A DNA stretch of 24,000 nt from Thermanaerothrix solaris (GTDB lineage: Bacteria > Chloroflexota > Anaerolineae > Anaerolineales > Anaerolineaceae). The notes beneath the pieces were generated by a model, which was not told where the DNA came from, did not search any database, and was given only the letters and a program-made list of their open reading frames with translations. The position numbers were made by a program, and so were the translations under genes. Below, in pieces: positions 1 through 24,000 of this stretch. The stretch covers positions 1,766,366 to 1,790,365 of the forward strand of contig NZ_JAUHMF010000001.1 of NCBI RefSeq assembly GCF_032334255.1, written 5' to 3'. Position 1 is the stretch's first letter. Every line of letters starts with the position of its first letter.

Positions 1-698
1 AGCACCTCTTGCCCGTGGGTCAGGCGATCATGAATGCGCGCCGCCAGGGTTTCGATTTCATCCAGCGCCTTGCTGCGCGCCTGGATGATCAACGCCCCGC
101 GCTCCACCAGCAAGGCGTCCCAGTATTGCAATTGCGCCGGGTCACCCCCGCGCTCGCCCAACTGCTTGAGCAGGGCGTTACGCTGGCCAAGGATCTGGGT
201 ATATTCGCTGAGCGCCTGGGCGTAGCCGGGCATCACCTGCGCCAGCGCCATATTGAGGTAACGGCGGCGTTCCTCGGGCGCACCTTCGATGATGTTGGTC
301 ATCTGGGGCAGGAAGAGCACCGCGTTGAAGTGTCCCAGCGCCTCACGCGCGGTACGTTTGACCCCATCCACCAGGATTTCACGGCGCATCCGGTTGCCGT
401 TGAGCGCAGCGTTTTCCTGGATCAGGCGCACTTCCAGGCGGTGGGTGTGCTCGCCGCGGATGAATTCGGCTACAATGCGCGCCACCGCCAGCGGTTCGCG
501 CGCGGCCAGGAAGTTGATCAACTGGCGGTCGCTCTCGGTATGAAACGAGGTCAGCGTGGCCAGGTAGTAGATCGCTTCGAGCAGGGTGGTCTTCCCCTGC
601 GCGTTTTCACCCACGATAAGCAACGTTGGGCGCGGGACGTCCACATCCAAGCGGGCAAAGGCGCGGAAATTGGTCAGTGAGAGGTGCGTCAGGATCAT
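1..698 (-). CDS. recF: DNA replication/repair protein RecF, N-terminal ~232 codons (gene continues beyond window start)
   Basis: Absent from the ORF track because it runs off the window edge. My reverse-strand translation from ATG at 698-696 reads MILTHLSLTNFRAFARLDVDVPRPTLLIVGENAQGKTTLLEAIYYLATLTSFH... This is a RecF-type N-terminus with Walker A GENAQGKT. The tracked + ORF 9..680 is its antisense shadow. Confidence 0.88.
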   Translation of the reverse strand, partial: MILTHLSLTNFRAFARLDVDVPRPTLLIVGENAQGKTTLLEAIYYLATLTSFHTESDRQLINFLAAREPLAVARIVAEFIRGEHTHRLEVRLIQENAALNGNRMRREILVDGVKRTAREALGHFNAVLFLPQMTNIIEGAPEERRRYLNMALAQVMPGYAQALSEYTQILGQRNALLKQLGERGGDPAQLQYWDALLVERGALIIQARSKALDEIETLAARIHDRLTHGQEV

Positions 699-737
699 CC
701 CCGCCTCGTTGGGTCGGTGCAGGCTGGCGCGGGCGGC

Positions 738-1244
738 TTAATCCACCGCAACAGCTTCTTCGGGGCTGGGCTTCCAAACCCGCACGGCGCGATCGGTAAA
801 GAGGACACCGTCCAGGTGGTCAATCTCATGCTGAAAGATGCGTGCCACCCACCCTCGTAGTTTGAGTTTGATCGGCTGACCACGGCGGTTCTGGCCCTTG
901 ACCACAATGCGTTGGTAGCGCTCGACCTCTCCCACCAAATCGGGGATAGAAAGACAGCCTTCCACGCCCATTTCGGTCTCGGCAGAGACCTCAACAATCT
1001 CGGGGTTGACCACGACGTAGAGGCGAGGCGGCTTATCCTCATCCTCGTCCTCGCCGTATTCCACCACAATGACCCGTTGGGAGACGCCAACCTGGGGCGC
1101 GGCCAGCCCCACGCCGGGAGCAGCGCGCATGGTCTCGATCATATCCTCAATCAATTGCTGCAGATCCGTGTCAAACTGGCGCACCTTTTGGGCTTTGCGC
1201 CGCAACACCGGATCGGGAACAGTAACAATGGGGCGAATGGCCAT
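738..1244 (-). CDS. def: peptide deformylase
   Basis: 168 aa with the three deformylase motifs: GVGLAAPQVG, EGCLSIP and HEIDHLDG. ATG at 1244 is preceded by GAGGTAGG. Confidence 0.95.
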   Translation of the reverse strand: MAIRPIVTVPDPVLRRKAQKVRQFDTDLQQLIEDMIETMRAAPGVGLAAPQVGVSQRVIVVEYGEDEDEDKPPRLYVVVNPEIVEVSAETEMGVEGCLSIPDLVGEVERYQRIVVKGQNRRGQPIKLKLRGWVARIFQHEIDHLDGVLFTDRAVRVWKPSPEEAVAVD

Positions 1245-1286
1245 TGGTGTACCTACCTCTAAACATGCTGAAAACGTACTCCTATT

Positions 1287-2981
1287 TTACCCCGATTCTG
1301 TTCCTGCCGGGGGCTTCGGCTCGGATTCGGCGGGTGGGTGACTGCTGACCATGCGGTGATATAACTCGATCCACTCGGCCAGTTGTTCACGCTGGGTTTG
1401 CTCGGCCCGCTGTTCCTCGCGTTGCTTGACCGCGACCAGGCGCTGGAACAATTCACGCTGTACCTCAGAGGGGTTGTAGACATCGTCAAAGGTGAATTGG
1501 GTATCTCCAACGCGGATGTAGACCGTGCCGAAATTAAGCAAGAGGTGAATGATGGTCTTCCGCGCGTATTCAATGGTCTGGATGTTGCGCAGGGGGGCAC
1601 TGCGTTTTTCTTCCGTCCCCAGCGGCTTTTTATACACGTCAATGATCATGTCCGGTGTGATGATATAGCGGTCGTTGCGCCAGTCCACATATTGGTACAG
1701 CCACCACAGCGCCAGCGCCGGTACACCAAGCACCAGTACGATCCAGCCCAAGCGTGACGGCAAAGGTAAGCGCTGGCTCAGGATCAACCAGCCCAGGGCA
1801 ACGTCCACGAGCAGAGCCAGGGTAGGCGGGGCCGTCTTGGCCAGGAGGATGGCCCAATGGGTGCGATAGACGATGGTGTCCCCCACCTCCTCACGCAGCA
1901 TGAACAGGCGCGCCAGGGTCTGGCCCAGACGTTGGGTAGAACTGGGAGGTGGGGGTGAGGTCTCTTCAGGGGGTGCTTCTGATGAGGATGAGGAAGGACC
2001 GGTGGGCAGCCCCAAACGGCTGCGAATCGTGGCTTCGATGGCTGCGCGTTGGGCGCGGCGGCGACCGCGGCGAGCACGGTCGCGCTGTTCTTCCAGCAAG
2101 TTCAGCACCAATTGCGGCTCTGCCAGGCGATCCAGGATCAATTGCCCGGTGTAGGTACGCACAATCAGGCTGCCATAGTTAAGGAAGCGGCCAATCTGAT
2201 CGGTCTGCACCTCATCGGCCAAAATGGCTTCCAGTGGCACTTCCTGACGGCTCTCATAAAGCAGGATCACCCGTTCCAGCAACACTACCCGGCGGTTGGT
2301 AATGATGACGTAATCGTTGCTCCAATCCACTGCAGACCAGGCCAGCCAGCCCAGCCCGCCCACCAGGCTAAGAATCAGCAACAGGGTGGGCAGGAGCGCC
2401 CCGTGCCAAACCACAATGGTGAGGAAGGCAAACAGGCCCACCAGCGCACCGGTGACCACGGCGGGCAGCGCAATGCGCAAGAAAAGGAAGAAGGGATGAC
2501 GGCGTGCCACATAGCGCACAACCTCACGTGGGCTGCGCCAGGGCAGGCGCAGGCGTGAGGCTAACAGATAACTGTTCAAGATCAGACGAAAGGCCGGGCT
2601 CAGGTCAGGAAATTCGCGCACCAGCGCCAGGTAGTCCGCCCCTTCTAAACGCAGCACGATCAGCGGCGCAGCAGCCGTAGCGGTAGCGCGGCGCGCCAAC
2701 GGAGTGGGGCTGAGGGCTTCCTCGCCGAAGTAATCCCCTTCTTCCAAGTAGGTCACCTCTTCATCGTTGCCCCGCTGATGACTGAGGCGCACCCGTCCGC
2801 TGAAGATCAGGAAAAATGCCGTGGCATCCTGACCTTCTTCGTAAAGCGCCAGCCCCTCTTCATAAAAGAGCGCCTGCCAATAAGTCATCACGCGCAGCAG
2901 TTGCTCATCGCTGAGGCGGCGAAAGAGATGACACTGCCGTAGAAGCGTTAGCACCTCTTGCTGGGGGATGTCCATGCTCAT
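1287..2981 (-). CDS. membrane protein with N-terminal cyclic-nucleotide-binding domain and two YdbT-like bacterial PH (bPH_2) modules
   Basis: The N-terminus (LFRRLSDEQL...FFLIFSGRVRLS...GDYFGEEAL) is cNMP-binding-like. Two units of a TM pair plus DY(V/I)IT..R module follow (DYVIITNRRVVLLERV...; RYIITPDMIIDVYKKPLG...), separated by an Arg/Pro/Ser-rich linker. The track start at 2993 is TTG. I use ATG at 2981 (MSMDIP...), but the start is uncertain. Confidence 0.8.
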   Translation of the reverse strand: MSMDIPQQEVLTLLRQCHLFRRLSDEQLLRVMTYWQALFYEEGLALYEEGQDATAFFLIFSGRVRLSHQRGNDEEVTYLEEGDYFGEEALSPTPLARRATATAAAPLIVLRLEGADYLALVREFPDLSPAFRLILNSYLLASRLRLPWRSPREVVRYVARRHPFFLFLRIALPAVVTGALVGLFAFLTIVVWHGALLPTLLLILSLVGGLGWLAWSAVDWSNDYVIITNRRVVLLERVILLYESRQEVPLEAILADEVQTDQIGRFLNYGSLIVRTYTGQLILDRLAEPQLVLNLLEEQRDRARRGRRRAQRAAIEATIRSRLGLPTGPSSSSSEAPPEETSPPPPSSTQRLGQTLARLFMLREEVGDTIVYRTHWAILLAKTAPPTLALLVDVALGWLILSQRLPLPSRLGWIVLVLGVPALALWWLYQYVDWRNDRYIITPDMIIDVYKKPLGTEEKRSAPLRNIQTIEYARKTIIHLLLNFGTVYIRVGDTQFTFDDVYNPSEVQRELFQRLVAVKQREEQRAEQTQREQLAEWIELYHRMVSSHPPAESEPKPPAGTESG

Positions 2982-3129
2982 AGTATAGCCCAATCTCTGA
3001 TGGAGGTGAAAGAGCCCCCACCTTCAGGCATGCAAAAAGCGTGCCCATTGACCGTTCTCCGGGCAATGCGCAGATAAAAAAATGCCCCGGGGTACACCCG
3101 GGGCAGAAGGAAAGCCCGACCGAAGGGGA

Positions 3130-4632
3130 TTACAGGCCGTAAATCTCGCCGTACTTGGCGCTCAGATAGCGCAGGTAGGGCTCGGGGGTGATCGGCGAAC
3201 CCGTCACGCGCTGCACCAGCTCTTGCGGCTCGAACTTCGCCCCGTGCTGGTGAATCTTCTCGCGCAGCCAGGCCAGCAGATCTGCAAATTCCCCGCGGGC
3301 AATCTGCGCTTCCACGTCGGGAAGATCGCGTTGGATGGTTTCCCACAACTGCGCCGAGACCAGGTTGCCCAGCGCATAGGTGGGGAAATACCCAATCAAC
3401 CCTGCCGACCAGTGCACATCTTGCAGCACCCCCAGGCGATCGTTGGGCGGAACGATGCCCAAGTAGTCCTGCATGCGACTGTTCCACGCCTCGGGCAGAT
3501 CTTGAACGTCCAGGCTGCCTTCAGCGAGAGCGATCTCCAGTTCCAGGCGCAACATGATGTGCAGGTTGTAGGTGGCTTCGTCGGCTTCAACGCGGATAAA
3601 GGACGGCTTGACTTTGTTGATCGCCTTGTAAAACGCCTCCAGGCTCACATTGCCCAACTGGCGTGGGAAGAGCGCTTGTAAGCGCGGGTAAGCGTAGCGC
3701 CAGAAAGGCTTTGACCGCCCGACCAGGTTCTCCCACATTCGTGATTGCGACTCGTGCACCGCCATCGAAGCACCATCGGCAAGGATGGTGCGGCGCAGGT
3801 TGCGTCCGATACCCTGATGGTAGAGAGCGTGCCCGCATTCGTGCATGGTGCTGAAGAGCCCTGAGACCAGGTTGCGGGGGTGAATGCGGGTGGTAATGCG
3901 CACATCGCCCAGGCCGAAGGCGGTTGTGAAAGGATGCGCCGAACGATCCTGTCGCCCGGCTTTCCAGTCATAGCCGAAGCGGGTGATCACCTCCACGCCG
4001 AAATCCCATTGCTTCTTCTCGCTGTAGCGCAAGAAAAGAAAACCATCTTCTACCGGTGGGCGTGTGGCGATCTGACGCACCAAGTCAACTTGATGCGGGC
4101 GCAAGGCGTTGAAAATCGCCTGCACCTCGGCGGTCTTCATCCCCGGCTCAAAATCATCCAGCAACGGGTCATAAACGTGATCATAGGGCGCGAAGCACTC
4201 GGCATAGGCGCGGCGCAGTTCGACGACCTTTTCCAGGTGCGGGCGGAAGTGAGCAAAGTTGGATTCGGCGCGCGCCTGCACCCAGGCTTCCTGCGCCAGG
4301 GTGGTCACCTGAGTGAATTCGGCCACCAAATCCGTGGGCACCTTGGTCTGCTTATCATAAGCACGCTTGGCTTTGTAGATCAGCCGCGCTTCGTCCGAAT
4401 CAGGGGGCAGGGTTTCGGCATAGGGGAGCAGATCCTCAATCAGTTGCCCCACCTCCGGGGCAGTGGCTTTGAGGTGGATCAGGCGGGATAGAGTGGCCAG
4501 TTGCTCACTGCGTTCCTCGGCACCCGCGGGGGGCATGTAGGTCTGCTGATCCCACGAGAGCACTGCCGCGGCGGCTTGCAGGTCCACCACCTCGGCCATC
4601 AGGGTTTTGAGTCGTTGGAGTTTCTCTTCCAT
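3130..4632 (-). CDS. carboxypeptidase Taq-type metallopeptidase (family M32)
   Basis: M32 hallmark motifs are present in order: HPFTTAF, DVRITTR, HECGHALY (HExxH), IRVEADEATYNLHIMLR and GVLQDVHWS. ATG at 4632 (MEEKLQRL) has GAGGT 5 nt upstream, so it is preferred over the track start at 4656. Confidence 0.9.
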   Translation of the reverse strand: MEEKLQRLKTLMAEVVDLQAAAAVLSWDQQTYMPPAGAEERSEQLATLSRLIHLKATAPEVGQLIEDLLPYAETLPPDSDEARLIYKAKRAYDKQTKVPTDLVAEFTQVTTLAQEAWVQARAESNFAHFRPHLEKVVELRRAYAECFAPYDHVYDPLLDDFEPGMKTAEVQAIFNALRPHQVDLVRQIATRPPVEDGFLFLRYSEKKQWDFGVEVITRFGYDWKAGRQDRSAHPFTTAFGLGDVRITTRIHPRNLVSGLFSTMHECGHALYHQGIGRNLRRTILADGASMAVHESQSRMWENLVGRSKPFWRYAYPRLQALFPRQLGNVSLEAFYKAINKVKPSFIRVEADEATYNLHIMLRLELEIALAEGSLDVQDLPEAWNSRMQDYLGIVPPNDRLGVLQDVHWSAGLIGYFPTYALGNLVSAQLWETIQRDLPDVEAQIARGEFADLLAWLREKIHQHGAKFEPQELVQRVTGSPITPEPYLRYLSAKYGEIYGL

Positions 4633-4659
4633 GCTTACCTCAGCGTGATAGATCATGGA

Positions 4660-5601
4660 TCAAGCGACGCGCCAGCGCAGGGGCTTGCCCTCCAGGGCGG
4701 CGAGCACCTCGGTGGCAATGTCCTCGGCAGCGCGGGTTTGGGCTTCGACAGTTTGGGCGCCGATGTGCGGCGTGCAGACGACTTTGGGGTGGGTGACCAG
4801 GGCGGTTGCCCCGGGTGGTTCGGTAGCGAAGACGTCTAACCCGGCTCCGGCTACCTTGCCCGAATTGAGTGCCTGGAGCAGGGCTTCTTCGTCAATCACG
4901 CCCCCGCGCGCAGCGCAGATGATATAGACGCCGTCCTTCATCTTGGCAAAGGCTTCGGCGTTGAGCAGGTTGCGCGTGTTCTCATCCAGCGGAACGTGCA
5001 GGGTGATGATGTCGGCGCGGTGGAGCAATTCATCCAGCGAGACCGGCTCGCCCCCACGCAGGCGGATGGCCTCGGCGGGGAGTAGGGGATCATAGGCAAG
5101 AATGTCCATATCGAAGGCTTTGGCGCGGCGGGCCACCTCGGTGCCAATACGCCCGAAGCCGATCACACCGAGGGTCTTGCGCCAAAGTTCGTGTCCTTCC
5201 AGTTCTTTCTTGATCCACTGGCCGGCCTTCATGGTGGCATCGGCGCGCGGGATCTCGCGCACGACCGAAAGCATCAAACCCAGAGTGAGTTCGGCCACAG
5301 CGATGGTAGTTGCAGTCGGTGAGTTGACGACAATGACGTTGTGGGCTTTAGCAGCGTTGAGGTCAATGTTATCCACGCCCACGCCGGCGCGGCCCACGAC
5401 TTTGAGGCGCGGAGCGGCATCGAAGACCGCCGCGGTGACCTTGGTGCGCCCGCGCACAATCAGCGCATCGTACTCGGCGACCACCTTGAGCAGGTCATCG
5501 GCGGAGATGCCGGCACGGTTATCCACCTGCGCGGCAGCACGCAGAATGTCCTGGCCATTCTGTTCCAGGCCATCGGTGAGCAGAATCTTCCATTCGGGCA
5601 T
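4660..5601 (-). CDS. D-isomer-specific 2-hydroxyacid dehydrogenase (phosphoglycerate dehydrogenase-like, no ACT domain)
   Basis: 313 aa. NAD-binding GVIGFGRIGTEVA...D, catalytic region ...ARGGVIDE...CTPHIGA. AAAGGAG Shine-Dalgarno 6 nt before the ATG at 5601. Confidence 0.85.
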   Translation of the reverse strand: MPEWKILLTDGLEQNGQDILRAAAQVDNRAGISADDLLKVVAEYDALIVRGRTKVTAAVFDAAPRLKVVGRAGVGVDNIDLNAAKAHNVIVVNSPTATTIAVAELTLGLMLSVVREIPRADATMKAGQWIKKELEGHELWRKTLGVIGFGRIGTEVARRAKAFDMDILAYDPLLPAEAIRLRGGEPVSLDELLHRADIITLHVPLDENTRNLLNAEAFAKMKDGVYIICAARGGVIDEEALLQALNSGKVAGAGLDVFATEPPGATALVTHPKVVCTPHIGAQTVEAQTRAAEDIATEVLAALEGKPLRWRVA

Positions 5602-5801
5602 GGCTCATCTCCTTTTGGGTGGGGGTGATTCGTGAGACGAAGTGGGGCATACGCCCCCCTGCGCTATGATTTTACCCCAAAAGGCAGGGGGAGGAAACAA
5701 TTGCCCTTGAACATTAAATTAGCCAAGGTCTATTGAGGAGAAACAAAAAAAGCCTGTGGACCGCAAGAGGGCAAACCCTTTGCGATAAAGGCGGTGAAAC
5801 A

Positions 5802-6383
5802 TTAGAGTAACTCAGGAGGGACCGGAGGCGCTACTTGAGCAGGAAAGATTAGATGGAGCAAGTTGAGCAACTTATAAGCAATCTCTTCATCAAATGTATA
5901 AAAACCCTCGTAAACGCGGCCATGAGGTTTGTTGGTTTCACTGCTCTTCTCCTCTGCAAGTAAAGTCATGCTGAGTCCTGGTCCATAGGCAACCAAAAAC
6001 CAATAATTCACCAACGCGCTGTTTGATGTATCCATAAAATAAATGTTGGGCCAGGACGGGAGTTGAGTATCCGGTACAGCATAAAGCCATAATCCTGTCA
6101 CTCTGGTGGCAATCCGTTCATAACGTAGGGATTGATCCTCTATGCGAGAGAGATACTGAAAGGAAACGTGAAGTTCGGCGGGGCGCACAGCCTGAACTGC
6201 AGCATCCTCTATCATGTGACTGATGTGAATCATAGTATTGACCGAGAAAATATAACGAAATTGCCGGGTTTGCAAATCTTCTTCAGAGACCTGTGAGAGC
6301 AGGGTCTCGGCTTGTGGAGAGAATGTAGGTAAAGCGCGCTGGAAGAATTGGATAAACAGGGCAACTGGATCTCGGGTAAGCAT
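5802..6383 (-). CDS. stand-alone DICT-like sensory domain protein (assignment tentative)
   Basis: The residue pattern ISHMIED...SFQYLSRIEDQSLRYERIA...LWLYAVPD...YWFLVAYGPGLSMTLLAEE...YEGFYTFDEEIAYKLL resembles my memory of DICT-domain (PF10069) proteins. ATG at 6383 has GAGGTG 4 nt upstream. The tracked 5' extension to 6509 lacks a ribosome-binding site. The gene is visibly more AT-rich than its neighbours. Confidence 0.55.
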   Translation of the reverse strand: MLTRDPVALFIQFFQRALPTFSPQAETLLSQVSEEDLQTRQFRYIFSVNTMIHISHMIEDAAVQAVRPAELHVSFQYLSRIEDQSLRYERIATRVTGLWLYAVPDTQLPSWPNIYFMDTSNSALVNYWFLVAYGPGLSMTLLAEEKSSETNKPHGRVYEGFYTFDEEIAYKLLNLLHLIFPAQVAPPVPPELL

Positions 6384-6496
6384 CAAACACCTCGGTTTGA
6401 ATAGGATGATAAAAAAGTATAGCCGGAGATTGTTTTGGGCAAGAGGGAACGTATAAGGTGCAGGAATATATATGGCGTTACCACCATCCTCAATCA

Positions 6497-6519
6497 CCCG
6501 ATCAAGCAAATTGATCGGG
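6497..6519. repeat. perfect 9-bp inverted repeat CCCGATCAA-N5-TTGATCGGG in a divergent intergenic region
   Basis: Read directly: 6497-6505 is the reverse complement of 6511-6519. No flanking T-run on either strand, so it looks more like an operator than a terminator. Confidence 0.5.
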
Positions 6520-6664
6520 ACTACTTCAGCGAGGATTAGCTTTTAGAGCGGTCGGGCTTTTGGTTTTGACAAACCTTATACAATCTCTATTCAAGCCCGT
6601 ACCTGGGATTACAATAAAACCAGGCAATTCTGCCTCATCTCTCGGCTCGCGAAAGGTCTTCTAA

Positions 6665-7444
6665 ATGAATCGGGATCGTTTACGCCAGTGGCTCACCGTT
6701 TTGCTTGTTCTAATCACTATCGTCATCAATGGGCTGGCCAATGCCCTGCCCTTCAACAACCTCACCACGGGTGAAATTTCCGACCGCTTCCAGGTCTATT
6801 TTGTCCCCGCGGGTTACGTCTTTTCCATTTGGGGGTTGATCTACCTCGGTCTGATCGCCTTTGCCGTCTTTCAGGCCCTACCTGCCCAGCGCGAAAATCC
6901 GCGCTTGCGGGCTATCTTCCCCTGGTTTGTCCTGGCCAGCCTCGCCAACATCACCTGGCTCTTTTTGTGGCATTATGAGCAGTTTGTGTTCACCCTGCCA
7001 GCCATGCTGACCCTGCTGATCAGTCTGATTTTCATCTATCTGCGGCTGGGCATCGGGCGTAGCACTGTCTCAGCCGCCGAACGCTGGGTGACCCACGCCC
7101 CCTTTAGCCTCTACCTGGGCTGGATCAGCGTTGCCACCATCGCCAACGTCACCGATGTCCTCTACTATTTGGGCTGGAACGGCGGCGGTTTGGCCCCCGA
7201 GGTCTGGGCGGTAATCATGCTGGGGGTGGTTGTCGCGCTGGCGGCACTCATGGCCTGGGCCCGCCGCGACGTGATCTACCTGCTGGTGTTCGTCTGGGCG
7301 CTGGCCGGGATCGCGGTCAAGCAAAGCGCTACACCGCTGGTCGCGGGTGCCGCAGCGGCCGGTGCAGGTGCAGTCGGCGTGCTGGCAGTGTTCAGCCTGG
7401 TGAGATCGCGGCGCGGGACGGTCAAGACAGCACTCTCAGGGTGA
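6665..7444 (+). CDS. TspO/MBR-related tryptophan-rich membrane protein (long ~260 aa form)
   Basis: Multi-TM protein. The N-terminal pattern NGLANALPFNNLTTGEISDRF...FVPAGYVFSIWGLIYLGL and the W-rich helices (ITWLFLWHY) match my recollection of the long TspO-like family. This is a recollection, not a search result. Confidence 0.55.
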   Translation: MNRDRLRQWLTVLLVLITIVINGLANALPFNNLTTGEISDRFQVYFVPAGYVFSIWGLIYLGLIAFAVFQALPAQRENPRLRAIFPWFVLASLANITWLFLWHYEQFVFTLPAMLTLLISLIFIYLRLGIGRSTVSAAERWVTHAPFSLYLGWISVATIANVTDVLYYLGWNGGGLAPEVWAVIMLGVVVALAALMAWARRDVIYLLVFVWALAGIAVKQSATPLVAGAAAAGAGAVGVLAVFSLVRSRRGTVKTALSG

Positions 7445-7528
7445 GGTGCTGACCATCCCCAGGGCAAAGGTTGCATCGGTATAGGTGAAAATAACGGTAT
7501 AGAAGCGCGTCGGCGGCGCGGGGGCAAA

Positions 7529-8056
7529 CTAAAGATCCCACGTGCCGTCACCGCGATTTTGAGCAACTAATTCCCATGTCTGGTTGGTGCAGAAGCGTGC
7601 CCAATTGGTGTGATTATCCCCGGCGAGCAAGATTTGACCCACCTCACGATGAGGATCTACACCGCGCACCACCAGGTGATAGGCTTCAACCTGACCCAGA
7701 CCATCCCGCCCCGGACAACCTCGTCCAACCCCGAAAAAGCCATCGGCACCGCGAAAACGAACACCCAAACGTTGAGATGTGGCTGGCGCCCAATAAGATG
7801 TGGTCGGTGGCGTGTTTGTCGGCAATCCCGGCGGTGTGACTGGAGGCATGGAGGTCGGCCCCACTCCTGCGATGGACGCCTCGGTTGGCGACCGGGAATG
7901 ACGTTCCACGGAAACCTCAAACCAGCGCAGGTGCAACACCGGGTTGGGTGAAAGAAGGGTGACCAGACAGGCCCCCAAACACAGACCGGTCAGCGCAATA
8001 CCGCCCAGGGCGATTACCATCAGCAGATAAACGTTGAGACGGGGACGCGATTCCAT
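7529..8056 (-). CDS. hypothetical membrane-anchored protein
   Basis: ATG at 8056 preceded by GAGGT. N-terminal TM helix (VYLLMVIALGGIALTGLCLGACLVTLL) followed by a Pro/Thr-rich linker. No recognisable family. Confidence 0.6.
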   Translation of the reverse strand: MESRPRLNVYLLMVIALGGIALTGLCLGACLVTLLSPNPVLHLRWFEVSVERHSRSPTEASIAGVGPTSMPPVTPPGLPTNTPPTTSYWAPATSQRLGVRFRGADGFFGVGRGCPGRDGLGQVEAYHLVVRGVDPHREVGQILLAGDNHTNWARFCTNQTWELVAQNRGDGTWDL

Positions 8057-8084
8057 AGGTACCTCATGAGCACTTGGTGGAGGG

Positions 8085-9431
8085 CTACGGGGACATCAAG
8101 CGCTGGAAAACCGCTTGCGCCCAATCCCAGAGGGCTTTTTGGGTGGTGGCATCGGCAACAAGCGCACCGCGTCCGTTGAACGCCAACTGAAAGGCAAAAC
8201 CATCGGCATAGGGCTGCTCAAAGGCCTGACTTAAGGGTTGCAATCCATCCACCCACCCGTAGAGCGTTTCCAGTTCCTTGGCCGTCAAGCGCTGGCGTGT
8301 GATCAGCGTTGGAGCAGACTGGGAATTGCGGCAGTCGTAGACCTCGGCCCAGCCCGATTCGTAGACGCGCAGGATCTGGCATAGGCCAGCAATGCCCCCA
8401 CTGCGCTGCCACGAAAGCACCAGCCCCAGCCCACCTTCAAACTCTACATTTTGCGCCGCCGCGACCTGCGCCGCCACCCAAGCCGCCAAACTGCGCTGCT
8501 CGGCAGGGGTGGCTTTCTGCGATCCTTTACCGGCCAGGCTGACCCACCCCAGCGCCGTCTCGGCCTCAAACGGGGCGTAGGTTTGCACAAACTGGCTCAA
8601 TTCGGCAGCCTGCTCGGGCGACTTAAAGGCCCAACGCTGCGCTGCCGCCCCACACGCCCCGTAGGTCAGCCCCTGCAGGTTAACCTCAGCGCTCAGGCAA
8701 GCGCTCTCACTCTGCCGTTGCCAGCGCACCAGGGGCTGAGCGCTGCCATGGGGTAGGGACTCGACCAGGCGGATCGCGCTGCCGTTCTGGTTGGTATGCA
8801 GGGTGTAACGGGTGCCTTGCACCTCTAGGGTGATTCGGTAGCCCGGCGTGAGCACCTGGGCACACATTTCATCCGGGCGGGCGGCGCCTAAGCAAGCATC
8901 CGGCCAGGTCACCTCTTCGGCGCCCACCACCGTGATCGCCAGCGGGTCGGATAGACCAAGGTGCTCAGCCAGGTAGCGCCGTGCGGCTTCCACCGCCGGC
9001 ACATTAGCGGGAGAGGGGGGGACTCGCAAGTCTTCGGCACGCACGTTATCACCTTCCAAATTGGTGCGGTAGGTAACGGTTTGTCCTTTAGCCTCCAAGA
9101 CCACACGGAAACCCTCTACCATCATCTCGGCGCAGGCCTCATCGGGTGCGGGTAAGCCCAGGCAAGTATCCGGCCACTGGGCCGACTCAATATGCAGGAT
9201 AGAAACGGCCTCGGTGGAAGGCCCCAGGCGTGCGGCCAAATCGGCCTGGGCCGCCGCGGCGGCACGTAGCGCGGTCGGTGCCAGTGGCGTCGCGGCGCTG
9301 GTCGGCGTGGCCAAGCCGTTGGGCAAGGGAGTTTTGACATCCGGGGTAGGGGTCAGCGCTAAGGGTTGGCAAGCCGATAGTCCCAGGAGTAGCACCCCTA
9401 ATCCCAGACTCAGCCATTTGGTCAACGACAT
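8085..9431 (-). CDS. lipoprotein with tandem Cys-containing repeat domain
   Basis: Signal peptide plus lipobox (LLLGLSAC). Strong GGAGAGGA ribosome-binding site. Two ~75-aa internal repeats share W-P-D-x-C-L-G ... P-D-E-x-C-A ... G-(F/Y)-R ... L-E ... T-N. Confidence 0.8.
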   Translation of the reverse strand: MSLTKWLSLGLGVLLLGLSACQPLALTPTPDVKTPLPNGLATPTSAATPLAPTALRAAAAAQADLAARLGPSTEAVSILHIESAQWPDTCLGLPAPDEACAEMMVEGFRVVLEAKGQTVTYRTNLEGDNVRAEDLRVPPSPANVPAVEAARRYLAEHLGLSDPLAITVVGAEEVTWPDACLGAARPDEMCAQVLTPGYRITLEVQGTRYTLHTNQNGSAIRLVESLPHGSAQPLVRWQRQSESACLSAEVNLQGLTYGACGAAAQRWAFKSPEQAAELSQFVQTYAPFEAETALGWVSLAGKGSQKATPAEQRSLAAWVAAQVAAAQNVEFEGGLGLVLSWQRSGGIAGLCQILRVYESGWAEVYDCRNSQSAPTLITRQRLTAKELETLYGWVDGLQPLSQAFEQPYADGFAFQLAFNGRGALVADATTQKALWDWAQAVFQRLMSP

Positions 9432-9515
9432 TTTCCTCTCCTCTCTGTGTTCATGATTTGATAGATAAGGCTATGATTTGGACGTCCGCTGCCGCAAAGA
9501 AGTTCCCCCCTCAGG

Positions 9516-10076
9516 TCAGCGCAAGAAGAGGATACCCACAAAACCGGCCGCCACCAACACCAGTGGTGCCGGCACGTTGAGCAGGTAAGCGATCAGGCTA
9601 CCACCGGCAATGGCGATAGATACCCAGTTAATCGAGGCCGTGGCTTCCCCCTGGAAGACTTTCCACGCCACCAGCACCATCAGCACAGCCACCGCTGGCG
9701 CTAATCCACGCACAAAGCCACCCACCCAGGCTTCACCGCTTAGCCAGCGCAAGGCCGAAGCCACCGCCAACATCAGCAGGGTGGGCGGCAAGATCGAACC
9801 GACTAGAGCCACCAGCGCGCCAGGCAAGCCACCCACACTGTAACCGACAAACATGGCCAGTTGCAGCGCATCACTGCCGGGCAGGACGCTGGAGAAGCCC
9901 ACCGCCTCCACAAACTGCGCCTCGGTCATCAATTTACCTTCGACCGCCTCTTTATACAGCAACCCCACCGAGGCCGGCCCGGAAGTAGTCAACAGGTTGA
10001 CCTTGAGAAACATCCAGAAAAGCGGCCAGAGGTTATTCACGGCACCGTCCTTTCTACGGTTATCTACAGGTGACAT
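9516..10076 (-). CDS. chromate ion transporter (CHR) family protein, single half-size unit
   Basis: 186 aa, multi-TM, CHR-domain-like (FLKVNLLTTSGPASVGLLYKE...AQFVEAVGFSSVLPGSDALQLAMFVGY). No partner half-gene is adjacent. Confidence 0.72.
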   Translation of the reverse strand: MSPVDNRRKDGAVNNLWPLFWMFLKVNLLTTSGPASVGLLYKEAVEGKLMTEAQFVEAVGFSSVLPGSDALQLAMFVGYSVGGLPGALVALVGSILPPTLLMLAVASALRWLSGEAWVGGFVRGLAPAVAVLMVLVAWKVFQGEATASINWVSIAIAGGSLIAYLLNVPAPLVLVAAGFVGILFLR

Positions 10077-10158
10077 AAAACGGGGAGAACAACAAAATTT
10101 AACCGGTGATGTGCCCGGAATGCGCCGTCTAATGTAAAATTATAAAAGAGGACGGCAA

Positions 10159-10572
10159 ATGGGCAAATCTGAAATGACCCCCGGCCAGGAAGAGCGCCTG
10201 CGGGTGCTGGAGCTGGTCTCCCAGGGGAAGATCAGCGCAGAGGAAGGTGCGCGCCTGATCGAGGCGCTGGAGCGCGGTGAGACGACACCACCACCGACAG
10301 CCGAGCCACAAACCCCGACTTTACGACCGGCCGGCCCGCGCTGGCTGCGAGTGCGCATCACCGATCTGCACAGCGAGCGCACGCTGGTTAACATGCGGCT
10401 GCCGGTCTCGGTGCTGGAAGCCGGGCTCCGCCTTGGTGCCCGCCTGGGTCCCTCCCTGACGGCCGACCAGCAGGCACACATCTTACGCGCCGTGCGCGCC
10501 GGCTACTCCGGCCTGATCCTGGATGTGCGCCATGAGGAAGCGGGTGAGCGGGTGGAAATCCTGCTCGAATGA
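10159..10572 (+). CDS. hypothetical protein with SHOCT/LiaX-YvlB-like N-terminal helix
   Basis: ATG at 10159 follows AAGAGGA and a TAAAAT box. The N-terminal RLRVLELVSQGKISAEEGARLIEALE motif is typical of that short helical module. The rest is unassigned. Confidence 0.6.
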   Translation: MGKSEMTPGQEERLRVLELVSQGKISAEEGARLIEALERGETTPPPTAEPQTPTLRPAGPRWLRVRITDLHSERTLVNMRLPVSVLEAGLRLGARLGPSLTADQQAHILRAVRAGYSGLILDVRHEEAGERVEILLE

Positions 10573-10836
10573 TCAAGCCCCGGGCGCAATCTCCACTGCT
10601 TCGACCGTGACCTCGGGGAAAAACTGCCTGACCGTACCCTCAACCCATCCCTTGAGCGTCACCGGCGAAAGGGGGCAGCCCAGACACGCTCCACCCAGGC
10701 GCACCTGCACCACGTTGCCATCGAATGCCACAAAGTCCACCGATCCGCCGTGATAGGTCTCGATATACGCGCTGAGTTGCTCGATCAGCGCTCGAATCTG
10801 CTCTTCGGTACTAAACTGGGGTGCTTGATCGCCCAT
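10573..10836 (-). CDS. NifU-like (Nfu C-terminal domain) Fe-S scaffold protein
   Basis: GGSVDFVAFDGNVVQVRLGGACLGCPLSPVTLKGWVE carries the CxxC Nfu signature. ATG at 10836 has GGAGGA 6 nt upstream. The track start at 10884 is TTG. Confidence 0.8.
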   Translation of the reverse strand: MGDQAPQFSTEEQIRALIEQLSAYIETYHGGSVDFVAFDGNVVQVRLGGACLGCPLSPVTLKGWVEGTVRQFFPEVTVEAVEIAPGA

Positions 10837-11374
10837 TCTTAATCCTCCGCAGACACTCGCCCTTAAGATCCATCCCACGTCCAATCATATTTAACACGTC
10901 ACCGCGTAAATTGTCCAGCCGTTGGTGAATCAAACCGGCTAAACGCTCCATCAGGATCGCACCGGTATCGGGAAAGTACTCACACAGGTGCTGGAGTTGT
11001 TCACCACGGATGCGCAGTACCTGGCTTTCCTGGACGGCAACTGCCGATGAGGTATAGGTAGAGCGCCCCAATGCCGCCGACCAACCGAAGACCCCACCCG
11101 GCAGAATGTGCGCGACCACCAGAGCCGGGCCATCGTACGGTTTATAGTGAATGGTGACCTCACCACGGAAGAGGATATAGAAGAACTCTGCCCGCGTGCC
11201 CTGAGCAAAGATCTCGGTCTCTGCCGCGTAGGTGTGCTCTTCCATCAGCGTGAGCAAATGGTCCACCTGCTCGGCGCTGAAACCCTGAAAAAGAGGAAAC
11301 GTCAACAGTTCCGCTCTGGACATTGACTTTATGTTAAAACAAAGCCCTGCCGGGGTTGAAGTGGCAAATGTCAT
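10811..11374 (-). CDS. stand-alone cyclic-nucleotide-binding domain protein (no HTH recognised)
   Basis: FPLFQGFSAEQVDHLL...FFYILFRGEVTIHY...GGVFGWSAAL is cNMP-binding-like. An alternative start is ATG at 11323 (MSRAELL). The 3' end overlaps the NifU-like start by 26 nt. Confidence 0.72.
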   Translation of the reverse strand: MTFATSTPAGLCFNIKSMSRAELLTFPLFQGFSAEQVDHLLTLMEEHTYAAETEIFAQGTRAEFFYILFRGEVTIHYKPYDGPALVVAHILPGGVFGWSAALGRSTYTSSAVAVQESQVLRIRGEQLQHLCEYFPDTGAILMERLAGLIHQRLDNLRGDVLNMIGRGMDLKGECLRRIKNGRSSTPV

Positions 11375-11460
11375 CTTCTACAGGATGAAACTTCACCCCT
11401 CAGCAGGGAAAGGCGTCACCACCGCCTGATGTCCTGGCCGCCCCGACGCGGAAGCGGGTT

Positions 11461-11934
11461 TTATCCCAACGCCTGATGCAAAGCCTGCAGGGCTTGCGCG
11501 GCGGTTTCTGCAGCGGCCAGTTGCTCCAACAGGCCGGGGGATTGCAGCAGTTCAACCACTTGCTGGATGAGTTCGACCTGCTTCTCGCGTTCCTTGATCG
11601 CCAGCAGGATGATCACGCGCACATCCAGGCTCACCGAACCATCCGTGCCCATCTGGCCGAAGCGAACCGGGGTTTTCAGCGTGCCAATGGCGACCGCGGT
11701 TTGACGCACGTGCTCCGGATCGGCATGGGGTAGGGCGCTGGCCAAGGGCCGGGTGGGCAAGCCGGTGGGGAAGACCTGCTCGCGTTCCCAAACATCCCGC
11801 GCAAATTCGGGCTCCACGTGCCCGGTCTGTACCAATGCCGCAACCAGGCGCTCCAGCGCCTCGCGCGCATCCTGGGCTTCCAGGTTCAAGACCAGGTGTT
11901 CGGGGCGTAACAGATCCTTAAGCCGATGCTGCAT
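11461..11934 (-). CDS. PTS EIIA component, fructose/mannitol/Ntr (EIIA-2) type, SgcA/GatA-like
   Basis: 157 aa. Has the EIIA-2 layout with a phosphorylatable His context (ASALPHADPEH) and LLAIKEREKQVELIQ. Confidence 0.85.
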   Translation of the reverse strand: MQHRLKDLLRPEHLVLNLEAQDAREALERLVAALVQTGHVEPEFARDVWEREQVFPTGLPTRPLASALPHADPEHVRQTAVAIGTLKTPVRFGQMGTDGSVSLDVRVIILLAIKEREKQVELIQQVVELLQSPGLLEQLAAAETAAQALQALHQALG

Positions 11935-12598
11935 GAGATGAAACCTCGGCGATAGCGTCGCGCAAGCGTTGCAGGTTATCCGATACGGCGTTGTCCTTGA
12001 AAAGCGCCCGCCCGATCACCAGGGTATGGGCGCCAGCGGTCACCACTTGGTGCAGATTCTGGGCATTAATCCCGCCATCCACCACCCATTCCACATCCTC
12101 CAGACCGGGTTGGTGTTTGCCCTGGCGCACCTTTGCTACCACGTCCGGCAAGAAGGGACAGTCGGGCCCCTCGGGCTCGCTGGTCAAGATGAGAATAAAA
12201 TCCAAGTAGGGGCGGAGATAGGCCAGATCCGGCAGGGGGGTAGCCGGGTTGAGCGCAATGCCGGCCCGGGCGCCGGCTTCGACGATCTGGCGCAAGGTAC
12301 GCCGTGGGTACGGACAGGCTTCATAATGCACGGATATGCGGTTAGCGCCCATGCGCACCAGGTCGGGGATCAGCCATTCGGGGTTGACCATCATCAGGTG
12401 CACGTCGAAGGGCAGCGGCGTCAGGGGGCGCAGGTCGGCGATGAGTTTGGTGCCCAGGGTCATCACCGGGACAAATACTCCATCTTCGATATCGAAGTGA
12501 AGGTAGTCCACCCCGGCAGCGGTGAGGGCGTGCACCACTTCTCCCAATCGGTCTAAAGGCGCTGCGGCCAGGGAAGCCGAAATCTTGATTGGCGTCAT
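11918..12598 (-). CDS. ribulose-phosphate 3-epimerase family protein (SgcE-like)
   Basis: MTPIKISASLAAAPL...DYLHFDIEDGVFVP...DVHLMM...VDGGIN. ATG at 12598 overlaps the upstream stop as ATGA. The tracked 309-aa ORF is an artefactual 5' extension. Confidence 0.85.
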   Translation of the reverse strand: MTPIKISASLAAAPLDRLGEVVHALTAAGVDYLHFDIEDGVFVPVMTLGTKLIADLRPLTPLPFDVHLMMVNPEWLIPDLVRMGANRISVHYEACPYPRRTLRQIVEAGARAGIALNPATPLPDLAYLRPYLDFILILTSEPEGPDCPFLPDVVAKVRQGKHQPGLEDVEWVVDGGINAQNLHQVVTAGAHTLVIGRALFKDNAVSDNLQRLRDAIAEVSSHAASA

Positions 12599-13407
12599 GC
12601 CGGTCGGATCATCCTCACTTTGTTCATGATGGCTTTGACCCGTTCTACATCCACCGCATTCCAGGTGTAACCGTCTACTTTGAATGCCGAGCCAATGACC
12701 GCTCCATCCGCAACCGCCAATTGCTCGGCCACGTTCTCCAGGTTGACACCCGTGTTGGCAAAGACCGGTGTGTTGGGCACGGCCTCTTTGACGATTTTCA
12801 GGGTCTGGGTGGAAACTCCGCTTCCCGCGGTCAGGCCAGAGACGCACAACGCATCAGGTCGGGTGTTGAATACGGTCGAACGGGCGATATCGGCGATGTG
12901 GCGCTGGCCGAGGTACGCTGCCGATTCGGGCACGATGTTGAAGAAGAGACGCACGTGCTGGGCGCCGATGCGGTGCTGATGACGGATCACCGCCCCGGGA
13001 TTGGTGTTCCACAGCCCGAAATCCGAGCCATAGACGCCGGTGAACACCTCGCGCACAAACTGCGCCCCCGTTGCCACGGCCAGATCCAGCGAAGCCCGTG
13101 CATCCCACAAGACATTGACGCCGAAGGGAACGTGCACGTGGGGTTTAAGTTGGGCAATCACCGCCGCCATGCACGCCACGGTTACCGCCTCCACCTGGGT
13201 CAAATAGGGCAGGCTGAATTCATTGGAGAACAAGATGGCATCCACACCCCCCGTTTGTAAAGCCTGCACATCAGCCAGGGCACATTCATAAACCCAGTCG
13301 AGGCCTTTGGCGGGATCGTACTGGGGATCGCCGGGCAGGGCACGCAGGTGGCACATGCCGATAATCGGCTTGGAAACGCCGAAGAGTTCTCTAATCCATG
13401 ATTCCAT
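12595..13407 (-). CDS. BtpA/SgcQ family TIM-barrel protein
   Basis: KPIIGMCHLRALPGDPQYD...DAILFSNEF..PY...GVNVLWDA...NTGV is BtpA-like. ATG at 13407 lies 6 nt after GAGGAGG. The track start at 13422 is TTG. Confidence 0.85.
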   Translation of the reverse strand: MESWIRELFGVSKPIIGMCHLRALPGDPQYDPAKGLDWVYECALADVQALQTGGVDAILFSNEFSLPYLTQVEAVTVACMAAVIAQLKPHVHVPFGVNVLWDARASLDLAVATGAQFVREVFTGVYGSDFGLWNTNPGAVIRHQHRIGAQHVRLFFNIVPESAAYLGQRHIADIARSTVFNTRPDALCVSGLTAGSGVSTQTLKIVKEAVPNTPVFANTGVNLENVAEQLAVADGAVIGSAFKVDGYTWNAVDVERVKAIMNKVRMIRPA

Positions 13408-13470
13408 GCGTCGCCTCCTCAATCCAGGGTTTGTGATGATGCGAGCATTATGCTTCCCTTCTCGATTCGG

Positions 13471-14568
13471 TCACCCCCGTGAAAGATCCAGGGCAGGTGA
13501 GAATTTGGTCGCCACGGCGGTAAGCAAGCGGATGGCATGCGCAATATCCGCTTCGTGGCACATCTGGGCCGCGGAATGGGTATACCGTTGGGGGATCGAG
13601 AGCCCCGCAATGACATAACCTCGCTCGCCCAGGTAGAGTTGAAAGGCAGGATCGGTAATGACGCCCACGATGACCTCGCGCTGGGTGGGAATGCCCAATT
13701 CCTGCGCCACGTTTTCGATAAACCGGCGCAGTTTGGGGGATGAGAACAGCCCGCCCAGGGTTCCCCGCCCGTGAAAATCCATCATCTTGACCGCCGGCCC
13801 CTGGCGCATGGCGACCGGATGAAGTGGGTTTTCGGCCGGCGTATCTACCGCTACGGTGATATCCACCGAGATAATCGCGTCGGGTCGGGTGGCATTAACC
13901 ACCGGGAGCGAGCCGCGAATGCTGAATTCCTCTAAGACGGTAAAGGCAAAGATCAGGGTGCAAGGTGGGCGCTGAGCCTGAAAATGCTTGAGCAATTCCA
14001 GCAAAACAAACACCCCCACCCGGTTATCCAACGCTTTAGCGCAGACCATGCCATCGCCAAAGCGGTTGAAGTTGGGCGCGTAGGTCACCGTATCGCCGAC
14101 GCGGATGCCCAGGGCTTCCACCGCCGCGCGGCTGGACACCCCCACATCAATGAACATCTCGTGCACCGAAGGCACACGGTATTTTTCGTCCGCACCGGTC
14201 ACGTGGTGCGATTTGGCCCCGATATAGCCAGGGATACGGCGCCCGTCTTCCGTCTTGATCTCCACCCGCTGTCCCAGAAGCGATTTTTCGGGCATGCCCC
14301 CGATGCGCTCAATGAGCAGAAAACCCTCGGCAGTAATGTTGCGCACGATCAGTCCCAGTTCATCCAGGTGGGCTTGGAGCATCAGGCGGTAATCGGGATA
14401 GGTCGTCCCGCGCAGGATGCCGACGACGTTACCGAGGCGATCCACCCACCACTCATCCACCCAGGGACGAATGGTATCGCGGACAAAAGCGACAATCTCG
14501 TCCTCGTGCCCGGAAACAGCGTGAAACGCGCACAACGTCTCCAATAAAGGCCAGTCATAATGATCCAT
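13471..14568 (-). CDS. M42 family metallopeptidase / FrvX-SgcX-like (cellulase-M type)
   Basis: 365 aa. LCAFHAVSGHEDEI...DRLGNVVG...AHLDELG...KALDNRVG...EEFSIRGS matches the M42 arrangement. Confidence 0.85.
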   Translation of the reverse strand: MDHYDWPLLETLCAFHAVSGHEDEIVAFVRDTIRPWVDEWWVDRLGNVVGILRGTTYPDYRLMLQAHLDELGLIVRNITAEGFLLIERIGGMPEKSLLGQRVEIKTEDGRRIPGYIGAKSHHVTGADEKYRVPSVHEMFIDVGVSSRAAVEALGIRVGDTVTYAPNFNRFGDGMVCAKALDNRVGVFVLLELLKHFQAQRPPCTLIFAFTVLEEFSIRGSLPVVNATRPDAIISVDITVAVDTPAENPLHPVAMRQGPAVKMMDFHGRGTLGGLFSSPKLRRFIENVAQELGIPTQREVIVGVITDPAFQLYLGERGYVIAGLSIPQRYTHSAAQMCHEADIAHAIRLLTAVATKFSPALDLSRG

Positions 14569-14631
14569 ACCAAGTTACCTCGAAGGGTGTGTGGGGAAGG
14601 GCAGGCATCGCCCTTCCCCACCGATGATAGA

Positions 14632-15930
14632 CTATCTCCCAAAGATCAGGCGGGTGATGGTGGTTAGCACCCAGGCAATCCAGTTGCCGCCAGAAAGACC
14701 GGTGATCTGCACCGCGCCCTGGGGGATGGCGTACCCAATATCACGGGCGATCTGGGTCAGCAGGGGCGCAAAGGCGCTGGAGATATAGAGCACCATGGTC
14801 ATGATCAAAATGCCGTAGAGCACCGAGCGGAAGAAGTTCCCCCGCGTCAGCGGCGGCACCATACACACGAAGAACGCCGTTGCGGCCAGGTCAGCGGCGG
14901 GCAGAGTGGTGTTGCCGGGTAGGATGGCGGCCAACAGCAGGGTGATCGGGATCAACAGGATACCGGTGGCAATGGTGATGGGGTGCCCGATCAGGATGGC
15001 CGAATCCAGACCGACGTAGAACTCTCGCCCGGCGAAGCGCTTCTGCATGAAGGTGCGCGCAGCTTCGGAGACCGGGGTCAGCCCTTCCATGAAAATGGCG
15101 ATGATACGCGGGATCAGCAGCATCACGGCCGCCATTTGCACCGCCAGCATCAAGACCTTACCCAACACCTCGTTGAAGGTCATTCCGGCCGGATTTATGC
15201 CGTAAGCCAGGATGCCGAACAGCAAGCCCAGAATCGCCCCCATAATGATCGGCTGGCCAAAAATGCCCAGGCGTTTCTGCAGGGTCTCGGAGTCCCAATA
15301 GACATCGCGCAAGCCGGGGATCTTCTCCACGATCCAGTTGAAGATTTTGATGATTGGCACCGAGGTAATCGCCCAACCCTGGGGAATAGAGATGCCCGGA
15401 AGTTTAAAGAAGCCTTGCACGTCCTTAGCCACCCAGTCGGCGATCAATAGGGCTACCGCGGCGTGGATGGCGGCGGCAATTAACCCCAGCAATAGATTGC
15501 CCCCGCTGACCAGGTAAACCAGCGAACCGGTGAAGGCATAGTGCCAGTAGTTCCACATGTCCACGTTGAGCGTCTTGGTCCAATTGAGCAGGAGCATGAT
15601 CAGGTTGACCCCCAGGGCGACGATAAAGACCAAGGAGCCGACCGCAGTACCAAAGGCGATGGCTGCCGCCACGCCCCACCCCACATCCAGCGAGTTCAGT
15701 TGCAACCCGGTGGACTTAACCAGGGCATCAGTGGCCGGACCCAACGCCTGGAATAAAAGGTTGATTACCAGGCCCAGGCCGATGAAGCCCACCCCGACCG
15801 TGAGCGAGGAGATGAACGCCCGGCTGAGTTTTTGCCCCAAGATGAGGCTCAGAATGAAGATAACAATCGGCAGCATGACCGGCGAACCCAGGCCGGTTAG
15901 AAAATCGAAAATTGATTTGATCGCTTCCAT
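14632..15930 (-). CDS. PTS EIIC permease, galactitol (Gat) family, SgcC/GatC-like
   Basis: 432 aa polytopic protein. The N-terminus MEAIKSIFDFLTGLGSPVMLPIVIFILSLILG is typical of GatC-family EIIC. AAAGGAG ribosome-binding site. Confidence 0.88.
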   Translation of the reverse strand: MEAIKSIFDFLTGLGSPVMLPIVIFILSLILGQKLSRAFISSLTVGVGFIGLGLVINLLFQALGPATDALVKSTGLQLNSLDVGWGVAAAIAFGTAVGSLVFIVALGVNLIMLLLNWTKTLNVDMWNYWHYAFTGSLVYLVSGGNLLLGLIAAAIHAAVALLIADWVAKDVQGFFKLPGISIPQGWAITSVPIIKIFNWIVEKIPGLRDVYWDSETLQKRLGIFGQPIIMGAILGLLFGILAYGINPAGMTFNEVLGKVLMLAVQMAAVMLLIPRIIAIFMEGLTPVSEAARTFMQKRFAGREFYVGLDSAILIGHPITIATGILLIPITLLLAAILPGNTTLPAADLAATAFFVCMVPPLTRGNFFRSVLYGILIMTMVLYISSAFAPLLTQIARDIGYAIPQGAVQITGLSGGNWIAWVLTTITRLIFGR

Positions 15931-15986
15931 CTTTCGTTACTCCTTTCTTCCTCCCGCTTTTGTCACATCGGATGAAACAATGGGAA

Positions 15987-16289
15987 TTAGGATTTTTGTC
16001 GTAGAATTTGTTCGATCTTATCCACCACCTCCTTTACGCCAAATCCAGTTAAGAAAGGAATGCCATCCACCACCGGGATGTCCACATCGAAAGGCACCTG
16101 AGCGGTTGCCACAATCACATCGGCATTCAGGGTCATACCGGGCAGATCTTGAACGCGGCATTGCACGGTTTGCACCTCCAGACCGCGTTCAGCCAACAAT
16201 TCCTTGATCTTAAGGGCTACATGGGTTGAGGTTGCGATGGCCGTACCACAGGCCACTAGGATGGTATAGGTTTTGGGTGCGGTCATCAT
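15987..16289 (-). CDS. PTS EIIB component (GatB/SgcB-like)
   Basis: 100 aa. Active-site Cys context YTILVACGTAIATST. Confidence 0.85.
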   Translation of the reverse strand: MMTAPKTYTILVACGTAIATSTHVALKIKELLAERGLEVQTVQCRVQDLPGMTLNADVIVATAQVPFDVDIPVVDGIPFLTGFGVKEVVDKIEQILRQKS

Positions 16290-16292
16290 GGG

Positions 16293-16811
16293 TTACGCTC
16301 CGCCGAAAAGATCACGAAAGGTTAGTTCAAACATCCAGATGTCGTATTCGTAGGCATCGTCAAAAGGTGGGGGAACGACGGCCAAGAGGCGGAATTTTTT
16401 GCTGGCCAGTTGTGCTTCAAAGCGGGTGGGCACGTTCCCTGGGTTGCCAAACTGAGAGTGGACGATCACAGTTTCGGCGTTCTCGGCATCTTTGAGCCAT
16501 TCGAGCAACGCCTCGGTCTCCGCTGTGATCGAGCCGGGTTCGCAGATCCCCACAATAAACGTATCCCCGCTTTGCGCCAGCACATCTACGGTGAAAGTAT
16601 GCTCATTCAAGCGCACCCGAGGCAGGATAAAGACCTGCTCGGCGCCCTGGTTAAAAAGCGCCCGCGCAACATAGAAGCGGAAAATATGACGTAAATGAGC
16701 GTCCTCATGGGCGGGTTTGAGGATATCACTGCGGAACGCCATGTAGGTTTTGGTGTGCTCGGGAAGAACCCGCATGGGTTCATGGGTGGGATCAAGGGTG
16801 AGGTTCATCAT
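16293..16811 (-). CDS. hypothetical protein embedded in the sgc-like operon
   Basis: ATGATG at 16811-16806 follows GGAGAG and lies 10 nt after the DeoR stop. It ends 3 nt before the EIIB start. No family recognised. The tracked 5' extension to 16886 overlaps the DeoR gene. Confidence 0.62.
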   Translation of the reverse strand: MMNLTLDPTHEPMRVLPEHTKTYMAFRSDILKPAHEDAHLRHIFRFYVARALFNQGAEQVFILPRVRLNEHTFTVDVLAQSGDTFIVGICEPGSITAETEALLEWLKDAENAETVIVHSQFGNPGNVPTRFEAQLASKKFRLLAVVPPPFDDAYEYDIWMFELTFRDLFGGA

Positions 16812-16821
16812 GGCTCTCCGT

Positions 16822-17613
16822 TCAGAGAGCGGGGGTGGTGTGGGCGATAATGACCTTAATACCCGCTTGCTGTAGGGCTTCGACAATCTCGGGGGAGACT
16901 TTGTCGTCGGTGATGAGGCAATCTATGGCCGTGAGGGGGGCAATGGAGGCAAACGCGGTGACACCGAATTTGCTGCTATCGGCGACCACGATTTTCTCGC
17001 GCGCCGTGCGCAGGAGGACTTTTTTGATTTGGGTGTCTTCAAAGTTATATTCGGTCAACCCATCGTCGAGGCTAATCCCGCCGACGCCGATAAAGGCTTT
17101 ATCCACATGCAATTCGTTATAAATCCGTTCGGCGATAGCCCCGATCATCGAGAGTTCACGCGGGCGCACGATCCCGCCGGTCAAGATCAGGCGTGCATCC
17201 ACCTCCAGCGAGAGATGATTGACCACGGCATTGGCAATTTGCAGGCACGAGGTCACGATGGTGAGATTGCGTTTGGTTTTTAGGTGAGGCACAATTTCCA
17301 GCGTGGTGCTGCCCACATCCAGGGCAATGCTGTCGCCATCGTAAATGAGATCAGCAGCGGCGCGTCCTATGGCTTGCTTGGCGGCGTGATTCTTGGTAAC
17401 GCGGGTACTGAAGGGGGGTTCGTAACTACGCCCCAGGTTGGCAACGGCACCACCGTGCACACGGCGCACCAAGCCCTGCCGATCCAGTTCATTCAGGTCG
17501 CGGCGGGCGGTCATCTCGGAGACGTTGAAGAGGCTAGCGATCTCGGCAATCGAGATGCTGCCCTTTTCCAACACCATCTCCACGATTTTGGCCTGGCGCT
17601 CTGCCGTATTCAC
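16822..17613 (-). CDS. DeoR family transcriptional regulator (SgcR-like)
   Basis: N-terminal HTH (ISIAEIASLFNVSEMTARRDLNELDRQGLVRRVHGGA) plus a DeoR C-terminal sugar-phosphate sensor domain. GTG start at 17613 with GGAG 7 nt upstream. Confidence 0.9.
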   Translation of the reverse strand: MNTAERQAKIVEMVLEKGSISIAEIASLFNVSEMTARRDLNELDRQGLVRRVHGGAVANLGRSYEPPFSTRVTKNHAAKQAIGRAAADLIYDGDSIALDVGSTTLEIVPHLKTKRNLTIVTSCLQIANAVVNHLSLEVDARLILTGGIVRPRELSMIGAIAERIYNELHVDKAFIGVGGISLDDGLTEYNFEDTQIKKVLLRTAREKIVVADSSKFGVTAFASIAPLTAIDCLITDDKVSPEIVEALQQAGIKVIIAHTTPAL

Positions 17614-17635
17614 CGCTCACTCCGCTTTTTGTTTG

Positions 17636-17658
17636 AATTTGTTTATATGATACAAATT
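17636..17658. promoter_or_regulatory. inverted repeat AATTTGT-N9-ACAAATT, candidate DeoR-type operator
   Basis: Read directly. It overlaps the predicted -10 of the minus-strand promoter. TTTGTT also occurs three times (17628, 17638, 17660). Confidence 0.45.
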
Positions 17659-17675
17659 ATTTGTTCGAATGTCAA
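17647..17675 (-). promoter_or_regulatory. sigma70-type promoter for the DeoR/sgc-like operon
   Basis: The minus strand reads TTGACA (17675-17670), a 17-nt spacer, then TATCAT (17652-17647), about 35 nt upstream of the GTG start. Confidence 0.55.
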
Positions 17676-17701
17676 TCGGTTTAACACCCCAATTTTCCCC
17701 C

Positions 17702-17730
17702 TTGACACAGGAGTTTTCTGGATGTAAAAT
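17702..17730 (+). promoter_or_regulatory. sigma70-type promoter for the membrane protein / regulator / ABC operon
   Basis: TTGACA (17702-07), 17-nt spacer, TAAAAT (17725-30), 44 nt before ATG at 17774. Confidence 0.6.
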
Positions 17731-17773
17731 AACTACAAACAAGTCTGTATTGCAAACTGGTATGTGAGGATTT

Positions 17774-18421
17774 ATGACTTCTCCTCAACCCCCATTGAAT
17801 GAGTGGTTGCGCCGTCCCCAGCGCTACTGGTACGCCGATGGCCTGACCGAGATGGCCGTGGGCGGTATCTTCCTGCTGGTAGCCCTGACCAACCTGGCGG
17901 CCTGGCTATTGCCGCCCGGGCCATGGCAAAATCTGACCCTGCCCATCTTACAGGCCTTGGTGATCATCGGCGGCGTCCAGGGCGCCCGTGCCCTGGTGCG
18001 CTATCTCAAAGAACGCATCACCTACCCCCGCACCGGTTGGGTGACCTACCGCCAACCCAGTTCCAGCCGCCGCTGGCTGTTAGCCGGCCTGACTTTTATC
18101 TTAGCCGCCAGTCTGGCCTTTTTGATGGTCGCACTGGGCAAGACGGTCGGCCAGCGGTGGCTGCCGTTGGTCAGTGGGTTTTTGATTGCATTTGCCACCG
18201 CTTCTGGCTGGCGTCTGCGCCTGGCGCGCTTGCTCATCCTCGCTCTTTACACCCTGGGCGTGGGAGTCGGCCTGACTCTACTGGCACCCCCTGATCCGCT
18301 CGATGCCGTTCTGTTTTTCAGCCTGGTGGGATTGGGTTGGTTGACCTCAGGTGGCTGGGCGCTCTGGACCTATCTGCGCCACACCCATCCATTAGATGAA
18401 GATAAGGCGGAGCACGCATGA
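17774..18421 (+). CDS. hypothetical polytopic membrane protein
   Basis: GTGAGGA ribosome-binding site. About 5-6 predicted TM helices. The stop overlaps the next start (ATGA). Confidence 0.7.
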   Translation: MTSPQPPLNEWLRRPQRYWYADGLTEMAVGGIFLLVALTNLAAWLLPPGPWQNLTLPILQALVIIGGVQGARALVRYLKERITYPRTGWVTYRQPSSSRRWLLAGLTFILAASLAFLMVALGKTVGQRWLPLVSGFLIAFATASGWRLRLARLLILALYTLGVGVGLTLLAPPDPLDAVLFFSLVGLGWLTSGGWALWTYLRHTHPLDEDKAEHA

Positions 18422-18735
18422 GCGCAACGCCCCGCTGGCAAGACTTGGATCGCCTGATCCATGAACCAGCGCGTTTGATGATCGTCACCCTGCTCTACGC
18501 GGTGGAAGAGGCCGATTTTCTTTACCTCTTACACGAAACCGGCCTGACCAAAGGTAACCTTTCCACCCATCTCAGCAAACTGGAAGAAGCCGGCTATGTG
18601 CGCATTACCAAGACATTCCGCGGCAAGATTCCGCGCACCCTGGTTGCGCTCACCCCAGAAGGGCGCCAGGCCTTTGAAACCTATCGCCAGCGCCTCAGCC
18701 ATCTGATCCACCCCCCGATCCAAGGAGACCCCTGA
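18418..18735 (+). CDS. winged-helix transcriptional regulator (HTH_34 / ArsR-MarR-like)
   Basis: LIHEPARLMIVTLLYAVEEADFLYLLHETGLTKGNLSTHLSKLEEAGYV matches the short winged-helix family often found before ABC-2 exporters. Confidence 0.8.
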   Translation: MSATPRWQDLDRLIHEPARLMIVTLLYAVEEADFLYLLHETGLTKGNLSTHLSKLEEAGYVRITKTFRGKIPRTLVALTPEGRQAFETYRQRLSHLIHPPIQGDP

Positions 18736-19679
18736 TGTTGGATTATGCCATTCGTACCGAACACTTGACTCGCACCTTTGGTTCCCTGCGCGCTGTGGAT
18801 GATCTCACCTTAGAGGTCCCGCGCGGGATCATCTTTGGTTTTCTCGGCCCCAACGGCGCCGGGAAGACCACCACCATCCGTCTTTTGCTGGGCTTACTGC
18901 CACCCAGTGCCGGCACGGCCTGCGTCCTGGGGTACGATGTGATCACTCAAGCCGATGCCATCCGTGCCCGCTGTGGGGCCCTGTTAGAACATCCCGGTCT
19001 CTACGAACGCCTAAGTGCTGAAGACAATCTGGAATTCTTTGCCCGCGTAGCGCGTCTGCCCCGCGGTGAACGCCAGGCACGCATTCGCCAACTGCTCACC
19101 GACCTGGGCTTGTGGGAACGCCGCCGTGAGACGGTCGCGACCTGGAGCCGCGGGATGAAGCAGAAACTGGCGATTGCCCGCGCCCTGCTCCACCGCCCGG
19201 ATTTACTGTTCCTGGATGAACCCACGGCCGGGTTAGATGCCGTATCGGCGGCGGCACTGCGCGAAGACCTGGCCAACCTGGCGCGTCAGGAAGGGATCAC
19301 CATTTTTCTTACCACCCACAACCTCAGCGAAGCAGAAAAACTCTGCCAGCAGGTCGCCGTGATTCGCTCTGGACGCCTGCTGGCGGTCGGCAGTCCGCAC
19401 GAGCTCCAGAAACGCCGCGGCGAGCAGGTGCGCCTGGTGGTGGATGGGCTTTCAGAGGCTGTGCTGGATGGCTTGCGCCTTTCCTTTGGGGTTGAAGTTA
19501 TCCATGCCTCCCCTGATAATGGGGACCTGGTGCTCAACCTGGGCGCGCAGACATCAGTCGCCCCGCTGGTCACCTACCTGGTGCAGCACGGGGTAGCCGT
19601 GGAAGAGGTTCAGCGCGAACGCGCCAGTTTAGAAGAGGTCTTTTTGAGTCTGGTTCAGGAGAACAACCATGTGGCATGA
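18735..19679 (+). CDS. ABC transporter ATP-binding protein (ABC-2/DrrA-like)
   Basis: Walker A GPNGAGKTT, signature SRGMKQKLAIA, Walker B LLFLDEPTAGLD, H-loop TTHN. Confidence 0.92.
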   Translation: MLDYAIRTEHLTRTFGSLRAVDDLTLEVPRGIIFGFLGPNGAGKTTTIRLLLGLLPPSAGTACVLGYDVITQADAIRARCGALLEHPGLYERLSAEDNLEFFARVARLPRGERQARIRQLLTDLGLWERRRETVATWSRGMKQKLAIARALLHRPDLLFLDEPTAGLDAVSAAALREDLANLARQEGITIFLTTHNLSEAEKLCQQVAVIRSGRLLAVGSPHELQKRRGEQVRLVVDGLSEAVLDGLRLSFGVEVIHASPDNGDLVLNLGAQTSVAPLVTYLVQHGVAVEEVQRERASLEEVFLSLVQENNHVA

Positions 19680-20400
19680 TTTACAAACCATGATTTGGAA
19701 AGAATGGAAGGAACTTTTTACCTCTCGGAGTACCGGGCGGGGCACCCTACTCTCCACGCTGATCATTCTCTTCGTCCTGGGGGTGTTCATGCCTTTACAA
19801 GTGGGTGAGGAGTGGTTTACCCAACCGCTCACCGTGGTGGTATGGGCCTGGATGCCCATTTTCCTCACGCTAGGGATGGTCACCGATTCCTTCGCCGGTG
19901 AACGCGAGCGCCACACACTGGAAACCCTACTGGCGACCCGCCTGCCCGATCTTGCCATTCTGTTGGGGAAGATTTTGTCCGCCGTGCTTTATGGCTGGGG
20001 GATAGCCATACTCAGTCTGCTGCTGGCGGCGTTGACCCTCAACCTCAGCTTGAAAGGCGGTCCGTACTTCTATGCGCCTGAATTTTTCGCCGCGGCATTG
20101 GGGTTCAGCCTGCTCAGTACGGTGCTGTTCGCGGCGCTCGGAGTGCTATCGTCACTGCGCGCGGCAACAGCCCGCCAGGCTTACCAGCGCTTGAGCCTGA
20201 TCCTGTTGGGGCTTTACTTCCTGCCGTTTATGATCCAGTTTCTCCCCACCGACCTGCGGGCGCGCATTCTTGAAGCCCTGATGGGCCTGGATTGGCGGGG
20301 AATGATGCTGGCGCTGGGCGGGGTGTTGGTGGTGCTGGATGTGGGGGTATTGGGGGTGTGCGTCCGGCGCTTCCAGCGCTCGCGCCTGCTGTTGGATTAG
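19669..20400 (+). CDS. ABC-2 type transporter permease
   Basis: 243 aa with about 6 TM helices. The start overlaps the ATPase stop by 11 nt. Confidence 0.8.
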   Translation: MWHDLQTMIWKEWKELFTSRSTGRGTLLSTLIILFVLGVFMPLQVGEEWFTQPLTVVVWAWMPIFLTLGMVTDSFAGERERHTLETLLATRLPDLAILLGKILSAVLYGWGIAILSLLLAALTLNLSLKGGPYFYAPEFFAAALGFSLLSTVLFAALGVLSSLRAATARQAYQRLSLILLGLYFLPFMIQFLPTDLRARILEALMGLDWRGMMLALGGVLVVLDVGVLGVCVRRFQRSRLLLD

Positions 20401-20596
20401 GTGCAGCCCAGGTCCACACGTTCGCCCAGACCTTTTTGGGAGATGCTTAAAAAGGGGAACTCGCCTTCGTCATCTGCAGCACTGCGTTAGTTCCACATTG
20501 AACCATGATCCCAATTTTATGGGTATTCACGGGTGGTTATGCCCCTCGGGGTGGGGAGGTTTTCCCCGGCCGCTTTGGGCGCGTCTTGCACCTGCA

Positions 20597-20624
20597 TTGA
20601 CACACCGCCCAGAATCGGTATAAT
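20597..20624 (+). promoter_or_regulatory. consensus sigma70 promoter for tRNA-Lys
   Basis: TTGACA (20597-20602), 16-nt spacer, TATAAT (20619-24), 25 nt upstream of the tRNA 5' end. Confidence 0.65.
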
Positions 20625-20648
20625 AAAGGATGCTGGACGAAGTGTTAC

Positions 20649-20721
<73 letters not shown>

Positions 20722-20759
20722 CCTCATAATTTGAACCTTATCAACCCGCAAGTTCTAAA

Positions 20760-20793
20760 CCCGTCAAGACGCCGGTTGACGGGCTTTGTTTTC
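20760..20793 (+). terminator. Rho-independent terminator after tRNA-Lys
   Basis: CCCGTCAA (20760-67) pairs with TTGACGGG (20776-83), followed by CTTTGTTTTC. Confidence 0.6.
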
Positions 20794-20805
20794 AAACCGG
20801 GAGAT

Positions 20806-20830
20806 GCCAGGGGTATCAAGTACCCCTGGC
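20806..20830. repeat. perfect 10-bp inverted repeat GCCAGGGGTA-N5-TACCCCTGGC
   Basis: Read directly. It lies 38 nt upstream of the tandem-HTH gene start, with no T-run after it. Confidence 0.5.
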
Positions 20831-20867
20831 AAGTCCCGTCAAAGGCCGCAGATTCCTGAAATCTCAA

Positions 20868-21338
20868 ATGGTTGCTCTTCCCACTCTAATCCCCCTTTCC
20901 GAAGCCGCCCGCAAGTATGGGCTGGACGAGGCTCGCTTGCGTGACTTGGTGGAGAAGGGTAAAATCCGAGCAGGAATATTCCCCGGTTCGGATGAGGTGC
21001 TCGTGAGCGAGGATGAGGTGAGAAGCGAAGCCATCCAGGAAAAAGGTCTCCGCAAAGAGGATTTGCCGGAGTATCAGAAGCACGCAGAAAAGCGTGGAAG
21101 GCCTATTTGGATTAGCGAGGCGGCGAGGAGATATGGTATTCCACACCAAACAATTATTCGGTGGGTTAAGTGTGGTTATATAAAACAATTGGGTGTAGAT
21201 AGAAACAAAGTTCTCATAGACGAGGCAGATATTGCTTATTGTTCTGAAATATACAAAAAACGCGGAAGACAAGGAAGAGTGTTATTCAACCCTGATGGAA
21301 CACCCTACAAACCAAAAACAGGTCCATTAGCCATGTAG
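20868..21338 (+). CDS. tandem helix-turn-helix DNA-binding protein (excisionase/MerR-type HTH x2)
   Basis: Two similar modules: LIPLSEAARKYGLDEARLRDLVEKGKIRAG...LVSEDEV and WISEAARRYGIPHQTIIRWVKCGYIKQLG...LIDEADI. AT-rich codon usage. No clear Shine-Dalgarno. Confidence 0.62.
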   Translation: MVALPTLIPLSEAARKYGLDEARLRDLVEKGKIRAGIFPGSDEVLVSEDEVRSEAIQEKGLRKEDLPEYQKHAEKRGRPIWISEAARRYGIPHQTIIRWVKCGYIKQLGVDRNKVLIDEADIAYCSEIYKKRGRQGRVLFNPDGTPYKPKTGPLAM

Positions 21339-21366
21339 CGGCAGAAAGCCGCTTTTTTTTATTTTT
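21337..21366 (+). terminator. Rho-independent terminator
   Basis: AGCGGC (21337-42), loop AGAAA, GCCGCT (21348-53), followed by TTTTTTTTATTTTT. It overlaps the TAG stop. Confidence 0.78.
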
Positions 21367-21369
21367 AAT

Positions 21370-21395
21370 CTGCACAAGTATTGACACTTGTGCAG
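21370..21395. promoter_or_regulatory. perfect 10-bp palindrome CTGCACAAGT-N6-ACTTGTGCAG overlapping the -35 box (candidate operator)
   Basis: Read directly. 21370-79 is the reverse complement of 21386-95. The TTGACA -35 box sits in the centre. Confidence 0.5.
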
Positions 21396-21410
21396 AATTT
21401 ATGTTATACT
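21381..21410 (+). promoter_or_regulatory. strong extended -10 sigma70 promoter
   Basis: TTGACA (21381-86), 18-nt spacer ending in TGt, then TATACT (21405-10). Confidence 0.62.
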
Positions 21411-21416
21411 CCTCAT

Positions 21417-22173
21417 AGCACCTTTCCAAACCACCTGCTAACTGCCCCGACAAATACAACGCCCCGCCGGGCGTTGTGCGCCCGACAGGGCGCTCCGTGA
21501 GCCGTGTGGGTGCACGCTCACGGTCGAGGCAAGCAAACCAACTGCTCACCTCATCTGCGATTGTAGCATGAGATGACAGCCCTCTGCAAGCCTCTCACAA
21601 GGAATGTGATTTGCAGAGGGCTTTGTGTTTCCCGTGCGGTGTTGGCTCAAAGCCTTTCAGGCGGCAGGTGCGTGAGGGCGGGTTCAAGTCCCGCCCGCCT
21701 GAATTCCGTTTTTGCCACGCTAACGTCGGCCGTGTAGGGAGGCGGGAGCGGGGCTGAGTCATCAGCACCTGGCGGGGCAAGGGACGGGGAGCCCTTGTCT
21801 GACGGAGCGGCAGGTGAGACCGGCGGAAGCCTGCCGGGGGACGTGACAGCCGGGAGAGACCGGCACATTCAGCACCTTACCAGTTGAGCATGATCCATCT
21901 CCAATCCAACCGCCGAAGGTGGGCAGGAGGCTCCCCGATCCTGCGGTGGGTGCAAGTCCCACCCGGTTGGACTGCCAAACCTGTCGGGGTCGTTGCCCCA
22001 ACAACGGGCAGGTGCAGCCCGGCGCACCCTGGCCAGCGCCGGGAAACAGGCAGGGTGACAGCCCGGAGAGACGGGCATGCAGAGGGGTTGGGGCTGAATC
22101 GGCCCAGCGAAGGCGAGGCAGACCCTCAAAGAGCCGGACGTGCGCGAGGGCAACCCCTCTGCCACTTCACCAC
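21417..22173 (+). ncRNA. candidate large structured non-coding RNA locus (unclassified; possibly more than one RNA)
   Basis: It lies between a consensus promoter and a tRNA. It has no credible ORF. It is GC-rich and holds at least 12 perfect stems of 5-12 bp, two T-loop hairpins, three TGACAGCC-hairpin units and a 12-bp long-range stem (22079-90 / 22151-62). Copies of the repeated hairpins differ only by compensatory pair changes. The ends are estimates. Confidence 0.5.
21578..21630 (+). terminator. terminator-like extended hairpin inside the RNA locus
   Basis: A 12-bp perfect stem AGCCCTCTGCAA (21578-89) / TTGCAGAGGGCT (21611-22) carries an inner stem TCACA-AGGAA-TGTGA and is followed by TTGTGTTT. 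Confidence 0.45.
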
Positions 22174-22245
22174 GCGGGAGTAGCTCAACGGAAGAGCGGC
22201 GGCGTCATGAGCCGCAGGGTGAGGGTTCGAATCCCTCTTCCCGTT
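22174..22245 (+). tRNA. tRNA with anticodon CAT (Met, or Ile2 if lysidine-modified), island-borne
   Basis: Manual cloverleaf: acceptor GCGGGAG/TTCCCGT (G1.U72 and G7.U66 wobbles), D arm GCTC-AACGGAA-GAGC, anticodon arm GCGGC-GTCATGA-GCCGC, variable AGGGT, T arm GAGGG-TTCGAAT-CCCTC. No encoded CCA. Confidence 0.7.
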
Positions 22246-22261
22246 CTGGGAGTGAGCAACC

Positions 22262-22777
22262 ATGAAAATCAGAATGCCGCTGGAAGAAGCCGAACGAATT
22301 GCGCTGAAATACGCCGAAATGCTTGCGCCAAAATGCGAGAGGGTCGAGATCGCCGGGAGTATTCGGCGGCGCAAGGCAGAGGTGGGAGACATTGAGATGG
22401 TGGCAAAGCCGCTGCCTGCGTTTGACCTGTTTGGCTCTCCGAATGGCTATCACGATCTTTCCATACCGTTACCAGCGGTCAAGGACGGGCAACGATACAA
22501 GCAGTACACCCTGCCCGAAGGAATACATCTTGACCTGTTCATCGTTTTACCCCCGGCACAATGGGGAGTAATCTTTGCTCTGCGCACCGGCGGAGCAGAG
22601 TTCTCTCGTAAACTGGTCACGGCGAAACGATACGGCGGTTACCTGCCGTCTGCTTACGTGGTGAGAGACGGCGCGGTTCATCGTGTTGATACCGGGGAGA
22701 TCATCCCTACCCCCGAAGAAATTGATTTTTTCAATCTCTGTGAACTGGGCTGGATCAAGCCCGAAGAGAGGAATTGA
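22262..22777 (+). CDS. minimal DNA polymerase X-family (Pol beta-like) nucleotidyltransferase, palm plus C-terminal subdomain only
   Basis: GSIRRRKAEVGDIEMV matches the G-S...D-x-(D/E) NTase motif. HLDLFIV supplies the third carboxylate. FALRTGGAEFSRKLVTAKRYG parallels LyFTGS..FN..lR..A...G of Pol X. The C-terminal PEEIDFFNLCELGWIKPEERN parallels the Pol X terminal sEeeIf..LGL.yIpPe.R motif. Confidence 0.72.
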   Translation: MKIRMPLEEAERIALKYAEMLAPKCERVEIAGSIRRRKAEVGDIEMVAKPLPAFDLFGSPNGYHDLSIPLPAVKDGQRYKQYTLPEGIHLDLFIVLPPAQWGVIFALRTGGAEFSRKLVTAKRYGGYLPSAYVVRDGAVHRVDTGEIIPTPEEIDFFNLCELGWIKPEERN

Positions 22778-22959
22778 ACATGCTCGAATCCGTGAGGTGA
22801 GAGATGAGAGAGACCTTTTTCGATCTGAAAGCCAAAGTGTTTCAAATCAAGCTCGGTCATTTCCTTCTTGTTATCTGGAAAACTGATTCCCGCTGGCGTT
22901 TTGCGATCTACATCGGCCACCGCCGGTTTGCCCATTAGAGGTGAGAAAGGAGGCGTGAT

Positions 22960-23346
22960 TTGAGGCGAGCCATTATCTTGACCCTCGTTCTAGTTCTTCT
23001 GGTCATCCAATCCTTGACGGCAATCGCGCAGTCCTCGGCGCCGGGAGCAACAGCGACGATGGAGGCGATTCGGGCGACCGAAGCGGCACGGTCGGCTCTG
23101 GGGATGGAAAAGGAATTGCCGGCAAATGATTTCACCCCGTTGGTGACATTCCTCATGGGGTTGGTGATGGCAGGGGTGGTGATGGCTCTGATGAGATCCG
23201 AAATTGTATCTGTGTTTTATCGAGGAAAACGTCCAGGATCACCAGCAGATCATCCGATTTCCACTGAAGGTGAGGCTGAGCGTCAAGAAGAGCCATTGGA
23301 ACTTCATAGAGGTAAATTCCATAAGAGCTTTCTTGAGGAGCGATGA
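22960..23346 (+). CDS. small secreted/membrane protein (signal peptide plus one TM helix)
   Basis: TTG start lies 6 nt after AAAGGAGG. Signal-like N-terminus (MRRAIILTLVLVLLVIQSLTAIAQS) and a later TM helix (LVTFLMGLVMAGVVMALM). The 3' third overlaps the convergent ORF. Confidence 0.5.
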   Translation: MRRAIILTLVLVLLVIQSLTAIAQSSAPGATATMEAIRATEAARSALGMEKELPANDFTPLVTFLMGLVMAGVVMALMRSEIVSVFYRGKRPGSPADHPISTEGEAERQEEPLELHRGKFHKSFLEER

Positions 23347-23767
23347 CCGGTTTAGGTTCAAGGGGAAAGCCATCGCAGTCTTGCTGGGCTGGAACGACGA
23401 GTTTTTGTGGTTTGTACTTTGTTTCTATCATATCGTAAAGGGCAATATTCCATCCTAGGAGGTGCTTAGAGTGATTGGTGATTTGTGGGAGCAATTCAAG
23501 GAACAGATAACCGGTAGCCCATGGGCGCTCACCAAGGCAATGATCCAGAACACGGGCCCGCAAAACCGCGAATTCCACCCCTTTAGCCGATGCTTTCTCA
23601 GGGTATAAGCCATGAGCTTGAGATAAGATGTAGGCCTGAAACGGCGGGGTGGGAGAGGGGCTAAAGGTAATGCGTGCAGAAGAAGTGATAGAAGCAAGCA
23701 ATGAATTGAATCCCATGCCAATTAGAAAGGAAGTGACGGTGAGAACAAGCAAAAATCGTCCTTTCAT
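23153..23767 (-). CDS. hypothetical secreted protein
   Basis: ATG at 23767. Signal-like N-terminus (MKGRFLLVLTVTSFLIGMGFNSLLA). No family confidently recognised. The 3' end overlaps the 22960..23346 ORF. Confidence 0.55.
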   Translation of the reverse strand: MKGRFLLVLTVTSFLIGMGFNSLLASITSSARITFSPSPTPPFQAYILSQAHGLYPEKASAKGVEFAVLRARVLDHCLGERPWATGYLFLELLPQITNHSKHLLGWNIALYDMIETKYKPQKLVVPAQQDCDGFPLEPKPVIAPQESSYGIYLYEVPMALLDAQPHLQWKSDDLLVILDVFLDKTQIQFRISSEPSPPLPSPTP

Positions 23768-23940
23768 TGGGGCAGATTCCTTTGTGTGTATTGGGATCAG
23801 ATCAACGTGATTCTATCCTCTCTTCTAAGACCCAATGCTATCACTAAATGAGAAAAGCGAAAGCCATTTTGCTAAAAGTCAATTGTGCTTTTTGTTAGTA
23901 ATCTTTGAAAAAGCCATTCACAAATTTCAAGGAGTGAACC

Positions 23941-24000
23941 ATGCTTGAAGTTCAACTGATCGGCAATCTAGGTCAAGACCCTGAAGCCCGCTACACGGCA
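23941..24000 (+). CDS. ssb: single-stranded DNA-binding protein, first 20 codons (continues beyond window)
   Basis: My translation MLEVQLIGNLGQDPEARYTA matches the canonical SSB N-terminus (..v.LiGrLg.DPElRyT). AAGGAG lies 7 nt upstream. Confidence 0.7.
   Translation, partial: MLEVQLIGNLGQDPEARYTA

What the first reader, a model, noticed from the sequence alone, without database searches (positions are those of the whole stretch)
21370..22260. About 0.85 kb promoter-driven, ORF-poor, hairpin-dense GC-rich locus ending in a tRNA: candidate large structured ncRNA of unassigned class in a phage-like island
Seen: an operator-flanked extended -10 promoter (TTGACA-18-TGtTATACT) precedes about 760 nt reaching the tRNA(CAT) at 22174. 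Every tracked ORF there, on both strands, is Arg/Pro/Gly/Cys-rich, lacks a ribosome-binding site, and overlaps other ORFs, the tRNA or the next gene's start. The stretch is visibly more GC-rich than the flanking island genes. It is packed with perfect stems: 21456-63/21470-77, 21478-83/21488-93, 21495-21502/21516-23, 21578-89/21611-22, 21656-62/21697-21703, 21676-82/21690-96, 21809-14/21830-35, 21849-53/21860-64, 21923-27/21940-44, 21945-50/21958-63, 22018-25/22036-43 and 22061-65/22072-76. A 12-bp long-range stem (22079-90 / 22151-62) encloses two further hairpins just before the tRNA. GGCAGGTG occurs three times (21663, 21809, 22007), and its complement CACCTGC lies near the predicted 5' end (21432-38). 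Established: large ornate RNAs such as GOLLD and ROOL typically sit in prophages and next to tRNA genes. Inference: this is a locus of that kind, co-transcribed with a tRNA and a mini Pol X. I cannot assign it to a known family by eye.
Basis: partly seen in the sequence, partly recalled or inferred. Interest (0 to 1): 0.86.

Follow-up and report, generated by a model that had tools for sequence, protein, structure and literature searches.

The report
Modular structured leader RNA with tRNA mimics
The flagged 0.76 kb stretch is a real, conserved, non-coding, heavily folded RNA at the start of the early operon of a mobile element in Anaerolineae bacteria; it matches no catalogued RNA family, is built from swappable modules that include two tRNA mimics, and carries two copies of a short RNA motif that also turns up in phages of many unrelated bacteria.

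Summary
All 13 listed stems are perfect. The operator-flanked promoter, the tRNA(CAU) and the GC contrast are as described. The + strand folds far better than shuffles (z = -8.0; minus strand -3.8).

I found about 20 homologous loci in Anaerolineae genomes and metagenomes. They show no codon periodicity and no Pfam match. Covariation is strong: 17 and 9 pairs with compensatory changes, and 0 of 500 shuffles reach either count. Rfam 15 matches only the tRNA, so this is not GOLLD, ROOL, tmRNA, HEARO or a riboswitch.

The RNA is modular rather than one fixed fold. In order: a 5' hairpin domain, a tRNA-like minihelix (TLS1), module M1, a cloverleaf-like tRNA mimic (TLS2), module M2 with two pseudoknots, a variable 3' domain, and an optional tRNA. 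Modules are gained and lost between homologues.

M1 and M2 each end in a two-helix motif (P1–GACA–hairpin with a GAGAGA loop). This motif recurs in more than 120 metagenome contigs and in cultured phages of Proteobacteria, Cyanobacteria and Bacteroides, usually just upstream of unrelated genes or tRNAs. It is absent from Rfam and from the searchable literature.

Most likely mechanism (inferred, not shown): a derepression-induced leader transcript is cut at the tRNA-like elements by RNase P and RNase Z.

The parts
21337..21361 (+). Intrinsic terminator ending the upstream HTH_17 gene (20868-21338)
   Evidence: Terminator-like hairpin AGCGGCAGAAAGCCGCT followed by a T-run. HTH_17 Pfam hit E=4.7e-9.
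21369..21396 (.). Palindromic operator (11 bp arms) bracketing the -35 box
   Evidence: Perfect inverted repeat I10. Every homologue has a different palindrome around the same TTGACA.
21381..21410 (+). Sigma-70-type extended -10 promoter TTGACA-18-(TGt)TATACT
   Evidence: 11 of 12 consensus matches with TG. Conserved in all homologues that reach this far.
21417..21655 (+). 5' domain. The start is predicted at the conserved AGCACCUU. Hairpins: H1 21456-77, H2 21478-93, H3 21495-21523, H4 about 21524-21553 with a conserved GCAAG bulge, a further hairpin at about 21553-21575, and H5 21578-21622
   Evidence: Subdomain z = -5.9. H1-H4 stems are invariant in 14 sequences while their loops vary. H5 is kept with different sequences: CCCUCUGC/GCAGAGGG versus CACCCUGC/GCAGGGUG. 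The domain is absent in L193, L179 and L154.
21656..21703 (+). TLS1: tRNA-like minihelix with a 7-8 bp acceptor stem, a 13-nt linker, and a T arm with a canonical UUCAAGU loop. It has no D or anticodon arm. Discriminator A, no encoded CCA
   Evidence: Sub-threshold hit to mascRNA-menRNA (21.2 bits, E=0.19). Compensatory changes in the acceptor and T stems. MFE fold.
21704..21866 (+). Module M1. Hairpins 21749-57/21762-71, 21775-83/21792-21800 and 21808-15/21829-36, ending in motif copy 1 (GACGUGAC-A-GCCGG-GAGAGA-CCGGC-A, 21840-21866)
   Evidence: On the TLS1+M1 alignment, 17 of 62 pairs show double changes versus 8.3±1.5 in shuffles (0/500); slid controls give 1-5; 97.6% of cells are paired. 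M1 is absent in L003, L244 and L251, and shortened in L154 and L005.
21867..21905 (+). Pyrimidine-rich linker containing AGCACCUU(A/G)(C/A)CA, a repeat of the 5'-end sequence
   Evidence: Direct repeat D5. Conserved in the family. RNAalifold pairs CCUU 21875-78 with GAGG 21739-42, but these columns are invariant so the pairing is untested.
21906..21972 (+). TLS2: cloverleaf-like tRNA mimic. Acceptor 21906-12/21964-70, a small D-like hairpin, an anticodon-like arm 21923-27/21940-44 (stem GCAGG/CCUGC) whose loop carries the conserved UCCCCGA, and a T arm 21945-50/21958-63 with an unusual UGCAAGU loop
   Evidence: Folds as a cloverleaf. Acceptor pair G-C<->A-U changes in 4 of 9 sequences. The Rfam tRNA model does not match it at E<=10. 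L193, L251, L238, L179 and L154 carry an extra T-arm-like hairpin.
21973..22078 (+). Module M2. Outer stem 21980-85/22007-12 enclosing a compact pseudoknot (21986-89/21996-99 and 21991-95/22002-06). Hairpin 22018-25/22036-43 whose loop ACCCUG (22026-31) pairs with CAGGGU (22051-56). Then motif copy 2 (GAC-A-GCCCG-GAGAGA-CGGGC-A, 22057-22078)
   Evidence: On the TLS2+M2 alignment, 9 of 52 pairs show double changes versus 3.3±1.2 in shuffles (0/500); slid controls give 0-2; 95.7% of cells are paired.
22079..22162 (+). Variable 3' domain closed by a 12-bp stem
   Evidence: Perfect inverted repeat I6. z = -2.7. Its core is conserved in L188, L005, L256 and L261, missing in L002, and replaced by other modules in L001, L003 and L004.
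22174..22246 (+). tRNA with anticodon CAU, an optional member of the array
   Evidence: ARAGORN and Rfam tRNA, 61 bits. Present in the window, L188, L002 and L005 only.
22262..22777 (+). Mini Pol X (171 aa), the first ORF of the operon, starting 16 nt after the tRNA
   Evidence: Pfam DNA_pol_B_thumb E=3e-6. Matches Pol lambda thumb and Thermus PolX palm. 967 relatives, commonly followed by SSB.

Best explanation
The region encodes the long, non-coding, heavily structured 5' leader of the repressor-controlled early (replication) operon of a family of integrative mobile elements in Anaerolineae that lie beside tRNA genes. It is a modular RNA array, not one fixed fold: 5' hairpin domain, tRNA-like minihelix TLS1, module M1, cloverleaf-like tRNA mimic TLS2, module M2, variable 3' domain(s), and an optional true tRNA(CAU). 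M1 and M2 each end in a copy of a two-helix motif (P1, GACA, and a 5-bp hairpin with a GAGAGA loop) that is conserved across phages of several phyla. Proposed mechanism: when the operator-bound repressor is released, the strong promoter drives transcription through the array into Pol X/SSB. Host RNase P and RNase Z recognise TLS1, TLS2 and the tRNA as tRNA-shaped substrates (acceptor stem stacked on T arm, discriminator base, no encoded CCA). They cut the leader into discrete, stably folded RNAs of about 240, 205 and 200 nt plus the small tRNA-like pieces, and so define the 5' end of the downstream mRNA. The motif-bearing modules then act on expression of whatever unit follows them, as the same motif appears to do in other phages, where it sits 5-30 nt upstream of unrelated ORFs and 4-18 nt upstream of tRNAs. 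Shown: non-coding status, conservation, secondary structure, modularity, tRNA-like shapes, promoter/operator conservation, and the wide distribution of the motif. Inferred: transcription, RNase P/Z cleavage, and what the modules do.
For: Structure and strand: MFE z = -8.0 on the + strand and -3.8 on the minus strand. G-U/A-U/G-C series in covarying pairs make sense only on the + strand. Covariation: 17 pairs (TLS1+M1) and 9 pairs (TLS2+M2, including two pseudoknots) have compensatory changes, with 0 of 500 shuffles as high and slid controls at 0-5. Non-coding: variable columns are evenly spread over codon phases (p = 0.86-0.93), most indels are not multiples of three, and there are no Pfam hits. 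Conservation: about 20 loci at 70-94% identity in Anaerolinea, Bellilinea, Chloroflexota MAGs and metagenomes. Promoter: TTGACA-N17/18-TGnTATACT is conserved with element-specific palindromes. No + strand terminator lies between the promoter and Pol X. tRNA-like elements: a mascRNA-like hit for TLS1, a cloverleaf MFE for TLS2, and compensatory changes in both acceptor stems and in the TLS1 T stem. Neither TLS has an encoded CCA, and the tRNA(CAU) lacks one too. Modularity: modules are present or absent independently. Motif: its two free positions are complementary in 121 of 124 hits. P1 is found in 87 of 107 loci versus 55±5 in shuffles, with more than 10 different inner-pair combinations. A purine precedes P1 in 94% versus 55% of cases. 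Downstream genes fall into 32 different Pfam families, and the motif lies directly before tRNAs in several loci.
Against: No transcript data were available. RNase P/Z cleavage is inferred from shape alone. The Rfam tRNA model does not recognise TLS1 or TLS2 at E<=10, and TLS2 has a non-canonical T loop (UGCAAGU). The H1-H4 stems of the 5' domain never vary, so covariation says nothing about them. A possible loop-loop contact between M1 and TLS2 (see rivals) would favour a single integrated fold. T-arm-like hairpins are only about twofold enriched near the motif in other loci: 8 of 78 upstream versus 6 of 156 control windows. The motif's own function is unknown.
Confidence: 0.55

Rival explanations
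1. It is a single large ornate RNA that works as a whole, like GOLLD or ROOL, possibly assembling into multimers through kissing loops. On this reading the tRNA-like parts are structural elements, not cleavage signals.
For: Its size (about 760 nt), its position in a mobile element, and its place upstream of a tRNA(CAU) echo GOLLD and ROOL, which are often near tRNA islands; GOLLD env-38 lies next to a Met-tRNA (PMC12286853). The loop of an M1 hairpin is complementary to the anticodon-like loop of TLS2, and the two change together: CGGGGAG/CUCCCCG in the window, L188 and (6 bp) L002; GGGACAG/CUGUCCC in L004; 6 bp in L001 ([I8], 39, 54, 56). In ROOL and GOLLD, such covarying loop pairs proved to be intermolecular bridges.
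Against: No Rfam GOLLD or ROOL match even at E<=10. Whole modules are missing in functional-looking homologues: M1 in L003, L244 and L251; the 5' domain in L193 and L154; the 3' domain varies. The loop-loop complementarity is weak in L190 and L256 and broken in L215 and L261.
Confidence: 0.18
2. It is a purely cis-acting regulatory leader that modifies transcription elongation of the early operon, for example processive antitermination in the manner of HK022 put or lambda nut. The GACA-hairpin motifs would be the RNA polymerase-binding or factor-binding elements.
For: It is the first thing transcribed from a repressor-controlled early promoter, the same position as nutL and putL (PMC9378689). 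In the E. coli phage mEp390 the motif lies downstream of the cI-like repressor gene, in the same orientation, in the intergenic region ahead of the next genes (including ParB), roughly where nutL lies in lambda; the phage's own promoters were not mapped. The motif occurs in tandem copies. Its near-invariant sequence across phyla fits a universally conserved partner such as RNA polymerase.
Against: The motif is absent from the part of the HK022 genome scanned, 22-30 kb; put is not annotated in that record and was not located, and the paper describes a different put architecture (two long stem-loops, one forming a triplex), so it does not look like put. No terminators are enriched around the motif. 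In most loci it sits 5-30 nt from a start codon or a tRNA, a closeness an elongation modifier would not need. 760 nt is far more RNA than such a function needs.
Confidence: 0.15
3. It is a replication element: a G-rich transcript that forms an R-loop or primer (ColE1 RNA II style) at the element's origin, used by the adjacent Pol X, SSB and clamp genes.
For: It lies directly upstream of replication genes: Pol X and SSB, plus a DnaN beta clamp in L248. GC skew is positive, +0.13 to +0.16, over 21600-22400.
Against: Conservation follows RNA base-pairing rules with G-U intermediates, pseudoknots and T-loops, not DNA repeats or iterons. No AT-rich unwinding region or iterons were found. The motif occurs in many phages away from replication genes.
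Confidence: 0.05
4. It is protein-coding, or the decayed remains of tRNA genes and attachment-site scars with no function of its own.
For: ORFs of up to 134 codons are open in the GC-rich stretch. The element lies beside a tRNA gene, and successive integrations can leave tRNA 3' fragments.
Against: No codon periodicity, frame-breaking indels and no Pfam hits. The tRNA-like elements keep both strands of the acceptor stem through compensatory changes, and the intervening modules covary, which neutral decay would not preserve across about 20 loci.
Confidence: 0.02

Closest known systems
GOLLD (RF01998) and ROOL (RF03087) large ornate RNAs
   Same: Several hundred nucleotides long, many helices and pseudoknots, encoded in mobile or phage-like DNA, adjacent to tRNA genes (GOLLD env-38 lies next to a Met-tRNA), and of unknown function (PMC12286853).
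   Different: No similarity detectable by covariance models. Modules are freely gained and lost. It contains internal tRNA mimics. So far it is restricted to Anaerolineae elements.
tRNA-like processing signals (mascRNA of MALAT1/MEN-beta; tRNA punctuation of polycistronic transcripts; RNase P-processed phage RNAs such as P4 CI and P1/P7 c4)
   Same: TLS1 is an acceptor stem plus T arm minihelix embedded in a longer transcript, the shape RNase P and RNase Z need. Its only Rfam similarity is to mascRNA. Like P4 CI and P1 c4 (my own knowledge), it lies in the leader of an early operon.
   Different: The score is well below the mascRNA threshold (21 versus 42.5 bits). There is no C4 (RF01695) match. 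Cleavage is untested. Two different mimics plus an optional real tRNA occur in one leader.
HK022 put / lambda nut antitermination RNAs
   Same: Short two-helix RNA elements placed just downstream of early promoters, sometimes in two copies, acting on a universally conserved machine (PMC9378689). In phage mEp390 the GACA-hairpin motif lies downstream of the cI-like repressor gene, in the intergenic region ahead of the following early-region genes, roughly where nutL lies in lambda.
   Different: Different sequence and architecture. Motif not found in the HK022 22-30 kb region scanned; put itself was not located there. Usually next to start codons or tRNAs. No activity data.
Small self-cleaving ribozymes of phages (hammerhead, twister, pistol, hatchet)
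   Same: The motif is small (about 45 nt at minimum, as in L133). It has roughly 15 near-invariant nucleotides concentrated at a helix junction and in a loop, a variable-length helix insertion, tandem copies, and intergenic positions in diverse phages.
   Different: No Rfam ribozyme model matches. No known catalytic core sequence is present. Cleavage is entirely untested.

Membership tests
GOLLD RNA (RF01998) | Match to the family covariance model (conserved 3' domain) | tested here: not met
   No hit at the gathering threshold or at E<=10 in the window, nor in 13 homologous loci.
GOLLD RNA (RF01998) | Encoded in prophage or phage DNA near tRNA genes | tested here: met
   Integrated element beside tRNA-Lys, with tRNA(CAU) directly downstream. 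This is context only and does not establish membership.
ROOL RNA (RF03087) | Match to the family covariance model | tested here: not met
   No hit at E<=10 or at gathering in homologues.
ROOL/GOLLD | Homo-oligomeric nanocage assembly | not testable with these tools
   Needs cryo-EM or native gels. The only lead is a partly covarying loop-loop complementarity.
tRNA (RF00005), for TLS1 and TLS2 | Full cloverleaf scoring above the tRNA model or ARAGORN thresholds | tested here: not met
   ARAGORN and Rfam find only 20649-20723 and 22174-22246.
tRNA-like structure (mascRNA type) | 7-bp acceptor stem stacked on a T arm with a 7-nt T loop; D and anticodon arms reduced | tested here: met
   TLS1 aligns end to end with the mascRNA model but scores 21.2 bits against a 42.5-bit threshold. 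Its stems covary. So it has the shape without family membership.
tmRNA | tRNA-like domain plus tag reading frame, detectable by ARAGORN or Rfam | tested here: not met
   No tmRNA call in the window.
HEARO/omega RNA, cobalamin and other riboswitches, RNase P RNA, group I/II introns, C4 antisense RNA | Match to the respective Rfam model | tested here: not met
   Nothing relevant at E<=10. The only hits are chance-level, for example group-II-D1D4-4 at 13.5 bits against a 49-bit threshold.
HK022 put antiterminator RNA | About 70 nt, two long stem-loops (one forming a triplex), immediately downstream of PL/PR; sequence related to putL/putR | tested here: inconclusive
   The GACA-hairpin motif was not found in HK022 22-30 kb, but put is not annotated in that record and was not located. 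The architecture described in PMC9378689 differs.
HK022 put antiterminator RNA | Binds the RNA polymerase beta' zinc-binding domain and suppresses termination | not testable with these tools
   Requires biochemistry.

The most novel reading that the evidence does not exclude
The locus could be the richest example of an undescribed class of mobile-element RNAs. In this class, tRNA mimics are joined to copies of a cross-phylum-conserved two-helix motif: (R)A-[ACNNN]...[NNNGU]-GAC-A-[GCCNG]-GAGAGA-[CNGGC]-A. The motif itself could be a new functional RNA class of phages, such as a new self-cleaving or processing element, or an RNA that binds a universal machine (RNA polymerase, ribosome or RNase P). 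The full array may additionally assemble through covarying kissing loops, as ROOL and GOLLD do.
Probability: 0.25. Interest if true: 0.85.

Novelty: new variant of a known kind. Interest (0 to 1): 0.7.

Why it matters
Large structured RNAs of phages and mobile elements (GOLLD, ROOL) are among the least understood RNAs, and few classes are known. This locus adds a well-supported family with strong covariation, a defined promoter and cultured hosts (Bellilinea caldifistulae, Anaerolinea thermolimosa). Its unusual anatomy is directly testable: internal tRNA mimics that should be RNase P/Z substrates, pseudoknotted modules, and natural module-deletion variants.

The analysis also exposed a short RNA motif with near-identical sequence in phages of Proteobacteria, Cyanobacteria, Bacteroides and Chloroflexota, placed just upstream of unrelated genes and tRNAs. 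It is absent from Rfam 15 and from the searchable literature. A motif under that degree of cross-phylum constraint probably contacts a universal host machine or has catalytic activity. It occurs in easily handled phages (E. coli phage mEp390, Cronobacter CS01, Ralstonia GP4), so its function can be tested with standard reporters.

Tried and rejected
1. Known RNA families. I ran Rfam at gathering and at E<=10 on the window, at gathering on 13 homologues and on 20 motif loci, and at E<=5 on 20 further motif loci. Only tRNAs and one unrelated HEARO turned up.
2. Protein coding. Pfam on six-frame ORFs, a codon-phase test and indel lengths were all negative.
3. Phage homologues. BLAST against 50,697 phage records matched only the tRNA part. 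Three scans of viral contigs found no homologue; the 116 hits to a 15-mer were chance.
4. The 5' partner is not conserved.
5. Cobalamin B12-box resemblance of AGCCGGGAGAGACCGGC. No Rfam support.
6. K-turn reading of the GA/GA junction of the motif. The topology does not fit, because the would-be C helix is a self-contained hairpin.
7. A protein partner encoded next to the motif. All-against-all clustering of ORFs from 120 loci found no shared family, and downstream genes are diverse. HNH genes follow it in a few phages only.
8. Terminators upstream of the motif are not enriched: 3 of 92 loci versus 4 of 184 control windows.
9. T-arm-like hairpins near the motif are only weakly enriched.
10. 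put identity. The motif was not found in HK022 22-30 kb, though put itself was not located there. King 2011 (PMC3187212) could not be read.
11. A literature search for the motif sequence found nothing. It may still be one of the roughly 10,000 unnamed candidates of PMC10690425, which I could not check.
12. E. coli genomes. The mEp390 copy is found in 1 of 5,426 genomes, unannotated.
Full report
**Observation**

- The 13 stem pairs are all perfectly complementary at the stated coordinates (the longest also appear as I4 and I6).
- GGCAGGTG occurs at 21663, 21809 and 22007. CACCTGC occurs at 21432.
- The HTH_17 gene 20868-21338 ends in a terminator at 21337-21353.
- A TTGACA-18-TATACT promoter with an upstream TG follows at 21381-21410. 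Its -35 box lies inside a perfect 11-bp palindrome, 21369-79/21386-96.
- ARAGORN and Rfam agree on a tRNA(CAU) at 22174-22246.
- A 171-aa Pol X-type protein starts at 22262.
- GC is 64.5% in 21417-22173, against 47-50% in the rest of the island and 58.8% in the host part.
- The + strand folds with z = -8.0 relative to dinucleotide shuffles. The minus strand gives -3.8.

**Homologues**

- A genome scan with the Pol X protein found loci in Anaerolinea thermolimosa (two), Bellilinea caldifistulae, a Bellilinea MAG and a Chloroflexota MAG. Their upstream DNA is 70-87% identical to the window RNA.
- A metagenome scan and contig look-ups added about 15 more loci.
- Most of these loci carry a tRNA gene within about 1-2.5 kb upstream of the RNA (window, L001, L003, L004, L005, L244, L251, L261): Lys-CUU, Cys, Lys-UUU, Asn and Arg where typed.
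- Neighbouring genes include a tyrosine integrase, HTH proteins, Pol X, SSB, ParA-like ATPases and an FtsK/HerA-type ATPase. No capsid or terminase gene was seen, so 'integrative mobile element' is safer than 'prophage'.
- Every element keeps the TTGACA-N17/18-TGnTATACT promoter and the start context CATAGCACC, but has its own palindrome around the -35 box. This is the pattern expected of element-specific repressor operators.

**It is RNA, not protein and not a DNA signal**

- Variable alignment columns are evenly spread over the three codon phases (p = 0.93, 0.91, 0.86). Most indels are not multiples of three.
- None of the ORFs has a Pfam match.
- On the TLS1+M1 alignment (11 sequences), 97.6% of cells are paired. 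Seventeen of 62 pairs show compensatory double changes, against 8.3±1.5 in column shuffles (0 of 500 as high) and 1-5 when partners are slid by 1-3 columns.
- On the TLS2+M2 alignment (9 sequences, two pseudoknots included), 95.7% of cells are paired. Nine of 52 pairs show double changes, against 3.3±1.2 in shuffles (0/500) and 0-2 in slid controls.
- Several pairs run through G-C, G-U and A-U series. That is meaningful only for the + strand transcript.
- In the 5' domain, the stems of H1-H4 are invariant while their loops vary. This is compatible with structure but not informative. H5 and the hairpin before it keep their pairing with different sequences.

**Anatomy** (window coordinates)

- 5' domain, 21417-21655: five to six hairpins.
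- TLS1, 21656-21703: an acceptor stem and a canonical T arm joined by a 13-nt linker. Its only Rfam similarity is a sub-threshold, end-to-end alignment to the tRNA-like mascRNA.
- M1, 21704-21866: three covarying hairpins and a terminal motif.
- A pyrimidine-rich linker that repeats the 5'-end sequence AGCACCUU.
- TLS2, 21906-21972: folds as a cloverleaf with a 7-bp acceptor, a small D-like hairpin, an anticodon-like arm with the conserved loop UCCCCGA, and a T arm with the loop UGCAAGU.
- M2, 21973-22078: a stem enclosing a compact H-type pseudoknot, an 8-bp hairpin whose loop ACCCUG pairs with a downstream CAGGGU, and the terminal motif.
- A variable 3' domain, 22079-22162.
- The tRNA(CAU).

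**Modularity**

Modules come and go.
- M1 is missing in L003, L244 and L251, and is shortened in L154 and L005.
- The 5' domain is missing in L193, L179 and L154.
- M2 is replaced by another module in L261, L215 and L190.
- The tRNA is present only in the window, L188, L002 and L005.
- TLS2 has an extra T-arm-like hairpin in five loci.
- Pol X is not always the downstream gene.

**Known families**

Rfam 15 gives only tRNAs in the window (gathering threshold and E<=10) and in 13 homologous loci. GOLLD, ROOL, tmRNA, HEARO, riboswitches, RNase P, introns and C4 are therefore excluded as families. The resemblance to GOLLD and ROOL is one of context only: a mobile element near tRNAs (PMC12286853).

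**The short motif**

Both M1 and M2 end in GUGAC-A-GCCNG-GAGAGA-CNGGC-A.

- Frequency. Only seven of them belong to the Anaerolineae family. In 1.07 Mb of unrelated viral contigs the motif does not occur.
- P2 hairpin. The two free stem positions are complementary in 121 of 124 hits. Neighbouring copies not selected by the pattern keep GACA, a covarying 4-5 bp stem and a GANARA loop.
- P1 helix. The 5 nt before GAC (NNNGU) find a perfect partner (ACNNN) upstream in 87 of 107 loci, against 55±5 in shuffles. There are 30 different 3' strands. A purine precedes the partner in 94% of cases, against 55% in shuffles. The P1 insertion ranges from 3 to about 90 nt.
- Position. The motif lies 5-30 nt upstream of a start codon in about half the loci. 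It lies 4-18 nt upstream of tRNAs in others.
- Neighbours. The downstream proteins fall into 32 Pfam families. No neighbouring protein family is shared.
- Cultured phages. It also occurs in phages of Escherichia (mEp390), Cronobacter, Klebsiella, Ralstonia, Pseudomonas, Stenotrophomonas, Rhodobacter, Planktothrix/Synechococcus and Bacteroides, in unannotated intergenic DNA. Examples: downstream of the cI-like repressor gene of mEp390, in the intergenic region ahead of the next genes; upstream of HNH genes near the terminase in Ralstonia GP4 and in a Planktothrix phage; and in an intergenic gap about 800 nt upstream of the small terminase gene, ahead of two small ORFs, in Cronobacter CS01.
- Prior description. 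It is not in Rfam, not found in the part of the HK022 genome scanned, 22-30 kb, where put was not located, and not in the searchable literature.

**Mechanism**

I favour a processed modular leader. TLS1, TLS2 and the tRNA present the acceptor/T-arm stack, the discriminator base and the CCA-less trailer that RNase P and RNase Z need. Cutting there would release the folded 5' domain, M1 and M2 RNAs, and would set the 5' end of the Pol X/SSB mRNA, which starts 16 nt after the tRNA. The independent gain and loss of modules fits units that work separately. This step is inferred; no transcript or cleavage data exist.

The main rival is a single ornate RNA. Its best support is a loop-loop complementarity between an M1 hairpin and the TLS2 anticodon-like loop, which changes in concert in three lineages (window type, L001, L004). 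The complementarity is weak or broken in four others. A purely cis-acting elongation-control leader and a primer/R-loop role remain possible but less likely. Coding and neutral decay are excluded for practical purposes.

**Verdict**

The feature is real and conserved. It is a structured non-coding RNA of an uncatalogued family, with an unusual tRNA-mimic-punctuated modular architecture. It also points to a widespread, apparently undescribed phage RNA motif. Function is unknown. The proposed processing mechanism can be tested in cultured hosts.

Noticed in passing
window 21840-21866 and 22051-22078; loci L124-L243; phage records (e.g. L263:2480-2525, L266:1801-1824, L267:1801-1825, L268:1801-1829): A two-helix RNA motif, (R)A-[ACNNN]-variable-[NNNGU]-GAC-A-[GCCNG]-GAGAGA-[CNGGC]-A, is nearly invariant in sequence across phages of Proteobacteria, Cyanobacteria, Bacteroides and Chloroflexota. 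It usually lies just upstream of unrelated ORFs or tRNAs and sometimes occurs in tandem (up to 3-4 copies in L169 and L192). It is not in Rfam 15 or the searchable literature.
   Followed up: partly
window 22174-22246: The tRNA(CAU) is atypical. Its anticodon loop is GUCAUGA (G at position 32 and G at 37, where ANN-reading tRNAs normally carry A37). It has a G1-U72 wobble and lacks the three G-C pairs of initiator tRNAs. Its identity (Met, Ile2 or other) is unclear, and it is optional within the RNA family.
   Followed up: no
window 20649-20723 and 20597-20624; L001, L003, L004, L005, L244, L251, L261: The island begins right after tRNA-Lys(CUU), which has a perfect 12/12 sigma-70 consensus promoter upstream. 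Related elements sit next to tRNA-Cys, Lys(UUU), Asn, Arg and others, so the family uses many tRNA genes as integration sites.
   Followed up: partly
window 21369-21396 and the equivalent positions in L002, L003, L004, L215, L244, L251, L256, L261: Each element has a different perfect palindrome centred on the same -35 TTGACA, as if each carried its own repressor specificity (heteroimmunity). The repressor itself was not identified; the adjacent HTH_17 protein is a candidate.
   Followed up: no
window 22262-22777; P0001-P0120: The 171-aa 'mini Pol X' (palm plus thumb only, the size of ASFV Pol X) has 967 relatives at E<=1e-5 in public data. In the loci examined it is commonly followed by an SSB gene. 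It is a widespread, uncharacterised replication or repair module of mobile elements.
   Followed up: partly
L002:5790-5998, L003, L004, L244:2795-2998, L261:2295-2498: A 67-aa Cys-rich (zinc-ribbon-like, CxxC...CxxC) ORF is inserted between the RNA and Pol X in several homologues but is absent from the window.
   Followed up: no
L223:709-1053 and L233:506-918: ARAGORN predicts tmRNA-like genes in two phage-like metagenome contigs: about 20 nt downstream of a copy of the short motif in L233, and about 200 nt downstream (beyond a tRNA-Ala) in L223. L223 also carries 12 tRNAs.
   Followed up: no
L263:2229-2471 (mEp390 gp36): A second, slightly divergent motif copy (GUGAC-A-CCUCG-GAAGAGA-CGAGG-A at about 2288-2312) lies inside the annotated hypothetical ORF gp36 of phage mEp390. 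That ORF may therefore be a mis-annotated RNA region.
   Followed up: no
window 21784-21790 with 21931-21937: A 7-nt loop-loop complementarity (CGGGGAG/CUCCCCG) between an M1 hairpin and the TLS2 anticodon-like loop changes to GGGACAG/CUGUCCC in L004 and to a 6-bp version in L001. It is lost in L215 and in the apparently recombinant L261.
   Followed up: partly
L160:340-580: A bona fide HEARO (IscB omega-RNA) hit without an adjacent long ORF lies about 180 nt upstream of a motif copy, separated from it by a terminator. This is probably coincidental.
   Followed up: no

Follow-up and report, generated by a model that had tools for sequence, protein, structure and literature searches.

A widespread phage RNA module of two small hairpins, present in two copies upstream of a tRNA-Met in Thermanaerothrix solaris

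The window, a 24,000-nt stretch of the Thermanaerothrix solaris genome (NZ_JAUHMF010000001.1, 1,766,366 to 1,790,365), contains the same 23-nt hairpin twice just upstream of a tRNA gene, which raises the question of what this element is, how far it extends beyond the locus, and what it does there. Copy A occupies positions 21843-21865 on the plus strand (GTGACAGCCGGGAGAGACCGGCA) and copy B positions 22055-22077 on the same strand (GTGACAGCCCGGAGAGACGGGCA), at a separation of 212 nt. The copies differ only at 21852, where G is replaced by C at 22064, and at 21861, where C is replaced by G at 22073. These two positions are the partners of the fourth pair in a 5-bp stem (21849-53/21860-64 in copy A, 22061-65/22072-76 in copy B), which is G-C in one copy and C-G in the other, and in both copies the stem encloses a GAGAGA loop (21854-59 and 22066-71). 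An earlier note on this DNA had described this duplicated hairpin with its compensatory flip; its observation is correct, and so is its structural reading as far as the hairpin is concerned. What emerges beyond the window is a larger finding, a widespread and uncatalogued phage RNA module. A search of the 24 kb with the 23-mer, allowing up to three mismatches, returns exactly two sites, copies A and B, and the same search in 100 dinucleotide-preserving shuffles returns none. The window contains the string TGACAGCC at three places where 0.9 would be expected, all of them on the plus strand and between 21574 and 22063. As the note had also observed, the third occurrence (21574-81) opens a 12-bp terminator-like stem (21578-89/21611-22), and two half-sites are repeated nearby, GAGACCGGC at 21816-24 and 21856-64 and CAGCCCGG at 22015-22 and 22059-66.

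An origin of the pair by local duplication, as first proposed, is not supported: both copies belong to a very widespread phage motif, which as a rule forms clusters on one strand. The exact pattern GTGACAGCCSGGAGAGACSGGCA is found in at least 120 IMG/VR viral contigs and in at least 115 bacterial genome stretches from one-genome-per-species collections, distributed over many phyla. The genome matches include Rhodobacterales, Microcoleus, Planctomycetota, Anaerolineae, Myxococcota, Bacteroidota, Clostridia, Treponema, Saccharibacteria, Beta- and Gammaproteobacteria, Acidobacteriota and Verrucomicrobiota. Approximately 20-30 cultured-phage records, representing about 15 distinct phages, contain the 23-mer core. 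Cultured carriers of the motif or of its GAAAGA-loop variant include Cronobacter phages CS01, SG01 and ESP2949-1, E. coli phage mEp390, Klebsiella phage P7641, Pseudomonas phage Medea1, Stenotrophomonas phage Pokken, the Planktothrix/Synechococcus phage MinM2, Microcystis phage Mwe-JY26 and Rhodobacter phage RcCWillis. Among 72,556 plasmid records, seven match a 49-nt query, about six of them over the 23-mer core; the module is phage-specific. Two to three same-strand copies occur in about 20 of 100 loci, spaced by 60-300 nt and often consisting of one canonical and one degenerate copy, and the 212-nt pair of the window is therefore typical.

The module is absent from Rfam and in this sense uncatalogued. 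Rfam 15 (4227 models, among them riboswitches, ribozymes, phage motifs, GOLLD/ROOL, C4 and Mu-gpT-DE), run over window positions 21300-22300 at E<=10, yields the tRNA and chance-level matches, with nothing over copies A and B, and at the gathering threshold 13 viral loci yield tRNAs only, with no family at the motif. The homologous E. coli prophage leaders are unannotated in RefSeq. No searchable paper contains the literal motif sequence, and literature searches by topic lead to put, canT, Aca RNA motifs, a bulk catalogue of viral structured RNAs and UG27 ncRNA arrays, none of which matches; the UG27-type unit motif AUCN7UANAG was not seen by eye in locus L040 or in the window element termed module 0 below, the two sequences inspected. 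By eye, AGCC..GGAGA..GGC and GGUG.AAGUCC are both B12-box-like and recall a cobalamin riboswitch, an identity rejected for lack of an RF00174 match at E<=10. A CRISPR repeat, a solitary repeat (RNA anti-CRISPR) and a TIGR array were likewise set aside, as the spacing is an irregular 60-600 nt and no cas or tas family is present in the loci.

The core of the module consists of a variable hairpin P1 (AC…GU), a linker GAC(A/G), the 5-bp stem P2, a loop GA(G/A)AGA and usually an A. P1 has the form 5'-R-A-C-N-N-N … N-N-N-G-U, closing on the GU that opens the 23-mer, and its loop ranges from 3 to more than 60 nt. A P1 stem of at least 5 bp is found within 60 nt in 78 of 101 non-redundant viral instances, versus 23-30 of 101 at shifted registers. 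For P2, the three middle pairs were left unconstrained in the search pattern, which returned 184 distinct instances. All three free pairs are complementary in 177 of these and in 32 of 39 stem types, where chance would give about 5%; the types include CCG/CGG, CCC/GGG, CUC/GAG, CCU/AGG, CGU/ACG and CAU/AUG. Since 177 of 184 instances are fully complementary with the middle pairs free, P2 is a selected hairpin. The note had named independent variation of the two stem halves as contrary to its reading; the halves do not vary in this way, and the proposal of selection for RNA pairing is upheld here and by a flip of the copy-B stem between orthologs, described below.

Covariance model R1 was built from a 36-sequence alignment in which P1 pairing was a selection criterion, so that the 100% pairing of P1 in this alignment is not independent evidence. 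Run on the window, R1 detects copies A (41.7 bits) and B (38.5 bits) only, the next match scoring 12 bits. The anchor instances were picked by exact pattern and are invariant by construction; in the secondary, non-anchor hits the constrained parts are (G/C)UGAC(A/G), the closing G-C pair, the loop GA(G/A)AGA and usually the 3' A. Downstream of P2 the consensus is A, then C/A, then C, with C at +1 in 45% and at +2 in 57%. Upstream of P1 there is no larger universal 5' block, only conservation at the level of subfamilies. No conserved pseudoknot or third helix was found in the module, which comprises two simple hairpins only. A free stem combined with a fixed loop, closing pair and linker is typical of hairpins that are recognised sequence-specifically.

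Because P1 and P2 covary and the length of P1 varies, the element is an RNA. A DNA-level signal, whether a promoter, an operator, a recombination linker or an att-associated site, is highly improbable, even though GTGACA resembles a -35 hexamer, the 5' AAC…CGT resembles ECF-type boxes, the motif sits at gene boundaries, and in phages Alexa and RcCWillis it adjoins integrase genes. The P1 loops of 3 to more than 60 nt nevertheless always close on AC/GU, which is incompatible with fixed promoter spacing, and the stems show many types of compensatory change. The motif also lies on the same strand as the downstream genes in 7 of the 9 annotated phages checked. As a sigma-70, ECF or sigma-54 promoter the element was rejected: no -10 element lies at the required distance, 17 nt after GTGACA, and the bases between AAC and CGU, spaced as variably as the P1 loop, pair with each other.

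In the window, the module copies lie within a strongly structured noncoding region. The upstream order is a host-like ABC transporter pair, tRNA-Lys (20649-20723) and an HTH_17/excisionase-like gene (20868-21338), which is ended by an intrinsic-terminator-like hairpin and T-run (21337..21353, +). Translation of the region would have spoken against an RNA element in the view of the note; what is found from 21340 to 22173 is noncoding DNA flanked by a tRNA, in which the only open reading frames overlap in several frames and have no family hits. A near-consensus sigma-70-type promoter, TTGACA-18-TATACT (21381-21410, +; 11/12, extended -10), is conserved in its -10 region among orthologs, and its -35 is overlapped by a perfect 11-bp inverted repeat (21369-79/21386-96) that is operator-like in look. 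The approximately 755 nt after the promoter fold at -420 kcal/mol on the plus strand (z = -8.0), compared with z = -3.8 for the minus strand.

This RNA begins with a 5' domain (21417..21572, +) of three hairpins and a fourth stem, nearly invariant in six Anaerolineae loci. It is followed by module 0 (21574..21631, +), composed of TGACAG, the 12-bp stem and then UUUGUGUUU. Module 0 has the feature of an intrinsic terminator, a GC-rich hairpin directly followed by a U-tract (21578-21631); it is not hit by R1, and its homology to the 23-mer motif is uncertain. Next comes tRNA-like minihelix 1 (21656..21703, +), in which an acceptor-like stem CAGGCGG/CCGCCUG surrounds the T-arm GGCGGG-UUCAAGU-CCCGCC (21677-97), with a weak mascRNA-like Rfam match (E=0.16). 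The candidate 5' strand of P1 for copy A is ACGUC, preceded by A (21723..21727, +), which may pair with GACGU at 21840-44 across an insert of about 110 nt, a pairing on which the orthologs are inconclusive. Within this insert, a hairpin at 21808..21837 (+), CGGCAGG-[loop with GAGACC..GGAAG]-CCUGCCG, holds the upstream half-site GAGACCGGC in its loop. Copy A itself (+) comprises GU as the end of P1, the linker GACA, the P2 stem, the GAGAGA loop and a 3' A.

Between the two copies lies tRNA-like element 2, a degenerate tRNA (21902..21974, +) with an acceptor-like stem (21902-12/21964-74), an inner stem-loop and the T-arm GGUGGG-UGCAAGU-CCCACC (21945-65), which is not called by ARAGORN. The candidate 5' strand of P1 for copy B, ACCCUG (22026..22031, +), pairs with CAGGGU at 22051-56, and RNAalifold prefers an alternative long-range partner, CACCUUA at 21872-78; the P1 helices assigned to the two copies of the window are accordingly putative. 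After copy B (+), a long hairpin (22079..22162, +) with a 12-bp base (22079-90/22151-62) leads to the co-oriented tRNA-Met (CAT; 22174..22246, +), which is followed by a PolX-like ORF of 171 aa (22262-22777). The region reads as three units, each consisting of a module and then a tRNA-like element, the last of which is the live tRNA-Met. From this arrangement we infer that the leader derives from a phage tRNA array that has decayed except for its last member, the tRNA-Met.

The entire RNA of about 755 nt is conserved in prophage-like elements of Anaerolineae. Orthologs with 70-87% identity are present in Bellilinea caldifistulae (two loci), a Thermanaerothrix MAG, Anaerolinea thermolimosa and a Chloroflexota MAG. 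Copy A and the three bases preceding it (21840-65) are invariant in all six sequences, whereas the flanks are only 70-87% identical. Copy B is less constrained: Bellilinea has GACGG, and the Thermanaerothrix MAG has lost the hairpin. Its stem is GCCGG/CCGGC in Anaerolinea thermolimosa but GCCCG/CGGGC in the window and three other orthologs, so that the G-C/C-G flip seen between copies A and B recurs between orthologous copy-B sites. All orthologs have a hairpin and U-tract about 170-230 nt past the promoter, at the position of 21578-21631 in the window, with different but compensating stems. The stem of the first T-arm (21677-97) covaries, as does that of the hairpin at 21808-37, and the long hairpin 22079-22162 is missing from the Bellilinea contig_3 ortholog.

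The same comparison bears on the switching element that the earlier note had suggested from the repeated half-sites, and does not sustain it. The GGC of the upstream GAGACCGGC is not conserved, being replaced by AUC, GCG, GUU or AAG in orthologs, and this half-site belongs to the loop of the separate covarying hairpin 21808-37. The upstream CAGCCCGG shows no covariation with its proposed partner: it still reads GCCCGG in the ortholog whose stem has changed to GCCGG/CCGGC, and the alternative pairings are unsupported for this reason. A riboswitch was rejected as an identity of the module, given the tRNAs that start 3-9 nt past the motif, the lack of a conserved alternative pairing and half-sites that do not covary.

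As a structured untranslated RNA of about 755 nt in a prophage-like element beside a tRNA, the window RNA resembles GOLLD and ROOL, which often lie directly beside a tRNA in prophages. It differs from them in having no Rfam match and in looking modular, made of tRNA-like remnants and repeated modules. Conservation of the RNA as a whole does not extend beyond Anaerolineae, in contrast to the global 23-mer module.

Across loci, the module is placed at the edges of tRNAs and genes. A tRNA follows on the same strand in 14 cases, and in 11 of them it starts 3-9 nt past the motif; eight of these 14 tRNAs are tRNA-Met(CAT), of which several have an anticodon stem of the initiator type (GGG/CCC). One locus, L040, shares the design of the window, with three copies, a tRNA-Met and an ORF. 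Elsewhere a plausible start codon usually follows at 3-40 nt; in GC-rich contigs these distances come from crude ORF calling, which there places spurious ORFs over 63 of 114 sites and does not yield the intergenic geometry. The genes on either side are diverse, with about 100 unrelated clusters each for the upstream and the downstream ones. When 4,635 ORFs of 120 loci were clustered all against all, no partner protein emerged near the motif, the largest family being present in 28 of the 120 loci; the module needs no neighbouring gene.

Among annotated phages the contexts are diverse. In the temperate phages mEp390, P7641 and Medea1 the motif lies in a long unannotated leader beside the immunity region; in mEp390 this leader is PL-like and carries two copies, a degenerate one at 2258-2313 and another at 2501-23, after which a terminator-like hairpin with a T-run, read by eye at about 2645-2690, precedes the genes. 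The motif is upstream of terminase genes in CS01, heads a tRNA array in the N4-like phage Pokken, is located within a tRNA array in Mwe-JY26 and lies in a divergent promoter region in MinM2. In RcCWillis it is antisense to the flanking genes, and in several cultured temperate phages it is 100-435 nt from the next gene.

One role suggested by the contexts is that of a passive punctuation or stability element. Once polycistronic phage RNA has been cut endonucleolytically, by RNase P at the tRNA 3-9 nt downstream or otherwise, P2 would cap the 3' end of the upstream fragment or form a 5'-proximal stem of the downstream mRNA, and exonucleases would be blocked. Such a role fits a motif that abuts tRNA 5' ends, is orientation-specific and multi-copy, is not accompanied by a conserved expression platform, and occupies the spacers that follow strongly expressed genes, Mu-like major head genes (by eye from sequence) among them. 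In locus L029, a rare exception, a U-tract comes after the P2 hairpin itself. A protective hairpin, on the other hand, needs no fixed loop, linker or closing pair, and its letter-level conservation across phyla would be left unexplained; we consider the passive role unlikely. Mimicry of a tRNA acceptor end (G:C, A, CC) for RNase P also fails: ARAGORN and the Rfam tRNA model are silent, and unbiased copies fail to conserve the first pair, the 3' A or the CC. Nor is the module an intrinsic terminator, since P2 is followed by the A, C/A, C consensus and neither window copy has a T-run after P2.

A second role suggested by the contexts is cis antitermination of the nut or put type, in which the two hairpins of the nascent RNA, with or without the help of Nus-type factors or an N-like peptide, would modify the elongating RNA polymerase and let long operons, untranslated leaders and tRNA arrays read through terminators. 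The anatomy resembles that of lambda boxB in several respects: a 5-bp GC-rich stem, an all-purine GNRA-like loop, a free stem with a fixed loop, a location in the early leader of a lambdoid phage (mEp390) and, as proposed for the module, cis action on nascent RNA. The loop, however, is a hexaloop (GAGAGA/GAAAGA) and not one of 5 nt, and a fixed GAC(A/G) linker with an upstream P1 takes the place of boxA. In 101 instances no consensus like boxA (CGCUCUUA) was found 5' of the hairpin, where the flank is (G/C)-G-U-G-A-C-A after P1. Its range also extends well beyond lambdoid phages, to sites upstream of tRNAs and to an N4-like phage. BLAST clustering, for which N-like peptides are too divergent, gave no shared family near the motif, and no N-like gene was identified.

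With HK022 put, EAR and Tn916 canT, the module shares two adjacent stem-loops, which span about 50-70 nt and lie downstream of early promoters. They need no dedicated protein, which for the module would explain the missing partner gene. Put, for which the RNA has been aligned from only ten sequences, differs in showing no sequence or model similarity to the module, which spans many phyla. R1 run with filters off on HK022 positions 22000-34000, which include the immunity region, gave no relevant match, the best scoring 11.4 bits inside IS903.

Further observations speak on both sides of antitermination. The leaders of mEp390, P7641 and Medea1, the terminator-like hairpin seen in the first of these, the strong promoter ahead of the window copies and the position at the head of tRNA arrays are all in keeping with it, and RNA polymerase, being conserved in all phyla, would account for the lack of a partner gene as well as for the conservation. 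Against it, downstream terminators are rare: a loose scan gives a 3-fold bump at 0-100 nt, but a stricter one places a terminator within 100 nt of no more than 13 among 295 instances. Many copies are located between structural genes of the same orientation, and in the window the terminator-like hairpin precedes the copies. The motif occurs in cyanophages, whose hosts to our knowledge generally lack Rho, and an anti-Rho role therefore cannot be universal. The Pokken region, in an N4-like phage, is presumably read by a phage polymerase, and host RNA polymerase is for this reason probably not needed by the module. Antitermination is on these grounds doubtful.

The third alternative is a self-contained RNA without a protein partner, which would either cleave itself as a small ribozyme of a new type or bind a universal small molecule as an aptamer or sponge. 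The phage small ribozymes (hammerhead, twister, pistol, hatchet and the HDV-like theta ribozymes) are similar in size, in combining a conserved core with covarying stems, and in their intergenic or tRNA-adjacent, tandem and cross-phylum occurrence. HDV-like theta ribozymes adjoin phage tRNAs, and conservation of sequence across phyla is typical of catalytic cores and aptamers. With about 45-50 nt, few invariant nucleotides, frequent tandem copies and no linked gene, the module would fit this class. It is simpler than those ribozymes, with neither pseudoknot nor multi-way junction, it has no expression platform, and no Rfam 15 ribozyme or riboswitch model matches it even at E<=10. We regard such a self-contained activity as quite unlikely.

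The start-associated sequences (SAS/ESAS) of Cluster K mycobacteriophages are short conserved sequences with an upstream inverted repeat, located just 5' of many unrelated phage genes. The module shares the short conserved repeat, the upstream inverted repeat and the position 5' of unrelated genes. SAS/ESAS are cluster-specific, overlap the ribosome-binding site and are not found before tRNAs, whereas the module is cross-phylum and also precedes tRNAs.

The reading that we put forward, tentatively, is that the module is a recognition hairpin acting post-transcriptionally and marking phage transcripts 5' of tRNAs and genes. Its recognition logic would be that of lambda boxB or of coat-protein operators. 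The module would mark the point where an untranslated spacer ends and a tRNA or open reading frame directly follows; there a conserved candidate factor may bind it and control whether the flanking RNA is processed or survives, through processing, end protection or factor loading. In the window, two clear copies and possibly a third, diverged one would punctuate the promoter-driven leader of about 755 nt. The family with its anatomy, covariation, distribution, placement and absence from Rfam is directly observed, while recognition by a trans factor and an effect on RNA processing or stability are inferences; the module is proposed to work regardless of host. Because it precedes tRNAs and sits in untranslated leaders, the module would function without translation, and a purely translational role is unlikely. 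Several points weigh against a recognition hairpin: a factor conserved across many phyla must be assumed, the compactness of phage genomes alone could explain why it lies so close to tRNAs, and the long gene distances in temperate phages and the antisense placement in RcCWillis do not fit it well.

More broadly, the module may possibly represent a phage RNA device of a new class, independent of the host and conserved to the letter in phages of at least a dozen bacterial phyla. Such a device could be a small ribozyme or aptamer of a novel type; alternatively, its hairpin could capture a defence protein shared by many hosts or a cellular machine conserved in all of them (RNase P, RNA polymerase or the ribosome). 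Phages would place it before genes and before tRNAs, including initiator-type tRNA-Met.

In conclusion, an RNA of about 45 nt has an identical 23-base core in phages whose hosts belong to Proteobacteria, Cyanobacteria, Chloroflexota, Planctomycetota, Bacteroidota, Clostridia, Spirochaetes, Saccharibacteria and other groups, which implies either a constraint common to all these hosts or a self-sufficient element. The motif can serve as an annotation marker for phage-derived untranslated regions and decayed tRNA arrays, and the cultured phages of E. coli, Cronobacter, Klebsiella and Pseudomonas make the module experimentally accessible. Knowledge of its partner or activity could lead to a general mechanism of phage control over tRNA and mRNA expression, to a ribozyme or aptamer of a new type, or to a counter-defence RNA not described before.

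The ~755-nt untranslated RNA carrying both copies of the two-hairpin motif is driven by a strong promoter, and a perfect 11-bp inverted repeat (21369-21396; arms TCTGCACAAGT/ACTTGTGCAGA) spans that promoter's -35 hexamer. The repeat looks like an operator at which a regulator would bind as a dimer; the neighbouring HTH_17 protein encoded at 20868-21338 may be that regulator. Within 21417-21631, the 5' domain of the RNA comprises ~130 nt that are near-invariant across Anaerolineae; next to it, all orthologs have a hairpin and U-tract, with stems that covary. This region, for which Rfam returns no match, may act as a small RNA of ~210 nt, or alternatively as a leader that gates the RNA downstream in the manner of an attenuator or riboswitch.

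Two tRNA-like remnants, located at 21656-21703 and 21902-21974, display acceptor-like stems around T-arms, with T-arm loops reading UUCAAGU in the first and UGCAAGU in the second; tRNA finders make no call at either position. The T-arms differ from each other by compensatory changes (GGCGGG/CCCGCC versus GGUGGG/CCCACC) and are diverged duplicates of one another. In Bellilinea caldifistulae GOMI-1 the whole RNA element occurs twice, on contig 8 (L212) and contig 3 (L217), ~87% identical to the window; in one of the two, the long hairpin that separates copy B from the tRNA is missing. Directly 3' of the window's tRNA-Met lies a 171-aa ORF (22262-22777) that matches the DNA polymerase beta thumb and, weakly, the palm domain, with no match in PHROG; judged by these domains, it is a predicted minimal PolX-like nucleotidyltransferase.

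The PL leader of phage mEp390 (L236) contains a degenerate copy of the motif, overlapped by gp36 (2229-2471), which is annotated as an 80-aa 'hypothetical protein'. Since the homologous regions of 36 E. coli RefSeq genomes have no gene called there, the gp36 ORF is probably spurious.

The tRNA-Met(CAT) of the window (22174-22246) possesses an unusual anticodon loop, GUCAUGA, with G32 and G37, and an acceptor stem with a G-U pair at each end. It is not of initiator type, in contrast to several of the tRNA-Met genes found 3' of the motif at other loci. A jumbo-phage segment, the 358-kb IMG/VR contig L085, encodes 13 tRNAs and a tmRNA gene, and two motif copies are positioned immediately 5' of a tRNA-Met/tRNA-Pro pair. 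L127, L172, L214, L231 and L233 are phage or prophage loci. In each, a tRNA-Met gene situated 3-9 nt 3' of the motif bears initiator hallmarks (GGG/CCC anticodon stem), which suggests that phage-encoded initiator tRNAs are a preferred partner downstream of the motif.

Follow-up and report, generated by a model that had tools for sequence, protein, structure and literature searches.

Two conserved tRNA look-alike modules bracket a boxA copy in an uncatalogued leader RNA of prophage-like elements in Anaerolineae

Introduction

Why should two hairpins that look like the T arm of a tRNA stand outside any tRNA gene? The question is raised by a 24,000-nucleotide stretch of the Thermanaerothrix solaris genome (the window), in which an earlier note had pointed to hairpin 1 (GGGCGGG-TTCAAGT-CCCGCCC, 21676-96, between the flanking strands TTCAGGC, 21656-62, and GCCTGAA, 21697-703) and to hairpin 2 (GGTGGG-TGCAAGT-CCCACC, 21945-63); all these sequences and coordinates match the window. 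Both hairpins are real, conserved tRNA look-alike modules of an uncatalogued leader RNA, namely the T arms of two related tRNA-elbow mimics. The leader RNA heads the early genes of prophage-like elements in Anaerolineae, and the hairpins bracket a copy of boxA, the antitermination signal of the host's ribosomal RNA.

Results

A leader RNA at the head of an early operon

The leader RNA is large (~760 nt), non-coding, GC-rich and free of ORFs, and stands at the head of the early operon in a prophage-like element that has integrated next to tRNA-Lys (Table 1). Homologues come from about 20 loci in mobile elements of Anaerolineaceae; they are preceded by equivalent promoters, a host tRNA gene lies 650-900 nt 5' of the RNA, and the gene order (an HTH gene, the RNA and after it Pol X, SSB or a small ORF) is kept in about 20 loci. 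The tRNA-Met at the leader end is present at only some of them. The earlier note had thought of tRNA mimics acted on by tRNA-processing or nucleotidyltransferase enzymes. A tie to the neighbouring nucleotidyltransferase finds no support; this protein proves to be a Pol X-type DNA polymerase fragment (Pfam DNA_pol_B_thumb and palm, with a Pol lambda-like thumb at E 1e-5). Several loci, spread over three genera (A. thermophila, A. thermolimosa, Bellilinea), have its gene after the RNA; a functional link between the two was nevertheless rejected because an SSB or a small Cys-rich ORF takes its place elsewhere. No N-like protein was identified.

Table 1. Features of the leader RNA and its surroundings in the window.
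Feature	Coordinates	Strand	Basis
Sigma-70-type promoter TTGACA-18-TATACT, would drive the leader	21381..21410	+	11/12 consensus, TG extension
boxA-like site 1 (GCACCTTTCCAA), ~8 nt into the transcript	21418..21429	+	likeness to rrn-leader boxA
Terminator-like hairpin, 12-bp stem and U-rich tail, end of 5' module	21578..21631	+	sequence
T-loop element 1 (minihelix)	21656..21703	+	alignment, covariance model, fold
Optional insert domain, closed by ACGUC 21723-27 / GACGU 21840-44	21723..21844	+	presence/absence among homologues
Insert hairpin GGCAAGGG-ACGGGGAG-CCCUUGUC	21776..21799	+	loop complementary to element 2 arm loop
GCCGG-GAGAGA-CCGGC hairpin, boxB-like position	21849..21864	+	sequence
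boxA-like site 2 (GCACCTTACCAG), between both T-loop elements	21872..21883	+	rrn boxA core identity
T-loop element 2 (three-way junction)	21905..21971	+	alignments A5, A7, fold
Second GCCCG-GAGAGA-CGGGC hairpin, closes 3' domain after element 2	22061..22076	+	kept in homologues
tRNA-Met(CAU), fused to the leader end	22174..22246	+	ARAGORN; Rfam 61 bits
First operon protein gene, 171-aa minimal Pol X-like polymerase/nucleotidyltransferase	22262..22777	+	Pfam

The hairpins belong to no catalogued RNA

Rfam 15, searched at gathering score and with E up to 10, returned two tRNAs and sub-threshold noise and no family for the leader RNA. The low-stringency search (20400-22400, E up to 10) gave 16 matches, including a group II fragment below threshold (13.5 bits) and, as the best match of element 1, mascRNA (RF01684; 21658-21701, 21.2 bits, E 0.32, against a gathering score of 42.5 bits). 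The tRNA model (RF00005) has no match at 21650-21710 or 21900-21975 with E up to 10. ARAGORN in its tRNA, tmRNA, intron and mitochondrial modes, with lowered thresholds, found only tRNA-Met at 95% or above; its calls that reuse the T arms at 70-80% thresholds are plainly spurious. According to ARAGORN and Rfam, tRNA-Lys and tRNA-Met are the only tRNAs in the window. The objections foreseen in the earlier note, that the hairpins might be decayed tRNAs or be missing from homologous loci, are thus both answered: neither ARAGORN (default and 95%) nor Rfam (E up to 10) sees a tRNA or pseudo-tRNA at the hairpins, and the hairpins are present in the homologous loci. By ARAGORN there is no tmRNA, standard or permuted, in the window or the region. 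GOLLD (RF01998) and ROOL (RF03087) are absent from the Rfam matches, both in 20400-22400 with E up to 10 and, at gathering score, in eight homologous loci; the C4 and CI phage antisense RNAs gave no match with E up to 10. In the literature search, we found no description of this RNA family and no T-loop minihelix in a known nut site or rrn leader.

Chance is a poor explanation for the resemblance. The 13-mer pattern shared by the hairpins, GGGTKCRAGTCCC, has three matches in the window (tRNA-Lys and hairpins 1 and 2), where 0.00 per window are expected from 100 shuffles. The loops UUCAAGU and UGCAAGU are closed by G-C, a Watson-Crick pair as in the T-loop motif, and their U1 and A5, which could form its reverse-Hoogsteen pair, are invariant in all homologues. 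As in tRNA, a 7-bp acceptor helix sits on a T arm with a U54...A58 loop, but the T stem has 6 bp, giving 13 bp instead of 12.

Two related tRNA-elbow mimics

Each T-loop element is a coaxial stack of 13 bp, supported by the homologues, in which a 7-bp acceptor-like helix continues into a 6-bp T stem; compensatory changes occur in both stacks across about 20 homologous loci, and G-U pairs in the helices are compatible only with a plus-strand RNA. A purine-rich linker with a conserved GG stands in place of the D arm in both mimics, and no CCA is encoded at either. In element 1, the outer helix (21657-63/21696-702, plus an optional 21656/21703 pair) is joined by a 13-nt purine-rich linker (GCAGGUGCGUGAG, 21664-76) to the T stem (21677-82/21690-95), which carries the T-loop UUCAAGU (21683-89). 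Among the homologues 99.5% of cells are paired and 5 of 13 pairs are changed on both sides (alignment A4); the covariance model (R1) scores the element at 78.8 bits, and the z-score of the fold is -3.05. The stacked minihelix proposed earlier for hairpin 1 holds, but not its 7+7 register, which is unsupported: the homologues show free variation at 21676 but none at G21663 and C21696, and they favour a 6-bp T stem on a 7-bp outer helix.

Hairpin 2 does not stand alone: a 7-bp acceptor-like helix (21906-12/21964-70) lies beneath it in the same stack, and a third arm joins the two in a three-way junction. The linker (21913-22) leads into this arm (21923-28/21939-44, loop 21929-38), followed by the T stem (21945-50/21958-63) with the T-loop UGCAAGU (21951-57), and A 21971 after the acceptor-like helix is unpaired. 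The element is 99.5% paired with 3 of 13 pairs changed on both sides (alignment A5), the arm 97.8% paired with 5 of 7 so changed (alignment A7). Minimum-energy folds recover the structures of hairpins 1 and 2, and the computed fold recovers the junction; RNAalifold, run on a MAFFT alignment 3' of hairpin 2, missed the acceptor helix owing to misalignment, and its long-range pairs were disregarded. The earlier note had mentioned neither the acceptor helix and additional arm at hairpin 2 nor the boxA signal between the two elements. Its proposal that the hairpins are structural modules of a candidate ncRNA is borne out, since both are kept in homologous loci with covarying helices and the loop on the arm of element 2 is matched, with covariation, by the loop of a further hairpin in this RNA.

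This partner is the hairpin of the insert domain, whose loop CGGGGAG (21785-91) complements the bases CUCCCCG (21931-37) of the arm loop. Across elements the complementarity shifts in step: a 9-nt complement sits at -121 from element 2, and L011 has a different 10-nt complement at the same place, with duplex energies of -14.0 and -14.6 kcal/mol for the cognate pairs vs -5.9 and -6.6 for the swapped ones. The two elements of this very genome carry CUCCCCG/CGGGGAG (contig C2, the window) and CCGUCCCA/UGGGACGG (contig C1). For 6 of 8 cognate kissing pairs, 1% or fewer of the shuffles are more stable; L003 and L019 show no convincing kissing complementarity by the same loop-by-loop duplex energies, by which the contact was judged, a MAFFT alignment spanning both loops being out of register. 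Short-form homologues lack the insert domain and with it the partner hairpin; the closing helix of the domain covaries in viral copies of the compact motif.

boxA sites and small hairpins

The host rrn-leader boxA, GCACCTTAACAA, is found downstream of the rrn promoter and ahead of 16S, with its complement 3' of 16S. Site 1 matches it at 7 of 8 core positions and 10 of 12 overall and is kept at the 5' start of most homologues, the contig C1 copy being without it. Site 2 also agrees at 10 of 12 positions overall, and the 8 nt with which it opens, GCACCUUA, agree fully with the rrn-leader core (8/8); NusB-NusE recognition is described as covering 8 nt of boxA (PMC3177189). Between the T-loop elements the motif G(C/U)AC(C/A)UU(A/G)(A/C)CA recurs in 13 of the 14 listed homologues, L041 having GCAGCUUACCAA, and in short forms boxA begins 4 nt past element 1. 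No boxA was found 3' of element 2. In the genome, GCACCTTNNCAA has 20 copies vs 2 for the reversed control, and the exact boxA 12-mer is enriched in all five relatives examined.

Small hairpins accompany these sites. The first GAGAGA hairpin ends 7 nt 5' of site 2, and in L023, element 1, the GAGAGA hairpin and boxA stand in direct succession. The GAGAGA hairpin motif occurs in >120 viral contigs; a link of the T-loop elements to this widespread phage motif was rejected, as no minihelix lies near 82 viral copies. Short-form homologues have hairpins with U tracts analogous to the terminator-like hairpin.

Sibling modules elsewhere

A structural scan of the genome (3.25 Mb) found only nine minihelices that are not tRNAs, all in mobile-element regions, and 687 kb of unrelated viral DNA contained none. 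Four of the nine have boxA at +17 or +18, with a chance of ~8e-4 each. The T-loop minihelix also stands alone between protein genes, adjoining boxA, and siblings that combine it with a GNRA hairpin and boxA occur in the same genome, in relatives and in metagenomes. The form with a CCC-GCAA-GGG hairpin is represented by copies in Bellilinea and on 38 metagenome contigs, what is left of 65 pattern matches after 27 without the hairpin were discarded as chance; the acceptor helix of these modules is fully paired (100%), both partners having changed in 4 of 6 pairs, and one of the contigs encodes an Erf-like recombinase and an endolysin. In IMG/VR, two hairpin-2 patterns had no match, and the single match of a composite pattern, AT-rich and without the hairpin, was set down to chance. 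GenBank phage records gave only tRNA-to-tRNA matches.

Discussion

The arrangement suggests, in a reading that we adopt tentatively and would put a little short of even, that the T-loop elements are tRNA-elbow mimics scaffolding a nut-like, Nus-factor-dependent leader of the early operon. The elements would act as rigid scaffolds, possibly as landing pads for a protein or for RNase P, and the arm loop of element 2, pairing with the hairpin loop ~120 nt upstream, would close a loop that displays boxA. This scaffold may present boxA and the adjacent small hairpin to NusB/NusE and other Nus factors; polymerase past the leader would turn termination-resistant and read into tRNA-Met, Pol X or SSB and the replication genes, an outcome like that of rrn operons and lambda nut sites. 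The order of tRNA-like element, small hairpin and boxA copies that of the E. coli rRNA spacer, where tRNA, boxB and boxA succeed one another. Several observations argue against antitermination: (i), both boxA-like sites of the window differ from the rrn 12-mer at two positions each; (ii), element 2 has no boxA following it, and the contig C1 copy has no site 1; (iii), the terminator-like hairpin is upstream of both T-loop elements, which therefore cannot act on it except via site 1; and (iv), L003 and L019 lack convincing kissing complementarity, and no N-like protein turned up. A stronger form of the idea, possible but rather doubtful, is that the tRNA-elbow mimic is the obligatory partner of a boxB-like hairpin and boxA in an undescribed antitermination site of phages and prophage-like elements of Anaerolineales (Chloroflexota). 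Such a site might work by recruiting a tRNA-recognising host factor (e.g. RNase P) to the elongating polymerase, or by RNA structure that replaces an N-type protein; a specificity code would come on top, through kissing loops that differ from element to element.

The main rival is processing by RNase P and RNase Z, which we consider somewhat unlikely. The elements would then be punctuation of the tRNA type, cut by RNase P at the 5' edge of the minihelix and by RNase Z at the unpaired A, as in the real tRNA-Met; the early transcript would fall into separate small RNAs and a translatable mRNA, and CCA may be added to the freed minihelices. The 7-bp acceptor-like helix on a T arm, the canonical UUCRAGU loop, the unpaired A after the helix, the weak mascRNA-like match and the genuine tRNA fused to the same transcript all fit this picture, as does the beads-on-string fashion in which each module between the T-loop elements is present in some copies and absent from others irrespective of the rest. 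The absent CCA is no obstacle, since the window's own tRNA genes are also without it. However, the stack has 13 bp and not 12, its first pairs are U-A or C-G and not G-C, the tight fixed spacing of boxA is left unaccounted for by processing alone, and the covarying loop-loop contact ties the arm of element 2 to another part of the RNA, a hint that a larger fold stays whole.

A further reading is a single large ornate RNA that would do some job of its own while the element completes its life cycle, like GOLLD or ROOL, and in which the T-loops would be only internal tertiary-contact modules and the boxA-like words incidental. Size, GC-richness, the lack of ORFs, the position beside tRNA genes in prophage-like DNA and the long-range kissing loop speak for it, and GOLLD and ROOL share the tRNA/prophage neighbourhood (PMC5737381; PMC12286853). 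We hold this distinctly unlikely: neither GOLLD nor ROOL was matched with E up to 10, the RNA is built of modules, many copies lacking entire domains, and the T-loop minihelix also turns up by itself between protein genes beside boxA. The kissing loops could instead serve immunity or incompatibility in trans, the arm loop of a processed tRNA-like RNA kissing its counterpart hairpin loop on the leader while another element, incoming or co-resident, is transcribing it, and stopping early transcription, in the manner of P4 CI and P1/P7 C4. The loop pairs are indeed element-specific, those of contigs C2 and C1 differing within one genome, and the early-leader location adjoins a terminator-like hairpin; yet both partners are on one transcript ~120 nt apart, so that a cis contact is simpler, short forms have no partner hairpin and Rfam gives no match beyond tRNA at E up to 10, which makes this quite improbable. 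That the elements are functionless decayed tRNA genes, or tRNA 3' halves left over from old integration sites, is barely credible, for although their T arms are tRNA-like (ARAGORN reuses them in spurious calls at 70-80% thresholds) and the element integrates at tRNA genes, covariation contradicts it, with compensatory changes keeping every helix 97.8-99.5% paired across genera, the 5' strands are still in place, conservation extends to loops and linkers, Rfam and ARAGORN (default and 95%) find no tRNA, and the T arms are unlike that of the neighbouring tRNA-Lys.

Should the leader prove to be nut-like, Chloroflexota phages would have their first defined antitermination signal, one that relies heavily on RNA for a job that lambda assigns to a protein; if the elements are RNase P/Z signals, tRNA punctuation would extend to bacterial mobile-element operons. 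Either reading leads to hypotheses that can be tested by mutation, e.g. with swapped kissing loops, in Anaerolinea thermophila UNI-1, a laboratory organism in culture with two of the loci.

T-loops, tRNA mimics and boxA are already known parts; what neither Rfam 15 nor the literature searched describes is the conserved grouping of a tRNA-like minihelix with a small hairpin and boxA. With tRNA minihelices, the tRNA-like domain of tmRNA and mascRNA the elements share the 7-bp acceptor-like helix coaxial on the T stem, the 7-nt T-loop whose positions 1 and 5 are U and A, the short GG-containing strand that replaces the D arm and the unpaired A after the helix. They depart from tRNA in the 7+6 stack, in having no D arm and no encoded CCA, in the missing anticodon arm of element 1 and in the G for U55 of element 2; unlike tRNA, tmRNA and mascRNA, they are embedded in a long leader, and they score below every Rfam threshold. 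GOLLD and ROOL (PMC5737381; PMC12286853) are likewise long, structured, ORF-free RNAs in prophage-like DNA beside tRNA genes, whereas the leader RNA matches neither model at E up to 10 and consists of separable modules strung together instead of a single fixed fold. Like lambda nut sites, rrn leaders and the HK022 put RNA, it immediately follows an early promoter and precedes a long operon; as in lambda nut sites and rrn leaders, a small hairpin (here a candidate boxB with a GNRA or GAGAGA loop) adjoins boxA, whose 8-nt core is that of the host rrn boxA, but no nut site or rrn leader is known to contain a T-loop minihelix, and lambda has an N protein of which no counterpart was identified here. 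P4 CI and P1/P7 C4 are RNase P-processed, tRNA-like immunity RNAs in phage early leaders, and the small tRNA-like structure, the complementary segments on the same transcript and the terminator nearby recall them; the leader RNA differs in having no sequence or Rfam similarity to them, in a complementarity that runs loop to loop over 6-8 bp and in processing that is putative. T-loop modules of the cobalamin riboswitch, RNase P and T-box stem I serve as tertiary-contact or tRNA-elbow-binding modules, and the UGCRANU-type 7-nt loop of element 2, closed by G-C, resembles them, whereas the leader RNA matches none of them in Rfam and its T-loop caps an acceptor-like stack.

Results

Both hairpins described in the earlier note were recovered, GGGCGGG-TTCAAGT-CCCGCCC at 21676-96 (flanked by TTCAGGC, 21656-62, and GCCTGAA, 21697-703) and GGTGGG-TGCAAGT-CCCACC at 21945-63. 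They share with the tRNA-Lys T arm the word GGGTKCRAGTCCC, which occurs at these three places in the window and never in 100 shuffles of it. The minimum-energy fold of 21654-21705 is the minihelix (z -3.05) and that of 21903-21973 a three-way junction. The hairpins are neither regular tRNA genes nor recently decayed ones, because ARAGORN and Rfam, which find only tRNA-Lys and tRNA-Met in the window, find none there: no + strand gene based on either hairpin was returned by ARAGORN at default or 95% thresholds, in tmRNA mode or in mitochondrial mode (default threshold), and the decayed tRNA considered in the earlier note was identified at neither. Calls at 70-80% thresholds were plainly spurious and were discarded. 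The only relevant Rfam match (E up to 10), mascRNA over 21658-21701, reaches 21.2 bits where the threshold is 42.5, and no family match to the leader RNA was found in Rfam 15.

Features of the leader RNA and its surroundings (window positions)
Feature	Position	Strand	Remarks
tRNA-Lys	20649-20723		host gene
Terminator	21337-53		ends the 156-aa double-HTH gene
Strong promoter	21381-21410		TTGACA-18-TATACT; 3' of the HTH-gene terminator
5' module	21417-21631
boxA-like site 1	21418-29	+	GCACCTTTCCAA; 5' start of leader RNA
Element 1	outer helix 21657-63/21696-702; linker 21664-76; T stem 21677-82/21690-95	+
Insertion-closing helix	21723-27/21840-44
Insert hairpin	21776-99		its loop is partner of element 2 arm loop
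GAGAGA-loop hairpins	21846-21864, 22058-22076
boxA-like site 2	21872-83	+	GCACCTTACCAG; between T-loop elements; 8-nt core perfect
CU-rich tracts	21885-21905
Element 2	stack 21906-12/21964-70 + 21945-50/21958-63; arm 21923-28/21939-44	+
tRNA-Met	22174-22246
Pol X-type gene	22262-22777		171 aa

The host tRNA-Lys is a short distance upstream. The promoter is succeeded by ~760 nt without a credible ORF, by tRNA-Met and by the Pol X-like gene. A sample of 401 genomes of the family yielded homologous loci in 19, all Anaerolineaceae (Anaerolinea, Bellilinea, Thermanaerothrix), and the hairpins, whose absence there had been raised as a possibility, are present. The loci share one arrangement, in which the host tRNA gene comes first and is followed by the HTH gene, the RNA, tRNA-Met (in some loci) and finally Pol X, SSB or a small ORF; further downstream, A. 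thermophila has a DnaA_N-type replication initiator and a PD-(D/E)XK nuclease. The Pol X-type protein is minimal (palm and Pol lambda-like thumb only) and its place 3' of the RNA is conserved at several loci, which belong to three genera (A. thermophila, A. thermolimosa, Bellilinea). The window ends with its contig (23999-24000), and since the first 330-360 nt of the RNA recur, 97-99% identical, at the end of another contig (C3), the prophage-like element, of which there are two or more near-identical copies, broke the assembly. A third copy (72% identical, on an 89.9-kb contig) has its own promoter and is followed by a small Cys-rich ORF and an SSB gene. The 5' module has three GC-rich hairpins 3' of boxA site 1 and closes with a terminator-like hairpin and its U tract; it is missing in the contig C1 copy, where the promoter runs almost directly into element 1. 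Both the short forms, which have no insert, and the contig C1 copy (L011, L012) contain a repeated hairpin GYCCC-CCGGUGGUGCAA-GGGRC (12-nt loop) 3' of the conserved core, immediately before the small Cys-rich, zinc-finger-like ORF.

A structural parse of all loci gave one plan for the elements built on the two hairpins: a 7-bp outer, acceptor-like helix, a linker, a 6-bp T stem and a 7-nt loop, the T-stem 3' strand continuing directly into that of the outer helix, which is followed in most copies by an unpaired A. The 7+7 register first proposed for hairpin 1 had to be revised, since the pair 21676/21696 is lost in homologues and G21663 and C21696 are invariant. The 13 pairs of element 1 are 99.5% paired (17 sequences), five having changed on both sides, and slid-register controls all drop to 31-54%; compensatory changes include UCAGGCG/CGCCUGA to ACGGACG/CGUCCGU in the outer helix of the contig C1 copy and GGCGGG/CCCGCC to GAUGGG/CCCAUC in the T stem. 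Hairpin 2 is real, only not a lone hairpin: it sits on a 7-bp acceptor-like helix with an extra arm. Its stack is 99.5% paired, with three pairs changed on both sides; the arm, within the linker and directly abutting the T stem, is 97.8% paired, with both sides changed in five of seven pairs. Some Bellilinea versions of element 2 lack the arm and have a 13-nt linker, and the two elements are therefore variants of one module. The G-U pairs of homologues are compatible with the + strand only. The linkers begin alike, with a purine-rich sequence resembling GCAG(R)GUGC in which a GG is conserved; the T-loop is the canonical UUCRAGU in element 1 and always UGCAANU in element 2. With helices conserved and covarying across homologues, the hairpins are, as the earlier note suggested, structural modules of the candidate ncRNA, two in number and tRNA-elbow-like.

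The 10-nt loop of the element 2 arm is complementary to the hairpin loop of the optional insert ~120 nt upstream, and the complementarity is kept while the sequences vary between elements.

Loop pairs of the element 2 arm and the insert hairpin
Locus	Arm loop	Upstream partner	Remarks
Window	CUCCCCG	CGGGGAG
L011, L050	CCGUCCCA	UGGGACGG	relative position as in window
L052	CUGUCC	GGACAG	one clean G-C to A-U switch vs L011
L022	GGUCCCC	GGGGACC
L023	GCUGUCC	GGACAGC
L006	UCCCCG	CGGGGA
L004	UCUCC	GGAGA

Duplexes of cognate loops reach -14.0 and -14.6 kcal/mol; swapping the partners leaves -5.9 and -6.6. Shuffled controls agree: six of eight cognate pairs are matched by at most 1% of shuffles; by duplex energies against shuffles, convincing complementarity was not found at L003 and L019. 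The match covaries, and element 2 is therefore either tied into a larger fold or recognises the insert hairpin in trans.

In this genome GCACCTTAACAA is located 3' of the rrn promoter and 5' of 16S, and its complement 3' of 16S, the two forming the processing stem (C3:604270-604281 and 605979-605990); it is the rrn-leader boxA of Anaerolineaceae and agrees with that of E. coli at 10 of 12 positions. GCACCTTNNCAA was counted 20 times in the genome and the reversed control twice; the exact 12-mer occurs 3-8 times per genome in each of five relatives (control 0-1) and in G003 again flanks a 16S-sized interval. GCACCTTAACAA also follows the promoters of a three-copy locus (C3:134544, 173706, 190950) and precedes the gene at C3:340145. 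Such a host-type boxA stands between the two T-loop elements: the site 2 motif, G(C/U)AC(C/A)UU(A/G)(A/C)CA, is in place in 13 of the 14 homologues listed (L041 reads GCAGCUUACCAA) and starts 4 nt past element 1 in the short forms; in L023, element 1, the GAGAGA hairpin and boxA follow one another with nothing in between. NusB-NusE recognises 8 nt of boxA (PMC3177189).

CU-rich tracts resembling the 16S 3' end (CCUCC; CACCUCCUUUC in some copies) lie 5' of element 2 in the window and homologues, and 5' of element 1 in short forms; GGGAGG stretches or Shine-Dalgarno sequences are possible pairing partners. The hairpin GAC(A/G)GCCNGGAGAGACNGGC, with a GAGAGA loop, is found in the window and at loci L162-L241 and is a widespread phage RNA motif without an Rfam 15 entry: at least 120 viral contigs of IMG/VR and more contain it, among the matches listed usually 20-45 nt 5' of a start codon. 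Upstream of the hairpin stands AACGYC-N8-12-GRCGU, with a covarying helix (ACGUC/GACGU to ACGCC/GGCGU) that in the window closes a ~110-nt insertion.

The composite of minihelix, hairpin and boxA is recurrent in phage-like DNA. A structural scan of the whole genome found nine T-loop minihelices outside tRNAs, each in a mobile-element region; four of them are among small phage-type genes and have a boxA-like word 17-18 nt downstream, past a CCC-GCAA-GGG hairpin. The composite occurs three times in one Bellilinea element and also in another family of the order Anaerolineales. A metagenome scan for a T-loop word with boxA downstream yielded 65 matches, 38 with a full minihelix (most also with the GNRA hairpin) and 27 without hairpin, an internal chance control; pairing of the acceptor helix is 100% across 24 distinct copies, both sides having changed in four of six pairs. 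One 117-kb metagenome contig carries two composites; an Erf-like recombinase is encoded downstream of them and an endolysin close by. No such minihelices were found in 687 kb of unrelated viral DNA. At 7-10 kb from the starts of contigs C2 and C3 there are more minihelix-boxA modules, which may be parts of the same elements. A different, ~46-nt minihelix, GGGGCG-CAAGCCCCGU-GUGGG-UUCGAYU-CCCAC-U-CGCCCC-A, occurs in the other Anaerolineales family (L077, L079-L084, L087), CCA being encoded in one copy; it and a related second type are the single matches of the element 1 covariance model in 8 of 12 sampled genomes, and a ninth (G028) has other matches.

Discussion

We tentatively read the leader as a nut-like or rrn-like site, a reading that seems to us possible, if short of probable: the T-loop elements would scaffold and present boxA, perhaps also docking a tRNA-recognising factor, and the polymerase would consequently read through into the early genes. 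The main rival, RNase P/Z punctuation of the transcript, is rather unlikely, and the two are not mutually exclusive. That this is an ornate RNA with some other function appears improbable, and a trans-acting kissing-loop immunity RNA, to which loop recognition in trans would correspond, more doubtful still; tRNA debris can practically be dismissed.

No published description of this RNA family was found in the literature searched and, as far as can be told, the link to boxA, the kissing loop and the composite module are new. The conserved GG of the linkers could lock the T-loop as G18/G19 do in tRNA.

Follow-up and report, generated by a model that had tools for sequence, protein, structure and literature searches.

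The 174-residue Pol X of African swine fever virus (ASFV) has been described as the smallest known DNA polymerase, and an engineering paper of 2026, along with reviews, still names it as such; the virus also encodes ligase and AP endonuclease partners, and the palm and thumb of a viral PolX are catalytically sufficient on their own (PMC13252658). In bacteria, a 2026 survey of polymerases recognises PolX1 and PolX2 only, PolX2 having an additional alpha-helical domain C-terminal to its polymerase core (PMC12926913). Phage-encoded members are also known: the PolX of phage YerA41 fills gaps together with a phage ligase and is also reported to act as an AP endonuclease or lyase, and the SP15-like phages encode, besides ligase, an A-family replicase that binds PolX (bioRxiv 10.1101/2025.03.26.645540). 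The gene discussed here occupies positions 22262–22777 of a window, by which we mean the whole analysed stretch of 24,000 nucleotides from Thermanaerothrix solaris. As judged from sequence profiles and a structural model, its product is a family-X DNA polymerase cut down to palm and thumb, to which we refer as mini Pol X. The family it represents is very large. Its members travel with temperate phages and integrating elements whose hosts span many phyla and include thermophilic Anaerolineae. Neither PHROG nor NCBIfam nor PADLOC has a model for the family, and we found no published description of it. The reading that we favour, with a probability of about 0.6, is that of a stand-alone palm-and-thumb family-X DNA polymerase that travels as accessory cargo in the early (replication/recombination) region of an integrated mobile element and fills short gaps.

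The open reading frame on the plus strand is uninterrupted and encodes 171 aa (19.3 kDa, pI 6.3), with the palm at approximately residues 1–100 and the thumb at approximately residues 101–171. Direct reading of the sequence places a GGAG Shine-Dalgarno ribosome-binding site at 22249..22252 (+), 9 nt 5' of the ATG. A search with the protein recovered 970 homologues at E≤1e-3 (best E 7.7e-96), a correspondence far beyond chance, and dN/dS against the two closest loci is 0.115–0.122 at a dS of 0.72–0.79; by these sequence comparisons, 22262–22777 is a real gene under purifying selection, with a dN/dS of ~0.12.

Profile and fold searches agree with the minimal Pol X proposed in the initial annotation, and the protein consists of palm and thumb, devoid of 8-kDa, fingers and PHP domains. 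The Pfam model DNA_pol_B_thumb (PF14791) matches mini Pol X at 27.3 bits (cut-off 25), Pol lambda is matched at E 1.2e-5 by the single sequence and at E 1.4e-11 by the family profile, in full length over positions 4–174, and the host's own 573-aa PolX aligns at E 1e-12 and 29% identity through its residues 155–313, which correspond to the polymerase core. These alignments start where the palm begins in both Pol lambda and the host PolX. The AlphaFold model (pLDDT 97, pTM 0.90) finds its best Foldseek match in Thermus thermophilus PolX 3B0X (E 1.5e-10, TM 0.76), and the best 50 of the 330 PDB matches at E≤0.001 all belong to the Pol X family (PolX, Pol beta, Pol lambda). The same fold matches CCA-adding and poly(A) enzymes at E values of at least 0.23 and viral models of CCA-adding or tRNA nucleotidyltransferases at E 0.36–0.38. 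Among existing annotation models, the sole NCBIfam match is the PolX equivalog, sub-threshold at 14.9 bits against a cut-off of 426; PHROGs gave zero matches for mini Pol X together with 55 relatives, and a PADLOC search with mini Pol X returned nothing. Two other nucleotidyltransferase identities were tried and rejected, namely a CCA-adding or class II tRNA nucleotidyltransferase (head plus neck, PolyA_pol), for which there was no such Pfam match at E≤10 and a fold E of at least 0.36, and a minimal nucleotidyltransferase of the MNT/KNTase type, for which there was no such Pfam or PADLOC match, the Foldseek matches listed were all Pol X, and no HEPN neighbour was seen. The check for membership in a non-Pol X nucleotidyltransferase family, which the initial annotation had raised, thus placed the protein in Pol X and not among the MNT, KNTase or CCA-adding enzymes.

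The four motifs named in that annotation are all present and line up, position by position, with those of Pol lambda and the host PolX: the NTase motif G32-S33-x9-D43-I-E45; the third carboxylate H89-L-D91-L-F, on a later strand; the thumb segment R108-T-G-G-A-E-F-S-R-K-L-V; and the C-terminal motif E152-E-I-D-F-F-N-L-C-E-L-G-W-I-K-P-E-E-R170. The "FN..LR" part of its description of the thumb segment is, however, not conserved, since Ser115 stands in place of the Asn and Val119 in place of the Arg. D43, E45 and D91 are the predicted metal ligands, and G32-S33 with R35-R36 the predicted triphosphate binders. A check of the catalytic carboxylates found all three present and kept in 237–247 of 248 relatives (D43 in 247, E45 in 242, D91 in 237), and the putative binders are retained to a similar degree (G32 in 248, S33 in 241, R35 in 245, R36 in 247). 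The first dNTP motif, GSFRR (Pol beta 179–183), survives as GS-I-RR; the second, YFTGS..FN...R (Pol beta 271–283), has become (I/L)-R-T-G...F-S...V family-wide, through replacement of Y by I/L at 107, of F by R108 (244/248), of N by S115 (231/248) and of R by V119 (243/248). The second metal ligand is Glu, not Asp, in 242 of the 248 members, and the resulting fixed signature of D-x-E, (I/L)R-TG, Ser and Val is the same in the Anaerolineae clade as in the whole family. A sliding-clamp motif in the conserved D-L-F-G hairpin was weighed and rejected as unsupported, as the usual leading Gln is missing and the segment sits in a confidently ordered hairpin.

Several of these features count against the DNA-polymerase reading, namely the altered YFTGS..FN...R motif and the Glu as second ligand and, as regards the mode of DNA binding, the near-neutral pI of 6.3 and the absence of an HhH motif. 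Altered dNTP pocket motifs would also suit a protein that has lost catalysis and binds DNA or nucleotides for a structural or regulatory purpose; polymerase-dead PolXs are common in bacteria, loss of the motif Asn and YF has been linked to them (Prostova et al., PMC9226535), and the host's own PolX1 has the triad D-D-Q. Such dead PolXs also lose the carboxylate triad, however, whereas the metal ligands and GS-x-RR binders of mini Pol X are kept in 237–248 of 248 members under strong purifying selection, which is the opposite of the dead-PolX pattern and makes a dead protein the least probable of all the readings weighed here.

The same substitutions bear on whether synthesis would be templated. 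Throughout the family, Ser, Val and (I/L)R occupy the positions at which template and nascent pair are read (the equivalents of Asn279 and Arg283, and YF), as might be expected of a terminal-transferase-like end extender, template-independent or strongly error-prone, that adds nucleotides at ends or nicks in the DNA of element or host in place of faithful gap filling. An engineered palm-plus-thumb fragment of Faustovirus PolX does synthesise template-independently, and its activity was raised by a thumb Asn-to-Ser change with R184L, although the equivalence of that Asn to S115 is not established (PMC13252658). Against end extension, the SSB gene that adjoins mini Pol X in the Anaerolineae elements (see below) suits templated synthesis on single-stranded DNA, and the secondary structure of the model appears to offer a 3-residue turn, and no long Loop1, between the two strands that precede the D91 strand. 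In TdT and Pol mu, a long Loop1 at that turn stands in for the template. We therefore regard end extension as unlikely and retain templated gap filling as the preferred reading.

Clustering at 50% identity divides the family members below E 1e-30 into 1362 clusters. Family lengths are mostly 161–215 aa, and relatives occur on 296 IMG/VR viral contigs, where their neighbours include integrase, a CI-like repressor, RecT, DnaB, DnaC-like and DnaD-like proteins, methylases, ParB and terminase. The label "phage-type" given by the initial annotation is thus broadly right for the family, but the window copy itself belongs to an integrative element of Anaerolineae, none of whose genes has a PHROG match. 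The distribution is mobile and patchy: among 121 genomes of the class, 2 contain a mini-size frame and at least 43 contain PolX1-size frames, and a strict single-peptide-pattern scan of genome contigs, which is an undercount, gave at least 16 loci. A tblastn search with mini Pol X of 50,697 deposited phage genomes gave no match at E≤0.01, and one against plasmids recovered full-length polX genes only (hit H2 being a 576-aa PolX1). Longer family members were examined for informative domain fusions and none was found, those of 411–413 aa being mini PolX genes broken by a low-complexity insert. BLAST clustering of 84 loci identified no conserved partner gene, the largest neighbour cluster being integrase (17 loci), and no conserved repair partner (ligase, Ku) was found next to mini Pol X, in neighbourhoods that vary widely. 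In 50 long viral records, a search that found integrase in 21 of the 50 as a positive control detected no family A or B polymerase, Prim-Pol or ATP ligase, which suggests that these phages depend on the replisome and ligase of the host.

The mobile element in the window has its left boundary at the host tRNA-Lys(CTT) gene (20649..20723, +; ARAGORN and Rfam), after which GC falls, and homology to the Bellilinea element L004 starts at 20868. The first element gene, at 20868..21338 (+), encodes a 156-aa HTH_17 (excisionase/MerR-type) DNA-binding protein (Pfam HTH_17, 4.7e-9), is syntenic with a 154-aa HTH_17 gene of L004 and is followed by a terminator at 21337–21353. A sigma-70-type promoter lies at 21381..21410 (+; TTGACA, 18 nt, TG-TATACT, with 11/12 consensus matches and an extended -10); it is the sole promoter-like site upstream of the polymerase gene, no other plus-strand site being found in 20600–24000, and no terminator was found between it and mini Pol X. 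The sequence that follows, at 21411..22173 (+), reads as a GC-rich, ORF-poor structured leader RNA of ~0.76 kb with T-arm-like hairpins, one of them 584 nt 5' of the mini Pol X ATG; it matched no Rfam family and is kept in the related elements L004, L089, L091, L093 and L094. An element-borne tRNA-Met(CAT) gene comes next (22174..22246, +; ARAGORN; Rfam tRNA, 61 bits), and the polymerase gene starts 15 nt 3' of it, an arrangement also seen in L004.

Downstream of the polymerase gene, homology to L004, L091, L093 and L094 ends at ~22788 and restarts at ~23929–23941. The interval (22789..23928) is a lower-GC insertion of 1.15 kb (GC 0.48–0.51) that has a partly duplicated junction and contains, at 23153–23767 on the minus strand, a 204-aa ORF with a signal-peptide-like N-terminus and no Pfam match. 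Beyond it, positions 23941..24000 (+) hold the first 20 codons of an SSB gene, recognised by an SSB-type N-terminus that aligns with the start of the L004 SSB (Pfam SSB, 1.3e-21); the gene runs off the end of contig C2, which is also the end of the window, and continues on contig C7, which matches 23947–24000 at 100%. In L004, L089, L091 and L093, SSB lies 0–9 nt 3' of mini Pol X, and once the insertion that splits the pair is discounted, the same adjacency holds in the window. It was not seen beyond the Anaerolineae clade, where a small home-made HMM found 3 distant loci with SSB within 10 kb. The conserved coding partner within the clade is SSB, which points to DNA as the substrate.

Adjacency to SSB and the position of mini Pol X as first ORF of an early operon would also fit the element's own replicative or initiating polymerase, which together with SSB would replicate the element after excision or initiate DNA synthesis on it. 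This role gains something from mini Pol X being the sole recognisable DNA polymerase in the 50 viral records and from the Anaerolineae elements, in which no recognisable Rep or primase was found. Pol X enzymes, however, are distributive short-patch enzymes, the carrier phages (30–60 kb) encode DnaB and DnaC-like and DnaD-like loaders that recruit the host replisome, and the position and neighbours of the gene vary. The same genome also carries, where contig C3 ends, a sister element with the HTH gene and junction sequence, yet a search of the assembly showed no second copy of mini PolX. We accordingly hold a replicative role to be improbable.

The tRNA gene and leader raise the alternative that mini Pol X acts on RNA, either tailing or repairing the tRNA and tRNA-like RNAs of the element at their 3' ends or extending such an end as a primer. 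Besides the 15-nt spacing from tRNA-Met, a T-arm hairpin, tRNA or tRNA-like RNA occurs on the same strand within 1 kb in 7/7 distinct elements of the Anaerolineae clade (56–86% protein identity), upstream of mini Pol X in six and downstream in the L005 type, around whose tRNA-like RNA Rfam found nothing. The adjacency to T-arm RNAs, a survey of which the initial annotation had suggested, is thus real in this clade, but it does not extend across the family: a tRNA gene is present within 10 kb at 12 of the 84 related loci, whose median upstream gap is 24 nt, the 23-nt leader motif is present in 2 of 84, and distant relatives show no same-strand RNA feature, the single match (L080) being on the opposite strand. 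The speculation in the initial annotation that the enzyme serves the adjacent tRNA-like RNAs, which lack an encoded CCA, is not supported; the host tRNA-Lys is without one too, and the missing CCA is therefore uninformative. Nor do the active site and fold favour it, the clade's signature being the same as that of the whole family, the thumb being of Pol X type, and CCA-adding enzymes remaining without a close fold match (E of at least 0.36; with poly(A) enzymes included, at least 0.23); shared ancestry of one operon layout can explain the adjacency. An RNA-tailing role is consequently unlikely, and action on RNA in general quite improbable. A narrower and highly speculative version, specific to the Anaerolineae elements, would have mini Pol X and SSB cooperate with the tRNA and tRNA-like RNAs of the same transcript, the polymerase for instance extending a tRNA-like 3' end as a primer for DNA synthesis of an element in which neither primase nor Rep is recognisable; such priming, if true, would parallel tRNA-primed reverse transcription, but in a DNA element.

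For the gap-filling polymerase that we prefer, we infer catalytic activity, DNA substrate and biological role as follows. Mini Pol X would be the first ORF transcribed from the strong promoter, by way of the structured leader and tRNA-Met, and in relatives its translation would be coupled to that of the SSB gene. In the enzyme, D43, E45 and D91 would bind two metal ions, G32-S33 and R35-R36 would grip the triphosphate of the incoming dNTP, and the thumb helices (residues 101–118) would shut over the nascent pair, so that a DNA 3'-OH could be extended by one or a few nucleotides over short gaps, or over single strands coated by SSB, such as arise during replication, recombination or repair of the element, the leftover nick being sealed by host ligase. 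As the protein is without proofreading, dRP-lyase and helix-hairpin-helix modules and its canonical minor-groove and steric-gate residues are replaced throughout the family, synthesis is probably distributive and of low fidelity. If the enzyme is active, one would have to ask why temperate elements bring a repair polymerase of their own while borrowing the replisome of the host, and the family would be a source of small and possibly thermostable scaffolds for synthesising DNA enzymatically.

Among the described systems, the closest in structure is bacterial PolX1, represented by Thermus thermophilus PolX (PDB 3AU2/3B0X), and the host PolX shares with mini Pol X the motifs PP-x-x-(W/F)-G and GL-x-WI-x-PE-x-R. 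Identity with PolX1 was nevertheless rejected: mini Pol X, which spans residues 155–313 only of the host enzyme, is missing the ~150 N-terminal residues that make up the 8-kDa and fingers domains, along with the entire C-terminal PHP exonuclease domain, and its YF, N and R are replaced. PolX2 was rejected by its description, as mini Pol X stops one residue past the last conserved thumb residue, R170 of 171, with no extra C-terminal domain; a survey that has PolX1 and PolX2 only therefore does not cover the mini form. The PolX of SP15-like lytic phages (YerA41) is a precedent for the proposed role, namely a phage-encoded gap filler, but phages with the mini Pol X family encode, in the 50 records, neither ligase nor replicase, and the lack of a tblastn match in the 50,697 phage genomes indicates a separate lineage. 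In architecture, the nearest counterpart, though not a close relative, is ASFV Pol X (O174L, 174 aa), which has the same palm and thumb, is equally without 8-kDa, fingers (HhH) and exonuclease domains, and is likewise carried by a mobile or viral genome. The two differ in the triad, which in mini Pol X is D-x-E...D, in the ligase, none of which accompanies mini Pol X (0/50 records), and in their hosts, which for mini Pol X are bacteria and their phages. Since the ASFV fragment (BFVD) matches the model less well (E 2.4e-3, TM 0.47) than does Thermus PolX (TM 0.76), the reduction looks, on this modelled fold, to have been independent. Mini Pol X thus stands for a natural family of more than 1000 diverged clusters of 160–200-residue Pol X proteins of the size of the "smallest" ASFV enzyme and, if it is active, the palm-plus-thumb minimum would have arisen more than once.

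The open frame of 171 codons at 22262-22777 on the forward strand of the window, referred to here as the mini PolX, is a real gene: its start codon is preceded at 9 nt by a GGAG ribosome-binding site, a collection of 5.8 billion proteins holds 970 homologues at E ≤ 1e-3 (best 7.7e-96), nearly all of 163-206 aa, and dN/dS against the two closest relatives is 0.115 and 0.122 (dS 0.72-0.79). By sequence profile and modelled fold, its product is assigned to the Pol X family. The Pfam model DNA_pol_B_thumb matches residues 109-171 with 27.3 bits, above its curated cut-off of 25, and the Pfam palm model matches under its cut-off; Pol lambda (1.2e-5) and Thermus PolX (1.4e-3) are found by phmmer among PDB sequences, and a profile of 55 relatives aligns to them along its entire length at 1.4e-11 and 6e-10, respectively. 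An AlphaFold2 model computed from the alignment of this profile (pLDDT 97, pTM 0.90) has 330 Foldseek matches in the PDB at E ≤ 0.001, with Thermus thermophilus PolX in first place (E 1.5e-10, query TM 0.76), and each of the best 50 of the 330 is a PolX, Pol beta, or Pol lambda. Among viral models, giant-virus PolX proteins, some of 174-178 residues, match the fold best, and CCA-adding, poly(A), and other small nucleotidyltransferases appear only at E ≥ 0.05. Membership of another nucleotidyltransferase family, which the initial annotation had set against its Pol X proposal, is thus ruled out by the profile and fold searches, and the catalytic carboxylates, whose absence it had named as the other counter-argument, are present. 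The sequence motifs that it listed were each found in place, except for a segment likened to the Pol X FN..LR, which is correctly positioned but reads F114-S115 ... L118-V119 and is not conserved.

Taken together, the evidence makes a stand-alone DNA gap-filling polymerase the most likely function of the mini PolX. Across 248 relatives, the metal- and triphosphate-binding residues are intact: the catalytic carboxylates are conserved in 237-247 of them (D43 in 247; E45 in 242, with Asp in 6; D91 in 237, with Glu in 11), the second ligand being fixed as Glu, and the residues assigned to triphosphate binding are G32 (248), S33 (241), R35 (245), and R36 (247). What is replaced family-wide is the canonical nascent-pair motif, in which, with Pol beta equivalents set through the Pol lambda alignment, Tyr271 corresponds to I/L107 (245 of 248), Phe272 to R108 (244), Asn279 to S115 (231), and Arg283 to V119 (243); canonical prokaryotic PolXs have Asn at the Asn279-type position in 92.9% of cases and YF or HF in 94% (Prostova et al., PMC9226535). 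Since the replaced residues are fixed rather than decayed and the triad is retained, we read the mini PolX as a probable enzyme with altered specificity or fidelity rather than an inactivated one, the replaced motif being the chief uncertainty over its enzymatic action. Given the altered base-pair sensors, the gap-filling role could also take a template-independent or error-prone form. A further conserved motif, D-(L/M)-F-G (residues 52-63, window 22415-22450; F in 210 and G in 202 of the 248), occupies the tip of a beta-hairpin, where canonical Pol beta-fold palms have two helices.

The element that carries the gene starts after the host tRNA-Lys (20649-20723). Its first gene, an HTH_17 gene at 20868-21338, is followed by a terminator and then by a near-consensus promoter at 21381-21410, the only promoter-like site before the mini PolX gene and separated from it by no terminator; a structured leader of 0.76 kb runs from there to a tRNA-Met(CAT) at 22174-22246, 15 nt after which the mini PolX gene begins. 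From 20868 to 22788 the window is collinear with an element of Bellilinea caldifistulae (L004), interrupted only briefly, at 22077-22136, immediately ahead of the tRNA-Met; homology ends at 22788 and returns at 23929, in the start region of the SSB gene. Because homology stops and resumes in this way and the PolX-SSB gap in relatives is 0-9 nt, we conclude that the window carries a lower-GC insertion of 1.15 kb (22789-23928) between the two genes, which looks like one of the moron type. Its minus strand encodes a 204-aa ORF (23153-23767), which has no family or Pfam match and whose N-terminus resembles a signal peptide; at the left edge of the insertion (~22768-22788), a copy of the SSB ribosome-binding/start region remains (compare 23929-23949). 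From its start at 23941, the SSB gene extends past the end of contig C2, which coincides with the end of the window (24000); the assembly thus breaks within the element, and the remainder (SSB, ParA, and other genes) is on the small contigs C7, C8, C6, C4, and C1. A second related element, with the SSB junction sequence and an HTH_17 gene, lies at the end of contig C3 (1306916-1308278), but only one mini PolX copy was found in the host assembly; the gene may therefore be optional cargo, or the repeat may have been collapsed during assembly. The Bellilinea counterpart carries integrase, ParA, and RHH genes, and a second Bellilinea element (L005) carries ParA and FtsK genes; the unknown genes of the mini PolX operon had no match in PHROG.

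The initial annotation had also speculated that the protein acts on the adjacent tRNA-like RNAs, a reading that fails family-wide and that we regard as very improbable. Among 84 loci (80 viral and 4 from assembled contigs), 12 have a tRNA within 10 kb, L004 alone having one directly upstream of the gene, 2 have a 23-nt leader hairpin, and the median upstream gap is 24 nt. The observation in favour of an RNA substrate is that all seven distinct elements of the Anaerolineae clade (56-86% identity; the window, L004, L089, L091, L093, L094, and L005) have a same-strand T-arm hairpin no more than 1 kb from the gene, which it precedes in six and follows in the L005 type. In L005, the mini PolX stop is followed after ~25 nt by a tRNA-like RNA of ~100 nt (L005:10540-10644), in which a 7-bp stem of the acceptor type (GGCGGGC/GCCCGCC) stacks on a canonical T-arm and a long insert takes the place of the D and anticodon arms; the same RNA occurs in L006, L007, and L092, and neither ARAGORN nor Rfam calls the L005 copy. 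Near distant relatives (~80 viral loci) no same-strand T-arm hairpin was found, the sole other match, in L080, being on the opposite strand. The adjacency is thus genuine but confined to a single clade, and can be explained by common descent of one operon layout; moreover, the conserved coding partner in that clade is SSB, the fold has a Pol X thumb and not the neck of a CCA enzyme, and the host tRNA-Lys likewise has no encoded CCA.

Searched exhaustively with HMMER, a set of 1.84 billion cluster representatives yielded 8044 matches to the family at E ≤ 1e-3, 4633 at ≤ 1e-10, and 1362 at ≤ 1e-30, with nearly all of the best 150 spanning 161-250 aa. Two longer relatives, P0124 (413 aa) and P0253 (411 aa), are split just past the catalytic LDLF strand by a low-complexity insert of ~230 residues, flanked in P0124 by two copies of the INLDLF segment; a read-through intron is one possible origin and an inserted element another, and intein and Pfam searches gave no match. 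Relatives are encoded on 296 IMG/VR viral contigs, and in the 84 loci the gene usually lies between replication genes (DnaD-like, DnaC-like, DnaB helicase) and the large terminase, other neighbours being a tyrosine integrase, a CI-like S24 repressor, RecT, DNA methylases, ASCH, ParB, FtsK-like, and GH25 lysin genes. In 50 long viral records (21 at least 90% complete), no family A or B polymerase, Prim-Pol, or ATP-dependent ligase was found, and the same method found an integrase in 21; the carriers are temperate phages that use the host replisome and ligase, yet have one small polymerase of their own. Genomic relatives occur in Chloroflexota, Saccharibacteria, Armatimonadota, Proteobacteria, Myxococcota, Actinomycetes, and Nitrososphaerota archaea; those in two Nitrososphaerota MAGs (L101, L102) and a Saccharibacteria MAG (L095) have 33-40% identity. 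With archaeal and candidate-phyla-radiation members, the family crosses domains. A search of 121 genomes from the host's class found a mini-size copy in just 2, a patchy distribution such as mobile cargo would show. Neither PHROG, NCBIfam, nor PADLOC has a model covering the family, deposited phage genomes gave no match, and our literature search found no description of it.

The state of the host's own enzyme may bear on why the mini PolX is kept. The chromosomal PolX1 (573 aa; host contig C3, L002:721-2439, minus strand) has the triad D-D-Q, with Gln for the third catalytic Asp (LQLW versus the canonical VDLRV), and YA where the canonical enzyme has YF, its PHP domain being apparently intact. 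D-D-Q recurs in Bellilinea, Anaerolinea thermolimosa, and one Chloroflexota MAG, all with close mini PolX copies, and N-D-R is found in a Chloroflexia host; of 20 further genomes in the class, 15 are canonical D-D-D with YF or HF, 1 is D-D-Q, and 4 are unclear (loci compared: L002, L105-L108, and L109-L128). By the criterion of Prostova et al. (PMC9226535), such triads would make PolX1 polymerase-dead in these hosts. If so, the cell may have no X-family enzyme with an intact triad other than the mini PolX, which might complement a polymerase-dead PolX1; as the genomes are interrelated and kinship confounds the pairing, it is a lead and not a correlation.

As a gap-filling polymerase, the mini PolX would serve the element in replication, recombination, or repair, acting distributively and without proofreading and leaving nicks to the host ligase. 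Gap filling has been shown experimentally for the Pol X of phage YerA41, which acts together with a ligase of the phage and an A-family replicase (bioRxiv 10.1101/2025.03.26.645540), and palm and thumb alone are catalytically sufficient in a viral PolX (PMC13252658). The mini PolX covers just these two subdomains, aligning only to residues 155-313 of the 573-aa host PolX (29% identity, E 1e-12), which bears out the earlier view that it has neither an 8-kDa/lyase nor a PHP domain. It is not a PolX2, a group defined in a 2026 survey of bacterial polymerases by an extra C-terminal helical domain (PMC12926913), since it has no such domain and ends one residue past the final conserved thumb arginine. 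ASFV Pol X has the same two-subdomain layout (PMC13252658); however, the ASFV entry is structurally further from the mini PolX than is bacterial PolX1, with which the latter has motifs such as PP-x-x-W-G in common, so that reduction to palm and thumb looks to have occurred independently in the mini PolX and the ASFV enzyme.
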